Below, piece by piece: positions 1 to 64,000 of a DNA stretch of 64,000 nt. The position numbers and the translations under genes are program-made. Origin of the DNA: an uncultured cyanobacterium (lineage in GTDB: Bacteria > Cyanobacteriota > Cyanobacteriia > CAKZMO01); NCBI GenBank assembly GCA_963719515.1, contig CAVRCJ010000010.1:224001-288000 (forward strand). The letters run 5' to 3'. Below the pieces are notes generated by a model, which was given only the letters and a program-made list of their open reading frames with translations, was not told the origin of the DNA and did no database searches. Position 1 is the first letter of the stretch, and the number at the start of each line of letters is the position of its first letter.

Positions 1-34
1 CAAAAAAACAATTTGTGAAACAACCCGGTACCCG

Positions 35-436
35 TCACTTGCCCGGTGCCGTCAGCTCCATGCGGATGCCGCCAGGAATATAGAACATCATGTGCTGCGC
101 CGGGCCGCCGCCCAGATTCTCAGGGGCAAACTCAATTTCCACGCCGGGCGTAGCCTTTAAGGTTTCGTACAGCGAATTGAGAGCGTCAACGCCGTCTACT
201 CTGAGGGCGAAATGGTGCAGGCCTACATTGGTTTTCCGATCGAAGGGGGTTGCGCTGTCGGGGTGGGCCGCTTGCCACAAAGTCAACATTCCAGTTCCAT
301 CCGACAGAAATACGGCGGGATAGTCTGGTTTTTCGCCGACCTGCTTAAATTCCAGGACGTTGATAAAAAAGTCGCGGGTTGAGGCCAGGTCAGGAACGGT
401 TAGTCCAATGTGATGCGGGCCTTGAGTTAATGCCAT
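35..436 (-). CDS. VOC/glyoxalase family protein
   Basis: HHIGLTVPDL and GLHHFALRV motifs plus C-terminal GIRMEL; start taken at ATG 436 (GGAGA upstream), ORF track extends to 451. Confidence 0.85.
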   Translation of the reverse strand: MALTQGPHHIGLTVPDLASTRDFFINVLEFKQVGEKPDYPAVFLSDGTGMLTLWQAAHPDSATPFDRKTNVGLHHFALRVDGVDALNSLYETLKATPGVEIEFAPENLGGGPAQHMMFYIPGGIRMELTAPGK

Positions 437-535
437 GGTTGAGGTCTCCATATAGATAGGACGGAGTTTTCAAACGTTTTGAAGGGACGTGACAGCGAAG
501 TAATCTACTGCAGCCCCACACCGACGTCGTCAGAA

Positions 536-1513
536 TTAAGGCGCTACAGCATCCCAGGTGCCGGTACGCTCCAAAAATGGTGAATACTCACCAAACTGAA
601 ACCGTAAGGGCAGACTCGCCGAGACCCGCTTCCAGTCGTCTACGCGAATGCGAATCAGCCGCTCCGCCCCCTGAAAGGCATCCACGTCCGGCCCATCCCA
701 AACAATGCTGGCCTGCCCCGTGAGGTAGAGTAAGTCACCACTATCGAAGTCGATGAAGGTTACCCCGGCCTTAGCGGTGAGCAAGATATTGCCCACCGTG
801 TTGTAGTAGAAATTCCCCGTAAAATCTGGAAATGCCAAGGTTCGGTCATGCTCAACTCGAACAAATCCAGGCTTGCCGCCCCGATGGGAGACGTCTGCCC
901 CCAAAGATGGGCTGTCGTCTCCAGGGGTATAGCTGGTGGCGATGAACAGGGTATCGGCCCCGGCAATTAGGCGACGAGCGTCATCGTCCAAGCAGTCACC
1001 CTGAGCAACTTCGCGCACCTGCTGCGGATGGTGAACGTCCGGCAAAATCTCGATGTCTCGGGTCTGGATGTATTGGGGGCAGTTGCCAAACGCCTGCGCA
1101 ATCGACACCGTGATACCGGCCTTGTCTATTGCGTCAACCCGCCCCGTTAGCCGATTGCGACGGCGATTGGCGGGCAAGATGCCCAGAATTCCTACCTCGG
1201 CACCAACCGCTAGATTCTCTGCGAAGGGAGAACCGAACAGGGGCTGCGTCGCGATGTGCAGCTGACGCGGGTCAGAAGTGATGAACCCAGGTGGGCCGGT
1301 GAGGATAGAGGCCCAAGGGCGACCTCGAGAATCGGTGGTGCCAACGATTAAGAAGGGCAGCAGGGCGTAAAACTCCCGGTGCTGCTCGGGTAGGTAGTCC
1401 CGAATGACCTTGCGGCCAAAGGCTTCCACTGTTTCCCGCACCCCCATGTGGGTCTGTACGGCTTGTTCTCCAGCGTGAAACGGGGATTCGGCATGGGTCC
1501 AACCTGGGTTCAT
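536..1513 (-). CDS. Pyridoxamine 5'-phosphate oxidase-like FMN-binding protein (two split-barrel repeats)
   Basis: SPFHAGE, RRRNRLTG, FGNCPQYIQ, DVSHRGGKPGFV and FPDFTGN motifs. Confidence 0.85.
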   Translation of the reverse strand: MNPGWTHAESPFHAGEQAVQTHMGVRETVEAFGRKVIRDYLPEQHREFYALLPFLIVGTTDSRGRPWASILTGPPGFITSDPRQLHIATQPLFGSPFAENLAVGAEVGILGILPANRRRNRLTGRVDAIDKAGITVSIAQAFGNCPQYIQTRDIEILPDVHHPQQVREVAQGDCLDDDARRLIAGADTLFIATSYTPGDDSPSLGADVSHRGGKPGFVRVEHDRTLAFPDFTGNFYYNTVGNILLTAKAGVTFIDFDSGDLLYLTGQASIVWDGPDVDAFQGAERLIRIRVDDWKRVSASLPLRFQFGEYSPFLERTGTWDAVAP

Positions 1514-1657
1514 GATGATTCCTCTGCTGGTGAAAAACTGAGTTGTATCCTTTCACGAGGATGATGGTCAGGTAAAGAAAGTACTTTGATGATGCAGCTA
1601 GCTATCTGAATACTCGAAGATGGGCGCATCTCTTTGCTCTACTAGCGCCGCGCTTAC

Positions 1658-1687
1658 ATCCTATCTATAGGTAGGTAAATCTGTCAA
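1658..1687 (-). promoter_or_regulatory. Sigma70-type promoter (TTGACA-N18-TAGGAT) overlapped by near-palindromic operator CCTATCTATAGGTAGG (1660-1675)
   Basis: Read directly; nearly identical arrangement upstream of tetR at 59169-59197. Confidence 0.7.
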
Positions 1688-2122
1688 GCATGGCGTTAGA
1701 CTGCGGAGGTCTGTGAGAGTGCTTAGCCGCGATGGCCCCCTGTCGAAAAGCGATCGCCGCCCTATAAGTTAAGGGACACAGCCGCGCTGCCTTCCTAGCT
1801 CAGCCGTCCCTTTAATATCTATCCAACATCGCTTTTCAAACATAGACGGATTCTTGGCAGGGCTCTACCGACGCCTACGGAGACTTAAGCTTTTTCTCAA
1901 AAAGCGTCACCTCTCCAGGAACCTATTGCTGATTTATACGTCTAATCACTTAGAGCTTCTGGTGTTTTTTGTTGCTGATAGCGCTTCAGTAATAGAGCGA
2001 CGGCACAATCTACGGGGTTCACGCTCAATCTATGCCGAGAGCTAACGGTTTTGCCGCTTGGCTAGATATGCGAAAGGGGATGCACGCCACTCATCAACAT
2101 ATCCATGTTTAAAGGAGAGGCC

Positions 2123-5100
2123 ATGGCCCTGATTACAGTAACCACCGCAGCGAATTCTGGCTCCGGTTCCTTGAGAGAAGCGATCGCCAGCGCCAGCAGC
2201 GGCGATACCGTTGCTTTTTCCTCCGAGCTTGCCAACAAAACCATTCGCCTTGACGAACAGCTCGTCATCGACAAGGACATCACCCTCGACGGGGCAGCCG
2301 CACCCAATCTCACTCTCAGCGGCGAGGACAAGACTCGAATCCTACACGTCGACTACAGCTACGTCGACGTCGTCGTCCGCAACCTCACCTTTGCCAACGG
2401 CCGCGCCGCCGACAGCGACCCCAACAAAACTCAACAGGGCGGGGCCATCGAGCTGCGGGGTCCCAACACCCTAGTCGTCGAAAACTCTCGCTTCATCAAC
2501 AACTCGGCTGAGCGGGGCGGCGCGATTCACGTCGGCTATGGCGCTAGCGCTACCGTCGTAGGTAGCGAGTTCGACGGCAACGATGGCTCTCTCGCCAACG
2601 ACGGCTTCAGCGCCGGGGCGATCTCCACCCAAGGCGGGGGCGAGGGGGCAAAAGTCGTCAATACCAATGGCGATCGCAACGTTGGCGGAGAGGCATTTCT
2701 CGACATTCGTGACTCCACCTTCACCAACAACAAGGGCTCCTACGGCGCAGTCTATACGCTACTGGGCGGACTGCGGGTAGAAGACTCTGTCTTCCGCAAC
2801 AATGAGGGCACCAGGGGAGCGGGCGCTATCTTCACCGATGGGGCTAACGGCACTGAGAGAGCTGATAACCTCGGCGGCACGACGCTCATCCGCAACGTCA
2901 TCGCCGAGAACAATACGGGCGGCGGTGACTACGGCGGTGCGTTTTTCCTCTACGGCTACTCCGGCGACAAGTACATCATTGAGAACACGCAGGTCATCGG
3001 CAACGAGGCGCGGCGGGGCGGCGGCATCGGGGTTCAGTCGGCCCGCGACGAAGACAACGGCGTCGAGCTAATCATTCGCGATTCTGTCATTGCAGACAAT
3101 ACGGCCTCCTCCCAGGGCGGCGGCCTCTGGACCGACGTCAAGGGCGGCGTCACTATCGAAGACTCTACCTTTGACGGCAACCGCGTTTCTACCTCTGATG
3201 GCAAAGGCGACATCGGCGGGGCGATCGTCCTCAATACTCCTGAGTCAGCCGAGTCAACAATTACCAACACAACCTTCACCGATAACTACGCCGATCGCCA
3301 GTCGGGCAACATCTGGATCGGGGGTAAAAATAAGGCGGAGAATCTCACTGTCGAGGACTCTAGTTTTGCGGGTAACCGCGCTGGCAGCAGAGATACCGAA
3401 AACACCGTCAACTTTGAGGTTAAAGACGGGGGAGGAAATATTGTTCAAGGTTCCACTGGTGTGGACGGCGGACTTCCCGGTGCGACGCTGGTAGAAGAGC
3501 TACAGCTTGAGCCTACTCCTAATTCTGATAGTGGTTCGGACAGCGATGGGGAAGATCTCGCTACAGATAGCCCCCCACCTGAAGAACCGGCGGGCCCTGA
3601 TCCCGTGGTGGAGCAGCCCAAGTCCGAGCCAACCATTGAAGCGGAGTTGCCTACCGTAGAAGAGCAGCCCGAGCCTGTTGCTGAAGAGCCCGTAGCTAAA
3701 GAGCAGCCTAAACCTGAGCCAACCATCGAAGCAGAGTTGCCTACCGTAGAAGAGCAGCCCGAGCCTGTTGCTGAAGAGCCCGCAGCTAAAGAGCAGCCTA
3801 AACCTGAGCCAACCATTGAAGCGGAGCCGCCTACCGTAGAAGAGCAGCCCGAGCCTATGGCTGAAGAGCCCGTAGCTAAAGAGCAGCCTAAACTTGAGCC
3901 AACCATCGAAGCGGAGTCGCCTACCGTAGAAGAGCAGCCCGAGCCTGTTGCTGAAGAGCCCGCAGCTAAAGAGCAGCCTAAACCTAAGCCCGAGCCAACC
4001 ATTGAAGCGGAGCCGCCTATCGCAGAAGAGCAGCCCGAGCCTATGGCTGAAGAGCCCGTAGCTAAAGAGCAGCCCAAACTTAAGCCCGAGCCAACCATCG
4101 AAGCGGAGCCGCCTACCGTAGAAGAGCAGCCTGAGCCTAAAATGCTTGAGGTTAACCCTGAGCTGGTTCTTGACGCTGAGGACCCTGCGCCAACCCCCGC
4201 GCCTGATCTTACAGATGAGCCAGAGCCGACCCTGAGTTCTCCGGACGTTGTAGACCCTCAGCCCGCAAATCCTCAACCCATAGCTCCGCAGCCCGCTCCA
4301 AACCCGCTTCCAACCGGGCAAAGCCCCACTTCAGAGCCCGAATCTCCAGAATCAATAGAGCCGATCCGTTTCGATGCGGAAGACCTTACCCTCAAAGGCT
4401 ACCGGCTGCGCAATGAGGGCAATAATCCTGATAACCGTATTGCTACGCTCAAAAGCGGGAACAGAATCGGTAAGGCGAAGGGCGTGTTTGACGGGCCAGC
4501 AGGGACCTACCAAATTAAGCTAGGCTACTTCGACGAGAGCGATGGACAGGGTTCCTTTAAGGTGAAGGTGGCCGGGAACTCAGAATTCTTCGAACTTGAT
4601 GAGGATTTACCCTCTAAGGCTCCTAACGCCCGCTCCAAAACGGAGCGCATTACCCATGAAGCCATCGATCTTGAGCCAGGCGATCGCTTTTTGATTCGAG
4701 GCAAGCGTGGCGGAAACGAATTTGCCCGCTTCGACTATATTGAGTTCAGCCCTGTAGAGGCAAATCCACAAGCTCCCCAAAGCTCCCCTAACTCAGCTTC
4801 ATACGCCGCTGGGGGACTTGTAGACCTGCGTAGCGTTGACTACGACGCCGACGGCATCCCTGATGAGCAGGTCTCACTTAGCCTTGGTGATATCACGAGC
4901 TTTGCCCGCTACGATAACTCCGGTGGCTTTTACCGAGCAGAGCGGCGCAGCGGCGCAGTCCGAGATCCTCTGACAGATGAGCTAGTTCGCCCTGGACAAA
5001 AGGGCTATGCGGAGGCGGCGCTGAAGCAGCGGGTGAGCGGGCTTTCGTTCCAGGCCGAGGATGGTCAAGTGAGCAGTAAGGTCGAGACCGGAGCATTTCT

Positions 5101-5338
5101 CGCCCCCTATCTGATCACCAACGGGACTGCGGAGACGTTTTTAGAGCAGAACCCGCGCAACGATCGCACTCCGGACAGGCTCAACGCCTACTTCGGTATG
5201 AGTGAGGCAAATCCAGACGGGCTCGACCACCTGAAATCTCCGGGGGGCGATCGGTTCGCCTTTGAAGATCTCTATGGGCTAGGGGACAAGAGCTTTGATG
5301 ACCTCTCCTTCACCGTAGATGTTGACGTGGCTATATGA
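2123..5338 (+). CDS. Large putative surface/secreted protein: Pmp-like beta-helix repeats, Pro/Glu-rich repeat stalk, beta-sandwich, C-terminal DUF4114-like domain
   Basis: N-terminal VTTAANSGSGSLREAI, repeated GGAI/FxxN motifs, C-terminal ANPDGLDH...FAFEDLYGLGDKSFDDL; AAGGAG before ATG 2123. Confidence 0.8.
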   Translation: MALITVTTAANSGSGSLREAIASASSGDTVAFSSELANKTIRLDEQLVIDKDITLDGAAAPNLTLSGEDKTRILHVDYSYVDVVVRNLTFANGRAADSDPNKTQQGGAIELRGPNTLVVENSRFINNSAERGGAIHVGYGASATVVGSEFDGNDGSLANDGFSAGAISTQGGGEGAKVVNTNGDRNVGGEAFLDIRDSTFTNNKGSYGAVYTLLGGLRVEDSVFRNNEGTRGAGAIFTDGANGTERADNLGGTTLIRNVIAENNTGGGDYGGAFFLYGYSGDKYIIENTQVIGNEARRGGGIGVQSARDEDNGVELIIRDSVIADNTASSQGGGLWTDVKGGVTIEDSTFDGNRVSTSDGKGDIGGAIVLNTPESAESTITNTTFTDNYADRQSGNIWIGGKNKAENLTVEDSSFAGNRAGSRDTENTVNFEVKDGGGNIVQGSTGVDGGLPGATLVEELQLEPTPNSDSGSDSDGEDLATDSPPPEEPAGPDPVVEQPKSEPTIEAELPTVEEQPEPVAEEPVAKEQPKPEPTIEAELPTVEEQPEPVAEEPAAKEQPKPEPTIEAEPPTVEEQPEPMAEEPVAKEQPKLEPTIEAESPTVEEQPEPVAEEPAAKEQPKPKPEPTIEAEPPIAEEQPEPMAEEPVAKEQPKLKPEPTIEAEPPTVEEQPEPKMLEVNPELVLDAEDPAPTPAPDLTDEPEPTLSSPDVVDPQPANPQPIAPQPAPNPLPTGQSPTSEPESPESIEPIRFDAEDLTLKGYRLRNEGNNPDNRIATLKSGNRIGKAKGVFDGPAGTYQIKLGYFDESDGQGSFKVKVAGNSEFFELDEDLPSKAPNARSKTERITHEAIDLEPGDRFLIRGKRGGNEFARFDYIEFSPVEANPQAPQSSPNSASYAAGGLVDLRSVDYDADGIPDEQVSLSLGDITSFARYDNSGGFYRAERRSGAVRDPLTDELVRPGQKGYAEAALKQRVSGLSFQAEDGQVSSKVETGAFLAPYLITNGTAETFLEQNPRNDRTPDRLNAYFGMSEANPDGLDHLKSPGGDRFAFEDLYGLGDKSFDDLSFTVDVDVAI
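3611..4139 (+). repeat. Intragenic tandem repeat, 90-bp (30-aa) unit, five full copies (the fifth 96 bp) plus a partial copy
   Basis: Units start at 3611, 3701, 3791, 3881, 3971 and 4067; consensus EQPKPEPTIEAExPTVEEQPEPxAEEPxAK. Confidence 0.95.
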
Positions 5339-5553
5339 CGGCTATTGCCGTCGGTTGCGGTCGAGATAGCCCATGACGACAATGTAGGATAAACCTGCAT
5401 CCCCTATAGCGCCGCATTAAAAAGCGCCATGTCCAAACCACCTTACACCCGCCAGACGCCGTCACCTTTAAAGCGGCGATCGCTGCCGATATTCCAGCCC
5501 TAAAGCAGCTGGCCCGCCTGTCTAAATCCACCTGGCAATACCCAGATAGCTAC

Positions 5554-5925
5554 ATGAACCGCTGGCGCTTTGACGAGACTATCGACGAAGCCATGATTTC
5601 TGCAGCAGTAGTCCGCTATGGACTGTTAGCCTCTGACCTAGCCTGTTTCTTTTGTCTCGACACTACCAGCCCGCCCGCCAAACTGCTTCACTTCTGGGTT
5701 CACCCAAATCAGCAGCGTAAAGGCGTCGGCAAATCCATGCTCAACGAAGTGGTTCAGGTCTTGAAGCGGTACAACCTAAGCAGCGCTGAAGTCGTCGCGG
5801 AGCCTAACGCCGCAGAGTTTTACCGGCGCAATGGGTGGCGCATAGTTGGCTCTTGGCACAACGATGACGTGGACCAAGACTTACCGGTAATGCGGCTCGA
5901 TGTCGCCGCTGCCGAAGAGAGCTGA
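5554..5925 (+). CDS. GNAT family N-acetyltransferase (true start uncertain; coding-like frame extends upstream)
   Basis: HFWVHPNQQRKGVGK acetyl-CoA motif and AEPNAAEFYRRNGW; upstream in-frame ADIPALKQLARLSKSTWQYP looks like the normal N-terminus. Confidence 0.75.
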   Translation: MNRWRFDETIDEAMISAAVVRYGLLASDLACFFCLDTTSPPAKLLHFWVHPNQQRKGVGKSMLNEVVQVLKRYNLSSAEVVAEPNAAEFYRRNGWRIVGSWHNDDVDQDLPVMRLDVAAAEES

Positions 5926-5999
5926 CCGAGATACCGATGGACGCGGTTAGGCAGTAGACTCATGGCTGTGCAGCGCGAGCGCTCATGGCTCTAGCTTGC

Positions 6000-7073
6000 T
6001 CAATTCGTCAAAGCCCCCACGAATTCCTTTTTGATGAAAGGTGAGGTCATCGTCGAGAGCAGGCTACCGTAATCGAGGTCGAAGCCGACTTCATCCCCAA
6101 CCCCAAAGTTGCGGCTCTTGCTGTCGACAATCGTGTGATCGCTACTCGATCCCAATATCTCCACCGCGCTATCAGACCTCAAACCAGAGACCAGCGTATC
6201 CTGTTTCCCTAAAGCAAGAATAGCCCTTTGATGAGTGCCTCGATCTCGAACATTGGGAATATTCCCGAATGCATCCTGGCAGACCTCTCCAAACGGTAGA
6301 GAGGGCTTTATCTTCGACTCAATCACTTCAGCAAAAAGCTGAAAGGCCTGCTTGTGTAACCCCGGAATCCTCTTTCGGTTTAAGGTTTCGCAGCCCAAAA
6401 GAATGGATTCCCCAATGCGAAGATTATTGATTCTGCCGACGTCTCGGGACGCCTTGTACCACTCGTAGTTCGCCGAGTTTCCGCCAGAGACCAGCTCCAG
6501 CTTAAGCTGAAACTTCTTTTCTAAGCTGTTGACCTGCTCCGACAGCTCGCGCATGTTTCTATCGTCGGGCTTAATGCCGCCGTGGCAGGCCAAATTGCAG
6601 CCAATTCCAGCGATTTTGATGTGAGACAAAGACAGCGTTTCTTCAACAAACTGAGCCAGATCGCAAGGTAGAATTCCTTCACGACGATCGCCCAGCTCCA
6701 CCATAATAATTACCTGGTGGCGCTTGTTGTGAATCTGGGCGTAGTGAGAGAGCACCCTCAGCGTTTCAATCTCAGAGTTAAGGCTGATATCTACCGCCTT
6801 AACGATAGATTCCGCCTGACGCATGGGCGTACGCAGCAGCACAAACTGAGCCGATATCCCGGCGGTTTTCATCCTCTGAATATTCTCAAGGCGAGAATCA
6901 GCGATAAACTTGACCCCACCTCGGAGCATGGCCTGGGCAATAGCGGGCTCTCCAAGAACAGCCTTAGAAACGCCCATGATGGAAATACCCTGCTGCCCAT
7001 AGAGGTCACAGACCATCCGGGCGTTGTCCTGAATTTGGGATAGATTGATTTCTATCCGTGGCAGGAATTCCAT
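6000..7073 (-). CDS. PLP-dependent alanine/ornithine racemase family protein (Orr/YhfX-like)
   Basis: GVSKA (PLP lysine), ADSRLENI, MVELGDRREG, GCNLAC, SGGNSA, NLRIGE, GSSSDH. Confidence 0.85.
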   Translation of the reverse strand: MEFLPRIEINLSQIQDNARMVCDLYGQQGISIMGVSKAVLGEPAIAQAMLRGGVKFIADSRLENIQRMKTAGISAQFVLLRTPMRQAESIVKAVDISLNSEIETLRVLSHYAQIHNKRHQVIIMVELGDRREGILPCDLAQFVEETLSLSHIKIAGIGCNLACHGGIKPDDRNMRELSEQVNSLEKKFQLKLELVSGGNSANYEWYKASRDVGRINNLRIGESILLGCETLNRKRIPGLHKQAFQLFAEVIESKIKPSLPFGEVCQDAFGNIPNVRDRGTHQRAILALGKQDTLVSGLRSDSAVEILGSSSDHTIVDSKSRNFGVGDEVGFDLDYGSLLSTMTSPFIKKEFVGALTN

Positions 7074-7096
7074 TAGGTTTTGTTAGACAGCGATGT

Positions 7097-8218
7097 CTAC
7101 CTCGTGACCAAGACGGGAAGAGACGATAACGCCTCCTGCGGCTTGATTTTTTGCTTGAGTGTGGGGAAATTATCGCCTAAGGCCTGGAGCAGCTTTTCGC
7201 AGCCGTGACTCAACACGTCTGTAGTGGGCAGGCCAAACTGCCGCTCATAGCGGACGATGGTGGCCAAGACGTCTCTCTGGGTCATGTCTTCGTGGCTAAG
7301 GGCGATCGCCACCACCTGGGCTGAAGAGATGGCCTCAATTAGCTCAATTTCGCTCTCGACTGCTGGCATAACTAGGTTAGGAAAATCGCACCGGACCCGG
7401 CGGGCCGGCGGGTGCTGGAGGATGACCGCATCCGCCATGCTGCCCTTCAAAATGCCGACGGAACTCATGAAGGCGGGGTGGCTGACGGCGCTCTGTCCCT
7501 CAACCAAAATGACGTCCGGGCGCTCTTGCTCAAAAGCCTGAACCACGGCGTGCTCTATCTCGCCAATCACAAATTGCGAAATCAATGCATCAATAGAGAC
7601 GCCATACCGCGCCCCCTGCATCAGGTTGGTTTGGCCCGTCGCCACCAGTACTGACTTAACGCCGAGGTCATTCAGAGCTCTGTTCAGCTCCACTGCCGTC
7701 GTCATCTTGCCGCAGGCGCAGTCTGTCCCCAGCATGGCGATGACGGGAACGCTGACGTTGGCGATCCGCCCTGTAAAGGTGTGCAGGTCTTTTAGGGGCG
7801 GAGATTTTCTAATGTCTCTAATTTGAACATTGTTTTGGTTAGCGGCTTCGGCAAATTCTGGGTCTTCAGAAAAGAACTGATGGAGGCCGTTGACGATGTC
7901 CATTCCATGGGCGATCGCCTCCAAAATTAGCAGTCTCTCTTGATCTGCAATGCAGGCTTCTAGAGGAGCCTTGCCGTAGATGTAGCAGTCTGGGGTCGCT
8001 GGCAGATGGCTCAATGCATCAGCTAAATCAGCAAAGATAGGGATGCCGCTCCCTTCGCCTAGCTCTTCTTTGGCATCTTTGCCTGCCAAGGCGCTGTCGA
8101 TGACGCCAACAATGGTATAAATCTCAGAATGGCGCACCAGAGCCGCAGCCGTTTTCCCGTCTACTAAGCCAAATTGATCTTGGCAGTAGACGAGGGCCGT
8201 TTGTTTTTCAATTTTCAT
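7097..8218 (-). CDS. DUF1611 family protein (DgcN-like putative amino-acid N-acetyltransferase)
   Basis: DGKTA, IVNGLH, GTDCACGKMTT, ATGQT and VEGQSAVSHPA motifs. Confidence 0.85.
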   Translation of the reverse strand: MKIEKQTALVYCQDQFGLVDGKTAAALVRHSEIYTIVGVIDSALAGKDAKEELGEGSGIPIFADLADALSHLPATPDCYIYGKAPLEACIADQERLLILEAIAHGMDIVNGLHQFFSEDPEFAEAANQNNVQIRDIRKSPPLKDLHTFTGRIANVSVPVIAMLGTDCACGKMTTAVELNRALNDLGVKSVLVATGQTNLMQGARYGVSIDALISQFVIGEIEHAVVQAFEQERPDVILVEGQSAVSHPAFMSSVGILKGSMADAVILQHPPARRVRCDFPNLVMPAVESEIELIEAISSAQVVAIALSHEDMTQRDVLATIVRYERQFGLPTTDVLSHGCEKLLQALGDNFPTLKQKIKPQEALSSLPVLVTR

Positions 8219-8340
8219 TAGATTAGAGTTGTTTGGCTTGACCCTTGAGGTGTCAGGTTGTTTGGTTTTGCAGCGAAAACATCAAGCCTTGATTGAGTTT
8301 CGGTTTGAACACTCGTACTAACCTTAATCGCTTCTGAATT

Positions 8341-8354
8341 GTAACATAGATTAC
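8341..8354. promoter_or_regulatory. Candidate NtcA box GTA-N8-TAC (GTAACATAGATTAC) upstream of the DUF1611 operon
   Basis: Exact GTA-N8-TAC in an AT-rich upstream region; nearest TAnnnT (8326-8321, minus strand) is not at the canonical activator spacing. Confidence 0.45.
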
Positions 8355-8409
8355 TTTTTAGGGCCGCGAGGCCAACTTTGCCTATGGCCGCATCGGCTTC
8401 CCAGAGCAG

Positions 8410-8577
8410 ATGCCCGAAGACGGCGACATCCTGAAGCTGATTGCCGTAGGCAGTCCGCGGGCCGTGAATATCTGCCGCCACCACCTGCATCAGCTGGGCT
8501 ACGCGGAACCGAAGAAGTGGAGCACGCCCCTGCCCGCCGCTAACCCCGGCAAGGTGACGCGCATCCTCACTAAGTAG
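8410..8577 (+). CDS. Small cyanobacterial hypothetical protein (55 aa), possibly a truncated remnant; not in the ORF track
   Basis: Manual translation MPEDGDILKLIAVGSPRAVNICRHHLHQLGYAEPKKWSTPLPAANPGKVTRILTK; the GSP...LHxLGYAE...WS.PLP...PG pattern is recalled from small cyanobacterial hypotheticals. Confidence 0.55.
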   Translation: MPEDGDILKLIAVGSPRAVNICRHHLHQLGYAEPKKWSTPLPAANPGKVTRILTK

Positions 8578-8663
8578 CTGCCGCCCGCCACCGATCGCTA
8601 GGCCTGCTGAAAATGTACGGGCGGCTAGCTAGTCGCCCCTATCGCGATCGCCATCCTTCGATT

Positions 8664-10361
8664 TCATAGGGTGTACATCAAAAGCAGCACGAGCCCAATA
8701 TAAATTAGCCAGCCCAGCAGCAGCGGAATTCCTACAGTCGATAGCAGCCAGGTGATTAGCACGCCCAGTAGACCCGCAACTACCACAATTAGTGACCACA
8801 CCAACCAGCACAGCTTGGCCAGCATAACCACCCGCCCGTCTTGCCGCTCTACCAGAAGCCCATCGCCGGGAGCGACGGTCTTTCCAGTCAGGATATAAGT
8901 TGCGAGAGACTTATGATTTTGCGGCTGAAGCGCAGCACCATGGTTGCCTCTGAAGTAGCGGGTAAAAGAGCTATGCTTGGGTGCGTCATCTTGAAAACCA
9001 TTGTGGCCCGCCGTGCCAATGTCCCCCAGATTGAGGAGTTCAAAAAAACCTGGAAAAATGCCAACGATCCAGTCCGCTGATGCAATGTCGTTGCGAATTG
9101 ACGTGATGCGCCCTTGGCGAACCAACTCGTCCCAGGGATAGTCTATAGGGACAACGCTACCGGCAAAAGCAACATGGTTTAGTCTACAGGTGCGATAGCG
9201 CTGCAGAGCGCTAGCGAGCAGGTAGGTGCCGTTACTGTGGCCAATAAAACTAACCTTGGCCTTGGGATAGCGGGCGATCGCTTCGGTATAGCGATCCATA
9301 AACCAGCGCACGTTATCTTGCCGTGCCCCTAAAAACAAAAAGCGGATCATCGGGAAATAGCCGTACCCCGCCGTGATGGCATTTACCGACTGTCCTAGGT
9401 CTTGTCCCAACGACTCCACCGCACGGCTAATTTTCTCTGTCCACAGACCCATATCTCGGATGCCGTGCATCACAAATACGATGTGGTCTTGCTCCTGGCC
9501 AACCTCGTTTTGGTTCGGGACGGTATTGCCATCGAGCTGATCAAGCGGCGTCACCAGCGCTTGTCGAAATTTTTCTTTACGATGGAGGCCAACCTCAGAA
9601 GCTTGAAAGTCACAAATTGATGAATGGCCTGTGTCACGAACCTTTAGGTATCTGAAGTTAGCGTCAGTCAAAATATCGATACTGTCATCTGCAGCCACAA
9701 CCTCATCTATATCCCCTAGAAGCTGGATTGTTACTGGTAGATCGACATTTGGTGCATAGCCAAGTCGAATCCACTGCACCCTTAAATTGGCAACAAACGG
9801 AGATCCTCGGCGAAGATTAAGCAGGAGTCGCCCTAGACCTAGCCATGGCACAATTGCCCAGCCAAGCTGCTGGAGCATATACATAGGCCAGCTTAGATAC
9901 TTTGGTTTGGCGTCAGAAATGCCCCGATTGATCGCGGCTAGTAAGACAATGCGCTCAACTTTAGTGGCCCAGGGCAGCGTTTGGGGATTGTTAATCATTG
10001 CATCGTCGTTGCCGTACCCCATGGCAATTAAGTAGGTCTTACGGACTATTAACCCACCACCGCTATGTCCAACTAGAATGATGTGCTCGTATGCTTGATT
10101 ATCAGACCGCCTGGAGCGGTTTAGATCTGCCTCGTGTATGTACTGAGCCAGTTGTTCAGCGACTCGTCTTGGATCGGTGTTAGAAAAAACACCTGAGGCG
10201 TATTCCGGTACCAGCAGATCGGCATCGGGTAAGAATTCACGGACAGCGTCATACCAATCGCCCCGATTCTGTCCAGTGAGTCCGTGGACAATGACGACTA
10301 ACGCTGTTGAAGCCCCGTAGATCTTTGGATCGGTATCGTGGAGTAGACGGGTCTGAGTCAT
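8664..10361 (-). CDS. Tandem two-domain alpha/beta hydrolase with C-terminal transmembrane helices
   Basis: Domain 1 IVHGL...VGHSGGG; domain 2 VMHGI...IGHSNG; hydrophobic C-terminus; start chosen at ATG 10361. Confidence 0.75.
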   Translation of the reverse strand: MTQTRLLHDTDPKIYGASTALVVIVHGLTGQNRGDWYDAVREFLPDADLLVPEYASGVFSNTDPRRVAEQLAQYIHEADLNRSRRSDNQAYEHIILVGHSGGGLIVRKTYLIAMGYGNDDAMINNPQTLPWATKVERIVLLAAINRGISDAKPKYLSWPMYMLQQLGWAIVPWLGLGRLLLNLRRGSPFVANLRVQWIRLGYAPNVDLPVTIQLLGDIDEVVAADDSIDILTDANFRYLKVRDTGHSSICDFQASEVGLHRKEKFRQALVTPLDQLDGNTVPNQNEVGQEQDHIVFVMHGIRDMGLWTEKISRAVESLGQDLGQSVNAITAGYGYFPMIRFLFLGARQDNVRWFMDRYTEAIARYPKAKVSFIGHSNGTYLLASALQRYRTCRLNHVAFAGSVVPIDYPWDELVRQGRITSIRNDIASADWIVGIFPGFFELLNLGDIGTAGHNGFQDDAPKHSSFTRYFRGNHGAALQPQNHKSLATYILTGKTVAPGDGLLVERQDGRVVMLAKLCWLVWSLIVVVAGLLGVLITWLLSTVGIPLLLGWLIYIGLVLLLMYTL

Positions 10362-10590
10362 GGCAGGTAGATTGCAGTGATGATTTGCACTCCATGTCTT
10401 ATCTAAATAAGTAGCTTTAATCCGCCTCGAAAGAAAGTTTCTGTCACAATCTGTGTCACTGTCAATCCGCAGTCCAGCGGCATCTCCTACCACCAGGGTT
10501 CGAACAGGGCTTCTACAATAAGAAAAACAAATGTAATTGCAGCGCCCGCAATCTGCTAAGGTTCCTTATCCCGCATTACTAACCTCCACC

Positions 10591-13500
10591 ATGGCCTTCT
10601 CCTCGGTTGTTCGCGCCCTCGGGCGATCGCCCCTCACCCAAGAACTACGCGCCAAGCTCCAGCAGCAAAACCACCTCAAGCTCAGCGGACTGTCGCGGCT
10701 GGCCAAGGGCATAGTAGCCTCAGGGCTAGCGCAAGAGCAGCAGCCTCTGTGCGTCGTCACGGCGACGCTGGAAGAAGCGGGGCGCTGGGCGGTTCAGCTC
10801 GAAGCCATGGGCTGGCAGACGATGCACTTCTATCCCACTTCGGAGGCTTCCCCCTACGAGCCCTTTGACCTAGAGGCGGAGATGACCTGGGGGCAGCTGC
10901 AGGTGCTAGCGGACCTGGTGAGCGCCAGGGATTCGGGCAAGACCTCTATTGCGGTGGTGGCCACCGAGCGATCGCTCCAGCCCCACCTGCCCCCTATCGA
11001 CGCCTTTCGGCCCTACTGCGTCACCTTGCAAAAGGGGATGGACCTAAACTTGGGGGATTTGAGCCGTCAGCTGGCGCACCTGGGCTACGAGCGGGTGTCT
11101 TTAGTTGAAACCGAGGGGCAGTGGAGCCGTCGGGGGGACATCATCGACGTGTTTCCCGTGGCCTCCGAGCTGCCCATCCGCCTAGAGCTGTTTGGCGATG
11201 AGCTAGACCGCATTCGCGAATTCGACCCCAGCACCCAGCGATCGCTGGACAACGTCAACCAGATCACCCTGACGGCGACGGACCTAAAGCCCATTGTGCT
11301 AGAGGCGCTAAACGGGCAGAAAGATAAGACCCTGCTGGAGGCCTACCTGACGCCAGAGGATCTAGATCAGCTCAAAGAAGGCGAACCCGTCGAGGGCATG
11401 CGCCGCTTTATGGGGCTGGCCTTTGAGCAGCCCGCCTCCCTGCTAGACTACCTGCCTGACGACACCCTGATTGCTATAGACGAGGCCGACCAATGCCGCG
11501 CCCACAGCGATCGCTGGGTGGAGCACGCCGCCGAGCATTGGCAGGAGGTGCGCAGCGAGGGGGACGGTGAGCGGCCACAGCTGCCCCAGATTCACCAGTC
11601 TTTTGATGAGTCGTTGGCCCAGGTGGATTGCTTCCCCCACCTGACGCTGTCCGAGCTAACGGAAGAATCCGACGACGGCCTGAACCTCGCGGGCCGCCCC
11701 GTCCCCGCCATGCCCCACCAGTTCGGTCGCCTGGCGGAAACCCTGCGTCAAGAGCGCGATCGCGGCTTTGCGGTGTGGCTCGTCTCCGCCCAGCCCTCCC
11801 GCTCGGTGGCCCTGCTGCAGGAGCACGACTGCCCCGCCCAGTTTGTGCCCAACCCCAAAGACTATTTGGCGATCGACAAGCTGCAGGCCCAGAAGACGCC
11901 GGTAGCGGTGAAATACTCCGGCCTAGCGGAGCTAGAGGGCTTCGTGCTGCCCACCTTCCGCGTGGTGGTGGTTACCGACCGGGAGTTCTTCGGCCAGCAC
12001 ACCCTGGCCACCCCGACATATATCCGCAAGCGCCGCCGCGCCGCCTCCAAGCAGGTAGACCCCAACAAGCTGCGCCAGGGAGACTTTGTGGTACACCGCA
12101 ACCAGGGGGTGGGTCGCTTCTTGAAGCTGGAGAGCTTGACCCTCAACAACGAGACGCGGGAATACCTAGTGCTGCAGTATGCCGACGGGCTGCTGCGCGT
12201 GGCCGCCGATCAAGTGGGGGTGCTGAGCCGCTTCCGCAGCGCCGACGGAACAGCGCCCCAGCTCAACAAAATGACGAGCAAGGCCTGGGAGCGCACCAAG
12301 GGCAAGGTGCGCAAGGCCATTAAAAAGGTTGCTGTAGATTTGCTGAAGCTCTACGCCCAGCGATCGCAGCAGGAGGGGTTCGCTTACCCGGTGGATACGC
12401 CCTGGCAAGAAGAAATGGAGGACTCCTTCCCCTATCAGCCGACACCCGACCAGCTCAAGTCGATCCAAGACGTGAAGCGGGACATGGAGACCCTGCGGCC
12501 CATGGACCGGCTAGTGTGTGGGGACGTGGGCTTTGGCAAAACCGAGGTGGCCATCCGGGCGATATTCAAGGCGATTACGGCGGGTAAGCAGGTGGCGATG
12601 TTGGCCCCCACGACCATTCTTACCCAGCAGCATTACCACACCATTAAAGAGCGCTTCGCCCCCTACCCCATCCAAGTGGGGCTGCTGAACCGCTTCCGCA
12701 CCGCCGACGAGCGCAAGCAGATTTTGCAGCGGCTGGTGACCGGGGAGCTGGACGTGGTGGTGGGTACCCATCAGCTGTTGGGTAAGGCGGTGAAATTCAA
12801 GGATTTAGGACTGCTCGTGGTGGATGAGGAGCAGCGCTTTGGGGTGAATCAAAAGGAGAAAATCAAGTCCTTGCGCACTACCGTAGACGTGCTTACCCTC
12901 AGCGCCACGCCGATACCTAGAACCCTCTACATGGCCCTGTCCGGCGTGCGGGAGATGAGCCTGATTACCACGCCCCCACCGTCGCGACGCCCCATCAAAA
13001 CCCACCTGTCGCCCTACAAAGGCGAAGTAGTGAGCACCGCCATCCGCCAAGAGCTAGACCGGGGCGGGCAGATTTTCTACGTGGTGCCTCGGGTTGAGGG
13101 TATTGAGGAGATTGCGGGGCGGCTGCGGGAGATGGTGCCCAGCCTGCGCATTGCCGTAGCCCATGGCCAGATGCAGGAGGGGGAGCTAGAGGCCACCATG
13201 CTGGCCTTCAGCGCCGGAGAGGCGGACCTGCTGCTCTGCACCACCATCATCGAGTCGGGGCTGGATATCCCCCGCGTCAACACCATCTTGATTGAAGACG
13301 CCCAGCGCTTTGGCCTGTCTCAGCTGTACCAGCTGCGGGGCCGCGTCGGGCGAGCGGGCATTCAGGCCCACGCCTGGCTCTTTTACCCCCGCCAAAGCCA
13401 GCTCTCCGACGCGGCCCGCAAGCGGCTGCGGGCTATCCAAGAGTTTGCCACCCTCGGTTCCGGCTATCAGCTGGCCATGCGGGATATGGAGATTCGCGGG

Positions 13501-14088
13501 GTGGGCAACCTGCTGGGCGTCGAGCAGTCGGGCCAGCTCAACGCCATCGGCTTTGACCTCTATATGGACATGCTCGAAGACGCCATCAAAGAGATTCGCG
13601 GCCAGGAAATCCCCACGGTGGACGACACCCAAATCGACCTCAGCCTCACCGCCTTTATCCCGGCGGACTACATTCACGACATCGACCAGAAGATGACCGC
13701 CTACCGCTCCGTAGCTGCGGCCTCCTCCAAGCAGGAGCTGATGCAAATTGCGGCGGACTGGAGCGATCGCTACGGGCCGTTGCCCAGCGCGGCCCAGCAG
13801 CTGGTGAGGGTGATGGAGCTAAAGCAGGTGGCCAAGCAGCTGGCCTTTGCCCGCATTAAGCCGGACGGCAAGCAGCATGTGGTGCTGGAGACGCCGATGG
13901 AGGAGCCGGCCTGGAACCTGATGAAGGAAAAGCTGCCCACGCATCTACAGACGCGGTTTGTGTATTCGCCGGGGAAGGTGACGGTGCGCGGGCTTGGGGC
14001 GCTGAAGCCGTCGCAGCAGCTGGAGAATTTGACAGACTGGCTGAATAAGATGCAGGGGGCACTGCCGGAACCGGCGCTGGCGACATGA
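10591..14088 (+). CDS. mfd: Transcription-repair coupling factor
   Basis: [31 protein letters not shown] motifs and C-terminal TRCF domain. Confidence 0.98.
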
Positions 14089-14092
14089 GGAA

Positions 14093-14375
14093 TTAAACCT
14101 CATCTGGATTGATGCCCAATTCCCGCAGCTTTGCCGCTAACCGTTCCTTTTGCTGTCGCTCCGTTTCAGCCCGCTGCCGTTCTATCTCGGCCCGCTGCCG
14201 TTCAGCGTCAGAAGATTCTTCTGGCGTTGGTACAAGTTCGCCATCTGGGGTAAAGAAGCGGAGCTGGTCGCCATGGATCCCTAAAAAGAGCTGTAGCTGC
14301 TGGCTCCAGCGCCACCCTTGTTCATTGGGTTCAATAGTCTCGTAGGCGTTGTCTACTAGGTGAAAGGCTTCAATT
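14093..14375 (-). pseudogene. 3' remnant of a Uma2 (DUF820) family endonuclease
   Basis: Minus frame reads EAFHLVDNAYETIEPNEQGWRWSQQLQLFLGIHGDQLRFFTPDGELVPTPEE...ERLAAKLRELGINPDEV*; in-frame stop upstream with no start codon, catalytic N-terminal half missing. Confidence 0.8.
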
Positions 14376-14418
14376 CGATTACAGTAGATTAAATCGCCGC
14401 TAATACATTACGAAATAT

Positions 14419-16419
14419 TCAAGACCGCTTCAAAAGCCGCCGCCTGATATAAACCCGGACAGGTTTGGATTTTACAACTTGCCGATAGACCGTGCGAGCG
14501 CCCGTTTTAGAGTTCTCTAGCTTTACTCTTCGGCGCAAGTCTGGTCTGTTGACGGCAAATACAGCGCAGGGCGGCGGCTGAGCATCGCTTGATGCTGCTT
14601 TAGAGTCATTGCTAACTTCCACAGCTCTAAATTGAATGGGGCGATCGGGCCACCGCGCTCGGGCTACGCTCCAGAACGGATAGTCCCAGATAGCTGAAGG
14701 ACTGGGGTATAGGCCAATGTCATAACAATTTTTGCTAACGGCGGCGTCAATGGCCTCAATGTAGATTTTTTCTAAGCCGAGGCTCTGAACAAAATAGCCT
14801 TCAATCCTAGGCAACGTAAGCATTGACGGTACGGGCGTTAAAAGATAGGGATTTTGCGCCAAGGGGCGGGGTCCACTGAAGAAAACATAGGGTAGCGAGG
14901 CCACCGTCAAGGTGAAAACTAGAAAGTAGTAGCCCAAAGGGCGCTTGATCGCGGTACTCAGAACGCTGCCGACGAAGGCAGAGGCCAGCACAAAGAAGGT
15001 TAAATGCAGCCGCGAGGCCCAAGGCTGCCATGCCAGCAGCACGTTGAATAGCAGGACCATGCCTACCAAAGCGGCCAGGTATAGGCTTTGCAGGGGGCTC
15101 CTAAGCTTGGAGTATCTGACATACAGACCTACGGCGGCGAAGACGAGAATTAAATGTAGAAAATTTCCCGAGGTGTCCTCATACAGAAAAATCGGATAGT
15201 CCTTTGAGGTTACTGGCAGCTGGAAAGCTGTATTGGCAAAGGTCGTTCTAGGGTCGTTGACGTCAAGCTTTAGAAGGTGAGTATGTATGAAAACGATGAT
15301 ATCTTCAAACCTTTCGTTGACGGGCTGAAAGGCCACAGGCAAGTGCAGGCCAATATTTCTGATGAGATTGGACGCGATCGCAGCGGGGGTAAACAGCTGG
15401 TTCTTTGTGACGTTACCAGACACCCCCAGCGGAGTCTGAAAAATCTGGAAGTTCCGGCTCCAGTGGCCAATATTGATCAGGAGAATGGGTAGAAAGCTGG
15501 GAATTGCCCATTTCCAGACGCGGCCTCTCGCAGCTCTAGTGACGTAGACCAGCCAAATAACGCACAGCGGAAACCCGTAAACATACCCCGTTGCCTTTGT
15601 CAGCAGGGCTAGCCCTAAGCTAGCTCCAAACTCCAAGCAAGTTCTCAGATCGGGCCGCTCACAAATTCGCAGGGTATTGTAGGCCAAGCAGACAACCCAA
15701 AACGTCGCTACGTAGTCATTCTGGGTCGTGGCAGCCTGCAGCACCCCCATGGGAATAGTGGCGCAGACAATGCTAGAGAGCATCTGTCCGATTGGATTTG
15801 CCCCCAACTGCTTTGCAATCAGGGAGACACCGATTAAGCAGCCCACCATGCTGGACCACTGAACTAAATTGGCGAACCGATCGCCGCCGCTGAGCACCTG
15901 CAGATGCAGAATGGCAAATCCAGACCAAGGCGGTGAGTCGAGCTGGCGTAGGGTATGGGCTGGGTAATGGTCAACGCTCTGGTTCGCCATCCAGTTTGCC
16001 ACCCGGCTCATGTGGTAAACCATGGAGTCCCAATTGTTGGGGGGCGCAGCGAGCGCCAGCAGTCCGGTAGCTGCCAAAATAATGGCGAGGCTAAGCAGCA
16101 CAAAGCACAGAAATGGATTGGCCTTGCTGAGGTTGATGAGGGCATTGCCCCGATACGCTTGACCCAGCAGGCGGTGCGACCGACGAGCGCTGAAAACTGC
16201 GGCGATCGCCAAGCTCACAAGGATCCACGCCCCTAGCAGCCCGGCAAAGGTGAGCTGGTGAAAGCGGCTCAGAAGCTCAGTAATCGCAGTTAGCAGCGTA
16301 CCCAGAACAACAGAGGCCGAAAGGAAAGAGCGCCGCCAGCGTTTATCGCTGCTGTAAAAGACGAAAAGCGTCAGCAGAAATGGAGCTAGTAGAACTAGCG
16401 GAGACAGCAGTCTAGACAT
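14419..16419 (-). CDS. Polytopic membrane glycosyltransferase (GT-C fold, ArnT/PMT-like)
   Basis: Many TM helices, PNNWDSMVYH acidic motif in the first loop, TQND, LALLTK, RLHL. Confidence 0.75.
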   Translation of the reverse strand: MSRLLSPLVLLAPFLLTLFVFYSSDKRWRRSFLSASVVLGTLLTAITELLSRFHQLTFAGLLGAWILVSLAIAAVFSARRSHRLLGQAYRGNALINLSKANPFLCFVLLSLAIILAATGLLALAAPPNNWDSMVYHMSRVANWMANQSVDHYPAHTLRQLDSPPWSGFAILHLQVLSGGDRFANLVQWSSMVGCLIGVSLIAKQLGANPIGQMLSSIVCATIPMGVLQAATTQNDYVATFWVVCLAYNTLRICERPDLRTCLEFGASLGLALLTKATGYVYGFPLCVIWLVYVTRAARGRVWKWAIPSFLPILLINIGHWSRNFQIFQTPLGVSGNVTKNQLFTPAAIASNLIRNIGLHLPVAFQPVNERFEDIIVFIHTHLLKLDVNDPRTTFANTAFQLPVTSKDYPIFLYEDTSGNFLHLILVFAAVGLYVRYSKLRSPLQSLYLAALVGMVLLFNVLLAWQPWASRLHLTFFVLASAFVGSVLSTAIKRPLGYYFLVFTLTVASLPYVFFSGPRPLAQNPYLLTPVPSMLTLPRIEGYFVQSLGLEKIYIEAIDAAVSKNCYDIGLYPSPSAIWDYPFWSVARARWPDRPIQFRAVEVSNDSKAASSDAQPPPCAVFAVNRPDLRRRVKLENSKTGARTVYRQVVKSKPVRVYIRRRLLKRS

Positions 16420-16439
16420 TTACGATGGGTTGGGGGGCA

Positions 16440-17549
16440 TTACGTCGTCAGTCCAAGCGTCCGCTTGACGCTGAACCACAGCGATCGCAGCCGCCAGAAC
16501 TTACTGGTTTCCATCGCCGTAACCTGTCCTTTCAGCGCCTCTAACTCCTGACGAGCCTGTCGCTCTCGTTGTCTAGCGTCTTTGAGCTGGCTGCGAACGT
16601 GGGCTAGCTTTTGCCTGAGTTCTGCCGTAGGCTGACCTACGATGGCGGCGTAGCTCAAGGGGACGGTCTGGTCGAGCGCTTTCTGCGGCTCGCGGCTAGG
16701 CTGCGCTTCGGGTTGGTCTCCGCTTTGCTCCACTGGCTGAGAGCTGGAAAGCTGCTCAATCATGCGCTGCTGCGCCACCAGCTGCTGCTGCTGCTGCTCA
16801 ATCAGCGCCCCGCGAGCCTGGCGATCGCCTTCTGAGTTATGCCACTGCGACTGCATATCCAGGCTATAGGAGGTTAGCAGGTCCGCTTTGCGCTGGTAGA
16901 ACTCTTGTCGTGACAGCTCTTGACCCGGACCTTGAGCCCTATCAGACATGATCAAGAATGCCGAGCAGCCAAAGGTGCCGGAGAAGGTCGCGAAGCCTTC
17001 TGCTACAAACTCGTCGATCGCTTGGCGCACCCCAAGCTCGCCGGTGTCATTCTCGGGATTAGTGTAGTCGTGGCAGAGCACGGGCGTTCCCGGCGCGAGA
17101 AATTCTGAGAGGCTCATCAAGTCGCGCTTGACGCCCTCATAGCGGTGGTCGCCGTCGACAAACACCATCGTCGGGTCGATGGAAAACGCCTCGATAAAGC
17201 TCTGCAGGTTGCCGTGGTACAGCAGCGCGTGAGACGTCAGGCTCTCTTTGTTCAGCGAAGTGAGCGTCCGCCAGATGCCCTGAATGTCAACATCAATGCC
17301 GTAGAACTGAGGCGGGGTAGCTCTCTCGGGGTTGGCTAATGCGCCCCGCAGCTCGACCGTAGCGGAGCGTCCACCGAACGTGCCGATCTCAAGGATGACG
17401 TCGCCGTGGTCATAGGCCAGCTGATACAGCTTCTCTGAGTCCCCGACGACCTGCCAGCCTGGGATGTGCTTGGTCTGGTCAAAGATTTGCTGGTGCTCGC
17501 TGTTGATGTAAGTCTGGGCTACCATGTGAGCTATCTGTACCCCCGCCAT
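16440..17549 (-). CDS. Class I SAM methyltransferase (Methyltransf_24-like) with coiled coil and C-terminal amphipathic SKFWRLR motif
   Basis: LEIGTFGGRS, FVDGDHRYEGV, LCHDY; Gln-rich coiled coil. Confidence 0.8.
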   Translation of the reverse strand: MAGVQIAHMVAQTYINSEHQQIFDQTKHIPGWQVVGDSEKLYQLAYDHGDVILEIGTFGGRSATVELRGALANPERATPPQFYGIDVDIQGIWRTLTSLNKESLTSHALLYHGNLQSFIEAFSIDPTMVFVDGDHRYEGVKRDLMSLSEFLAPGTPVLCHDYTNPENDTGELGVRQAIDEFVAEGFATFSGTFGCSAFLIMSDRAQGPGQELSRQEFYQRKADLLTSYSLDMQSQWHNSEGDRQARGALIEQQQQQLVAQQRMIEQLSSSQPVEQSGDQPEAQPSREPQKALDQTVPLSYAAIVGQPTAELRQKLAHVRSQLKDARQRERQARQELEALKGQVTAMETSKFWRLRSLWFSVKRTLGLTT

Positions 17550-17645
17550 GTTTTTTTCAGATTGTATCAGGCTTGCGATTGCTGAGCTGCCTGCCGCGCT
17601 GCAATTTTGCGGCGGTTCGGCTCTGCTCTGTTCTCGCGGGGCCTC

Positions 17646-18866
17646 TCACGCGATGGCGTGATTGCGCTGGCCCAGTTGAGTAAAGTAGCGGGTCCAGCGA
17701 TCGCCCTGGCACTGCAGCGTGAACTCTGCCTCAACCATAGCGCGGCCCGCCTGGCCGTAGGCCTGACGCATGGCCGAGTCTGCCTTCAGCCGCTGAATCT
17801 CCTCAATCAGCGCCTCGGCAGTTGCCTCATCGGTCAGTCGCGCATTGATGCCGTGCCGCGCCACCTCGGGGATGCCGTCCACTCTAAAGGCAATCACGGG
17901 AATGCCGCAGGCGGCAGCTTCGCAAAACGTCTGGCCAAACGCCTCTTCTAAGGAAGTGCCGACAAAGACGTCGGCGGCGCTGTACACCAAAGGCATCTTG
18001 CGGTAGTCGCGCAGCAGCCCCGTCCCATAAATCCCCTGCTGGCTAGAGTTAGCGCCAAACGCGAGGAAGTAGATATCGCCCTTAAGGTGGTCCACAGCCT
18101 TGCTGAAGATATGTCCTCCCTTACGGTAGTCGTTTACGTTGACGGCTCCGCCCAGAACGACAAACGCATCCTGGGGAATATTGAGCAGCTTGCGAGCGAA
18201 GGCCCGGTCGATGGGCTGGAACAGATCGGCGTCTAGGCCGTAGTACAGGCAGGTGGAATGGGTTAAGCCGATCAGGGCGTCTTGAGCTTTCTCTTGGGTC
18301 CAACGGCTGTTGGCGGCGATGGGAATGCCGTTGGACCCGCAAAAGATATCTCGCCGCAAAAGCCACTGGCCAAAAATAAGCTGTGGGTTTAGCGATGGGT
18401 AGTCCTGCCACGTGGGGCAGGTGTGGTTGCAGCCTTGGCGATACAGCGTACAGCTGCCGGTGTAGGCGCAGCGCCCGGTAGCGTAGTAGCAATCGTGCAT
18501 AAAGGCCACGACGGGGCAAACGCTGCGCAGGGCCGAGAGCAGCTCTAAGGGCCACCCGGCCCCGTGAATATTGCCAACGATGATCACATCCGGCGACTGT
18601 AGCCTGGCTTCCAGCACCAGGGTTTCGATCACTTGAGCGACGTTAAAGCCCCGCTCTGGGGTAAGGTAAGGCATCGCTTTTAGACCCAGCCAGCGACCCT
18701 TAGCCTCCGGGGATACGAACGGAATGCGCGCTTCTTCAGCGCCCTGGTGCCAGCAGATCATAGACACGTCGTAGCCCGTCAGCACGAAGGACTGAATCTG
18801 CCGCAGCGTGGCAATTCCAGCGCCGTACTGAAACCCCCTGTCGTTGATGTATAGGACTTTAGTCAT
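17646..18866 (-). CDS. Glycosyltransferase family 4
   Basis: EAFGQTFCEAAACGIPV (E-x7-E), RKGG, HD..TGRC..C..C..CP segment. Confidence 0.88.
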   Translation of the reverse strand: MTKVLYINDRGFQYGAGIATLRQIQSFVLTGYDVSMICWHQGAEEARIPFVSPEAKGRWLGLKAMPYLTPERGFNVAQVIETLVLEARLQSPDVIIVGNIHGAGWPLELLSALRSVCPVVAFMHDCYYATGRCAYTGSCTLYRQGCNHTCPTWQDYPSLNPQLIFGQWLLRRDIFCGSNGIPIAANSRWTQEKAQDALIGLTHSTCLYYGLDADLFQPIDRAFARKLLNIPQDAFVVLGGAVNVNDYRKGGHIFSKAVDHLKGDIYFLAFGANSSQQGIYGTGLLRDYRKMPLVYSAADVFVGTSLEEAFGQTFCEAAACGIPVIAFRVDGIPEVARHGINARLTDEATAEALIEEIQRLKADSAMRQAYGQAGRAMVEAEFTLQCQGDRWTRYFTQLGQRNHAIA

Positions 18867-18873
18867 CGTTCAG

Positions 18874-21800
18874 TTAGGCAGAGGGGGCTTGGGCAGGCGG
18901 TTTAGACGTCTGGCTGCGATAGCGATCGCTGACGCCCTTCAGCTCTGGTAGGTACGGCACGTCGTCGCCGAAGGTCTTTTGGTCGGAGTGGACGCGGTAC
19001 AGCGCCAAGGCGTCGGGGCTGTGAACCAGGGTAGCGCCCTGCTGGGCCATCCGCACCCAAAGATCGTAGTCCATGCTGTAGAACAGTCCTTCATCCAGCT
19101 GTCCGCCAGACCGCTGCCACAGATCTTGGGTCCAAAATACCTCAGGCTGGTAGAAAAATTCGCCTCGGTGCCAGCAGTTTTCAATGTCTAGCAAATCTTC
19201 AAGCGGCAGCGGCACCTTCTGACCCACGGGGAACTTGCTGCGGTGGGTTTTGTAGGGGGTGTCCCGGTAATCTTGAATCAGCTGACAGCCGCCCACCACT
19301 ATATCCGTTTGATAGGTCTCAAAGGCGATCGCCACCCGCGCTAGGGTATGGGGCAAGTAGCGATCGTCGCTGTTGAGCCAGGCCAAAATGTCGCCCGTGG
19401 CCCGAGAGAAGCCTTTGTTTAATGCATTAGACTGGCCGCTGTCGGGCTCGCTAACCCAGTAGGATAGCTCGCTGTCGTACCGACTCAAAATCGAACGCGT
19501 CTCGTCCGTTGAGCCGCCGTCAATAACGATGTATTCCAGGTTGGGGTAGCCCTGCCCCAGCACCGAGCGAATGGTCTCTTCAATGAACTGGCCGTGGTTA
19601 AAGCTGACGGTGACGATGGAAATCTTTGGCCAGGGACGGCCCGACGGCATCACTTCGGGCAGCGGAGGTGGGCAGTGCCAGGGCCAGCGCTGCCCTTGGG
19701 CTAGGGGCTCTGGGCGATAGAGGGGGTCGACCCACTGGGCGGGCGGACTGTGGTAGTAGCTTACGGGGCCAAGCTGGGCGACGGGAGAATCTAACCCTGG
19801 AAGCTGCGGCTCAAAGTCAACGGTGCCCTCCGTCTGGACCACTAAGAGCTGCGTATCGGGGGCCAGCCGTCCCGCTAGGAGATGTTGGTCGAGTGGTGCC
19901 GTCATCGCGTCAATGCAAAGCAGGCTGCACCAGCTCGATAGAGGAGACTTTAGCGAGGTCAGCCAGTCAGCAAGATGAGACTGAACCGCTATGCCATAGC
20001 TCTCTAGCTCCTCTGCTATGGCCCTATCGATGCAGACGAGCTGACCCCCTGCCGATGTGAGCTGCAGCAGCAGGGGAATCACTTGCCGGACGGGGTCAAT
20101 GGCCAGCACCGAAGCCGGCTCCGACATCAGCCGCTCTATCGTCTCTAGGGCGAAATCATCTTTCACAATGTCGATGTTGAGGCTACGGGCAACAACAACG
20201 GCAGTCGTTGGGCTAGATTGAATAGCCTGATCGGGGGTAGCGATCGGTTCTGGGTCGCCAGAGGAGGATTGTTCTATTTGGGGCGATCGCGCTACAGAAG
20301 GGGTAGGTTTTGGCTGGGGCTGTCCAGTCGCTAGAGCGCTCTGCTGGGCTTTTGATCCTCTAGAGGCGGCTGCAGCTTCTATCACGGAAGACAGACCTAG
20401 GCGACGCAGCAGCGATTTGAGCAGCTGCTTAAACGCCACGCGCCCGACCTGAAGACGAGCTATCTCTTGGTTGAGGGACTCAATCTGCTGCCGAGCGTTC
20501 TGCTTGACTTTGTTAGCCTGCTTTGTTTTGTTCTGAACCTGGCCCTCCAAGCGGCGGATCTTGGCCTTCTCTTCTTCAGCCTGTTGAATAAGACGAGAAT
20601 TGTAGCTATTAAGCTGAGACTGCTCTTTGTGGAGCTGATCGATAATCTTTGCCCGGCTTTTATCTACGTCATGTAGCTTTTCTCGGATCAGCAGTAGACC
20701 GCGCTCAAGCTCGGCTTTATCAGATTCCAGCCTAGCTTGAGCTGTAGAGGCAGCCTGGCGTTCAGAATGGCCCAACTGATTTAGCCCCTGCTTTTCTTCT
20801 TGAAAGTCTTGCTGCTGCTGGCTGAGCTGCTCTAGCAGCTGTTTCTTTTGCTGCTTTAAGTCGAACTGAAGACGGGCGGCCTCAACAGCGGTATCCCACT
20901 TGGTAATAATGTCTCGCGCAATGCCTATGCGATTGAAACTAGCCTCTTTGAGGCGAGAATTGACGGCGGCGAGGTCATGAACGGCGTACAGGTTTTTGTA
21001 GGCGTAGAGAGGGCGATTGGGTTCTTCAGCGAGCCGAAGCGTTGCGGGGTCGAAGTGGCAAACGGTATAGCCAAATGACTCAAAGCGCTCCCTTAGCTCT
21101 CTTGTACTGCTTCCGACCGCCTGCGCGTTCTCTTCCGTAAATTCAACCATCCACACCGGCAGCTTGTGGTCTGAGATGGATTGAGCTGCCCCGTTGAGGA
21201 CCGCTATTTCCCAACCTTCCACATCTAGCTTTGCTAGGGTAATTTGATCTGCTGTGTCTAAGCTGCAAAAGATGTCGTCGAGCGATCGCTGCTCAACAAG
21301 TACGGCTTGGCTGCCAACTTGTTGAGTCGTGTTGGCGGCAGAAAAGGTGCTAAAAGCCGACATTCCCGCCGTGCCCAAAAATAGCTCGGCATACCCACTC
21401 TTTTCGGAAAGCCCAATGTTCAAGACATGCTCTACGTTCCCGCCACAGGACGCTATATTGTCCTTCAGTAAACTGAAGCACAGCGGGTTGGGCTCTACGG
21501 CAATAATTTGACCCGTTGATTCTGTTGCCTTGGCCGCGACGCAGGAGAAGATGCCCACATGGGCTCCGCAGTCTAAAAACGAATCTCCACTGCGGAGATA
21601 GAGCCATAAAAATGCCTGCTCAAGGCCCTCGAATACGCCCTCTTCAAGGAGCTTGCCTACGTGGTCGCCCTGAGGAAATTCGAGGGTTCCCACAAAGGGT
21701 AGATCGACCTCTAACCGCTGAGACCAAGAAGACGAGAGCGGATAGCGATTGACTCGGGAAAATTCTAGGTTTTCTTCTAGGTTGTCGGTTTGCGACGTTT

Positions 21801-22326
21801 CGGAAACATAGCGGAATCCTCTTGCCTCAAGATAGTCGATAATCTGCGCTTTGCGAGCGGCGCCTTTATAAAGTGGTGAGAGTTGAACCTCTAAAATAAT
21901 CCGCTTGATGCGGCTGATTGCATCACCAGCCCCTTTGAGCACGGCAAAGTCGTTACCCTGAGTGTCAATTTTGAGCAGGTCAATCTCTTCAATAGACTGC
22001 TGTTCAATAAATCGGTCGAGCCGAATAACAGGAACTATGATTGTGGCTTCGGTGGCTAGCTGCACCGAGTACTTCTTCCAATCATCAGTACAGTCTGACT
22101 CTAAAAGCGAAGAGGTCTGTTTGTCTGCATTGACGTAAAAGGTCTGCGCGCCTTCTGTATCCGAAACCGCAGCGCAAGTCACATTGAGATTCTTTTTGCT
22201 GAGGGAGCGTAGAGCATCAGCAAGTTCGGGAATAGGCTCAATAGCATAGACGATGTTATGCTCATCCTGAGCGAATGGCAACGCGAACGCTCTTCCATCA
22301 TGAGCCCCAACATCAATCACGATCAT
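18874..22326 (-). CDS. Multidomain protein: two FkbM methyltransferase domains, coiled coil, C-terminal GT2
   Basis: IDVGAH...KIDTQG; LDCGAHVG...KLDVEG; ISIVTVSFN...IDGGSTD...WLNSDD...MDYDLW. Confidence 0.88.
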   Translation of the reverse strand: MIVIDVGAHDGRAFALPFAQDEHNIVYAIEPIPELADALRSLSKKNLNVTCAAVSDTEGAQTFYVNADKQTSSLLESDCTDDWKKYSVQLATEATIIVPVIRLDRFIEQQSIEEIDLLKIDTQGNDFAVLKGAGDAISRIKRIILEVQLSPLYKGAARKAQIIDYLEARGFRYVSETSQTDNLEENLEFSRVNRYPLSSSWSQRLEVDLPFVGTLEFPQGDHVGKLLEEGVFEGLEQAFLWLYLRSGDSFLDCGAHVGIFSCVAAKATESTGQIIAVEPNPLCFSLLKDNIASCGGNVEHVLNIGLSEKSGYAELFLGTAGMSAFSTFSAANTTQQVGSQAVLVEQRSLDDIFCSLDTADQITLAKLDVEGWEIAVLNGAAQSISDHKLPVWMVEFTEENAQAVGSSTRELRERFESFGYTVCHFDPATLRLAEEPNRPLYAYKNLYAVHDLAAVNSRLKEASFNRIGIARDIITKWDTAVEAARLQFDLKQQKKQLLEQLSQQQQDFQEEKQGLNQLGHSERQAASTAQARLESDKAELERGLLLIREKLHDVDKSRAKIIDQLHKEQSQLNSYNSRLIQQAEEEKAKIRRLEGQVQNKTKQANKVKQNARQQIESLNQEIARLQVGRVAFKQLLKSLLRRLGLSSVIEAAAASRGSKAQQSALATGQPQPKPTPSVARSPQIEQSSSGDPEPIATPDQAIQSSPTTAVVVARSLNIDIVKDDFALETIERLMSEPASVLAIDPVRQVIPLLLQLTSAGGQLVCIDRAIAEELESYGIAVQSHLADWLTSLKSPLSSWCSLLCIDAMTAPLDQHLLAGRLAPDTQLLVVQTEGTVDFEPQLPGLDSPVAQLGPVSYYHSPPAQWVDPLYRPEPLAQGQRWPWHCPPPLPEVMPSGRPWPKISIVTVSFNHGQFIEETIRSVLGQGYPNLEYIVIDGGSTDETRSILSRYDSELSYWVSEPDSGQSNALNKGFSRATGDILAWLNSDDRYLPHTLARVAIAFETYQTDIVVGGCQLIQDYRDTPYKTHRSKFPVGQKVPLPLEDLLDIENCWHRGEFFYQPEVFWTQDLWQRSGGQLDEGLFYSMDYDLWVRMAQQGATLVHSPDALALYRVHSDQKTFGDDVPYLPELKGVSDRYRSQTSKPPAQAPSA

Positions 22327-22477
22327 CGTCGTTTTGTCTCAGCTGCTAATAACAATACAAGATTCACTTAGTAGGCCTTCGCTGCCTTCGAACTCCCGTA
22401 GCTTGGACAGGTCTCTGCTAGAAACTGTTCAGAACTGCTGGCGTTGGGGCTTGCTAGATGGGCTACGGATTTAGCCT

Positions 22478-23716
22478 TCAAGCAATAGGCCAAACGGACT
22501 GAAAAACCTTTTTCAACACAATCCATCGACTTCTCAGCTTCCAAAAGCGGCTAGACTGCACCATAAGCCTAAAGTTTTTTCCTCGGTTTGCTTCCTCTGT
22601 CACGTCTCTCAAGCGCTGGCGAAGCTGCTGAACTTTCTGACGGCTCTCTTCAAGCCTCTGCTTCAACAGCCTTTGCTGCTGGGCTGCACTCCTAGCCTTC
22701 TCCGCATCCGAACCCAGATCGCCGCTCAGCTTAGCGGTGATACTTTCTAGCTGCCGGAGGTAATCGCTTGGGATGCGCTTGAACGTCTCCCTGTCGGCGA
22801 AAATGCTGCTCGCCTCCCCCACGGATGCCAGAGAATACTGAACTTGATCGACTAATTTACAGGTCTCCTGCCGCAGCGCGTGGTAATCATGGGTTGCCAG
22901 CTCAAGATGAACTTGAGTGCGACCAAGCTGTTCCTTCACCGCTTCATACCTAGAGGTTTGATAACCGAGCCGCTCTAGGAGATCGCCAGTTTCATCTCGA
23001 AAGACTTCTTCAACGGATTCATCAAAATAGTGAACCCAATCTCCAACCAGTCCTTTCCGGTAGTGAGACGACGCATCTTCAACGCCCTGATGTCTTTGGG
23101 CCATCTGCCTGAAGCTATACCGCTTAAGGACCGCTTCTAAGGTGGATTTGGGGATTTTAATGCCGCAGTGGTCAAATAAAGCCTCGAAAATGTCGGTGTG
23201 CGCTGGGGCCGTCAGCTCTTCAAACTTGAATATTTTGATATTGTCGTCTTGCTTAGGGGCTTCGAGCCAAGAATGTATTGAGCTGAAGTATTGGGCTGAA
23301 GCGAGCTGACGGATTGAGAAAATTAGACCCTCTGTCGTCGAGAGGCTTCCCAAACTATTGCGGTGAGGCTGAATTTCATCAACTTGATCGTGAGAGTACC
23401 GGGCCGAAAAATACCAGGAGACGACTAGGTCTCGCGGATCTCTGACAACAAAAAAGGCTTTGTAGAGAGCAGGTTTTGGGATACTACAGAAGCTGGAATA
23501 GTTTATGTACAGTGGGGTAACCACTGTATCGTTAGGAAACGGCGTATCGAAGTGAAAGTCTGGCGAAAGCCTCGGCTTTTGTTCGGCGTCATTGATGTTT
23601 TCGTAAAAGTTGAAGGGCGATAATCCAGAGGCCCGAACGCACCTTGGATCGGAAAAAACCTTCCTAATCCACTGGCTTGCCGTTTTCTGAACGCAGCAGT
23701 GAAATACATTTACCAC
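22478..23716 (-). CDS. Sulfotransferase-domain protein with coiled coil and C-terminal SRFWKLR motif
   Basis: QKTASQW (5'-PSB), RDPRDLVVSWY (3'-PB), RKGLVGDW. Confidence 0.85.
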   Translation of the reverse strand: MVNVFHCCVQKTASQWIRKVFSDPRCVRASGLSPFNFYENINDAEQKPRLSPDFHFDTPFPNDTVVTPLYINYSSFCSIPKPALYKAFFVVRDPRDLVVSWYFSARYSHDQVDEIQPHRNSLGSLSTTEGLIFSIRQLASAQYFSSIHSWLEAPKQDDNIKIFKFEELTAPAHTDIFEALFDHCGIKIPKSTLEAVLKRYSFRQMAQRHQGVEDASSHYRKGLVGDWVHYFDESVEEVFRDETGDLLERLGYQTSRYEAVKEQLGRTQVHLELATHDYHALRQETCKLVDQVQYSLASVGEASSIFADRETFKRIPSDYLRQLESITAKLSGDLGSDAEKARSAAQQQRLLKQRLEESRQKVQQLRQRLRDVTEEANRGKNFRLMVQSSRFWKLRSRWIVLKKVFQSVWPIA

Positions 23717-24014
23717 GTCACCTTCTCCCTGGACAACTGTAATTCCAAAATGTTCTCGGGGCGAATTGAAAAAGGGAAAAGCTTAGAAATTCGAACGTTG
23801 CCGCAGTCAGCCGGTCCGCGATCAGCTGACCAACCCCAAGCTTAGTTTTCGGCAAATAGAAAACCGACTTTCACCTCGAACAGTTTAGAAGCGATCGCAC
23901 TCACGATATCAAAATAGTGTGCTTAAGCGGTAGGCCGCTACTGGCAGAGGTAAGTAGTTTAGCATCTGGGTACACCTTAGGTCAGTAGCGAAGGGGGGGC
24001 TACTGCCCAAATCG

Positions 24015-24764
24015 CTACTCAGTGCTCAGACGAGCGATCGCCCCCCCGTCCACTACGAGGGACTGACCGGTCATGAAGGACGAGTGGTCCGAGGCCAAGA
24101 AGAAGATCGCCTCCGCGATTTCATGTGGTTTCCCCACTCGGCCCGCCACCGTCTTCTGCCCCAAACGCTCTAGCAGCTCATCTACGCTTTCCCCTGCCAA
24201 ATGTCCCCGCTGCAGCCCAGCCTGCAGCATACCCGTATTCACCGCCCCCGGAAGCACTGCATTGACGCGAATATGGGGGGCAAATTCGAGGGCTAGAGCG
24301 CGGGTCAGGGCGAATAGGGCTCCCTTACTGGTGGCGTAGGCGGCGATGTTGACGGAGGTGGCGATCGCGTGAACTGAACTGACGTTAACGATACTGCCAC
24401 GAGTGGTCTGCAGCAGCGGGTGAGCCGCTTGGGCAAAGCAAAAGGCGGCCCTCACATTCACCGCCATGACTTGGTCCCACTCAGCGGGCGTCGTGTCCAA
24501 AACAGACTTACAAATCTGCAGCGCGGCGTTGTTGACCAGGCTGTGGAGCGGCGCGCCGCTGCGCTGAACGGAGGCGATCGCCTCCTGGATGGCCTCTGGG
24601 TGCGCCACGTCAACCTGAAGATACTGGTCTATGGCGGTCTGGGGCACCTCTGATTCTGGCTTACGATCAACTCCAATCACCGCCCAGCCGTGGCGCTTGA
24701 AGCATTGTGCCGTTGCGGCCCCAATGCCGCCCGCCGCTCCCGTGATTAACACAGCTTTGCTCAC
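24015..24764 (-). CDS. SDR family oxidoreductase
   Basis: TGAAGGIG, NNAA, YATSK. Confidence 0.93.
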   Translation of the reverse strand: MSKAVLITGAAGGIGAATAQCFKRHGWAVIGVDRKPESEVPQTAIDQYLQVDVAHPEAIQEAIASVQRSGAPLHSLVNNAALQICKSVLDTTPAEWDQVMAVNVRAAFCFAQAAHPLLQTTRGSIVNVSSVHAIATSVNIAAYATSKGALFALTRALALEFAPHIRVNAVLPGAVNTGMLQAGLQRGHLAGESVDELLERLGQKTVAGRVGKPHEIAEAIFFLASDHSSFMTGQSLVVDGGAIARLSTE

Positions 24765-25723
24765 GGCGTTTCTCCCGCCGCTGCCCGATCGAGATCCCGA
24801 ACCAGGTTGTCAATGGCAATTTGGTTAACGCGCAGCACAGCCTCGCGGGTATTGGAGCTGTTGTGGCTGCCTCGAATCACCTGGTCGAACTGGTTGAGGG
24901 CATGGTCTGCAGCGAGGGGTTCAACTTCAAAAACATCTAGGGCGGCGGCGGCAACTTTTCCGCTCTGCAGCGCTGAGACCAAAGCCGTTTCGTCAATCAG
25001 CGCCCCCCGGGCTACGTTCACAAGCCAAACGCCATCCTGCATTTGAGAAAACGCCTGTGAGTTAAGGAGGTGGTAGTTGTCCGGCGTCAGGTTGCAGGCC
25101 AGCACAATTAGATCGGAGCGCCTCAGCAGCGCCTCTAGCGCCACAGGCTGCAGGCCGGTTTCCCGGCAAAACGCCGCGTCGATGGGGAAGACGTCGTGAC
25201 CTAAGACTTCCATACCCACGACCTGAAGGCGGCGGGCGATCGCCTTGCCAATGCTGCCAACGCCGACGATTCCAGCGACCTTCCCCCGCAGGGACGTCCC
25301 CTGAATTTTGAGCCAGCTGCCCTGGCGGACGGCGGCATCCATGCGGTGAAGCTGACGCGCCAAGAGAATACTATAGCCCAGCGCCACATCCGCGACCTCG
25401 TCCCCAAAGGCGTTGGGCGTGTTTGACGTAAAAATGCCCAGCGCTTTAGCTCGCTTTAGGTCGATACCGTCTACCCCGATGCCCCACTTAGCCAGCGCCT
25501 TCAGCCTGCCGCTACGGCCAAGCTCTAGCACCTTTGCGGTGAATGGATCGTCTCCCGCAACCACCCCGTCGAACTCAGCAATAAGGTCACAAAGCGCCGC
25601 TTCGCTCATCTGCTGCTGGAACTCTGGAACATGGACGTCGAACCCTTCTTGCCGAAACCGCTCCCGGCAGCAATCTAGGGTCATAATCATCGGAGGACAG
25701 GTCACCAAAACGCGCCAGGTCAT
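24761..25723 (-). CDS. D-isomer-specific 2-hydroxyacid dehydrogenase (phosphoglycerate dehydrogenase-like)
   Basis: GVGSIG, NVARG, LDVFEVEP, SH; overlaps both neighbours by 4 bp. Confidence 0.9.
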   Translation of the reverse strand: MTWRVLVTCPPMIMTLDCCRERFRQEGFDVHVPEFQQQMSEAALCDLIAEFDGVVAGDDPFTAKVLELGRSGRLKALAKWGIGVDGIDLKRAKALGIFTSNTPNAFGDEVADVALGYSILLARQLHRMDAAVRQGSWLKIQGTSLRGKVAGIVGVGSIGKAIARRLQVVGMEVLGHDVFPIDAAFCRETGLQPVALEALLRRSDLIVLACNLTPDNYHLLNSQAFSQMQDGVWLVNVARGALIDETALVSALQSGKVAAAALDVFEVEPLAADHALNQFDQVIRGSHNSSNTREAVLRVNQIAIDNLVRDLDRAAAGETP

Positions 25724-26430
25724 ACGGTTTTCCTAACTTCGGAGAGCAGTGGCTGAGCGAGGGGGCTCCCGTGGCGATCGCGATAGAAGAACTCCGCCAC
25801 CCGAAAATCAATCTCTTCGTCAATGTCCCAAGCTTCGTCGCGCTCGACTTCAAACATCATGGGCCGGTGGCCAATGCGGTTCTTCCGCTCTTCTAAAATT
25901 TGCTTTGTAAAAATGTAGAGATTGGAATTTTCTTCATAAACGGGGGGGAGATCCTGGGTGCGGAGCAAAATTTCAGGATCGTGGTTGATCGCCTTGCCCT
26001 GCTTGTCGTACAGACGGGTTTGCAGTCGCGTCACGCCGAATAGGCTATCGTACTCCGGCTGATTGAGAAAAGCGGCGATCGCTTCAGAGACGGTAGACGA
26101 AGAGAGGAGTGGATTAGTGCTATGGGTCTGCAGGTAGTAATCGGCGCTCACCTGCGCGACGGCGTTGAGCAGCACGTCGTTCATTGGAGTGGCTCCATCG
26201 CGCAAGTGCTCCGGACGGTCTAACACTTTCACGCTGGGAAACTGCTGGGCTGCATCTTCTTTGATGATAGGGCTATCCGTATCGATGCAAACGAGATCGA
26301 TTTGGGGACAACTTAGCAGGGTTTCGGTGATGTAATGATAGAGCGGTCGTCCAGCGAAATCACGGTAATTTTTACCGGGGACCCGCTCGCTGGAGTGCCG
26401 CATGGGCACAAAGGCAACGATTTCGGTCAT
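25720..26430 (-). CDS. Acylneuraminate cytidylyltransferase family (NeuA/KdsB-like CMP-sugar synthetase)
   Basis: PMRHSSERVPGKN, QTHSTNP, RTQDL, DIDEEID. Confidence 0.9.
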   Translation of the reverse strand: MTEIVAFVPMRHSSERVPGKNYRDFAGRPLYHYITETLLSCPQIDLVCIDTDSPIIKEDAAQQFPSVKVLDRPEHLRDGATPMNDVLLNAVAQVSADYYLQTHSTNPLLSSSTVSEAIAAFLNQPEYDSLFGVTRLQTRLYDKQGKAINHDPEILLRTQDLPPVYEENSNLYIFTKQILEERKNRIGHRPMMFEVERDEAWDIDEEIDFRVAEFFYRDRHGSPLAQPLLSEVRKTV

Positions 26431-26493
26431 GGTAGAAAACTATTGGCGGGGTGACACATCCATTAAACCAGGACGTTGGTCCCCTGAGCGTCC

Positions 26494-27456
26494 TCAAAAT
26501 TCAATCTGGGCGTAGTCAACGGTGGCTCGCTCTGGAGCTTGGGGCTTGCTTTTATTGAGTCGGCGCAGCCCTCTAGGGTAGTAAAACGCCTGTTTGAGCT
26601 GACCTGTTAGCGGCGTCCGGTGAGTAAAGCCCCTGTAGGTGCCCCAAAACTGCATCAGGCGGAATGTCGCAATATCGGCCAGGTTGCTGGCAACAACGCC
26701 GTCGTGAATGGCGTGAAAGTAGTCGCTTAGCGTGTTGCTCGCAGCCAGCCACAGGAAGTCCCAAAGGGTAAAGGTCTCTCCGGGAAAAATCTTCTTAAGG
26801 GCGATCGCCTCTCGTCGATAGCGGTTGTAGATACGCTCGGGGGTTTCTTCGTGGACGTGAATAATCTCTGCGTCAGCGCTGTAAACGATATGATAGCCCT
26901 GCCCCATAACGCGCCTAGCCCAGTCAAGATCTTCTAGGCCGGTAAGCTCCTCGTCGTAGGGCAGCTGCTCCCAAAGCTCTCGGCGAATTGCGGCATTGGC
27001 GTTGTTGCAAAAGGGGTGGCGCTGACGCGGTCGTGATACTTCACCAAACCAGGCGGCAAACAGCTGGTGCTCTGAATACTGAGTCAGCTCATTCCCGCGC
27101 TGCTTGCCGTAGACTAGGGCAACGTCAGGAGTCTCAAAAGGTCGCAGCAGCTGCTCAAGCCAGTCTGTGTACACGGGATAAACATGGGCGCTAGCAATAG
27201 TAATGACCTCCCCGGTGGCCTGCTGGCAGCCTAAGTTGAGCGATCGCCCGAAAGAGAACTCTTCAGGGCGAATGGTTAATAGCTTGATGGGATAGCGAGT
27301 GGCGATGGCAACCGTAGCATCGGTGGAGCCGGAGTCTACGACGATGATTTCTAAGCTATCTTTGAGGGTCTGCTGCATCAGACCGCTCAGCAGACGTCCG
27401 ATGTGTTGTTCTTCGTTGTAGCACCGGATCACAACAGAACATCTAGGAATTCTCAT
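26494..27456 (-). CDS. Glycosyltransferase family 2
   Basis: SVVIRCYNE, VDSGSTD, LEDLDW. Confidence 0.9.
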   Translation of the reverse strand: MRIPRCSVVIRCYNEEQHIGRLLSGLMQQTLKDSLEIIVVDSGSTDATVAIATRYPIKLLTIRPEEFSFGRSLNLGCQQATGEVITIASAHVYPVYTDWLEQLLRPFETPDVALVYGKQRGNELTQYSEHQLFAAWFGEVSRPRQRHPFCNNANAAIRRELWEQLPYDEELTGLEDLDWARRVMGQGYHIVYSADAEIIHVHEETPERIYNRYRREAIALKKIFPGETFTLWDFLWLAASNTLSDYFHAIHDGVVASNLADIATFRLMQFWGTYRGFTHRTPLTGQLKQAFYYPRGLRRLNKSKPQAPERATVDYAQIEF

Positions 27457-27560
27457 GGCGATCGCTCACGATTTGTCTCAAGCTATCTCTGCCGTTTTAG
27501 GATAATTTGGCGTGCAGGGTGTGCGATCATTTCTTATATAATCTTCGCAGTTATCTAGGT

Positions 27561-28877
27561 CTAACTTTTGACAATGCGGCTCAGTGTCTCCACTTTCTTC
27601 TTAAGCGATGATGTCGCTTTTCTCCGATTAGTTCTTTCACTTTCAAGCTCCTTCAAGACGTAGTCTGCCTTTGATGCAGCATGTCCCACTAAGAGTAGCA
27701 GTAAGACTATGCCCATTGCTGCAACTCCCTGAGAGAAAGGCGCATCTAGAGAAAAAGCGGTAATACTGAGGAAAATAGCGCCAATCGCGACCAAGGCAGG
27801 CCATCGGCTATAGTAGCTAATCACGCCTTCAGCTAAAGCCTTGACTCGCTGAATGTAGGGCTTTGACGATTCCTCTGCTGGCACAGGAACGCTCCTCCCT
27901 ATGGACCTATTACGAATCGATTTGGCCTCAGTTTTAGCGTTGTCAAATTCTGGAATAGATCCTTTTGCAGGCGCGGAAGGCAATGAACTTAACTGCTGCA
28001 AACTGGGCGACTGCGAGATAGCCTCCGCTCGAGGCTTTAGCCTGACATGCTCAGGTCGTGATACTGCAGGTTGCGGCAGACTAGAAGGCGTAGAGCCGTC
28101 TAGCTCCGGAGAATCTGATAGATTTAGAGCAGAACCTGAATCACTGTCGGTTACCATAAACCAGGACTTTTTTTTCCCATCGTCCTCACCCTGAAGAGGC
28201 TTAAAGGCGACTAGCTTGATGGTGACGCTCTGGGCAACGGCTCGAATCGATTTGAGCGCTGGGGCGCTACGATTCCACTGGTTTAGCGTGATATCGGCAT
28301 TGGAAGCATAGCCGCACTTAAACGTGGCATGTCCGCTAACTTTCGGAATTGCCAACCATTCAAAGGAGCAGGCCTCAACTGCTTCTCGATACATATCGAT
28401 AAGTCGAGGCATATCTGCAGGGTCATCAAAAATATAGAGGTCAATAGCGTGGAGCATAACGCCACCAGGCTTCAAGATTCGATAGCAATCTGCAAAAAAG
28501 TCTTGAATATTTGGCTTTGGAATATGCTCGACAACAGATATGGAGAAGAGCACATCGAAGTAGTCGCTGGGAATCTCAGGATCAAACTCGCCCACATAAG
28601 AGCGAATCAGCTTTACGTTTGAAATGTCTGAGACACTGGTTGGCCCTAGCCCATACCCTTCTAGCTTATCAATATTCCAGCACTCATTTTGCTTACTCGT
28701 TTTTTTCAAGACTCTAGAGTTTCCGCCTCCAACTTCTACAATTGCAAGATTTTCCTTGTCCTGTAGTACAGAGAGAACCCAGGCATCTTGAATGCCTTTT
28801 AGAGTATAGTCTTTCGGATCGGCAACGCCCCTGTCGAGCCAACTGAAGTATTCTTGTTTAGCTATAATATCTAACAT
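27561..28877 (-). CDS. Class I SAM methyltransferase with low-complexity linker and C-terminal two-TM anchor
   Basis: EVGGG, FSISVVEH, RILKPGG; hydrophobic hairpin followed by a short coiled coil. Confidence 0.8.
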   Translation of the reverse strand: MLDIIAKQEYFSWLDRGVADPKDYTLKGIQDAWVLSVLQDKENLAIVEVGGGNSRVLKKTSKQNECWNIDKLEGYGLGPTSVSDISNVKLIRSYVGEFDPEIPSDYFDVLFSISVVEHIPKPNIQDFFADCYRILKPGGVMLHAIDLYIFDDPADMPRLIDMYREAVEACSFEWLAIPKVSGHATFKCGYASNADITLNQWNRSAPALKSIRAVAQSVTIKLVAFKPLQGEDDGKKKSWFMVTDSDSGSALNLSDSPELDGSTPSSLPQPAVSRPEHVRLKPRAEAISQSPSLQQLSSLPSAPAKGSIPEFDNAKTEAKSIRNRSIGRSVPVPAEESSKPYIQRVKALAEGVISYYSRWPALVAIGAIFLSITAFSLDAPFSQGVAAMGIVLLLLLVGHAASKADYVLKELESERTNRRKATSSLKKKVETLSRIVKS

Positions 28878-28928
28878 TGGATCTACCCTGAATGCTTAAT
28901 GAACCCTCAGCGTCTCACTTGCGACTGC

Positions 28929-31900
28929 TCACTTCAGGTCTCTCTTTACGACTTTGAATACGGCTGTTCTCCATCTAGCCCCAACAAACTCTACGCAGGA
29001 ATTTGGCTTAACTTCTTGATCAACAAATAGAGTGACTTCAGGCCAATGCTCGGTCGAATAATCGTCAAAGATGATGTATCCGCCAATGTCAACTGCAGAT
29101 AAATAATGTTCAAAGTCAAACTTGACGCCATCATAGGAGTGATCGCCGTCTATAACTAGCAGATTATATTGACTCTGCCCTACTTCTGAAAGAACGCTAT
29201 CCTCAGTACTTAAACCCTGTATTAATCCAACGCTCTGAGCGGGAATATCCAGGCAGCGCATGTTGTGCTCAAACACGCTGCGTGTGACCGGCACCTGAGT
29301 AATTTTATCAAATGGACTTTGACCGTAGTAGCCATCAAGTGGATCTACCGCAGTGAGATGAATATCCTCAAAGCGTCCTCGGCAGGACTCATGCAATATA
29401 CCTAAGTTAATTCCAAACAGCGAGCCAATTTCCAGCACTGATAATCTTTTCGAACTTACGCTTCGCGCAGCTAGAATACGAACCAGCATGTCCTGCACCG
29501 TCGTTGCTAGCCGACCAGAGCAGGCGTCTTCAATCAAGCAGACCTGATGCGCTAGATATCCCAACGCCCTACGATCCATTTGCAGACCAAACGCCGGTAG
29601 CCAGAAATTCTCCAAAGCCTCAAAGTGCTCTTCGACAAGCCGCCGGTTAAAGGGCTGAAACAGTGCGCTGTTGTTGGTGTTTGAGGTCTGCAAAAGTCGC
29701 TCTACTCTATCAGTCGCTTCTGTGGCACGGTTCCCTCTCTCTGCTGCGCGATTGCTTCGCTCAGCTGCGTGGTTTGCGGTTTCTGCTGCGTGACTACTCT
29801 GTTCTGCTGCGTGGTTTGCAGTTTCTACCGCATGATTACTTCGCTCAGCTGCGTGGTTTGCGGTTTCTGCTGCGTGACTACTTTGTTCTGCTGCGTGATT
29901 GCTTTGTTCTACTGCGTGACTACTTTGTTCTGCTGCGTGGTTTGCAGTTTCTACCGTATGATTGCCCTGCTCAATTGCAAGCTCAGCGATCTGCTCTGCC
30001 CGTTGGGCTCGGCCAAAACTATGATGGGCAAAACGCTTTGCCTCATCTGCAAGGCTGAGCGCAGAGGCAGAGGCATCGCGGACATGACTCACCTCCTCCG
30101 CCAGATGGCTCATGGAAGCGGAGGCGTCACGAGCACGCTGTGAGATCTCCATAGCACGCTGCGAAGCCCCCACAGCCTGCTGAGAAGTCTCCCGACCTTC
30201 TTCCCCTATCTGGTGCGCCCTTTGAGCCTGCTGCACAGCTGCATTCCCCCGTTTCATGGCTCTATCTGCTCTACGCTGAGCACGCTCGGCGGCATTCTGA
30301 GCCTGCTCAATCGCGTTCTGCGCTTGAGCAATAACCCTGTCGGATCGCGTCGCGGCATGGCCCAGCAGCAGCAATAGTAGTCCAGTAGAACTGCCTGTCA
30401 ATGCCCAGCGGAACGGCACATCTTCGATGACTGATAAACCGCTGCAGGTCACTGCGAGCAGTGCGACAGCAAATGGCCAGCGGCGATAGTAACTCACAAT
30501 TCGCTGGACTAAAAACGCGAAGCGTTTGGGCTTGGAAAAGGCTGAGGCACTTGTTGCTGGCGTCTGATTCAGCGCTTTTACTGGCTTTGCTTCTGCTGGT
30601 CTCGCTTCTACTGGTTTTGCGTGACTGCCGTTTCCCATTTCGATAGGAGCCACCACATCATGGTCACCACTTCTGTCAGTAGTAGTGGCGGTTGGGGGAA
30701 GCTGAGTAGTCTGGTGTCCGTTCGACGACGGTTCTACCGAATTCGAAGCTGTGGGACTGCGATCTACGGGAGTAGGCATTACTAAAGGACTCACCTGCGG
30801 TTTGTGTTGGGATGGCGCAGTTTTAATTAAAGCTTCAGCGATCGCCACTACCTTGCTGAGATCGGGGGGCTGCTTAAAGGCGAGCAGGTTGCCCCAAGCC
30901 TCTGCGCTAGAAAGCTTACAAGGATAGGGAACTAAGCGGCGCCAGTCGTGCTTAATTCCGTATCGAACAACGGGATGCCACTCACTGACCAGGACAGTAT
31001 ATCCTCTCTCTACTAAGTACTGAGCTAAGTCATCGAAGCGGTAGCCCAGGGGAACAGTTTTACGATCTTCAAATTCACATTCAATTACCTCAGGCTGAAC
31101 CTGCTCCCACGGCACGCCCTTCAACACCATCAGATCGAAGCCTTCGGTATCTATTTTGAGGAAGTCAACATGCTCTAGCCGATGTTCCGCGCAAATATTG
31201 GCAACGGTCGTTGTGGTGACTTGGCATCGCGGCCTGTGGCTCTCCCGAAAAGGGGCTAGAGCGCTGATGCCGGTACTCTCTTCAGAGGCATAGAGAGCCA
31301 CCGTTTCACCAAAGCGATCGCTCACGGCAGACTCGCTGATCACAACGTTCTCCCAAGTCTCGAACTTTTTGAGGAGCTGCTGGCGATTGTCGGGGTCTGG
31401 CTCGAAGGCGTAGACTTGCCAAACTTGCTTGGCGAATGGGGCCAACGCGCTACCAAAATGAGCCCCAACATCCACCATAACCGCGTTGGGCTTCTCAGCG
31501 GCCAGCAGTTCAGCCACAATCTTGGTTTCGTCGATATGGGCGCGGCGCTCCCGCTGAAAGCTGCCGACGAGGGCATCTTGGATGGCCGGCAGGGCGGGCT
31601 GACTGTTGGATGACGCCTGACGCTGCCGAGAGAGGGCTGCGCCGCGCAGAAACCCATAAAACTTGGTTTGAACTTGGTCTGCGGAGTGGTGCTTAAACGC
31701 GTACTCCCGCGCCGCTGCTGCCAGCGGGCTGCAGGTCTCGGGCTGGTTGACTAATTCAAGCAGCGCCGCCCGAAGCTGCTCAGGCTCTCGCTCCATGACC
31801 ATCCGCGCACACCCAGCACGCTCTAGGTAGGCAATCGTCGCTACCGCTGCGGGGCCATATGCCAGCACGGGCACGCTGGCCGCCAGGCATTCCGGGAGCT

Positions 31901-34568
31901 TGTTGGCCATTGAGTAGCGAACGTACTCAATACTGCTGGGGTCAAAATTGTAGGCGATCAAGAGCGCATCGGCAGCGACCAGCTTTTGACGGTAGACCTC
32001 ATCGGTGAAATTTGCTTCATGGATGCTGACGCCGGGTAAGGCCTCAAACCGATGGGCGGCCCTATCTAGCCAAATTTTCCCGGCATAGATTTCTAGCGCT
32101 ATTGAAATTGAACAGGATGACTGCAGCTCTGCAACAGCCTGCGCGATATCGACGACGCTCTCAAGCGTCATGTCGTCGGCCAGGCTGCCGAGATACCGGA
32201 TTGTGAAGGGGCGATCGCCGTCGGGCTGCGCTGGCGCTGATGCCGCCTCCGACGCCGCTAGCCAATCCTCAGGCTCAATGCAGTTTGCAATTGGAGCAAA
32301 CTCAACGTCATACCGTTCTTGAAATGCCGTCGACATCGCTTCTGAGATACTTAAGCATCGATAGGCTTTACTGAGGAGTTCTCGCAGGGAGTGATCTATA
32401 GCCTCATATGCCGGCAAATCTTGACGCCGTAGCCGCTCTGGCCAGTCGTCAACAATGTGAATAACAAACGGGACATTGAGCTGCTCGATGGCCTCGCAGG
32501 CGAGCTGGTGCAGGTGGGGCTTATCGGCAACCGGGCGATAGTAAATAGCGTCTGGGTTGAACTGGCGGCAGGCCTCAATCGCAGCGGCGAGGCGGGCGGA
32601 CGGGCTCTGATCCGCCTCGCCTTCGGCTGAAGCGTTGACCTGAATGCCATAGCGATCGCTGCCGACCGCGTAGACCTGCATCCAATTTGCCGTAGGCCAG
32701 CGGCTGAAAAGGCTCTGCTTCATCTGGGAGGTGGCATAGCGCTCCCCAAGACGAGTGATATCGATGATGAGTATTCGAGGGTAGAGCGCGCTGTGGGAGA
32801 AAAGAGCGTGATAGTCCACCCGAGGAAAAACTTCTAGCTTGCCGCCAATTGTTGCGTTATAGATGTTGACGCTATTTGCCTGAGTCACCCGATGCGCCTC
32901 TTTATAGGCCTCTCGCATTTTCTCAACTTGAGGGTCATGCCATCGATAGCCCTTACCAAAGTAATCTGGGTCGAAGTGATTGGGATCGTCGCTCTTCATA
33001 TCGAGCGTAGCGATGTTGTATTCTTTCGTTTCCTTTACATCCTCAGGAATGTCGTAGCTACAATCCACCCCAACTAAATAAATTTCCTCGAATCCTAGGT
33101 AATAGGCCAGCTGTAGACAGCTAAACGTCACCGTACAGCCTGTATAGGTGCACTCTTCAGCATCTATAGAAAAGTCAAATCCCTGGGGATAGCTCTTCCT
33201 CGGAACGTGATTGTAGAAGATAGTATCTTCACTTTCCTCTAGGCAGTAAGCGAGATAGATTGGAAGTATTTTGATTGGGCCAGTAAAATCGTCAATCTCG
33301 GCCTGCCTATCTTCAGCAACAAGATGATCTTCCACGACGTAAAACGTTGGCTTAAAGCTAGAGTCCTTCGCCTTGAGAAAGATGCCGTTGACGCCGAACG
33401 TGACCTCATCCTTGAGGAGATTCAGGTCGGTTTTATTTAAGCTAGGGCCATTGCCGATAACAAAGACACGCTTTCTAGTCTTGAATATTTCCCGCAGCGC
33501 TTGAAGCCGAGGAAGATATCGCTTTTTATAGGTTTGCTCGTATATATTAATGACCTTCTGCAGGCCGACGACGCGCTGCTCAAGCGGGATTTTGGGCGTC
33601 GGCAAGAACAAAGGATTGGCGTGAGGATGACGCTTGATAAGCGCCTCTTCTTTAGCAGTCAAAGCTTCTGAAATAGGGGCATTCGGCAAGGCAAACTCCA
33701 GGTTTCTTTTGCTGAAAGGCGAGTCTCCGCTGCAGGTGTCACTGCCGAGAATGGCGGCGTATTCCACCTTCGGAAAGACCTGTAGGTGTCCGCCCACGGT
33801 CGCGTCTAAAATCCGGCGATTGTGGGCTTCAAAGATTTCCCGAGCAATCTGATAAGACTGCTCTGAGCGATCTAGGTTTGGATATTCCCAAACGGTACCT
33901 CGGCCAAAATAGTCAGGGTGAAAATGGTTGATATCAGGCCCTTGAGCTACCACGGCTTTGTCGGGCTCACCGACCTCCTCAAAGCAATGATCAACGCCGA
34001 CTAAAACAACCTCCTCAAACCCCAGGTGGAAGGCAACCTGCATGGCGCAGTAGGTGACTGTCCACCCCTCATGCCAGGAGAGTACGCTGAGGTTTTTGTT
34101 GAACCCTACTCCCGAAATAGAGTCAAGGAAGAAGGTATTCTTTTTGTTTCTAAAGAGTTCTACAGCTCGGTTAGTAATAAACTTAACCGAGCTAAGAGCA
34201 TCAATTTCTGCCGCGAACTGTCGCGCAACGTTGGGATTCACGCAGCAGTAAAACGTGGGTTGAAATCCCATTGCTGGGTAGTTGAGATAAATTCGATTTA
34301 GCCCGATTGTGAATTTGTTTTTCAGGCAGGTTAAATCTGTTTTGTTGAGGCTAGGGCCGTTGCCAATCAGGAAACATTGCTGCCCTACGAATCGATTGCG
34401 CAGTGCCTCAACAGAAAGCGATTCAGATAGTTCCGGGTCGAGAATAGAACCAGCAATAGAGTGATTTTGCGCTAATAAAGCTTGAAAATCTCCACCGAGG
34501 TCATAGTCAATACTATTCTCTGCTTTTGCCACCGCGATTTCTCCCCATGCGTGCGCTGTAGAATACAT
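28929..34568 (-). CDS. 1879-aa multidomain glycan enzyme: two DUF115 (Maf/MptE-like) domains, GT-B/GT4-like, FkbM methyltransferase, TM hairpin, heptad coiled coil, Methyltransf_24-like
   Basis: IGNGPSLNKTDL...LVGVD...NHFxPDYFG twice; SMANKLPECLA; VDVGAH...KIDTEG; LEIGSLFG...IDGDHSY...FDDY. Confidence 0.85.
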   Translation of the reverse strand: MYSTAHAWGEIAVAKAENSIDYDLGGDFQALLAQNHSIAGSILDPELSESLSVEALRNRFVGQQCFLIGNGPSLNKTDLTCLKNKFTIGLNRIYLNYPAMGFQPTFYCCVNPNVARQFAAEIDALSSVKFITNRAVELFRNKKNTFFLDSISGVGFNKNLSVLSWHEGWTVTYCAMQVAFHLGFEEVVLVGVDHCFEEVGEPDKAVVAQGPDINHFHPDYFGRGTVWEYPNLDRSEQSYQIAREIFEAHNRRILDATVGGHLQVFPKVEYAAILGSDTCSGDSPFSKRNLEFALPNAPISEALTAKEEALIKRHPHANPLFLPTPKIPLEQRVVGLQKVINIYEQTYKKRYLPRLQALREIFKTRKRVFVIGNGPSLNKTDLNLLKDEVTFGVNGIFLKAKDSSFKPTFYVVEDHLVAEDRQAEIDDFTGPIKILPIYLAYCLEESEDTIFYNHVPRKSYPQGFDFSIDAEECTYTGCTVTFSCLQLAYYLGFEEIYLVGVDCSYDIPEDVKETKEYNIATLDMKSDDPNHFDPDYFGKGYRWHDPQVEKMREAYKEAHRVTQANSVNIYNATIGGKLEVFPRVDYHALFSHSALYPRILIIDITRLGERYATSQMKQSLFSRWPTANWMQVYAVGSDRYGIQVNASAEGEADQSPSARLAAAIEACRQFNPDAIYYRPVADKPHLHQLACEAIEQLNVPFVIHIVDDWPERLRRQDLPAYEAIDHSLRELLSKAYRCLSISEAMSTAFQERYDVEFAPIANCIEPEDWLAASEAASAPAQPDGDRPFTIRYLGSLADDMTLESVVDIAQAVAELQSSCSISIALEIYAGKIWLDRAAHRFEALPGVSIHEANFTDEVYRQKLVAADALLIAYNFDPSSIEYVRYSMANKLPECLAASVPVLAYGPAAVATIAYLERAGCARMVMEREPEQLRAALLELVNQPETCSPLAAAAREYAFKHHSADQVQTKFYGFLRGAALSRQRQASSNSQPALPAIQDALVGSFQRERRAHIDETKIVAELLAAEKPNAVMVDVGAHFGSALAPFAKQVWQVYAFEPDPDNRQQLLKKFETWENVVISESAVSDRFGETVALYASEESTGISALAPFRESHRPRCQVTTTTVANICAEHRLEHVDFLKIDTEGFDLMVLKGVPWEQVQPEVIECEFEDRKTVPLGYRFDDLAQYLVERGYTVLVSEWHPVVRYGIKHDWRRLVPYPCKLSSAEAWGNLLAFKQPPDLSKVVAIAEALIKTAPSQHKPQVSPLVMPTPVDRSPTASNSVEPSSNGHQTTQLPPTATTTDRSGDHDVVAPIEMGNGSHAKPVEARPAEAKPVKALNQTPATSASAFSKPKRFAFLVQRIVSYYRRWPFAVALLAVTCSGLSVIEDVPFRWALTGSSTGLLLLLLGHAATRSDRVIAQAQNAIEQAQNAAERAQRRADRAMKRGNAAVQQAQRAHQIGEEGRETSQQAVGASQRAMEISQRARDASASMSHLAEEVSHVRDASASALSLADEAKRFAHHSFGRAQRAEQIAELAIEQGNHTVETANHAAEQSSHAVEQSNHAAEQSSHAAETANHAAERSNHAVETANHAAEQSSHAAETANHAAERSNRAAERGNRATEATDRVERLLQTSNTNNSALFQPFNRRLVEEHFEALENFWLPAFGLQMDRRALGYLAHQVCLIEDACSGRLATTVQDMLVRILAARSVSSKRLSVLEIGSLFGINLGILHESCRGRFEDIHLTAVDPLDGYYGQSPFDKITQVPVTRSVFEHNMRCLDIPAQSVGLIQGLSTEDSVLSEVGQSQYNLLVIDGDHSYDGVKFDFEHYLSAVDIGGYIIFDDYSTEHWPEVTLFVDQEVKPNSCVEFVGARWRTAVFKVVKRDLK
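29721..29972 (-). repeat. Intragenic 21-bp tandem repeat, 12 heptads (ETANHAA/EQSSHAA/ERSNHAV type)
   Basis: Visible in DNA and protein: EQGNHTV ETANHAA EQSSHAV EQSNHAA EQSSHAA ETANHAA ERSNHAV ETANHAA EQSSHAA ETANHAA ERSNRAA ERGNRAT. Confidence 0.93.
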
Positions 34569-34744
34569 CTGCGAGCAATTGCTGACTGCATTCGGACATG
34601 ATCAGCAGACTGACCTCAAGTTTATCAGACAGAACTTGTAATTTCTTCTGGAAATTCTCCTGAGAAGTCTTTAGCGCTGAAAGGCTTGGAAAAAGCTCAG
34701 TACTTTAGCTTCGGTATCGCGGGTGATTTCGGTTCTTGGGTCGC

Positions 34745-35611
34745 CTATTCTGAAGCCGGCTCTACGGGATCTTCTTCAGACTCTACCTCAAAATAGAACG
34801 CAGGCTGCTTGTCGAGCGCTCCTAGCCGGTTGGGAGGCCACACCCGAACCGCCGCCCGGCCAATCAGGTTTTTCTTCGGCACAAATCCCCAGAAGTGGCT
34901 GTCGTAGCTGTTGTTGCGGTTGTCCCCCAGCACCAGGTAGCTGTCTTCAGCAATCTCTTGAGGCCCCCACCGGTAGGCAGGCGCTTCCTCAATATAGGTT
35001 TCGACGATCGCCTCTCCATTGACGAACACCTTACCCTCCTTCACCTCAATGGTCTCCCCCGGCAGGCCTACGATACGCTTAATCAGGGCGTCGTTGAAGG
35101 TGGGATTCTCTGCTTTGATCGTGTCGGTGGGCTTGAAGACCACCACGTCTCCCCGAGTGGGCTCGCGGAAGCGATAGCTCATCTTCTCCACAATCAAGCG
35201 ATCGTTAATTTCCAGCGTCGGCAGCATCGATTCTGACGGAATGTAGCGCGCTTCCGCCACAAAGTGCCGAATGCCCAGCGCCAGTACGATGGACAGCACG
35301 AGAATATTGCGCAGCTCCACCCAAAAATTTTCGGGCTCGTCCTCGCGTCGCTCTGGCTCAGCCTCTTTGGGAACTGAAGCACTGCGATCGCTAGATGGCT
35401 GAACTGTATTTAGGCGCACACCGTCGCTCTGCCCAAGATCTTTGACCGCATCACCTGCCGCACCTGAGCTATCGGGGGCCGCCTGTTGATGCTCCAAGTC
35501 ATCGTCAACAGCAGCACTATCGACAACAGCACCGTCAGCGTCAGCGTCGTCAGCAGGATTTTGGCTTGAGTGATTTAGGTTGTCGGGCACGTGCGGAGAG
35601 GCTTGGGGCAT
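34745..35611 (-). CDS. lepB: Signal peptidase I with acidic N-terminal extension
   Basis: IPSESMLPTL, IKRIVGLPG, GDNRNNSYDS. Confidence 0.95.
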   Translation of the reverse strand: MPQASPHVPDNLNHSSQNPADDADADGAVVDSAAVDDDLEHQQAAPDSSGAAGDAVKDLGQSDGVRLNTVQPSSDRSASVPKEAEPERREDEPENFWVELRNILVLSIVLALGIRHFVAEARYIPSESMLPTLEINDRLIVEKMSYRFREPTRGDVVVFKPTDTIKAENPTFNDALIKRIVGLPGETIEVKEGKVFVNGEAIVETYIEEAPAYRWGPQEIAEDSYLVLGDNRNNSYDSHFWGFVPKKNLIGRAAVRVWPPNRLGALDKQPAFYFEVESEEDPVEPASE

Positions 35612-35775
35612 AAATCTACATTCAACGCAATGTTAGCAAGCTTCGGAGCAAAACGGATATGCTTATCCCTGAGGGCAGCACTTCTTGAGAAGGATAGATG
35701 CGCTTTCCCATAATAGCGGGTGCAGCTCTCAATCCCTGACGACCGGCCCCCTTGACGTTACCGCAATATTTAGCG

Positions 35776-37098
35776 ATGGTATCTAATCCGAGCCTCATTA
35801 TCCGCCATGCCCGCGTCTTACTCCCTGATGAGACGTTTCAGTCAGTAGATGTGTTGCTCTCTGACGGAAAGATTGCCCAAATTGGCGCAGAGTTTTCTCT
35901 AGAAGCCGACCGCATCATTGAGGCAGACGGACTGACGCTGCTGCCGGGCGTCATTGATCCCCAGGTCCACTTTCGCGAACCAGGGCTAGAGCACAAGGAA
36001 GATTTGGCCACGGCCAGCAGCGCCTGCGCTAAAGGGGGGGTAACCTCGTTTTTGGAGATGCCCAACACCCGGCCGCTGACGATAACGCAAGAAACCTTGG
36101 ACGATAAGCTGGCCCGTTCGGCTGAGAAGTGCCGGGTCAACTACGGCTTTTTCATCGGGGCCACGGCGGACAACCTGGAGGTACTCAACCAGGTCAACCC
36201 CGTCTGCGGCATCAAAATTTTTATGGGCTCCTCTCACGGGGCGCTGCTGGTGGACGACGAGGCGGTGACAGAGCGCATCTTTGCCAACGGCTCGCGGCTG
36301 ATTGCGGTCCATGCTGAGAACCAAGCTCGGATTCGCCAGCGCCGAGAAGAATTTGCCCCCCGCTACGGTGAACCCGCTATTCACTCCGAGATTCAGGACG
36401 CTCAGGCCGCTATGCTGGCCACCCAACTGGCCCTAAAGCTCTCCAAGAAATATCAGCGACGGCTGCATATCTTACACCTCTCTACTGGGGACGAAGCGGA
36501 GCTGCTGCGCCAGGACAAGCCCGCTTGGGTGACGGCGGAAGTGACCCCCCAACACCTGCTGCTCAATACCGAGGCCTATGGCAAAATTGGCACCCTGGCG
36601 CAGATGAACCCACCCCTTAGGTCGGCCCAGGATAACGCGGTGCTCTGGCAGGCTTTGCTAGACGGCGTCATTGACTTTATCGCCACCGACCACGCTCCCC
36701 ACACCCTAGAAGAAAAGTCCAAACCCTATCCCAACTCTCCCTCCGGAATGCCGGGAGTCGAGACCTCCCTGCCCGTAATGCTGACCCAAGCGGCTCAGGG
36801 ACGCTGCAGCGTTGCCCAGGTCTCTCACTGGATGTCGACCGCCGTTGCCAAGGCCTACCAGATTCCCAACAAGGGTGCGATCGCTCCGGGCTACGACGCT
36901 GATTTGGTGCTGGTGGATCTGGAGTCCTATCGTCCGGTGACCCGAGAGGATCTGTTAACGAAGTGCGGCTGGAGTCCTTTTGAGGGATGGGAGCTGACGG
37001 GTTGGCCGGTCGTGACGATTGTAGGGGGGCAAGTGGTCTACGAGAATGGCCAGGTGGACTCAGAAGTCCGCGGGCAGGCCCTACAATTTGGCGCTTAA
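35776..37098 (+). CDS. pyrC: Dihydroorotase (long type)
   Basis: DPQVHFREPG, EMPNT, MNPPLR, ATDHAPH. Confidence 0.85.
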   Translation: MVSNPSLIIRHARVLLPDETFQSVDVLLSDGKIAQIGAEFSLEADRIIEADGLTLLPGVIDPQVHFREPGLEHKEDLATASSACAKGGVTSFLEMPNTRPLTITQETLDDKLARSAEKCRVNYGFFIGATADNLEVLNQVNPVCGIKIFMGSSHGALLVDDEAVTERIFANGSRLIAVHAENQARIRQRREEFAPRYGEPAIHSEIQDAQAAMLATQLALKLSKKYQRRLHILHLSTGDEAELLRQDKPAWVTAEVTPQHLLLNTEAYGKIGTLAQMNPPLRSAQDNAVLWQALLDGVIDFIATDHAPHTLEEKSKPYPNSPSGMPGVETSLPVMLTQAAQGRCSVAQVSHWMSTAVAKAYQIPNKGAIAPGYDADLVLVDLESYRPVTREDLLTKCGWSPFEGWELTGWPVVTIVGGQVVYENGQVDSEVRGQALQFGA

Positions 37099-37820
37099 TG
37101 GCTGTAGGGGAGACGGTGCTGCTCGTCCCGCAAGGGGCAGAATATCAGGCTGTTCAGCGGGGTTCAGCTCAATCGGGCTCGAATCGACGGGAGCCCCTGC
37201 GAGGCGAATCCTTGCCGTGGCCTATTATCCCTATCGCCATGGGCCAGAGCGCGATCGCACAAATCAAGCCGCTGCTTGCGCGGCCTCCCGCCAGAGCAAT
37301 TCTCCTGGGTTTGGGGGGAAGTCTGTCGCTAGAGCATACGCCTGGGGAGGTCCTGGTCTATAAAGACTGTATTAACGAGGCCAGCGGACAGCGGCTGGTC
37401 TGCGATCGCGCTCTAAGGGTGGCGCTGCTGGAGGCACTCAGGTCAGCTGAGGGGATTGCGGCTGTGGAGACTACCGGACTTACTAGCGATCGCGTGGTGT
37501 GCTCAGCAGCCGAAAAGCAGGCGTTCGGAGAGCGCTACGGCGCGGCGGTAGTCGATATGGAGGGCTACCCCGTTCTGGCGCGACTCCAGCAGCACGGCGT
37601 GAAGACAGGCGCTGTGCGCGTCGTGAGTGACGGGGCTGAGGGAAATATCCCTGATGTGAGCCAAGCTCTGGGGACAGACGGGTCTCTACGGCCTTTGGCG
37701 CTGGCCTTTGCCTTAGGCCGAGAGCCTATTGCGGCCCTGCGGCTGATTCGCGGATCGCTGCGGGGACTGTCGGTGCTGCAGCGGGTGGCGGCTCAGCTTC
37801 AAGAATCAACCAAAGGCTAA
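37098..37820 (+). CDS. Nucleoside phosphorylase-like protein (PNP_UDP_1/HpnG-like)
   Basis: LVPQGAEY, GLGGSL, VVDMEG, RVVSD; ATG overlaps the pyrC stop (TAATG). Confidence 0.75.
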   Translation: MAVGETVLLVPQGAEYQAVQRGSAQSGSNRREPLRGESLPWPIIPIAMGQSAIAQIKPLLARPPARAILLGLGGSLSLEHTPGEVLVYKDCINEASGQRLVCDRALRVALLEALRSAEGIAAVETTGLTSDRVVCSAAEKQAFGERYGAAVVDMEGYPVLARLQQHGVKTGAVRVVSDGAEGNIPDVSQALGTDGSLRPLALAFALGREPIAALRLIRGSLRGLSVLQRVAAQLQESTKG

Positions 37821-37873
37821 CCTATGTCGCCGTAACCGCGCCACGTCTATAGGCTCACCTCAAAAATGCTCTT

Positions 37874-38492
37874 CTATGGCTGCTCCGCCACGGCGACATA
37901 GGTTCCTAGCCCAATTAGCCCTAGGCCAGAAACGACCCGCTGACGGCGTCTGAAACGGCTCTCCCGCAGCCGCTGCCCGATGGGTCCGGCAAACAGGGCC
38001 ACCGCCAAATCAGACATCATGTTCATCACGGCGGTAATCAGCCCAAGCAGCAAAAACTGCGCAAACACGTGGCCGCTCTCCATCTGGATGAACTGGGGAA
38101 CGAAGGCGAGAAAAAACAGCGCTGTCTTGGGGTTGAGCATTTCCGTCATCACGCCCTGGTAAAACACCTGCCCCTGTCCCGCTAAGGAGTCTCCAGCCAT
38201 CGCTACCGTTAGCGTATCGGAACTCAAGAGCGTGCGCACGCCCAGGTAGATTAGATAAGCGGCACCAGCGTATTTTACGAGGACGAAGGCGATCGCCGAG
38301 GTCATCAGCAGGCTAGAGATGCCGACAGCAGCGGCGACCACGTGAACCAGTCCCCCGACGAAGAGCCTAAAGGAAGACAAGATGCCTGCCTTTCTGCCGC
38401 CGTAAAGGCTGCGGGCCAGCGTATAGAGGAGGGGTGATGCTCAGAATGAAGGCGGCGGTGAGGAACAATCCGAAGGTAGAAAGATCAGGCCC
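37874..38492 (-). pseudogene. LysE/RhtB family translocator, frameshifted near the 5' end
   Basis: PDLSTFGLFLTAAFILSITP is out of frame with LYTLARSLYGGRKAG...; conserved PGP motif missing at 38430/38431; LNPKTALFFLAFVPQF intact. Confidence 0.85.
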
Positions 38493-38517
38493 AAAACTTT
38501 AGGAAATTAGATTTTTT

Positions 38518-39312
38518 ATGGAAAGGCGGCATCTTTTACGACTATTAGCCTTGATGGGGGGGAGCGTCGCGGCAGGGGGCGGCCCGTCAATCCTGACCCA
38601 GGCGATCGCCGAACCTTACAGCAGCTGGGGCTACGTGGGAGAGCGATCGCCCGAAACCTGGGGAGACCTCTCCCCTGAGTATGCAGCCTGTGGTGTTGGC
38701 ACGCAGCAATCGCCAATTGACCTTCGTAGCGACGCTCTCCATGGCGGCGGCGACGCTTTGCTAGAGACGGTTGAGGTCGCGTATCACCCCATTCCCCTGC
38801 AGCTCCACAACAACAGCCATACGATTCAGGTCGATGTCCCCCTGGGGAATAGACCTAGCAATACGCTCAGGCTAGACGGCGAGAAATTCGAGCTGCTGCA
38901 GTTTCACTTCCACCACCCGAGTGAGCATACCCTAAGCGGTGGCGCTTTCCCAATGGAGCTTCACTTTGTTCACCGGGACGCTGCGGGAAATTTGGCCGTG
39001 CTCGGCCTGTTCATAGTCGAGGGGACAGAGAACGCTGCCCTACGTCCCGTCTGGGATAGGATGCCTAACGAGCAAACTGAGCCCAAGGCTTTCCCCGACG
39101 TCTCGGTAAACCTCGCTAGCCTACTGCCCGCTGAGCACAGCCTGTTTCGTTATTTTGGCTCACTGACTACGCCCCCTTGCTCTGAGCTTGTCAGATGGGT
39201 CATCCTTCAAGCTCCCATTGAGGCTTCCGCCGCCCAAATCAAAAAATTCGAGCGTATTTTCCCGCTCAACGCTCGTCCCGTGCAGCCTCAAAATCGGCAA
39301 TTTCTGCTTTGA
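38518..39312 (+). CDS. Alpha-class carbonic anhydrase with Tat-type signal peptide (EcaA-like)
   Basis: MERRHLL signal, QSPIDL, QFHFHHPSEH, ELHFVH, GSLTTPPCSE. Confidence 0.93.
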   Translation: MERRHLLRLLALMGGSVAAGGGPSILTQAIAEPYSSWGYVGERSPETWGDLSPEYAACGVGTQQSPIDLRSDALHGGGDALLETVEVAYHPIPLQLHNNSHTIQVDVPLGNRPSNTLRLDGEKFELLQFHFHHPSEHTLSGGAFPMELHFVHRDAAGNLAVLGLFIVEGTENAALRPVWDRMPNEQTEPKAFPDVSVNLASLLPAEHSLFRYFGSLTTPPCSELVRWVILQAPIEASAAQIKKFERIFPLNARPVQPQNRQFLL

Positions 39313-39505
39313 TCGGAAACCGACGCTCGCTGGCGATAGTTTAAAGGCGATCGCCTTCAAACAAATCTCTGATGCCTAACTCACCGATAACCGACTCAAA
39401 TTGGCGTTAGAGCGGTTACAATGCGGTGATTCCATCACATTTGCGATTTTTGAGTCGGTATAAGAACGACAGCAAGAATCAGAAGAGAGAGTAGGTAAGA
39501 CTCTT

Positions 39506-39808
39506 ATGAGTTCACCGCTTAACAAGCAACAAGTTCTAGCCAAATTGAGCGCTCACAAAGATGACCTCAGCGAATTCGCGGTCAAAGCGTTATTTCTATT
39601 TGGGTCAGTGGCGCGAGAAGAGGCAACTTCAGACAGCGATGTGGATTTCTTAGTGGAGTTCGACCGCCCGGTTGGATTATTTACCCTGCTAGGGTTGAAA
39701 GCTTATTTGGAGGAGATTTTGGGCTGCTCGGTGGATGTGGGGACGCCAAGTTCTCTGCGTCCCCACCTGCGGGAAACAGTGTTAAAGGAAGCGATTCGTG
39801 TCCCCTAG
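39506..39808 (+). CDS. Minimal nucleotidyltransferase (MNT) antitoxin
   Basis: LFGSVAREEATSDSDVD (GS-x10-DxD). Confidence 0.92.
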   Translation: MSSPLNKQQVLAKLSAHKDDLSEFAVKALFLFGSVAREEATSDSDVDFLVEFDRPVGLFTLLGLKAYLEEILGCSVDVGTPSSLRPHLRETVLKEAIRVP

Positions 39809-40160
39809 AGAGTTTGAGCTTCGGGTGCAGGATATGCTGACTGAGATTGCCGTTGTGGAGGAAATCATCGCTGGCTTAAATGCAGCGGCGTTCTCTCGAA
39901 ATCAGCAAGCTTTGCGGGCCGTACTGTATAGCCTAGCGGTAATTGGGGAGGCGGTAGGAAGCGCCCTGACTGAATTGGAAGCAGCAGACTCGGCAACACC
40001 GTGGCGTCAGATTCGCGGAATGCGAAATACGGTGATCCATGAGTATTTCCGGGTAGATGTAGAGACAGTGTGGCAAACAACTCAGCTAGATTTGCCAATG
40101 CTCAAGGTGGTATTGCAGGAAATTTTGGATGGGCTAGGCGAGAGGGAGGCGCACCGATAA
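39798..40160 (+). CDS. HEPN/DUF86 (HepT-like) ribonuclease toxin
   Basis: IGEA and PWRQIRGMRNTVIHEY (R-x4-H-x-Y); overlaps the MNT gene. Confidence 0.92.
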   Translation: MSPREFELRVQDMLTEIAVVEEIIAGLNAAAFSRNQQALRAVLYSLAVIGEAVGSALTELEAADSATPWRQIRGMRNTVIHEYFRVDVETVWQTTQLDLPMLKVVLQEILDGLGEREAHR

Positions 40161-40221
40161 TGAATAATCCAATATGAGAAAGAAATAATATTTCATGGTG
40201 CAAAAATAGGCGTTTACAGTA

Positions 40222-42786
40222 CTACTTAGCCAGCACAAAATTCACCAGCTTCCCCGGCACCACAATCACCTTCTTAATTTCCTTACCCTCAATGTAGCGC
40301 TGCGCCAGCTCCGACTCCTTCGCTAGCCGCTCCAGCGCCGCCTTGTCCGACTGCGACGGCACCTGAATTGTCCCTCGGGTCTTGCCCATCACCTGAATCA
40401 CCAGGGGAATCTCGTCTACTACTAGGGCTTCTGGGTCTGTTTGGGGCCAAGCGGCTCGGTGGACCGACTCTTGCTCGCCGATGGCCCGCCACAGTTCTTC
40501 CGTGATGTGGGGCGAGAAGGGAGCCAGCATCGCGACCAGGGTGCGAATACCCTCACCATAGACCGCCGAGGATTTATCTTTATAATCCGACAGGGCGTTG
40601 CTTAGCTTCATCAGCTCCGACACCGCTGTATTGAACTGATAGTCACCGTCAAAGTCGTCGGTAACTTCCTTGATGGCCGTATGGATGGCGCGGCGCAGGT
40701 CTTTTTCGCCTTTGCTCAGCTCAGCGTTGGGCTGGGCGGGCTCCAGCGAGGCAAACTCCTGCACCAGCCGCCACACCCGGTTCAAAAAGCGAAACTGCCC
40801 TTCCACATCCGCGTCGTCCCACTCTAGGTCTTTTTCCGGCGGCGCTTTGAACAGGATGAACATGCGGGCCGTATCTGCCCCGTATTTGGAGAGCACTACC
40901 CCCGGCGCGATGCCGTTGTACTTAGACTTGGACATCTTCTCGTAAAAGACCTCCAGCGGGTCTCCCGTCTCCGGATCCGTGGGGCTATTTGGGTCGGTGA
41001 CTTTGTCGGCGGGGATGTACTTGCCCGTGGCGGGGTTCTTGTAGGTCATGGCCTGCACCATACCCTGGGTGAGCAGCCGCTTAAAGGGCTCGTCTACGTT
41101 TAAAAGGCCGCGATCGCGCAGTACTTTGGTGAAGAACCGCGAATAGAGCAGGTGTAAGATGGCGTGCTCAATGCCGCCTACGTATTGGTCCACCGCCATC
41201 CAGTCGTTTACTTTGTCGGGGGCGAACACCTGAGCGTCGTTGCTGGCGTCGCAGTAGCGCAGGAAGTACCAGGACGAGTCTATAAAGGTGTCCATGGTGT
41301 CGGTCTCCCGCTTGGCGGCGGTGCCGCAGCTAGGGCAGGGCACGTTGACCCAGTGGTCAAGCTTGGCCAAGGGGGAGGGCCCACGCCCGGAGAAAGAGAC
41401 GTCCTGCGGCAGCTCCACGGGCAGATCCGCCTCGGGGACGGGAACAGCGCCGCAGCTAGGGCAGTGGATGATGGGGATGGGAACGCCCCAGTAGCGCTGG
41501 CGAGAAATCAGCCAGTCCCTCAGGCGATAGGTGGTCTGGGCAGTGCCGATGCCCTGCTCTTCTAGATATTCAGTAACCTTGCGCTTAGCGTCGGGCACCG
41601 TCAGGCCATTCAGCGGCTCCGAGTTTTGCAGGACGCCGCTGGCGCTGCCGCTGTAGGCCTCCGTCAACGGCGCGGCCTCAGCGGGATTCGCGTCGGGCGG
41701 AAACACCACCTGGACAATATCTAGCCCAAAGGATTGAGCGAAGTCGAAGTCTCGCTGATCATGGGCGGGCACCGCCATGATGGCTCCCGTACCGTAGTCC
41801 ATCAGCACGTAGTCCGCAATCCACACCGGCACCTGCTCGCCGTTCACCGGGTTGACGGCGTAGCCTCCGGTAAAGACCCCCGTCTTGCTGCGATCGTCGG
41901 CGGTGCGCTCCACCTCGCTTTTGGCGGCGGCTTCTTTTTGATAGGTGCTCACCGCGCCGGCCTGCTCAGGGGTCGTTAAGGACGCTACCAAGGGATGCTC
42001 CGGCGACAGCACCATAAAGGTCGCGCCCCACAGGGTATCGGGGCGGGTGGTAAAAATGGGTATGGCTTCGCCGCCGGGAGTCTTAAACTCGACTCTCGCG
42101 CCAGTGGACTTACCGATCCAGTTCTCCTGCATCAGCTTCACCCGCTCGGGCCAGCCGTCCAGCAGCTTTAGGTCGGCCAGCAGCTGCTCCGCGTAGTCGG
42201 TGATTTTGAAGAACCACTGGCGCAGCAGACGCCGCTCCACCATCGCCCCCGATCGCCAAGATTTCCCGTCACTGTCCACCTGCTCGTTGGCCAGCACCGT
42301 CTGGTCCACCGGGTCCCAGTTCACCGCCGCCTCTTTTTGATAGGCCAGTCCGGCATCCAGAAACTGTAGAAAAATCCACTGGGTCCAGCGGTAGTAGTCT
42401 GGGGCGCAGGTGGCCACCTCCCGGTCCCAGTCGTAGGATAGCCCCAGCCGCTTCAGCTGGACCGTCATCTGAGCGATATTTTCATAGGTCCATTTGGCGG
42501 GATGGACGCCCCGGTCAATGGCGGCATTCTCGGCGGGCAGGCCAAAGGCATCCCAGCCCATGGGGTGCAGCACGCGGTAGCCCTGCATGCGCTTGACGCG
42601 GGCAATCACGTCGGTAATGGTGTAGTTGCGGACGTGGCCCATGTGCAGATTCCCTGAGGGGTAGGGAAACATGGACAGCGCGTAGAACTTAGGGCGCGAG
42701 TCTTCTGGCGTTTGGTCAAGCCGCTGCTCGTCCCAGACCTGCTGCCACTTGGGCTCAATCGCGTCTGCCTGATATCGCTCCACCAA
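40222..42786 (-). CDS. leuS: Leucine--tRNA ligase
   Basis: [13 protein letters not shown] (HIGH), [16 protein letters not shown]. Confidence 0.98.
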
Positions 42787-42855
42787 TGACTCCTCTGTGC
42801 TGGGCCTAAACTTAACGGGAATTCTCCCATTCTAAAGGGTTATTGCAGCGCCGAT

Positions 42856-43389
42856 ATGACAGCACCCATAAAGCCCACCAGCATCTTCGTCTACGGCACC
42901 CTCAAGCCCGGCGAAGCTAACTACGATCGCTACTGCGCCGGCCGCGTTACCTTTCAATGCGCCGCGATCGCCCCCGGCTATCTCTACGCCCTGCCCGTTG
43001 GCTATCCCGCCATGGTGGCCATAGACCGAGGGGCGGTGCCGGGAGCCGAGCCAGAGCGCCATAGGCAAAATTACCCCGCAGCAGACCTTGAGACAGGGAA
43101 GTCTGAGGCGATCGTGTGGGGCTATTTGCTGAAATTCAGCGACCCAAGCTGCCTTCGGCAACTGGACGAGCTTGAGGACTATTTTCCTCAGCGATCGCCC
43201 AGCGAGAACGAATACTATCGCACCAGCGTTGCGCTCCTCACCCCAGAGCGTCAGCCCTTAGGCAGCGCCTGGGTTTACCTGATGGAGCCCCAGCGCGTCA
43301 GGCAGATGGGTGGACGTCGGGTCTTGCAAGGCCAATGGACTGGGCGACTGGGCCGGGCCAGCGAGACCTCCGCCCTGAGACCGAGTTAG
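42856..43389 (+). CDS. Gamma-glutamylcyclotransferase family protein
   Basis: IFVYGTLKPG, GYPAM, LDELED, AWVY. Confidence 0.88.
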   Translation: MTAPIKPTSIFVYGTLKPGEANYDRYCAGRVTFQCAAIAPGYLYALPVGYPAMVAIDRGAVPGAEPERHRQNYPAADLETGKSEAIVWGYLLKFSDPSCLRQLDELEDYFPQRSPSENEYYRTSVALLTPERQPLGSAWVYLMEPQRVRQMGGRRVLQGQWTGRLGRASETSALRPS

Positions 43390-43469
43390 GACCAGGTTGG
43401 CCTAATCGGAATCTGGAGCTTAAAGATGAGTTAGGCAGATGCAGCACCTTAGAGGCCTAGATTGGAGGC

Positions 43470-44216
43470 CTAGAGTAGTTCGCTGGATGTCTCAACATCG
43501 TCGGTGCCCACCTCGGGCATCGCTTCAAGCGACTGATCTTCGGTGGCATCTGCCGACTGAATACCGTCTACTGGCTCGACCGCGAGGGGAATGGGAACCA
43601 CAGGTTCGTCGATAGTAATCATCAGTGCGTCAGGCGAAATAGGCTCATTCGCTGCTGCCGGCGCGGGTGTGACCGTCGAGGCGTCAAGTGCCTTGTCCCC
43701 CAAAGTCTCAGAGGCGTTCTGGGTGGGTAGGTCAATCTTGTCTTCAGTCGTCTCGACTTGGTTGACGGCACCGGGAACCGTCAGGCTGCCCATCACCGCA
43801 GAGACAAACAGTGCGGCGATCGCCATGCCACCCCAGGCGGCTGCCATCCTGCGCGGTCGTCGCTGGGTGCGAGCCTCGACCTTAGCGAGAATGTCGTCTA
43901 CGGACTGGACAGATGGCGGCACCGGCATGCCTTGAAGACCCCGCCGCAGCTTGAGGAGTCGGGCGTAAAGGCACTGCATCGTTTGGTCATGCTCAAGCCA
44001 GGCTAAGACCTGCTCTCGTTCTGCGGGGGTCACCTCACCATCGAGGTAAGCGCTCAAAAGCTCAAAGCGATCGCGCTTTGGGCTGTCCCAATGAAAATCA
44101 TCTTCTGGGAGAGGGTCGGGTCGGGAGTCTCGATTCACGGCTTTATTAAAGGATGTTGAAACGGAACGGCTATCGGTGGGGCGTCGACGAAACTCGTGCT
44201 GGTTGTGAGAACTCAC
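43470..44216 (-). CDS. Transmembrane anti-sigma factor (SapG-like)
   Basis: RFELLSAYLDGEVT motif, single TM helix, downstream of the ECF sigma gene. Confidence 0.85.
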   Translation of the reverse strand: MSSHNQHEFRRRPTDSRSVSTSFNKAVNRDSRPDPLPEDDFHWDSPKRDRFELLSAYLDGEVTPAEREQVLAWLEHDQTMQCLYARLLKLRRGLQGMPVPPSVQSVDDILAKVEARTQRRPRRMAAAWGGMAIAALFVSAVMGSLTVPGAVNQVETTEDKIDLPTQNASETLGDKALDASTVTPAPAAANEPISPDALMITIDEPVVPIPLAVEPVDGIQSADATEDQSLEAMPEVGTDDVETSSELL

Positions 44217-44683
44217 AGCTGTACCTCATCTTTATCTAGGCTAACTTACAACGTCATCGAGGAACCGGTTGTCGAATAGTGATGCGGTTGGGGGCAAACG
44301 ACGCCGGCTCACAAATTAGAAACTGGACTTTTGGCGATGCACAGTCAAGGAGAAAACTTTATCGTCCTGCTTATAGAGGTATTGACGCAGCCCTTTGGCG
44401 ATTTGCTCCTCAGAATCTCTCTCATTGAAATTACTTAACTAAGATGAGGCATTAATTCACAATCTTCTAGGCAGGAGTTTCGAAACGTTGTGTCAGCCGG
44501 CCTTAAACGAGAGATCGAAGAGAAATAGGCTTGAGCAGATGGGTAAGCGATGAGGGCAATGCTATCAGGCTGAGGGGGGCTTTGCCCCTGTTTGGTGGTG
44601 GGCTGGCCTAGTAGAGGGCTGAGTCATCATGGTAGAGGCAGAGACCCCGAAGGAAACGCGGCGGGAAGACGCTACGGTAACCG

Positions 44684-45349
44684 CTATAAATTGATATAGC
44701 GCTGGAGTTGAGACTGTAAACGCTGACGGGCGCGGGCAATTCTAGACTTCACGGTTCCCAAAGACACCCCAGTAATCTCCGCGATATCTTCATAGGCCAT
44801 CCCCTCGATTTCCCGCAGCATGATAGTTGTGCGGAACACCTCAGGTAGATCGGCGATCGCCTGATGGAGCTGAGCATAAAACTCCTGAGTCAGCAGCTCT
44901 TGGTCAGGGCCGGGGTCAACGGAAGCCACTTCCCAGCTCATTTCGCCGTCTTCTGCCTGCCGTGGGGCATCGAGCGAGAGGGGGGATTTGACGCGCTTGC
45001 GCTTGCGCAACTCGTCGTAAAACAAATTGGTGGCAATGCGCGTGAGCCAGCCGCGGAATTTTGCGGGCTCCTGCAGTCGTTTCAGATTGCGGTAGACCCG
45101 GATCCAGACCTCCTGCACCAAATCGGCCCGATCGGACCAATCAGGGGCAAGGTGGTAGAACACTTTTTCCAGGTGTGACTGATAACGACGCAGCAATTCA
45201 GCGAAAGCAGCTTTATCAGGCCGAAGCCCTGACTGACACCGAAGAATTAAGTCGTCGTTAGACAGCTTCTCTGGTGGCAGTGACATTAAACCTGCTGTGG
45301 ATATACCGGCACTTAAAGAAAATGATTTCAAATCAGCAATAGACTGCAT
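44684..45349 (-). CDS. sigG: ECF (group 4) RNA polymerase sigma factor
   Basis: DLVQEVWIRVYR, WLTRIATNLFYDELRKRKR, GTVKSRIARAR; cyanobacterial SigG type with cognate anti-sigma. Confidence 0.9.
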   Translation of the reverse strand: MQSIADLKSFSLSAGISTAGLMSLPPEKLSNDDLILRCQSGLRPDKAAFAELLRRYQSHLEKVFYHLAPDWSDRADLVQEVWIRVYRNLKRLQEPAKFRGWLTRIATNLFYDELRKRKRVKSPLSLDAPRQAEDGEMSWEVASVDPGPDQELLTQEFYAQLHQAIADLPEVFRTTIMLREIEGMAYEDIAEITGVSLGTVKSRIARARQRLQSQLQRYINL

Positions 45350-45405
45350 TGGCTTGGTGAATTCAGCTAATGGTCAACAAAGTGCGAGAGGGCCACCTCA
45401 AAAAG

Positions 45406-45430
45406 GACGGTGTTTCTCGGAAGATGTTCC
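45406..45430 (-). promoter_or_regulatory. ECF-type autoregulatory promoter GGAAC-N16-CGTC
   Basis: Minus strand reads GGAAC atcttccgagaaacac CGTC, about 55 nt upstream of the sigma start. Confidence 0.7.
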
Positions 45431-45872
45431 CGAACGGTCTTTGTAAGCTAGGGGAGAATGAGGACGCTCTATCATGTATGAGTGACGGACTCGGCTCGTA
45501 GAATCAACGGCTTCGTAGCAGCATGAGCGCTCGGTGACGAACCAACATCAGGAGTTGCGATTAACTTAGCCGCGATCGCGGTAGCTCATGATAAACCTAT
45601 GACAATTCGCAGTCTGGTCTTCATGGAGTTCCGCTGGCGGCGCTGTGAGATAGACTACCTGGCCAAAGTTTACGAATTCCACTAGTCTGTTTTACGAAAT
45701 TTAGCTGTGGAATCTGTGTCTTTTTCATGAAGATATGGTCTGCAGCGCTAAGCTAAAGCCAGCTTCATACAGCACATCTTTACAGCTTTTTGTAGAAAAG
45801 CCGTCTGCTGCGCCGGAGTAAGCTTTATTCTGTGTGGTTGGCTGGGTATGGTCCTCGTTCATAGTAAACGCC

Positions 45873-48485
45873 ATGGTCCGCATTCCCCTTTTAGTCGGGT
45901 TGGCCGTCATGCTGTTCAGCTCGCCCGCTCAGGGCCAGATTGCCCCTGATGACACCCTGCCCACCCCCTCCCGCGTCACCTCACGGCAGGGAGGCCCCAT
46001 TATCGATGGCGGCACAGCCGCTGGCCCCAACCTCTTTCACAGCTTTCAGCAATTCTCGGTACCGGTGGGGCAGCGGGTGCAGTTCAACAACGCCGCAGGC
46101 ATTCAGAGGATTCTGACAAGGGTGACGGGAGGCAGTGCCTCTACCCTCGACGGGATTCTAGCCGCCAACGGTACCGCTGACCTCTTCTTCATTAACCCCA
46201 GCGGCATTGTCTTTGGTCCAGGTGCCCAGCTCGACATTGGCGGAAGCTTCGTCGCCAGCACTGCTGAGGCGATTCGCTTCGCGGATGGTTCCGCCTTTCG
46301 CGCCGTAAATTCATCGTTGGCGCTGCCGCTGCTGACGGTGAGTTTGCCGGTGGGCCTGCAGATGGGGGCAAGCCCAGCCGCGGTTGAGGTCACTGGGTCA
46401 ACCCTGACCACTGGGCCGGGGCGATCTGTGGCGCTATTGGGGGGAGATATCCGTCTAAATGGGGGGAGCCTGGGGGTTAGCGGAGGCCAAATTAGCTTGG
46501 GCAGCGCAACGGCGGGGACGGTCGCCCTAACGCGATCGCCAGAGGGCCTCGGCCTGGGCTACAGCGATATTCTGCAGTTTGGCGATATCCTCTTGCAGCA
46601 GGGGGCAAGCGTCACCAGCAGCGGATTGAGCAATGGCGGCATTCACCTGCAGGGCAGGGCCATCCAGGTGAGCGGTGGCTCCCAGGTGTCGGCTATCAAC
46701 AGCGGGTCAGAGGCCGATGGGGCGATCGCCATCAGCGCGACAGATCTAGTCCGGGTCGGCGGGCCGCCGGAGGGTAGCCCCCCCAGCGTTGTGCAGTCCA
46801 GCGCGGCGGGAGCCGGACGGGGCGCTGACATCGACATTACGGCGGCGCGGCTGCGGCTGTCGCCCGACGGCGGGATATTTGCCACGACTCAGGGCTCAGG
46901 CGGCGGCGGCAACCTTTCGATTCGGGCCTCCGAGCGGGTAGCGCTGCTGGGGCGCGGCCTCCCTGTCCTCCAGCTGCTGCTGGCGCAGGCTCTCTCGGGA
47001 AACGGCATTCTTACGAGCATCGACAGCGGACTCTCTACTGTGACCTTAGGGGCAGGAGACGCCGGCACCCTCACTATCACAACGCCTCGCCTGAGCGTTC
47101 AGCAGGGCGAACTGATCACCACGGCCAGCGAAGGGTCGGGCAATGCCGGTGACTTGATCCTGCAGGTCAGCGATCGCACTTTCATTGAAGACTCTTACCT
47201 AGTCGTCGCGGCCCTCACCTTTGGGGATGCCGCAGCGGCGGGCAACGCGGGCGATCTAATTCTTACCTCACCGCGCCTCATCATCAAAGACGGCAGTTCC
47301 CTCATTGCCGCGACCCTGGGCAACGGAGACGGCGGTGATATTCGCATTGACGCTGCCGACACGGTAGACATATTTGCTGTTTCCGACGAGGTCGAGGTCC
47401 CCCAAATCAACACCAGCAGCTTTTTTGGGCAGGGAGCGGGGGGAGAGATTGCGATTACAGCGGGCCAGCTGCGCCTCAACCGGGGCGGAATTCGCAGTCA
47501 GTCTGGGGGACGGCTGTCAGAGAATCTTTTTAATCCGAGTTTGCCCTCCGAAGCGTTTGTCCGGGTGCCCGGCGGACCCTCTGGGAGAATTACGCTCACC
47601 CTATCGGATAGCTTGGAGGTGATTGGCAACGGTCAGCCTTTTGGGTCGAGCATTGACGCCTCTAGCTTTACCGCCTTCTCACCAGGTCAAATTAGAGTGT
47701 CCGCCCCCACAATTTTGCTCAGCGACGCAGGGGAAATTTCGGTGGATACCCGCGGACCTTCCCCCAGTGGCGGTCAGATCGATATTCAAGCGGAGACACT
47801 GATTCTCAACCAGCAGGGGCGGATCACGACGGCATCCCTCGGAGATGAATTTATTCAAGGGGGACGAATTGCGATTGAGGCGACCACGCTGGTCGCAATA
47901 GAAAACAGCGATATTTCGGCTGATGCGCTGGTGGAAGGACCGGGGGGACGAATCGAGATCCTAGCCCCCACCATTATCGGGACGCAGTTTCGGTCTCGCC
48001 AAACGGCGGCCAGCGACATCACGGCGGCCTCTGTTTCTGGCGATCGGGGCACGGTGATTATCGAAACCAGCACTGTCGAGGTGGTGGAAGATGCAGCCCC
48101 CCTTGCTGCCGACTTCGTTGACCAAAGCGATCGCATTGCGACCCTGTGCGCTACAGCGGCAGAAAGTCGGTTTGTCGTCACGGGGCGGGGCGGCTTACCG
48201 GCGGGGCCAGGGCAGCGGGCAGAAGAGGGCACTTGGCAAGACCTGCGGCTTCCTGCGGCGCTGATGGGCCTAGAGACTGAAGCGTCAACAGCTGAAGCGC
48301 CAGCGGCTGAAGCAGCGCAGCCGGACCACACCCAGCAAAGCGATAGCCCGGCGGATCTAGCAGCGCCTTCGCTCAGGCCAGTGGAGGCGGACGGCTGGGT
48401 CCTTGACGGCGATGGGCAGGTGCAGCTAGTGGCCCGCAGCGATCGCCTTTCCCCCCAGTTCTCAGCCTGTAGCCCCCAGCCATGA
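45873..48485 (+). CDS. Filamentous-hemagglutinin N-terminal (TPS) domain exoprotein, cyanobacterial type
   Basis: Signal peptide ...AQGQIAPD, NLFHSFQQF, INPSGIVFG, Gly-rich beta-helix repeats, C-terminal SRFVVTGRGGLP and VEADGW. Confidence 0.9.
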   Translation: MVRIPLLVGLAVMLFSSPAQGQIAPDDTLPTPSRVTSRQGGPIIDGGTAAGPNLFHSFQQFSVPVGQRVQFNNAAGIQRILTRVTGGSASTLDGILAANGTADLFFINPSGIVFGPGAQLDIGGSFVASTAEAIRFADGSAFRAVNSSLALPLLTVSLPVGLQMGASPAAVEVTGSTLTTGPGRSVALLGGDIRLNGGSLGVSGGQISLGSATAGTVALTRSPEGLGLGYSDILQFGDILLQQGASVTSSGLSNGGIHLQGRAIQVSGGSQVSAINSGSEADGAIAISATDLVRVGGPPEGSPPSVVQSSAAGAGRGADIDITAARLRLSPDGGIFATTQGSGGGGNLSIRASERVALLGRGLPVLQLLLAQALSGNGILTSIDSGLSTVTLGAGDAGTLTITTPRLSVQQGELITTASEGSGNAGDLILQVSDRTFIEDSYLVVAALTFGDAAAAGNAGDLILTSPRLIIKDGSSLIAATLGNGDGGDIRIDAADTVDIFAVSDEVEVPQINTSSFFGQGAGGEIAITAGQLRLNRGGIRSQSGGRLSENLFNPSLPSEAFVRVPGGPSGRITLTLSDSLEVIGNGQPFGSSIDASSFTAFSPGQIRVSAPTILLSDAGEISVDTRGPSPSGGQIDIQAETLILNQQGRITTASLGDEFIQGGRIAIEATTLVAIENSDISADALVEGPGGRIEILAPTIIGTQFRSRQTAASDITAASVSGDRGTVIIETSTVEVVEDAAPLAADFVDQSDRIATLCATAAESRFVVTGRGGLPAGPGQRAEEGTWQDLRLPAALMGLETEASTAEAPAAEAAQPDHTQQSDSPADLAAPSLRPVEADGWVLDGDGQVQLVARSDRLSPQFSACSPQP

Positions 48486-50998
48486 TCCGACAAAAGCGCA
48501 GACGGCTCATCCTAATGCTGCTCACGGCCCTGGTCGCGGTAGGCATTGCCGCTACCTCCCGCCCCGCTCAGGGCCAAACTCCAGCGCCGGCTCCGACTCA
48601 GGTTTCTCTTCGGGCCTCAATGCAGCAGGGGCAGGCGCTTATGCGCAGCGAGCGCTACGCGGAAGCGGCGCAGGTGTGGCAGCAGCTCGCCCAGTCCCAA
48701 CCGCAGCAGGCGGCGATCGCCTTCAGCTATTTAGCGGTGGCCCAGCAAAGCTTAGCGCAGTGGGACGCCGCTCAAGCGTCCCTAGTTCAGGGGTTGGGGG
48801 CCCTTCATCAGGCCCCAACCGATGCCGCCCGCGGAATTCGGGCGCGGCTGCTCAACGCGGCGGGGCAACAGGCCCTCTCTCAAGGGCAGCCGGAGGTGGC
48901 GCTGGAGCAGTGGCAGGCGGCGGCGGCAGCCTACGAAGCGGACGGAGACATAACGGGGCAAATTGGCAGCCAGATTAACCAGGCGATCGCCCTACAAAGC
49001 CTGGGATTTTACCGGCGATCGCGGCGACAGCTAGAGGCCCTACAGCCGCAGCTACAGGAGCAGGCCCCTGTCATAAGGGCGACGGGGCTTCGGCAGTTAG
49101 GCGTAGCCTACCGGCTCACGGGAGACCTCCCCCAAGCCCAAAGTCTGCTGGAAGCTAGTCTTGAAGCGATGCCCCAGCCCAATACCCGCCTGAGTCTAGG
49201 CCATGTCTTGCTGCAGCGCGGGGAAGATGACGCCGCCCTGCAGCAGTACCAGCGCGCCTACGAAAGCGCTCAGGCTCCGGCGCTGCGCCTCAGCGCTCAA
49301 GTTAGCGAGCTTCAGCTTCTCATCGAAAGCAACCCGGACGAGGCCCGCGCCCTAGCTGGGCTGCTTCCGCCACAGCTCACAGCAGCAGGCCCCAGCCGTC
49401 CCACCGTCTTTGCCCGCGTTAGCCTGGCGCAGGCGCTCATGCAGCTTGCGGGGGACTGCCCCGCAGCCTCCTGTTACCTTGAGGCGCTGGAGCAGCTGAA
49501 GCAGGCGACGACGCAGTCCCGCCAGCTTCAGGACAAGCGCGCCGAGTCTTTCGCCCTCGGCACTTTAGGACTGCTGTATCAACAGGCTGGGCAGTGGGCT
49601 GACGCTGAGACGGTAACAGCCGACGCTCTGCGGCTTGCCCAGAGCTTAAAGGCCCAAGATTTGACGGCTCAGTGGCAGCGGCAGAGAGGGAAAATTGCTC
49701 TCAAGCAGGGCCGCCCTACCCAGGCGATCGCCGCCTACCAAGCTGCGGCGGAGGCGCTGCACGACCTGCGACAGGACTTAGCTGCAGTGGGCTCAGACGT
49801 ACAGTTTTCCTTTACCCGGTCTGTGGAGCCGGTCTACCGCGAGCTCATTCAGCTTCTGCTCGCGACCCCAGCCAAACAAGTCCGCCCCACCCAGGGCCGT
49901 CTCCGCCAAACCCTCGACGTCTTGGAAGACCTCAAGCTAGCTGAGCTAGATAACTTTTTTCGCCAGGCCTGCCTCACGGCAACCTCCCAGCCTCTCGACA
50001 GCATTGACCCTGCCGCCGCCATCATCTACCCCATCATTCTGCCCGATCGCCTAGCGGTCATTGTGGCGCGTCCCCAGCGGCCGCTGCTCTACCACGAGAC
50101 GCGGCTGCCCCAGGCGGAGACTCTGGCACATATCGAACAGCTGCGGCTATACCTCAACCCGGTCTTTCTGGACGAGACGCGGCTGCAGCTCTCCCAAACC
50201 CTCTACCAGTGGCTTTTAGGTCCGGTGGATAGTTCACTACGGCAGCAAGGCATTAAGACCCTAGTGTTTGTGCCCGACGGTCCGCTAAATAATCTGCCGA
50301 TGGCGGCCCTCCACGATGGGGAGCGCTACGTGATTGAAACCTACGGCGTAGCGATCGCTCCTAGCCTGAAGCTGATTGATCCCCAGCAGCTAGAGCGCAG
50401 CGACATCCAGGTGCTGGCGGCGGGGATTAGCGAGCCGCGCCTTGGGTTCTCTCCTCTGCCGGAGGTAGAGACCGAGCTAGCGCAGATTCAGCAAGAAACC
50501 GAGGCCCGTCTGCTGCTCAATCGGAGCTTCACTCAAGACGCCCTGCTAGGCCAAGTGAGCCGCCGTTCGCCGGTGGTCCACCTAGCGACCCACGGCCAGT
50601 TTGGAGCGACGACGGAAGAGACCTTCCTGCTGGCCTGGGATGGCGTCATCGACATCGACACCTTAAGTCTGCTAATTGAGCCGGGGGAGCGACGCAGCAC
50701 TCCGATTGAGCTGCTGGTGCTCAGCGCTTGTCAAACGGCGACGGGCGACGAGCAGACTGTTTTGGGGCTCTCAGGGCTTGCCGTTCGCTCCGGGGCGCGC
50801 AGCACCCTGGGCACCCTGTGGCAGGTGGGCGATCGCTCCACGGCGATGGTGATGGCAACGTTCTACCGAGAATTCACCGGCTCCACCCAGCCCAAGGTCG
50901 AGGCGCTGCGGCAGGCGCAGCTTCAGCTGCTCAATACGCCGGACTTTGCCCACCCGTTCTACTGGTCAGCCTACGTCATGGTGGGCAATTGGCTCTAG
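48482..50998 (+). CDS. TPR + CHAT (caspase-like) domain protein with signal peptide
   Basis: TPR helices; HLATHG (His), LVLSACQTA (Cys), HPFYWSAY. Confidence 0.92.
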   Translation: MIRQKRRRLILMLLTALVAVGIAATSRPAQGQTPAPAPTQVSLRASMQQGQALMRSERYAEAAQVWQQLAQSQPQQAAIAFSYLAVAQQSLAQWDAAQASLVQGLGALHQAPTDAARGIRARLLNAAGQQALSQGQPEVALEQWQAAAAAYEADGDITGQIGSQINQAIALQSLGFYRRSRRQLEALQPQLQEQAPVIRATGLRQLGVAYRLTGDLPQAQSLLEASLEAMPQPNTRLSLGHVLLQRGEDDAALQQYQRAYESAQAPALRLSAQVSELQLLIESNPDEARALAGLLPPQLTAAGPSRPTVFARVSLAQALMQLAGDCPAASCYLEALEQLKQATTQSRQLQDKRAESFALGTLGLLYQQAGQWADAETVTADALRLAQSLKAQDLTAQWQRQRGKIALKQGRPTQAIAAYQAAAEALHDLRQDLAAVGSDVQFSFTRSVEPVYRELIQLLLATPAKQVRPTQGRLRQTLDVLEDLKLAELDNFFRQACLTATSQPLDSIDPAAAIIYPIILPDRLAVIVARPQRPLLYHETRLPQAETLAHIEQLRLYLNPVFLDETRLQLSQTLYQWLLGPVDSSLRQQGIKTLVFVPDGPLNNLPMAALHDGERYVIETYGVAIAPSLKLIDPQQLERSDIQVLAAGISEPRLGFSPLPEVETELAQIQQETEARLLLNRSFTQDALLGQVSRRSPVVHLATHGQFGATTEETFLLAWDGVIDIDTLSLLIEPGERRSTPIELLVLSACQTATGDEQTVLGLSGLAVRSGARSTLGTLWQVGDRSTAMVMATFYREFTGSTQPKVEALRQAQLQLLNTPDFAHPFYWSAYVMVGNWL

Positions 50999-51255
50999 AC
51001 AAATTAGTCCGCAGTTAAAGAATTAGTGAAGCGTACGCGCTGAAAGAGCGGCTCAGTTCGCAGGTCACTATACTTAGGTATACTGGTCCATCAGTAATTT
51101 CACAGGCTAGCGCGAGGCGGAAAATTTGCTTAACTCGCGCTGTCTCAATCCCGCACGCAGCGCCTGAGTTTTAGCCCAGCGGTCTATCGCAATTTGAAAG
51201 TTCCGTACGTAGCAGCATCACTGGTGCCCAGCTTCCCCAACTGCGAATCAGCCCC

Positions 51256-52014
51256 ATGATTTTGTCTCAGTCCATCGCTAAAACCGTCATCAAAGCGAGC
51301 TCCCTTATCCTATCGGGGGCGACCGCCGTTGGGCTTTCTGGCGCTGCGCTGGCCCATCATCACCCCACGGCCCACTCCTCCAACGACGCGACCTCAATTT
51401 TTCTGCCCCCCACCGATGAAACCCACACCACCTCCCGGGCCGGGGGGAGTCGCAGCGCGGCTGGGTGTCGCAATGATGCAGAGACCGCCATTCTGACGGC
51501 GATCGCCCCGCAACAGCAGGTGGGTCTGACGGCAGCGGCCCATCCAACGGTTTTGGTCTACGTTCCTGAGACCTCTGCGCAACAGCTTTATTTCAGCGTC
51601 AAGACCACCTCTGGTCAAGGACATTACGAGACCGTGCTGCCCCTTTCTCAAGCCGATAGCCTCGTTGCCCTGGCCCTGCCTACCGAGGCTCCGCCGCTGG
51701 CGATGGGTGAAACCTACGAGTGGGGCGTTGGACTCATTTGCCCCTCTGGGCAGACGGATATGCCGTGGCAGCAGGGCCAAATTAAGCGGGTGGCGCTACC
51801 GGCAGCCCTCCCTAACCCGCCTTTAGAGCGGGCGGCGGCACTGGGCCAGCTGGGGCTTTGGTACGACACCGTCACAGCGCTCACGCTGGCGCGACAAAAC
51901 GCCCCCTTGAGCTCACCGCAGCAGACCAATTTGTTGAATAGCTGGGCGCAAATTTTAGACTGGACCGGGGCTACTGCACCCGCGACCGAATCAATTCTGT
52001 CTACGATGCGTTAG
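51256..52014 (+). CDS. DUF928 domain protein
   Basis: Signal peptide, AGGSR..C, GLTAAAHPTVLVYVP, GLWYD; typical position between CHAT and CHASE2 genes. Confidence 0.85.
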   Translation: MILSQSIAKTVIKASSLILSGATAVGLSGAALAHHHPTAHSSNDATSIFLPPTDETHTTSRAGGSRSAAGCRNDAETAILTAIAPQQQVGLTAAAHPTVLVYVPETSAQQLYFSVKTTSGQGHYETVLPLSQADSLVALALPTEAPPLAMGETYEWGVGLICPSGQTDMPWQQGQIKRVALPAALPNPPLERAAALGQLGLWYDTVTALTLARQNAPLSSPQQTNLLNSWAQILDWTGATAPATESILSTMR

Positions 52015-52021
52015 AACCTTA

Positions 52022-55000
52022 GTGATGTTGCTGCTGATCAACCTGTGGCGTTACTATCGGCAAGCTCCCCGCACGCTGTCCCTGCTGGCCATTGCGGCAC
52101 TGACGACAGCGGGGGTATTGACCGCCCGCAGTACGGGAATGCTGCAGTCTCTTGAGCTTGCGGTCTACGATATTTTTTGTCAGCGTCACGAGTTGGGCCA
52201 GCCGCATCAGGCCGCTGACGGGGAAGCTAACAGGGATGAGCTGCTCATTGTCACCGTTGGGGAAGCCGATATTCAAGCCTTAGGGCACTACCCCCTCAGC
52301 GACGCCACCCTAGCTCGCTTGATCCGCCAGATCTCTGCTCATCAGCCGTCCGCTATCGGGTTAGACCTATTTCGCGACGTTCCCGTCGCCCCGGGGACAT
52401 CGGACTGGCAGCAGGTTGCCGGCAGCACTCCTCACTTGTTTGGCATCGACAAAATCATTGGGAATCCCGTCGCAGCGCCGCTGATGTTTCAGCCCCACCA
52501 GGTAGGCTTTAGCGACCTGATTCCTGACCCCGACGGGAAGGTGCGGCGCGCGCTGATCTCTTACCCAAACCAGCAGGGTGACCTACAGCTGAGCTTTGCG
52601 GCCAAGCTAGCGCTCCACTATTTAGAGCAGCAGGGAATTTTTCCCCAGCCGACGGCGTCAGGCGCGATCGCGCTGGGTGAGACCAAAATCGTGCCCTTTC
52701 GTAAGCGGGATGGGGCCTATGCCACGGTTTCGGGCGGCGGCTATCAGACGATAATCGACTACCGAGGGCACCTAGAAGCGTTCCCCCATGTCTCTATGGC
52801 CCAGATTCTTGAGGGCAGCGTAGATCCAGCCCTCATTCGGGGTCGCGTCGTGCTGGTTGGCATCACGGCCCCCAGCGTTGGGGACGAATTCTTCACCGCC
52901 CACAGCAAGACAATCGAAGGGCAAACGCAGTCGACCTACGGCGTTGTCATCCACGCCAATGCTGTTAGCTATTTGGTGGATACTGCCCTTGGCAGGCGGG
53001 CTAGAGTGCGGGTGTGGCCAGAGTGGGTCGAGATGGGCTGGATTGCAGGGTGGGCGATCGCCAGCGCGGCCCTGTTTTTGTGGTGGGAGGGGCGGTGGCA
53101 ACAGACTAACGCGCTATCCTACGGCGTGCGGGTCATAGGCAGTGCGGTGCTCCCCGCTGGCGTGATGTATACGCTAGCCTACGTCTCGCTGTTGGGAAAC
53201 TGGTGGATACCGGTTGTCCCACCCGTGCTCAGCATTGCCGGAACCATCCTACTGGCCGCTATATACATGGCGTTCAAGTCGGAGCGCGACGCTACTCGAT
53301 CTTTGGCCTGCTACTCCCAGGAGTTAGAGCGCCAGGTGGCCAAGCAGGTGGCCGATTTGACCTACAGCGAAGAGCGATTCCGCCGCTCCTTTGACGATGC
53401 CGGTATTGGCATGGCGCTTATCTCTGTGGAAGGGCAATGGCTGCGGGTTAATGATTCTTTCTGCGAAATGCTGGGCTACCGTTCAGCTGAGCTGCTGAAA
53501 ACCTCCTTTACAGCCCTCACCCATCAAGAGGATCTAGCGGCGGAGATGGGGCTAATGCAGCAGACGCTGTCTGGGGATATCCACACCTACCAGCTTGAAA
53601 AGCGCTGTCAACATTTCTCTGGGCACTGGGTTTGGATAGACAGGACGGTCTCTTTAGTGCGAGATACTAGCGGGAAGCCCCTACATTTTGTCCTCCAAAG
53701 CCAGGACATCAGCGAGAGAAAGCGGCACGAGGCCGAGCGTAAGCGGGTAGAAGCCGAGTTAAATGCCGCTAAGGAGGCGGCAGAATTTGCCAATCAGGCC
53801 AAAAGCACCTTCCTATCCAATATGAGCCACGAGCTGCGAACCCCCCTCAACGTCATCTTAGGCATGGCTCAGCTGCTGCAGCGCTCTAGTCAGTCCAACA
53901 TGCAGGAGCTGACGACCATTTTGCGCAGCGGTGACCATTTGCTTTCCCTGATTAACCAGGTGCTGGATCTTTCAAAAATTGAGGCGGGCCAAAATGCCTG
54001 CAGTTCTAGCCCTTTTAGTCTGCACGACCTGCTTCAGACGCTCCAGACCATAATGCAGCCCCACGCTCGGGCTAAGGGACTGACATTTACCGTCACCGTC
54101 ACTCCTGACGTGCCGAATGCCCTAATGGGAGACGCTCAGAAGCTGCAGCAGGTGCTGATTAACCTGCTGGGCAATGCCATCAAGTTCACAGAGACGGGAT
54201 GGGTCGAGCTGCGGGTCGCTCGCCAGCAAGATACCGCCTCACCAGCAGAGCCTTGTCTAAAAATCCCGCTGCGGTTTGAGGTTAAGGACAGCGGCGTCGG
54301 GGTGCCGCTTGAGGCGCAGGCAAGTATCTTTCATCCCTTTGAGCAGGCCCACAGCCGCTTGGCGCGGCAAGGAACGGGGCTGGGGCTAGCCATCAGTAGT
54401 CAGCTCGTTGAGCTTATGGGCGGGGCGATCGCCCTGCAAAGTATCCCCGGCGTCGGGTCGACCTTTGCGGTGACTCTGGCGCTGCCCATCGGGAAACTCC
54501 CAGCTGTTGGCAGCGATGGGAGCGCTTATCTGGGGTTTTCTCCTAACGCCAAGGCCTACCGAATTTTGATCGTAGACGACATTGCTGAGAACCGCTATCT
54601 GCTGCGGCAGCTGCTGGCCCCCGTTGGGTTTGACCTTGAGGAGGCTACCGATGGGCAAGAGGCAATCGACCAGTGGCACCGCTGGCAGCCTCACCTGATC
54701 TTGATGGATATGTGTATGCCCAAGGTGGATGGCTACCAGGCCACGCGCCAAATTCTGGCCCAAGCCGCGATCGCTCAGGCTACCGCCCCAAATTCAGCTC
54801 AGAATTTGACTCAAAATTTGGCCCCAACCGCTGTCCCCGTTACCGTCGTCGCGGTGACCGCCCGAGTGCTAGGCGCAGGCCGAGAAGAGGCGATCGCGGC
54901 GGGCTGCGCAGCGGTGATCAGTAAACCAATCGATGCGGTGACGCTGCTGAAGACCATCGCCGAGCATCTCGGGCTAGCGGTTGAAGGCGAGGGTTCTGTA

Positions 55001-55309
55001 AGCCAGACCCTGGGCGATCGCGCTTTGGCGGGGCTATCGTCTGAAGCGGCACCCCCCCCTCTAACTTCCGGCGGTTTAGCAGCGCTGCCAGTGGAGTGGC
55101 AGCAGCAGCTCTACGATGCGGCAGTTCTTGGGGATGACGATGCCATCTTGCAGCTGTTGGAGAACTTACCTGAACAGCATCAGCGCCTTGGCGATACTAT
55201 TCGACATTATGCTAGTCGGTACGACTTCGTGACGATTATTGAGGCTAGCGCTCTGGGGGGGCGAGGGCTCTCGCTACAGGGGACTGCAGCCGCTGACGAA
55301 TCGAGGTGA
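52022..55309 (+). CDS. Hybrid histidine kinase: CHASE2, TM helices, PAS, HisKA/HATPase, receiver
   Basis: AIGLDLFRD, DPDGKVRR, GVVIHA; MSHELRTPLN, NLLGNAIKFT, DSGVG, GTGLGL; ILIVDD, LMD, SKP. Confidence 0.93.
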   Translation: MMLLLINLWRYYRQAPRTLSLLAIAALTTAGVLTARSTGMLQSLELAVYDIFCQRHELGQPHQAADGEANRDELLIVTVGEADIQALGHYPLSDATLARLIRQISAHQPSAIGLDLFRDVPVAPGTSDWQQVAGSTPHLFGIDKIIGNPVAAPLMFQPHQVGFSDLIPDPDGKVRRALISYPNQQGDLQLSFAAKLALHYLEQQGIFPQPTASGAIALGETKIVPFRKRDGAYATVSGGGYQTIIDYRGHLEAFPHVSMAQILEGSVDPALIRGRVVLVGITAPSVGDEFFTAHSKTIEGQTQSTYGVVIHANAVSYLVDTALGRRARVRVWPEWVEMGWIAGWAIASAALFLWWEGRWQQTNALSYGVRVIGSAVLPAGVMYTLAYVSLLGNWWIPVVPPVLSIAGTILLAAIYMAFKSERDATRSLACYSQELERQVAKQVADLTYSEERFRRSFDDAGIGMALISVEGQWLRVNDSFCEMLGYRSAELLKTSFTALTHQEDLAAEMGLMQQTLSGDIHTYQLEKRCQHFSGHWVWIDRTVSLVRDTSGKPLHFVLQSQDISERKRHEAERKRVEAELNAAKEAAEFANQAKSTFLSNMSHELRTPLNVILGMAQLLQRSSQSNMQELTTILRSGDHLLSLINQVLDLSKIEAGQNACSSSPFSLHDLLQTLQTIMQPHARAKGLTFTVTVTPDVPNALMGDAQKLQQVLINLLGNAIKFTETGWVELRVARQQDTASPAEPCLKIPLRFEVKDSGVGVPLEAQASIFHPFEQAHSRLARQGTGLGLAISSQLVELMGGAIALQSIPGVGSTFAVTLALPIGKLPAVGSDGSAYLGFSPNAKAYRILIVDDIAENRYLLRQLLAPVGFDLEEATDGQEAIDQWHRWQPHLILMDMCMPKVDGYQATRQILAQAAIAQATAPNSAQNLTQNLAPTAVPVTVVAVTARVLGAGREEAIAAGCAAVISKPIDAVTLLKTIAEHLGLAVEGEGSVSQTLGDRALAGLSSEAAPPPLTSGGLAALPVEWQQQLYDAAVLGDDDAILQLLENLPEQHQRLGDTIRHYASRYDFVTIIEASALGGRGLSLQGTAAADESR

Positions 55310-55342
55310 GGGTGAGCTAGCGCGATTGTGGGTAAGGCAAGC

Positions 55343-56344
55343 CTACCTGTACAATCCTGCCACATACTCCCCGTAGCCGTTGTAGGGCAGCGTGGGCACC
55401 GCCGTTGTCGTAAACTCAGGTTCCGGGCCAATCAGCTTCTCCTCCGCTTGGGACCAGCGGGGATGGGGCACAGTGGGATCTACATTTGACTCGAAGGCAT
55501 ACTCATTGGGGGCGATGGTGTTCCAGTAGGTGGCGGGCTGCTCGGCCACGAACTCAATCTTGACGATAGACTTGGCTCCCTTGAAGCCATACTTCCAGGG
55601 CACCACCATCCGGATGGGGGCGCCGTGCTGCTTGGGCAACGTTTGGCCGTACAGGCCCACCGCGAAGAACGCCAGCTCATTGGCCATCTCGTCTACGCGC
55701 AGTCCCTCGGTGTAGGGCCAGGGCAAAAACAGGGTGGTAAAGCTGGGGCCGGGGGTGACGTCTTTGTCGTAGTAGGAGGTGAAGCGGACGAACTTAGCCT
55801 CAGGTTTAGGGTCTACCGCTTCGAGAAGCGATCGCATCGGAAAGCCTATCCAGGGCACCACCATGGACCAGGCCTCGACGCAGCGGAAGCGGTAAATGCG
55901 CTCCTCCAGGGAGAACTCGCGGGTGAGGTCGTCGAGGTCGTAGGTGCGGGGGGCGTTGACTAGCCCGGTGACCTCCACCGTCCAGGGGTCGGTGGGCAGC
56001 GCTTGGGCCGCCTCCCAGATGTTTTTGGTGCCGCCGAACTCGTAGAAGTTGTTGTAGGTGGCGGCCACCTGCCGGGACGTCAGCGGACGCTCTAGGTCGG
56101 CGAAATTAGAGTTGGGGCCGAAGGTCAGCGCTTGAAGCCCGGACAGAACGTCTGCGGCAGGATCAGACCCGGTCCCTGTCTTATCGGTAGGCAGGCGATC
56201 GCACCCCACCGCCGAGACCACTGACGCGCCAATCCCCATCCCGACGGCGCTTTTGAGAAAGCGGCGGCGGTTCCAGTAAGCGGCCTCTAGGGTAACGCGG
56301 CGCTCTGGAAGCTGCCAGGGTTTGGGGATGTGGATAAAGGGCAT
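55343..56344 (-). CDS. msrP: Protein-methionine-sulfoxide reductase catalytic subunit
   Basis: Tat motif NRRRFLK, YNNFYEF, YRFRCVEAW, VPWKYGFKGAKSI, HPRWSQA. Confidence 0.95.
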   Translation of the reverse strand: MPFIHIPKPWQLPERRVTLEAAYWNRRRFLKSAVGMGIGASVVSAVGCDRLPTDKTGTGSDPAADVLSGLQALTFGPNSNFADLERPLTSRQVAATYNNFYEFGGTKNIWEAAQALPTDPWTVEVTGLVNAPRTYDLDDLTREFSLEERIYRFRCVEAWSMVVPWIGFPMRSLLEAVDPKPEAKFVRFTSYYDKDVTPGPSFTTLFLPWPYTEGLRVDEMANELAFFAVGLYGQTLPKQHGAPIRMVVPWKYGFKGAKSIVKIEFVAEQPATYWNTIAPNEYAFESNVDPTVPHPRWSQAEEKLIGPEPEFTTTAVPTLPYNGYGEYVAGLYR

Positions 56345-56464
56345 AGGGAAAAACGCGGTATCGGACTAATTGAATATTAGAAGAAACAGATGAGATGTTT
56401 CTGAATTACGGTCGGGTTTTTCGGAAGAAGTCTTCAAAGATGGATTGAGGTGAGCAGAAGCGCG

Positions 56465-57448
56465 CTAGCAAGACGCCGCGCCCCAGGGTTCCTTCGAGGT
56501 CGCCAGCGACTGAAACTGAGGCAGAACCTGCCCGATTTCCTCCAGCATCTCTGAGGCCGGACGTCCGCCGTACTTAAAGTTAAAGGCCACATGATTCACG
56601 CCGATCGCCTTTAGGTGCAGCAGCAGGTCAACCAGTCGATCGCGGCCCAGACGGTATCCCAGGTGAATTGGCGTGGCGGGCTCGCTGGGGTTCTCCACCA
56701 GATCTACATAGAGAGACTGGGCATAGGGCTTAAAGACGCCGGGGGCAAGCTGCGCCGTCAGGCTGCGCCAGTCATCGATGATGCGGGCCTGCATCTGGGG
56801 GTGGCGGGGGTAGTAGAGCCAGCCGTCGGCGTGCTCCGCAATCCATTCGGGAGACTGGCGGCTGTGGCCGGTGACCAGTAGGGGAATGCGATCGCAGGCG
56901 GGTTTGGGCAATAGGTCCGCCCCTTCCAGGGTGGTGAGGGGCGATCGCACCACCGGAAAGGACTGCTCTAGCACCTGCTTGAAGTCGGTAAACGTATGCA
57001 GGAAGCGCTCTCCCCGCTGCTCGCGGCCTATGCCAAAGGCGGGAAACTCCACGGGGCGATCGCCTGAGGCAATCCCCATCACCAGCCGCCCGCCAGAGAG
57101 CTGGTCCACCGACGCTGCCGCTTTGGCTAAGTGGAGGGAATGACGCTGGGAGAAGATAATGCTGCCGGTGGCTAGGGCAATCTCGCGGGTGTGGGCGGCC
57201 ACGTAGCCCAGGTAAACCCAGGGATCGTAGATTTGTCCCACGTCCCCGAAGCTAGGGTCGTGCAGCGGCACGTCCCGCACCCAGAGGGCGGCAAACCCCA
57301 GCGCCTCGGCCCGCTGGGCTAGGGCGACCTGGTTTTCCATGGTGGGAATGCTGCCTTTGTAAGCCTCAATGGCGAAGAAGACGCCTAGACTCAGCTGACC
57401 CTCGGCAAACATTCGCTGAAAGCCTGGGTTGAAGAATGGCGTAGTCAT
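56465..57448 (-). CDS. LLM class flavin-dependent oxidoreductase
   Basis: ALWVRDVPL.DPSFGD.GQ.YDPW, ASGDRPVEFPAF. Confidence 0.9.
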   Translation of the reverse strand: MTTPFFNPGFQRMFAEGQLSLGVFFAIEAYKGSIPTMENQVALAQRAEALGFAALWVRDVPLHDPSFGDVGQIYDPWVYLGYVAAHTREIALATGSIIFSQRHSLHLAKAAASVDQLSGGRLVMGIASGDRPVEFPAFGIGREQRGERFLHTFTDFKQVLEQSFPVVRSPLTTLEGADLLPKPACDRIPLLVTGHSRQSPEWIAEHADGWLYYPRHPQMQARIIDDWRSLTAQLAPGVFKPYAQSLYVDLVENPSEPATPIHLGYRLGRDRLVDLLLHLKAIGVNHVAFNFKYGGRPASEMLEEIGQVLPQFQSLATSKEPWGAASC

Positions 57449-57468
57449 CGGCGATTCTCCAAAGTAGA

Positions 57469-58494
57469 TTAGGCAGCGGGCTTCAGCACAATCGTCCCCA
57501 GGGCAGCGCCCGCCGCTAGCCGCTCATGGGCCGCACGAGCCTCAGACAGCGGGTAAACCTTATCGAGGGTGGGCTGAATTTTACCAGCTTTCACCTGCTC
57601 TAGACCCCAAAGTAGATCTGCCCTATCGCCCATGAATGTACCTCGAATTTGCTGCTGAGCCAAGAAGAAGGGAAACAGGTCAATTGTAGCCTCTGCCCCT
57701 GTGACCATCCCCATGGATACTAGGGTGCCTGTGGGCTTTAGCGCCTTTAGGGAATCCGTCAAAAAGCGTCCCCCTAGGTTGTCGAGCACTACGTCAGCGC
57801 CTTGGCCATCGGTCCAGTTTTTGACAAGCGATACGAAGTCTTCCGACTCGGTCTTAATCACCAGATCCGCGCCCAAGCGCTTGACGAAGTTATCTTTGCC
57901 CGGCGTCCTGACGGTGGCGGCGACCTTGGCCCCCAGCACCTTGGCCACCTGAACGCTGATCGACCCCGTCCCGGACGCGGCTCCGTGGATGACGACAGCA
58001 TCTCCCGGCTTCACCCCACCCACGGTCCTTAAGGCGCGGACGCAGGTCACCAGCGGCATAGGCAGCGTCGCCACCTGCGCGTCAGACAGGCCCGTGTCGT
58101 CTTTCACCAGCCAGGTCTCTGGCACCACCATGTATTCAGCGTAGGTGCCCCACTCTGCCACACCCCGAATCAGGTAGCTGGGGGCGGCGCTCATGGGATG
58201 GACGCGGCTCTCCTCTAGGGGATACCCTGGCATCGGAATGACCCGCTCTCCCACCTGAAACCGACTCGCCCCTAGGCCGTTGGCGTCTACCAGTCCTACG
58301 GCATCAGAGCCGAGCACGTGGGGAAAGCGAATATCGGGGTTGACGCCGCCCAAGCGCAGGTAGTGGTCGAGGCGGTTGAGACCGCTGGCCAGAATTTTGA
58401 GGCGCACTTCTCCGGGCTTGGGGTCCGGGGTCTCGACGTCGATGTAGTCGAAGACCTCTGGCTCACCAAATTTATTGATCACTGAAGCTTTCAT
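57469..58494 (-). CDS. MDR/zinc-binding dehydrogenase family (quinone oxidoreductase-like)
   Basis: GLNRLD, PHVLGSDAVG, HGAASGTG. Confidence 0.88.
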   Translation of the reverse strand: MKASVINKFGEPEVFDYIDVETPDPKPGEVRLKILASGLNRLDHYLRLGGVNPDIRFPHVLGSDAVGLVDANGLGASRFQVGERVIPMPGYPLEESRVHPMSAAPSYLIRGVAEWGTYAEYMVVPETWLVKDDTGLSDAQVATLPMPLVTCVRALRTVGGVKPGDAVVIHGAASGTGSISVQVAKVLGAKVAATVRTPGKDNFVKRLGADLVIKTESEDFVSLVKNWTDGQGADVVLDNLGGRFLTDSLKALKPTGTLVSMGMVTGAEATIDLFPFFLAQQQIRGTFMGDRADLLWGLEQVKAGKIQPTLDKVYPLSEARAAHERLAAGAALGTIVLKPAA

Positions 58495-58583
58495 GGGTTT
58501 CCTCGTGAACTGTTGTTGATAAAGAGTTGACTCAGAGACAGGACTGGCTTCCTACCAGGAGGATGTTTAAGGGCAAAAAAAAT

Positions 58584-59162
58584 TTAGCCCTTCACCACCG
58601 TAACGAGCTGCTCGACCTGACGACGGAACGATTGAATTCCCCCGTGAACTCGGGCGATCAGCAGCCCGCCCTGCAGGGACGCGAATGTTAAGGCTGACAG
58701 CGCTTCCACGTCACCCTTGAAGCCGAAATCGCCGGTTTGCTTGCCCTCGTTTAGAATGAGTCCTAGCCGAGCTTCGTTGTCCTGGTAAAACTCGCGAACT
58801 CGCTCTCCCGAGGGATGATTGAGGCTCGCCAGCTCAGCCCCGAGCATGCCGCAGAGACAGGCTTTGTCTTGGTCGCCGCTGCTGAGGGTCGTCTCAAACA
58901 GGGCACAGTAGCGACGTAGCTTAACTTCCGGCGACTCATTGTCGGCAGTGATGCCGTCTACGAGCCGAAAGAAGCGATCGCTATAGCGGTCGACCAGGGC
59001 CGCAATCAAGTCATCCTTTTTGGGAAAATGCGTGTGAATGCTGGCCTTGCGAATACCAACCGCTTCGCTGATGTCCTTGTAGCTCATTCCATTGACGCCG
59101 AGACGTTGAATGAGATCTTGAGCGACGTCAAGAATCTGCGTTTTGGTATCCGGCTGCGTCAT
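58584..59162 (-). CDS. TetR/AcrR family regulator (NemR-like)
   Basis: HTH SYKDISEAVGIRKASIHTHF; C-terminal domain with CLCG. Confidence 0.93.
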   Translation of the reverse strand: MTQPDTKTQILDVAQDLIQRLGVNGMSYKDISEAVGIRKASIHTHFPKKDDLIAALVDRYSDRFFRLVDGITADNESPEVKLRRYCALFETTLSSGDQDKACLCGMLGAELASLNHPSGERVREFYQDNEARLGLILNEGKQTGDFGFKGDVEALSALTFASLQGGLLIARVHGGIQSFRRQVEQLVTVVKG

Positions 59163-59168
59163 GCTGAT

Positions 59169-59197
59169 ATCCTACCTATAGGTAGCTCGGTCGTCAA
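59169..59197 (-). promoter_or_regulatory. tetR promoter (TTGACG-N17-TAGGAT) with palindromic operator CTACCTATAGGTAG (59172-59185); predicted leaderless transcript
   Basis: Perfect 14-bp palindrome in the spacer/-10 region; 6 nt separate the -10 from the ATG. Confidence 0.75.
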
Positions 59198-59262
59198 GCA
59201 ATTTCTTAAAGTATCGGCGAGGCCGACCCACCACCCTCCTACGCGCAACCCCTGCAAAGTGT

Positions 59263-59598
59263 TCAAGGCGTATCTGTAACGGGCTCAGTCACTTCGTCAC
59301 GTGCTAACTCCGGCAATGGCTCCGGCTCGGCTTCCGGCCGCTTCATCTCACCTAGCGGAATTGGCTCTAGCGGCACCTTGGTTTCAACGGCAGCCTCGAT
59401 GGCGGACGTCTCAGCGGCGACTGCATCGGCTTTCCGGTCAGATACAGCCTTGGCCCGCTCTGCCTTGACAACCACCGGCTGCTGACTGGGGTCGCACCGC
59501 CGCCACAGGCCCACAAGCCCTAGCGTGAAGCCGAGAGACAGGTAGCCACCGCCTGCGGCTAGGATCAAATCAAAAAGAAGCGTAAGGTTGTCTTGCAT
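59263..59598 (-). CDS. Hypothetical protein with N-terminal TM helix and acidic tail
   Basis: 111-aa ORF filling the intergenic space, co-oriented with neighbours. Confidence 0.6.
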   Translation of the reverse strand: MQDNLTLLFDLILAAGGGYLSLGFTLGLVGLWRRCDPSQQPVVVKAERAKAVSDRKADAVAAETSAIEAAVETKVPLEPIPLGEMKRPEAEPEPLPELARDEVTEPVTDTP

Positions 59599-59687
59599 AG
59601 CGCCCCCGATAATCAGCGACTGCTGGAATCAATCGATGTGATGTGATCCCAGCATATCAGCTCATCAGGGCTAGCTATAGACCCGAG

Positions 59688-60365
59688 CTAGCCTGTATAG
59701 GCTGTGGCGATGGTATCCACGAAGATGTTCTTCGCGTAGGGGAGTCGTCCAGGATTGTCGCGGGGTTCGGCTTTGTAGCCCACAGGCACCACAACGGCGA
59801 TCGCCAGGTCGGTGCCCTCAGCGCCAATCACGCTCATCACCTTGTCTTCGACCCAGCCATTCATAAAGCAGGTAGATAGACCCAGGCTCTCCGCCGCTAA
59901 GGTCAGCTGAGTGGCGGCAATCATGGCATCCTTGACGGCAAACTCACGGTTTTTCGCCCCTAGGTTTTCCTGAAATTGGGGAATAGTCTTTTTGAAATAG
60001 TTGACCGTCCCCTCGCTCCAAGCGCCGCGCTCTAGCGCCTCGCTGTAGATCTTTTCCATGGTCTCTTCGTCCTTCCAGGCGTAGGGCGCTGCCGCGAATA
60101 CGAAGGTAACGGGCGCTTGGGTAATCATCTCTTGATTAAAGGCTGCCTCACAGAGGGCTTTCTTTTTCTCTTCGCTCTGTACCAAAACGATGCGCCAGTC
60201 TTGGAGGTTCCAGCTGCTAGGCGCAGCAACGGTGAGATCGACGAGCTGTTTTAAAAGATCGTCTGGAATTGGGTCGCTGGCGAAACTCTTGATGGAGCGG
60301 CGATTGGCGATCGCCGTGGGCACGTCCAGCGGAGTTGCGCGTCGATCTTCAGCAGATAGGGTCAT
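59688..60365 (-). CDS. Nitroreductase family protein
   Basis: RRSIKSF, APSSWNLQDW, LAAESLGLSTC. Confidence 0.92.
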   Translation of the reverse strand: MTLSAEDRRATPLDVPTAIANRRSIKSFASDPIPDDLLKQLVDLTVAAPSSWNLQDWRIVLVQSEEKKKALCEAAFNQEMITQAPVTFVFAAAPYAWKDEETMEKIYSEALERGAWSEGTVNYFKKTIPQFQENLGAKNREFAVKDAMIAATQLTLAAESLGLSTCFMNGWVEDKVMSVIGAEGTDLAIAVVVPVGYKAEPRDNPGRLPYAKNIFVDTIATAYTG

Positions 60366-60483
60366 GGGTATTTCCTTTGCGGTGACTCGCTTAGGATTCT
60401 AGACAATTTTTTGCGGGGCGGCATATTCTTTAGGCAGCGCTGCGGCCTTTTTACCAAAAATCATGGGTCTAAAGCCCCGTCCT

Positions 60484-60624
60484 TCAGGACGGCTTCTCTA
60501 AATGTAGGCGATCTATCCAATCTTCTACCAGTTGAGTCATGGTCTTGTCCCTCTCTTTTGCAATCGCCCTAAGCTTTTGCAATCTTTTAATAGAGACTCT
60601 TAAATTAAGCTGTCCTTTTGCCAT
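60484..60624 (-). CDS. 46-aa ribbon-helix-helix (CopG/Arc-like) protein inside the IS, divergent from tnpB; not in the ORF track
   Basis: Manual translation MAKGQLNLRVSIKRLQKLRAIAKERDKTMTQLVEDWIDRLHLEKPS: alternating beta-strand QLNLRV, helix, turn, second helix. Confidence 0.75.
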   Translation of the reverse strand: MAKGQLNLRVSIKRLQKLRAIAKERDKTMTQLVEDWIDRLHLEKPS

Positions 60625-60667
60625 ACTGCCTACACAATGCCTACGCATCTATGCTAACATAAACAGT

Positions 60668-61792
60668 ATGAGAACATTGAAGTTTAAGATATACGAGCAC
60701 AAGCGGAACCGGCACCTAAAGCGCACTATTAATGCTGCTGGGGTGATTTGGAACCACTGCATTGCTCTCCACAAACGGTACTACCGTATGTGGGGCAAAC
60801 ACCTCAATTGCTCTAAACTTCAGTCTCATATTGCCAAGCTACGGAGGCGCAATCCGTTTTGGCAGTTGGTGGGGTCTCAGGCTGTGCAGGACATCTGCCA
60901 GCGAATTGAAAAGGCATACCAGCTGTTCTTTAAGCATCACGGCAAAGGCTATAGGCCGCCTAGCTTTCAGAAGGTAAGGCGATACAAGTCGTTCACCCTA
61001 AAACAGGCGGGATACAAGCTGCTCAATGGTGGTCGTATCAAGATAGGCAGCAGGGTCTACCAGTATTGGAATTCAAGGGAGATAGAGGGCAAGGTTAAGA
61101 CCGTCACGGTGAAGCGATCGCCTTTGGGTGAGCTGTTTTTAGCCGTTGTGGTGGACCAGGAAGCTGAACCAGTTCAAGGCATCGAGACGGGTAAAACCGC
61201 TGGTGCTGATTTTGGACTGAAGACGTTTCTCACTTTGTCAGATGGTACTCAAATCGAGTCTCCTGAATTCCTGAAAGCATCGCTCAAAGACCTTTGCCGA
61301 GCTAGCCGCAACCTATCGCGCAAGCGAAAAAAGTCGGCAAACTGGCACAGGGCAAGACTAAATCTAGCTCGCTGCCATGAGGCCATAGCCAATAGGCGAC
61401 GAGATTGGTTTTGGAAGCTTGCCCACCGGCTAACCGATACCTACGATGCGCTCTACTTTGAGACGCTGAACCTGAAAGGGATGCAGCGGCTATGGGGCCG
61501 GAAGATATCGGACCTAGCCCTAGCTGAATTTCTCGAAATCCTTCAGTGGGTGGCAAAGAAGAAAGGCAAGACCGTAGCATTCATCGACCAGTGGTATCCC
61601 AGCTCTAAAACTTGTAGCTGTTGTGGGCACGTACTGAAGGAGTTAGATCTAAAACAACGGCAGTGGGATTGCCCTATTTGCAACGAACATCACGATCGAG
61701 ACTTGAATGCTGCAATAAACATTCAACGGGTTGGGGCGTCAACCCGTGGGCTAGGCGATGTCAGACAGGCTCAGCCTGCGATCGCTGCTTGA
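60668..61792 (+). CDS. tnpB: RNA-guided endonuclease TnpB
   Basis: RuvC triad ADFGL / FETLNL / DRDLNAAINI, zinc finger CSCC...CPIC; start at MRTLKFK. Confidence 0.95.
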   Translation: MRTLKFKIYEHKRNRHLKRTINAAGVIWNHCIALHKRYYRMWGKHLNCSKLQSHIAKLRRRNPFWQLVGSQAVQDICQRIEKAYQLFFKHHGKGYRPPSFQKVRRYKSFTLKQAGYKLLNGGRIKIGSRVYQYWNSREIEGKVKTVTVKRSPLGELFLAVVVDQEAEPVQGIETGKTAGADFGLKTFLTLSDGTQIESPEFLKASLKDLCRASRNLSRKRKKSANWHRARLNLARCHEAIANRRRDWFWKLAHRLTDTYDALYFETLNLKGMQRLWGRKISDLALAEFLEILQWVAKKKGKTVAFIDQWYPSSKTCSCCGHVLKELDLKQRQWDCPICNEHHDRDLNAAINIQRVGASTRGLGDVRQAQPAIAA

Positions 61793-61850
61793 TTCCAGAA
61801 TCCCCGCTCTTCAGGGCGGGGAGTACGTCAAAATTACAGAGCGCGGATCC
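61640..61850 (+). ncRNA. Putative TnpB omega/reRNA (scaffold over the tnpB 3' end and right end; guide starts at 61832, AATTACAGAGCGCGGATCC); 5' boundary approximate
   Basis: Inferred from the established architecture of IS200/IS605 TnpB loci and the right-end hairpin ending in TCAA. Confidence 0.55.
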
Positions 61851-63207
61851 ACAGCTCCCGGGCCGCCTCTTGTGTCTCATGGACCAGCGCCTCTAAATCA
61901 AACCGGGTGAATTTTCCCTTCTCAATGACCCGCTCCCCGTCGATAACGCTGTAGCTCACCTGAGGCGGCTGACAGAACACCAGCGCGGCCACCGGGTCGT
62001 GGCACCCAGCAAAGGTGGGCTGGTCCAAATCAAAGGCAACAAAATCTGCCGCCAGTCCCGGTGCTAAGCACCCCACATCGTCGCGGCCCAGCACCTTGGC
62101 GCCGCCCAGAGTCGCCAGCTCTAGCGCCTGCCGCGCCGTCATAGCAGCGGCGTCTCCCTCGCGCACCCGCGCCAGCAAAAACGCCGTGCGGGCCTCGCTC
62201 AGCAGGTGGGTGGCGTCGTTGGATGCGGCCCCGTCTACCCCCAGCCCCACCGAGACACCCTGGTCGAGCATCTTGCGGATGGGGGCAATGCCGCTGGCCA
62301 GTCGGCAGTTGCTGCAGGGGCAGTGGGCCACCCCCGTACCCGTGCGGGCGAATTTCTCGATGCTGCGATCGCTCAGCTGCACGCAGTGGGCGTGCCACAC
62401 ATCTTCTCCGACCCAGCCCACCGACTCTGCATAATCTCCGGGGGTAAGGCCAAACTTCTCTTGGCTATAGGCCACATCTCCCAAGCTCTCTGCCAAATGG
62501 GTATGCAGACGCACCTGGTCGTAGCTCCGGGCTAGGGCCGCTGACTCTCGCATCAGGTCTTGGGAAACTGAAAACGGAGAGCAGGGGGCTAGCACGATGC
62601 GCAGCATGGCGCAGGGGGCGCTGTCGTGGTACTGATCAATCAGCCGCTGGCTGTCTTTGAGAATATCGGCCTCATTCTCCACCACCGAATCTGGCGGCAG
62701 GCCGCCTTGGCTTTGCCCGACGCTCATGCTGCCCCGGCTGGCGTGAAAGCGCAGCCCCATCTCCTGCACGGCGCGAATCTCATCGTCTAGCCTGCAGTCG
62801 TTGGGGAAGATATAGAGGTGGTCGCTGGCGGTGGTGCAGCCCGAGAGCATCAGCTCGGCGGCGGCCATCTGGGCGCTGACGGCGATATCGCTGGCGGTAA
62901 GATGGGCCCAAATGGGGTAAAGACCCTGTAGCCAGGAAAACAGATCGCCGTCTTGCACCGCCGGCACCGCGCGGGTGAGGGTCTGGTAAAAGTGGTGGTG
63001 GGTGTTGATCAGTCCGGGAAGCACAAGGTGGCGATCGCCTAAATCCAGTACCTCATCGGCCTGGTCCGCCATCGCGGCTAGCGCCGCCGTGGTTCCCACC
63101 TGCTCAATCACGTTGTCGCGCAGAAAGAGCGCCCCGTGGCGAATTTCCTCGCGATCGCGGTTCATCGTGACGAGGGTATGGATGTTTTGCACTAGGCAGG
63201 TCGTCAT
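61834..63207 (-). CDS. 8-oxoguanine deaminase-like amidohydrolase
   Basis: NTHHHFYQTLTR, APCSPFSV, HTHLAE, AHCPCSN, GVDGAASND. Confidence 0.9.
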   Translation of the reverse strand: MTTCLVQNIHTLVTMNRDREEIRHGALFLRDNVIEQVGTTAALAAMADQADEVLDLGDRHLVLPGLINTHHHFYQTLTRAVPAVQDGDLFSWLQGLYPIWAHLTASDIAVSAQMAAAELMLSGCTTASDHLYIFPNDCRLDDEIRAVQEMGLRFHASRGSMSVGQSQGGLPPDSVVENEADILKDSQRLIDQYHDSAPCAMLRIVLAPCSPFSVSQDLMRESAALARSYDQVRLHTHLAESLGDVAYSQEKFGLTPGDYAESVGWVGEDVWHAHCVQLSDRSIEKFARTGTGVAHCPCSNCRLASGIAPIRKMLDQGVSVGLGVDGAASNDATHLLSEARTAFLLARVREGDAAAMTARQALELATLGGAKVLGRDDVGCLAPGLAADFVAFDLDQPTFAGCHDPVAALVFCQPPQVSYSVIDGERVIEKGKFTRFDLEALVHETQEAARELWIRAL

Positions 63208-63707
63208 GGCGAAGAAACTAGAGCGTCAAGGCGCAGGCGGGCAATCTCGGCAATTTGGTCGAGGGCAGTGGTCTGCTCAACCGCCGGACTGTTTTGCAGA
63301 CGCTGCTCTAGGGCCGCGAGAATGCCTTCTTTCGTATGGTGCTTGACCGCAATGATGAAGGGGAAGCCGAACGCTTCGGTGTAGGTCTGGTTGAGCTGCT
63401 TGAGGGTATCAAACTCAGCGGGCGTCAGCCGGTCTAGCCCCACCGACGCCTGCTCCTCCACAGAAGCGTCGGCCATCTTGGCGGCGCTGCCCAAGTCGGG
63501 GTGGGCCCGAATCAGCGCGAGCTGCTGCGCGGGGGGGAGCGATCGCATTACCGCCACCATCGCGCCGTGGAGGGCGGCGAGACTTTCGAAAGGGCGCTGG
63601 GACCAGGCTGCACCCGCAATCTCCGGCGTGTGCTCAAACAGATGGCCCAGCGCCTCCACAAAAGCCGGACGATCCATTTGGTTGATAGCGGATAACGAAT
63701 AGCCCAT
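63204..63707 (-). CDS. uraD: OHCU decarboxylase
   Basis: FEHTP, LIRAHPDL, SVEEQ, FGFPFIIAV, IARLRL; start at MGYSLS. Confidence 0.92.
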   Translation of the reverse strand: MGYSLSAINQMDRPAFVEALGHLFEHTPEIAGAAWSQRPFESLAALHGAMVAVMRSLPPAQQLALIRAHPDLGSAAKMADASVEEQASVGLDRLTPAEFDTLKQLNQTYTEAFGFPFIIAVKHHTKEGILAALEQRLQNSPAVEQTTALDQIAEIARLRLDALVSSP

Positions 63708-63744
63708 GGAGACGCAGTCCAATCGCTTAAGTGCCGGCAGGCCG

Positions 63745-64000
63745 TTACTCACGCCGTCCCGGCAGCACCAGGTTCAAAACCAGGGCGGTGATGCCACCTG
63801 TGCTGATGCCGGAGGAAAAGATGCTTTTGACTAGCGTCGGCATCTGATCTAGCAGGTCGGGCACCACGCTGACGCCCAACCCTAAACCGAGGGAAGTTGC
63901 AAGAATAATGGACGAGCGCTTCGTGAGATTGACGCAGGAAATGATCTTCAGCCCCGCCACCGCCACCGTACCAAACATAATGATGGTCGCCCCACCCAGC
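63745..64000 (-). CDS. NCS2 xanthine/uracil permease, C-terminal part (runs off the window)
   Basis: LGGATIIMFGTVAVAG, SLGLGLG, SGISTGG, LNLVLP. Confidence 0.88.
   Translation of the reverse strand, partial: LGGATIIMFGTVAVAGLKIISCVNLTKRSSIILATSLGLGLGVSVVPDLLDQMPTLVKSIFSSGISTGGITALVLNLVLPGRRE

Follow-up and report, generated by a model that had tools for sequence, protein, structure and literature searches.

An Arc-type regulator of IS605-family elements was noted in 2023 (Zedaveinyte et al., 10.1101/2023.11.20.567912), and Arc regulators were tested in an October 2026 preprint (Moon, Zedaveinyte, Wiegand and Sternberg, 10.64898/2026.09.24.754181). According to the available text of the preprint, IS605-family Arc proteins occupy the intergenic promoter in ChIP-seq and repress a reporter driven by the tnpB promoter, with elements that consist of arc and tnpB alone among those included, and the published set of 8,024 Arc proteins was built by PSI-BLAST from WP_003367503.1 and WP_094548610.1. 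The cyanobacterial element analyzed here resembles the IS605 and IStron Arc systems, as far as these are described in that text, in that a tiny ribbon-helix-helix (RHH) gene is located inside the element, divergent from tnpB, with motifs in the intergenic two-way promoter, and in that the predicted DNA-contact residues are found at positions 5, 7 and 9; some of the published Arc proteins likewise are no longer than 50 aa and are missed by annotation. The tested Arc systems that are named in the available text come, in contrast, from Clostridia (P. xylanilyticum and C. botulinum), and the string "cyanobacteri" does not occur in the main text of the preprint (10.64898/2026.09.24.754181). Since earlier work on other bacteria has both described this arrangement and put it to the test, the cyanobacterial case is a new example rather than a new kind.

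Two other groups of described systems are comparable in part. In cyanobacterial CRISPR-associated transposons, as reported in the consulted part of a 2023 study, cvkR and cas12k are both read from leaderless mRNAs and several regulator types were recruited independently (PMC9938897). These transposons share with the present element the cyanobacterial hosts and the leaderless mRNA of the nuclease gene, which is probable in our case, whereas the partner there is Cas12k in a Tn7-like transposon and the studied regulator is of the MerR type. The MTQL and EDWID motifs of the present family are absent from Arc_1 and Arc_2 of Supplementary Data 1 and give zero matches in the five supplementary files of that study (PMC9938897), in what is a motif look-up and not a homology test. 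In the archaeal RHH/MazE-TnpB pairs, as presented in the consulted part of the source (Altae-Tran et al., 2023, PMC10691335), a small RHH gene similarly adjoins tnpB; there, however, tnpB is located downstream of the RHH gene, the loci are immobile and the catalytic site is rearranged, whereas in the element described below the two genes are divergent, there are nine fresh copies and the RuvC motifs are canonical.

The locus is part of a 64,000-nucleotide stretch of DNA from an uncultured cyanobacterium (the window), in which positions 60455-61831 form a 1377-bp element of the IS200/IS605 family that contains tnpB and lacks tnpA. The boundaries were defined by alignment of the nine copies of this element in the genome, which are 98-100% identical and share sharp common ends; in all nine, both the 374-aa tnpB and the 46-aa RHH gene are intact. 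The target or TAM tetranucleotide directly 5' of the left end (60451..60454, plus strand) is TTAC in eight of the nine copies and TGAC in one, and the flanks are otherwise unrelated among the copies, on the right side as well, with no flank duplicated. The left end (60455..60500, plus strand), where copy identity begins at 60455, contains an imperfect hairpin read from the sequence (60472-60495), with the stem 60477-60482/60487-60492, an extension 60472-60474/60493-60495 and a TTCA loop (60483-60486). The right end (61757..61831, plus strand), delimited by the copy alignment, contains a hairpin at 61802-61821, with the loop TTCA, and terminates in ...GTACGTCAA at 61831. Thus, the ends are of the IS200/IS605 type, with subterminal hairpins on both sides, no terminal inverted repeats, insertion 3' of a fixed tetranucleotide and no target duplication.

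The genome contains 14 matches to Y1_Tnp, none of them inside any of the nine copies, and the element is a tnpB-only (IS1341-like) IS200/IS605 form that is non-autonomous, as had been claimed in the original prediction. Mobility would be supplied by a Y1 TnpA encoded elsewhere in the genome; none of the right-end-like hairpins found elsewhere in the genome adjoins a Y1_Tnp match. From known IS200/IS605 TnpB systems, the right end is presumed to form the 3' part of the guide (omega) RNA scaffold. The Rfam match in this region, HgcC at 61757-61844, is weak and sub-threshold (E 0.02), and RNA folding of the tnpB 3' end together with the right end gave no signal beyond shuffles (z -1.31).

The tnpB gene (60668..61792, plus strand, ATG at 60668) encodes a 374-aa RNA-guided nuclease with conserved RuvC motifs and a zinc ribbon. 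The protein matches the Pfam families OrfB_IS605 (2.9e-24) and Cas12f1-like_TNB (1.1e-21), both above the cut-offs, and the ISDra2-type TnpB chain 8bf8 (E 1.1e-47), and keeps the canonical acidic RuvC motifs. On the opposite strand, the 46-aa RHH gene (60484..60624, minus strand; ATG start, TGA stop) is nested in a 54-aa ORF of the open-reading-frame list (60484..60648). The stop codon (60484-60486) is found within the TTCA loop of the left-end hairpin, and the 3' arm of the same hairpin provides the codons for the final residues EKPS; every coordinate originally given for the intact ORF and for its stop inside the hairpin matches the sequence.

The RHH gene had also been described as standing in place of tnpA, and the comparison with relatives bears this out. 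In L010, an autonomous relative that is 82% identical, a divergent Y1 tnpA starts 41 bp from the tnpB ATG, beside the same TATGCTAACATA box, and the RHH gene occupies exactly this slot in the window. Among the 75 tnpB-anchored loci (of 80) for which the sequence reaches 200 nt or more upstream of tnpB or a gene could be detected there, 22 contain the RHH gene, 15 contain Y1 TnpA, 38 contain neither and none contains both (0/75), such that RHH and tnpA are mutually exclusive in this family, whereas in the available accounts of the Arc systems the main architecture has arc alongside tnpA. The possibility that the RHH protein is a TnpA fragment was rejected given that BLASTP against the L010 TnpA produced no alignment at E up to 100. 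The expected linkage of the RHH gene to tnpB was recovered by tblastn, which detected a divergent tnpB in 50 of the 79 RHH-anchored loci, 36 of the window clade and 14 of a clade that is 27-49% identical; five further loci contain a divergent OrfB_IS605 ORF or an N-terminal fragment identified by Pfam. The tnpB gene next to the RHH gene is broken or partial in 15 of the 36 near-clade loci, some of which are cut by contig ends.

Conservation of the ORF among related elements, which had been named beforehand as decisive, is evident from the search for relatives. With an alignment of two natural RHH copies as the query, 152 relatives were confirmed by tblastn among 192 candidate stretches in species-representative genomes, and 79 loci were kept; all organisms named are cyanobacteria, and two titles read "uncultured bacterium". 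An ATG-started ORF of at least 40 aa is present in 69 of the 79 loci, and several of the nine loci without a nearby ATG have GTG at the expected start. A six-frame profile search of a phylum sample detected the family in 38 of 301 genomes (source genome included) and in 26 of 134 genera; a single genome contained as many as 23 matches. The median dN/dS (NG86, 66 unique 102-nt cores of RHH loci, 420 unsaturated pairs) is 0.109 in the RHH frame, compared to 0.23-2.3 in the other five frames, for loci that were gathered by peptide patterns and tblastn, a procedure that favours conserved protein sequence. The entropy of the core at codon positions 1, 2 and 3 is 0.75, 0.39 and 1.34, respectively. 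The dN/dS analysis proposed with the original prediction thus indicates purifying selection in the RHH frame only and, on this comparative evidence, the 46-aa ORF is a real gene, under selection and inside the mobile unit.

It could be argued instead that the ORF is not a gene and that its conservation is that of cis-acting left-end DNA needed for transposition: the ORF does not extend beyond the subterminal part of the left end, the hairpin dictates its final codons, and gene callers rarely predict it, with just 10 proteins recovered in a search of 5.8 billion clusters. The probability of this explanation appears negligible considering that the variation is concentrated at third codon positions, with dN/dS of 0.11 in the RHH frame only, that the fold and dimer predictions are confident, and that the same protein is found on different left ends (the left end of L011 matches that of the autonomous L010, with 97% identity, rather than that of the window) and is attached to at least three TnpB clades.

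The AF2 model of the 46-aa protein (mean pLDDT 86) shows an extended N-terminus followed by helices at residues 12-25 and 29-39, with the C-terminal end seven residues past helix 2. The top Foldseek rows are all RHH proteins, among them Arc 1baz (rmsd 0.7 A, 35 columns) and CopG 1ea4 (0.8 A, 36 columns), with E-values all above 0.3 because the protein is so short. The homodimer model, which shows antiparallel strand pairing centred on residue 7, scores 0.54, compared to 0.00 for the best of three controls (partner pLDDT 81; at least 96% of contacts shared among runs). Among proteins of solved structure, 20 of 30 pairs and 1 of 23 single chains attained the mark for this score, and since RHH dimers are among the solved structures, a pass may reflect likeness only. 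The RHH pattern noted in the sequence is accordingly matched by a predicted strand-helix-helix topology and by the fold matches, and the protein is predicted to fold as an RHH homodimer. Given this predicted fold, and the location of the gene within the transposon ends, where a short intergenic promoter separates it from the divergent tnpB, the protein can be described as Arc-like.

At the sequence level, all 35 members of the family alignment A2 match Pfam DUF6364 (PF19891) at E up to 0.1 (best 2.3e-7), followed by CopG_antitoxin (18 members) and RHH_1 (13 members). The Pfam matches of the window protein are below the curated cut-offs (18.8 bits for DUF6364 against the gathering cut-off of 27.3), such that DUF6364 is the nearest family rather than an assignment. 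In contrast, Pfam Arc (PF03869) is absent from the matches of the window protein and of all 35 family members; an Atlas cluster carrying PF03869 was found at rank 17 with a score of 0.91. Classical RHH repressors, such as P22 Arc, pMV158 CopG and plasmid omega, bind as two dimers on adjacent sites over a promoter and are autoregulated. The window protein is predicted to share their fold and would follow the same scheme of control, whereas a sequence relationship is undetectable by comparison of the family profile with PDB sequences (no match at E up to 10) and the context is an insertion sequence. The candidate operator also differs, being a pair of direct repeats and not an inverted arrangement.

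This candidate operator is located in the divergent control region of 43 bp that separates the start codon of the RHH gene from that of tnpB (60625..60667); the spacer is about 39-47 bp long in most relatives. As originally reported, it contains two TGCCTAC direct repeats 11 bp apart (60627..60633 and 60638..60644) and an extended -10 sequence for tnpB, TGcTAACAT (60652..60660, plus strand), close to the tnpB ATG at 60668. The repeats are conserved in position across spacers, and the -10 box and its short distance to the ATG are present clade-wide. A possible -10 for the RHH gene, TGtTAGCAT (60651-60659, minus strand), overlaps it on the opposite strand. The tandem TGCCTAC-N4-TGCCTAC occurs nine times in the 5.28-Mb genome, once per copy of the element, and the reversed control pattern does not occur. 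In a scan of 70 spacers that allowed spacings of 10, 11 and 12, the 11-bp-spaced direct repeat beside the RHH start was the best-scoring repeat in 69; the forward extended -10 is found at the same offset in 55 of the 70 spacers and the overlapping reverse one in 33. RHH dimers are symmetric, yet the two repeats have the same orientation and neither is palindromic in itself.

Both copies of the repeat change together and do so jointly with residues 5 and 7 of the beta-strand. Proteins with R5/S7 (40 loci) pair with CTACCC-type repeats, those with G5/N7 (19 loci) with ATCTACA repeats, those with N5/T7 (2 loci) with ATGTGC/TGCAC-type repeats and those with P5/S7 (2 loci) with GTATAGG-type repeats, whereas Q5/N7 of the window protein pairs with GCCTAC repeats. 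This co-variation fits a DNA-reading role of the RHH protein, and we infer that the cyanobacterial protein binds the promoter repeats sequence-specifically and represses tnpB.

In 67 of 78 relatives, a TAnnnT box precedes the tnpB ATG by 6-7 nt; the TG extension is present in 40 of 78, and a Shine-Dalgarno-like motif in 1 of 78. The proximity of the -10 box to the start codon implies that the tnpB mRNA is probably leaderless. A simple sigma-70 consensus scan (two hexamers, 9 of 12 matches) did not call the proposed tnpB promoter; the support suggested for it is the TG extension together with the conservation across relatives.

The reading that we favor, with a probability of about 0.78, is that of a tnpA-less IS200/IS605 element in which the tnpA slot holds the gene for an Arc-like RHH repressor that regulates tnpB and itself via the repeats; autoregulated repression of tnpB appears to be the most likely function of the RHH protein. 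Two RHH dimers would sit next to each other, on the same face of the DNA helix, on the two TGCCTAC repeats (60627-60644). On the tnpB side, the repeats would span about -41 to -24 of the promoter with the extended -10 (60652-60660), from which transcription would start at the ATG or 1 nt before it, whereas on the RHH side they would be located within the short leader of the RHH gene, downstream of a -10 in the near-palindromic box common to both promoters. Given this placement, binding would turn down expression of tnpB, of the guide RNA derived from its 3' end and of the RHH gene, and because the protein would act in trans on nine identical operators, the nuclease output would be low and buffered against copy number. 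The DNA binding, repression, autoregulation, transcription starts and copy-number buffering in this scheme are what we infer from the arrangement of the locus.

The same position of the repeats, about -41 to -24, is that of a class II activator, the -35 region is poor compared to the consensus (TACACA), and the simple scan does not call the tnpB promoter as self-sufficient, so the RHH protein could be an activator or a dual regulator that recruits RNA polymerase to tnpB and represses its own gene. RHH activators exist, with AlgZ cited by Moon et al., whereas the IS605 Arc proteins tested so far are repressors according to the available text of the same preprint (10.64898/2026.09.24.754181). 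We consider activation very unlikely, given also that the TG extension of the -10 is conserved, being present in 40 of 78 loci, and that left-end-only relatives without a regulator gene keep the same -10 geometry. Promoters with an extended -10 (TG) do not need a -35.

A role at the level of protein or transposition is conceivable as well: the RHH protein might bind TnpB or its RNA complex and inhibit it in the manner of an antitoxin, or aid a trans-acting Y1 TnpA in processing the left end in the manner of TraY and NikA, which are accessory proteins of HUH relaxases. The overlap of the RHH gene with the left-end hairpin, the Pfam matches of a second RHH subfamily to NikA-like and TraY and the location of one relative beside a MazF-like gene are compatible with such roles, and in the consulted parts of the sources the archaeal RHH/MazE-TnpB pair is proposed to be a toxin-antitoxin system (PMC10691335) and an interaction of Arc with the TnpB-RNA complex is mentioned as a proposal (10.64898/2026.09.24.754181). 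However, the RHH gene and tnpB are divergent and do not form an operon, in contrast to the co-directional orientation of type II antitoxins, and there is no C-terminal extension beyond the seven residues past helix 2, which are dictated by the hairpin DNA and thus leave no toxin-binding tail. Furthermore, tnpB retains the canonical acidic RuvC motifs, the repeats are at the promoter, some 130 bp from the hairpin, and their co-variation with the beta-strand residues fits DNA reading, so this type of role seems unlikely.

The repressor that we favor might nevertheless not be tied only to tnpB, given that the RHH gene is present also in about 17-19 short elements without tnpB, beside broken or partial tnpB genes and, in one locus (L066), beside a MazF/PemK-like gene. 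The short elements are 0.55-0.7-kb derivatives that have kept the RHH gene, the operator and the promoter and have lost tnpB. They are not simply frameshifted copies of tnpB because tblastn of TnpB gave just an 18-residue match (E 0.09). An Rfam search of three such loci found nothing, RNA folding after the promoter in one of them gave no signal beyond shuffles (z -0.88), and the non-coding part of a mini-element searched in its own genome gave partial, heterogeneous matches only.

The window element leaves the current understanding of how these elements function unaltered. What it contributes to the Arc-type brakes on TnpB transposons, which were described recently, is a large cyanobacterial family that is not mentioned by name in the available text of either earlier report (10.1101/2023.11.20.567912; 10.64898/2026.09.24.754181). 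Among the close tnpB relatives, a small DNA-binding gene is found in the tnpA slot in about 42 of 75 loci, compared to 15 of 75 with tnpA, which suggests that many "tnpB-only" insertion sequences are really two-gene elements, with the second gene missed by annotation. The natural combinations of residue pairs and repeats provide a ready-made set for testing DNA reading by RHH proteins and could supply small orthogonal repressor and operator parts for cyanobacteria, and a regulated, leaderless promoter is relevant to users of compact nucleases as tools.

The tnpA slot is occupied by members of two or more RHH subfamilies, which share only 19% identity, and also by a 70-aa ORF that is unrelated to them, and the source genome itself holds two RHH families, with 9-10 and about 21 gene copies. 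A wider reading, tentative and in our estimate rather doubtful, is that the tnpA slot of cyanobacterial TnpB elements is a swap site for private, copy-number-sensing repressors, whose beta-strand residues and operators have diversified together into separate specificities even in one subfamily, to which both the short derivatives and the cas12k layout are linked. If this is the case, co-resident elements would each be throttled only by their own repressor, the 0.55-0.7-kb derivatives could be extra sources of repressor or RNA-only cassettes on a regulated promoter, and the layout found likewise upstream of cas12k in CRISPR-associated transposons of cyanobacteria could have been inherited from TnpB ancestors of this type rather than reinvented.

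Nine copies of the element, 98-100% identical, were identified in a search of the genome to which the window belongs, and alignment of their flanks places its limits at 60455-61831 (1377 bp). At both ends there is an imperfect hairpin whose loop reads TTCA, the tetranucleotide directly to the left is TTAC in eight of the nine copies and TGAC in one, and comparison of the nine sets of flanks reveals no target duplication at the ends. Both tnpB and the small ORF remain full-length in all nine copies. The tnpB gene (ATG at 60668, plus strand) encodes a 374-aa protein with OrfB_IS605 and zinc-ribbon TNB domains (Pfam) that aligns over its whole length with the solved ISDra2-type TnpB (8bf8; E 1.1e-47) and retains the acidic residues of all three RuvC motifs, which we take to be catalytic. 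Because none of the 14 genomic matches to the Y1 transposase family lies inside these near-identical copies, the element is non-autonomous, as originally predicted, and recently active.

Two of the copies, L008 (C10:496424-497808) and L009 (C5:45280-46667), differ from the others only by 3 and 7 amino acid changes, which are clustered at TnpB residues 325-340, in or beside the zinc-ribbon (TNB) domain (287-352); this cluster is more suggestive of a gene-conversion patch than of scattered mutation. In the window, the element sits between a nitroreductase-family gene (59688-60365, minus strand) and an amidohydrolase-family gene (61834-63207, minus strand), the stop codon of the latter ORF being 3 bp from the right end of the element.

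The autonomous relative L010 from the same genome, with a tnpB 82% identical to that of the window, has an upstream Y1 tnpA on the opposite strand, its start 41 bp away from the ATG of tnpB; this is the divergent slot that the small ORF occupies in the window, and the TATGCTAACATA box is identical in the two elements. The possibility that the small ORF is a TnpA fragment was rejected given that it has no similarity to L010 TnpA. Among 80 close relatives collected by tnpB, upstream DNA of 200 nt or more, or an upstream gene that could be detected, is available for 75; in these, the slot is occupied by a ribbon-helix-helix (RHH) gene of the window type in 22 and by Y1 tnpA in 15, never by both, and by neither in 38, which agrees with the prediction of an RHH gene in place of tnpA. 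That the RHH protein serves as a TraY/NikA-like helper of a TnpA acting in trans is a less likely reading than regulation of tnpB.

By our reading, a second small RHH subfamily is present in 16 of the 38 loci with neither gene (intact in 10); it matches RHH_1 over the Pfam cut-off (2.8e-6) and aligns with the 35-member alignment of the window family at an hhalign probability of 92% and 19% identity. Four more of the 38 contain a 70-72-aa ORF (L118:1246-1455, minus strand, and L143, L144 and L145; start MNKDELISY...) that has no Pfam match, is conserved in these four close tnpB relatives and may represent a third kind of small regulator. The remaining 18, of which at least 7 have a hairpin of the left-end type directly upstream, contain no such ORF. 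The genome of the window also harbors a second, unrelated multi-copy TnpB element, the tnpB of which is 32% identical to that of the window, with a 60-aa RHH of the second subfamily in the same divergent slot (for example, in L190, RHH at 1951-2133, minus strand, and tnpB at about 2160-3363, plus strand); 21 matches to this RHH are listed, at least 16 of them with nearly equal score.

All coordinates of the original prediction (ORF, spacer, repeats, -10 and tnpB start) match the sequence. The small ORF (46 codons, minus strand) runs from the ATG at 60624 to the TGA at 60484-60486, which indeed falls within the left-end hairpin loop, and the hairpin arm encodes its last residues (EKPS), which is probably why many relatives end in ...EEKPS. 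Only 10 relatives, none informatively named, are found in protein databases; few entries are typical for a gene of 46 codons. Six-frame searches of a species-representative genome set with two peptide patterns yielded 152 relatives confirmed by tblastn, from which 79 loci were kept, cyanobacterial wherever the organism is named, and a profile search of a phylum-wide sample detects the gene in 38 of 301 genomes and 26 of 134 genera, with a maximum of 23 matches in one genome. In 69 of the 79 loci the ORF begins with ATG and is 40 aa or longer; nine lack an ATG near the expected start (several have GTG there), and the ORF of L040 is truncated to 23 aa. For 66 unique 102-nt core sequences (420 pairs used, most pairs being saturated at synonymous sites), the median Nei-Gojobori dN/dS is 0.109 in the RHH frame vs 0.23-2.3 in the other five frames, and variation is mostly at third codon positions; selection of the loci by protein similarity inflates the conservation and does not account for the frame-specific third-position pattern. 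The ORF thus is conserved as a protein, and the alternative that it is a non-coding cis element is less likely.

The AlphaFold2 model built from the 35-sequence alignment (mean pLDDT 86) has an extended N-terminus followed by two helices. The top Foldseek hits are all RHH proteins, namely YiiF, CdbA, P22 Arc (0.7 A), CopG (0.8 A), ParG, RHH MazE and PutA, with no match at E <=0.001 for the predicted fold of this very short chain. The two-copy model, in which the N-terminal strands pair antiparallel about residue 7, scores 0.54, and the highest-scoring of three controls reaches 0.00. Of proteins solved as pairs, 20 of 30 attain the mark set for this score, compared with 1 of 23 of those solved as single chains. 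At least 96% of contacts concur between runs, and the pLDDT is 81. Since solved structures include many RHH dimers, the result speaks for likeness more than it provides independent proof. These models support the RHH pattern proposed for the peptide. All 35 family members match Pfam DUF6364 (best E 2.3e-7), followed by CopG_antitoxin, RHH_1 and TacA1, and none matches Arc; the matches of the window protein itself are all under the curated cut-offs, and the family profile finds no PDB sequences.

The 43-base spacer between the two ATGs (60625-60667) contains the predicted TGCCTAC direct repeats (60627-60633 and 60638-60644), and of the 70 spacers compared, from 68 loci plus the window and L011, 69 have the same spacing of 11 for the best direct repeat beside the RHH start. 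In the genome of the window, the exact tandem TGCCTAC site is found only in the nine element copies. The repeat sequence varies by lineage, both copies shifting together and tracking RHH residues 5 and 7, which should point toward DNA. In these counts, which come from related lineages and are therefore descriptive rather than statistical, R5/S7 (40 loci) and R5/N7 (3 loci, with a deviating second repeat, CTGCACA, in L108) go with CTACCC-type repeats, G5/N7 (19 loci) with ATCTACA, Q5/N7 (the window, 1 locus) with GCCTAC, N5/T7 (2 loci) with ATGTGC / TGCAC-type, and P5/S7 (2 loci) with GTATAGG-type repeats. The extended -10 TGcTAACAT (60652-60660) has counterparts at the same offset right after the repeats in 55 of the 70 spacers, and in 33 this box lies within a near-palindrome reading as an extended -10 on either strand. 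Whatever the slot holds, 67 of 78 tnpB-anchored loci have a TAnnnT hexamer ending 6-7 nt upstream of the tnpB ATG (preceded by TG in 40), and 1 of the 78 shows an SD-like motif; this combination points to leaderless tnpB mRNA, with predicted starts, as a clade-wide feature, extending the near-leaderless arrangement suggested for the window. A simple two-hexamer scan did not call the proposed promoter.

Under the most economical reading, two RHH dimers would occupy the two repeats, one helical turn apart, and would lie across both the -35 side of the tnpB promoter and the leader of the RHH gene, so that both genes would be repressed. Because the protein would be diffusible and the nine operators are identical, the output of nuclease and guide RNA would be kept low and not proportional to copy number. 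We infer these steps; they agree with measurements on other IS605 Arc proteins, for which ChIP-seq showed peaks at the promoter between the genes, a tnpB-promoter reporter was repressed, and this repression was lost upon mutation of residues 5, 7 and 9 or of the motif (Moon et al., 10.64898/2026.09.24.754181). Activation by the RHH protein is less likely than repression.

The predicted linkage is borne out by tblastn, which finds a divergent tnpB in 50 of the 79 RHH loci, 36 from the window clade (21 full-length) and 14 from a clade 27-49% identical; Pfam adds OrfB_IS605 or its N-terminal domain in five (L040, L084, L091, L102 and L108). About 17-19 of the 79 are short elements without tnpB. 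Given these varied partners, and the left end of L011 that is 97% identical to that of L010, the same RHH is joined to several TnpB lineages and different left ends. L011 is a single-copy element of about 0.55 kb in the same genome (L011:1440-1975; C6:326337-326872) that lacks tnpB and combines an intact 44-aa RHH, about 70% identical to that of the window, with its own 11-bp-spaced repeats (ATGTGC), a TGCTAGCAT box, about 300 bp of non-coding DNA and a right end. Elements of ~0.66-0.69 kb from Scytonema, Nostoc, Calothrix and others (L076, L081-L083, L086-L089, L096-L100, L104, L106, L107 and L109) contain a 52-63-aa RHH of the family, ATCTACA repeats, a -10 box and, in the tnpB place, ~380 bp of non-coding DNA with no Rfam match and no folding signal; two of these elements, each from a different species record, share 98% identity across 664 bp. 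In the genome of the window, paired matches to the L010/L011-type left end and right-end hairpin also occur ~0.41 kb apart (e.g., C15:130874-131296, C14:161643-162055, C5:165974-166383 and C3:471430-471841) and about 1.35 kb apart (e.g., C3:816970-818329), which suggests that the autonomous IS has MITE-like and tnpB-only derivatives. In L066 (2441-2944, minus strand), a gene for a 168-aa PemK/MazF-like toxin (Pfam 5.2e-23) is divergent to an RHH relative, with no tnpB there.

The IStron study (Zedaveinyte et al., 10.1101/2023.11.20.567912) was the first to note 'Arc-like' RHH ORFs in TnpB elements, and the October 2026 preprint that tested Arc function states that it covers elements with only arc and tnpB (10.64898/2026.09.24.754181). 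For an archaeal RHH/MazE-TnpB pair, a toxin-antitoxin system has been proposed (PMC10691335); for the family described here, an antitoxin-like or TnpB-binding RHH is less likely than a repressor of tnpB. In cyanobacterial V-K CRISPR-associated transposons, cas12k is preceded by a reversely oriented gene for CvkR, Arc_1 or Arc_2, and the mRNAs are leaderless (PMC9938897); the Arc_1/Arc_2 sequences from that source lack the motifs of the window family. Our literature searches found no account of the cyanobacterial RHH family, the tnpA exclusion or the RHH-only short elements, and the supplements of both preprints may list the family. Comparative sequence evidence supports the original interpretation, and the element is a further example of an Arc-type regulator in TnpB elements, with no new principle. 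The new details, which would merit a short note, are the mutual exclusion of RHH and tnpA and the operator that co-varies with the reader residues, along with the near-palindromic -10 common to both genes with leaderless tnpB (from predicted starts), the termination of the ORF within the hairpin of the left end, the derivatives without tnpB and the presence of two RHH-carrying IS families in one genome.
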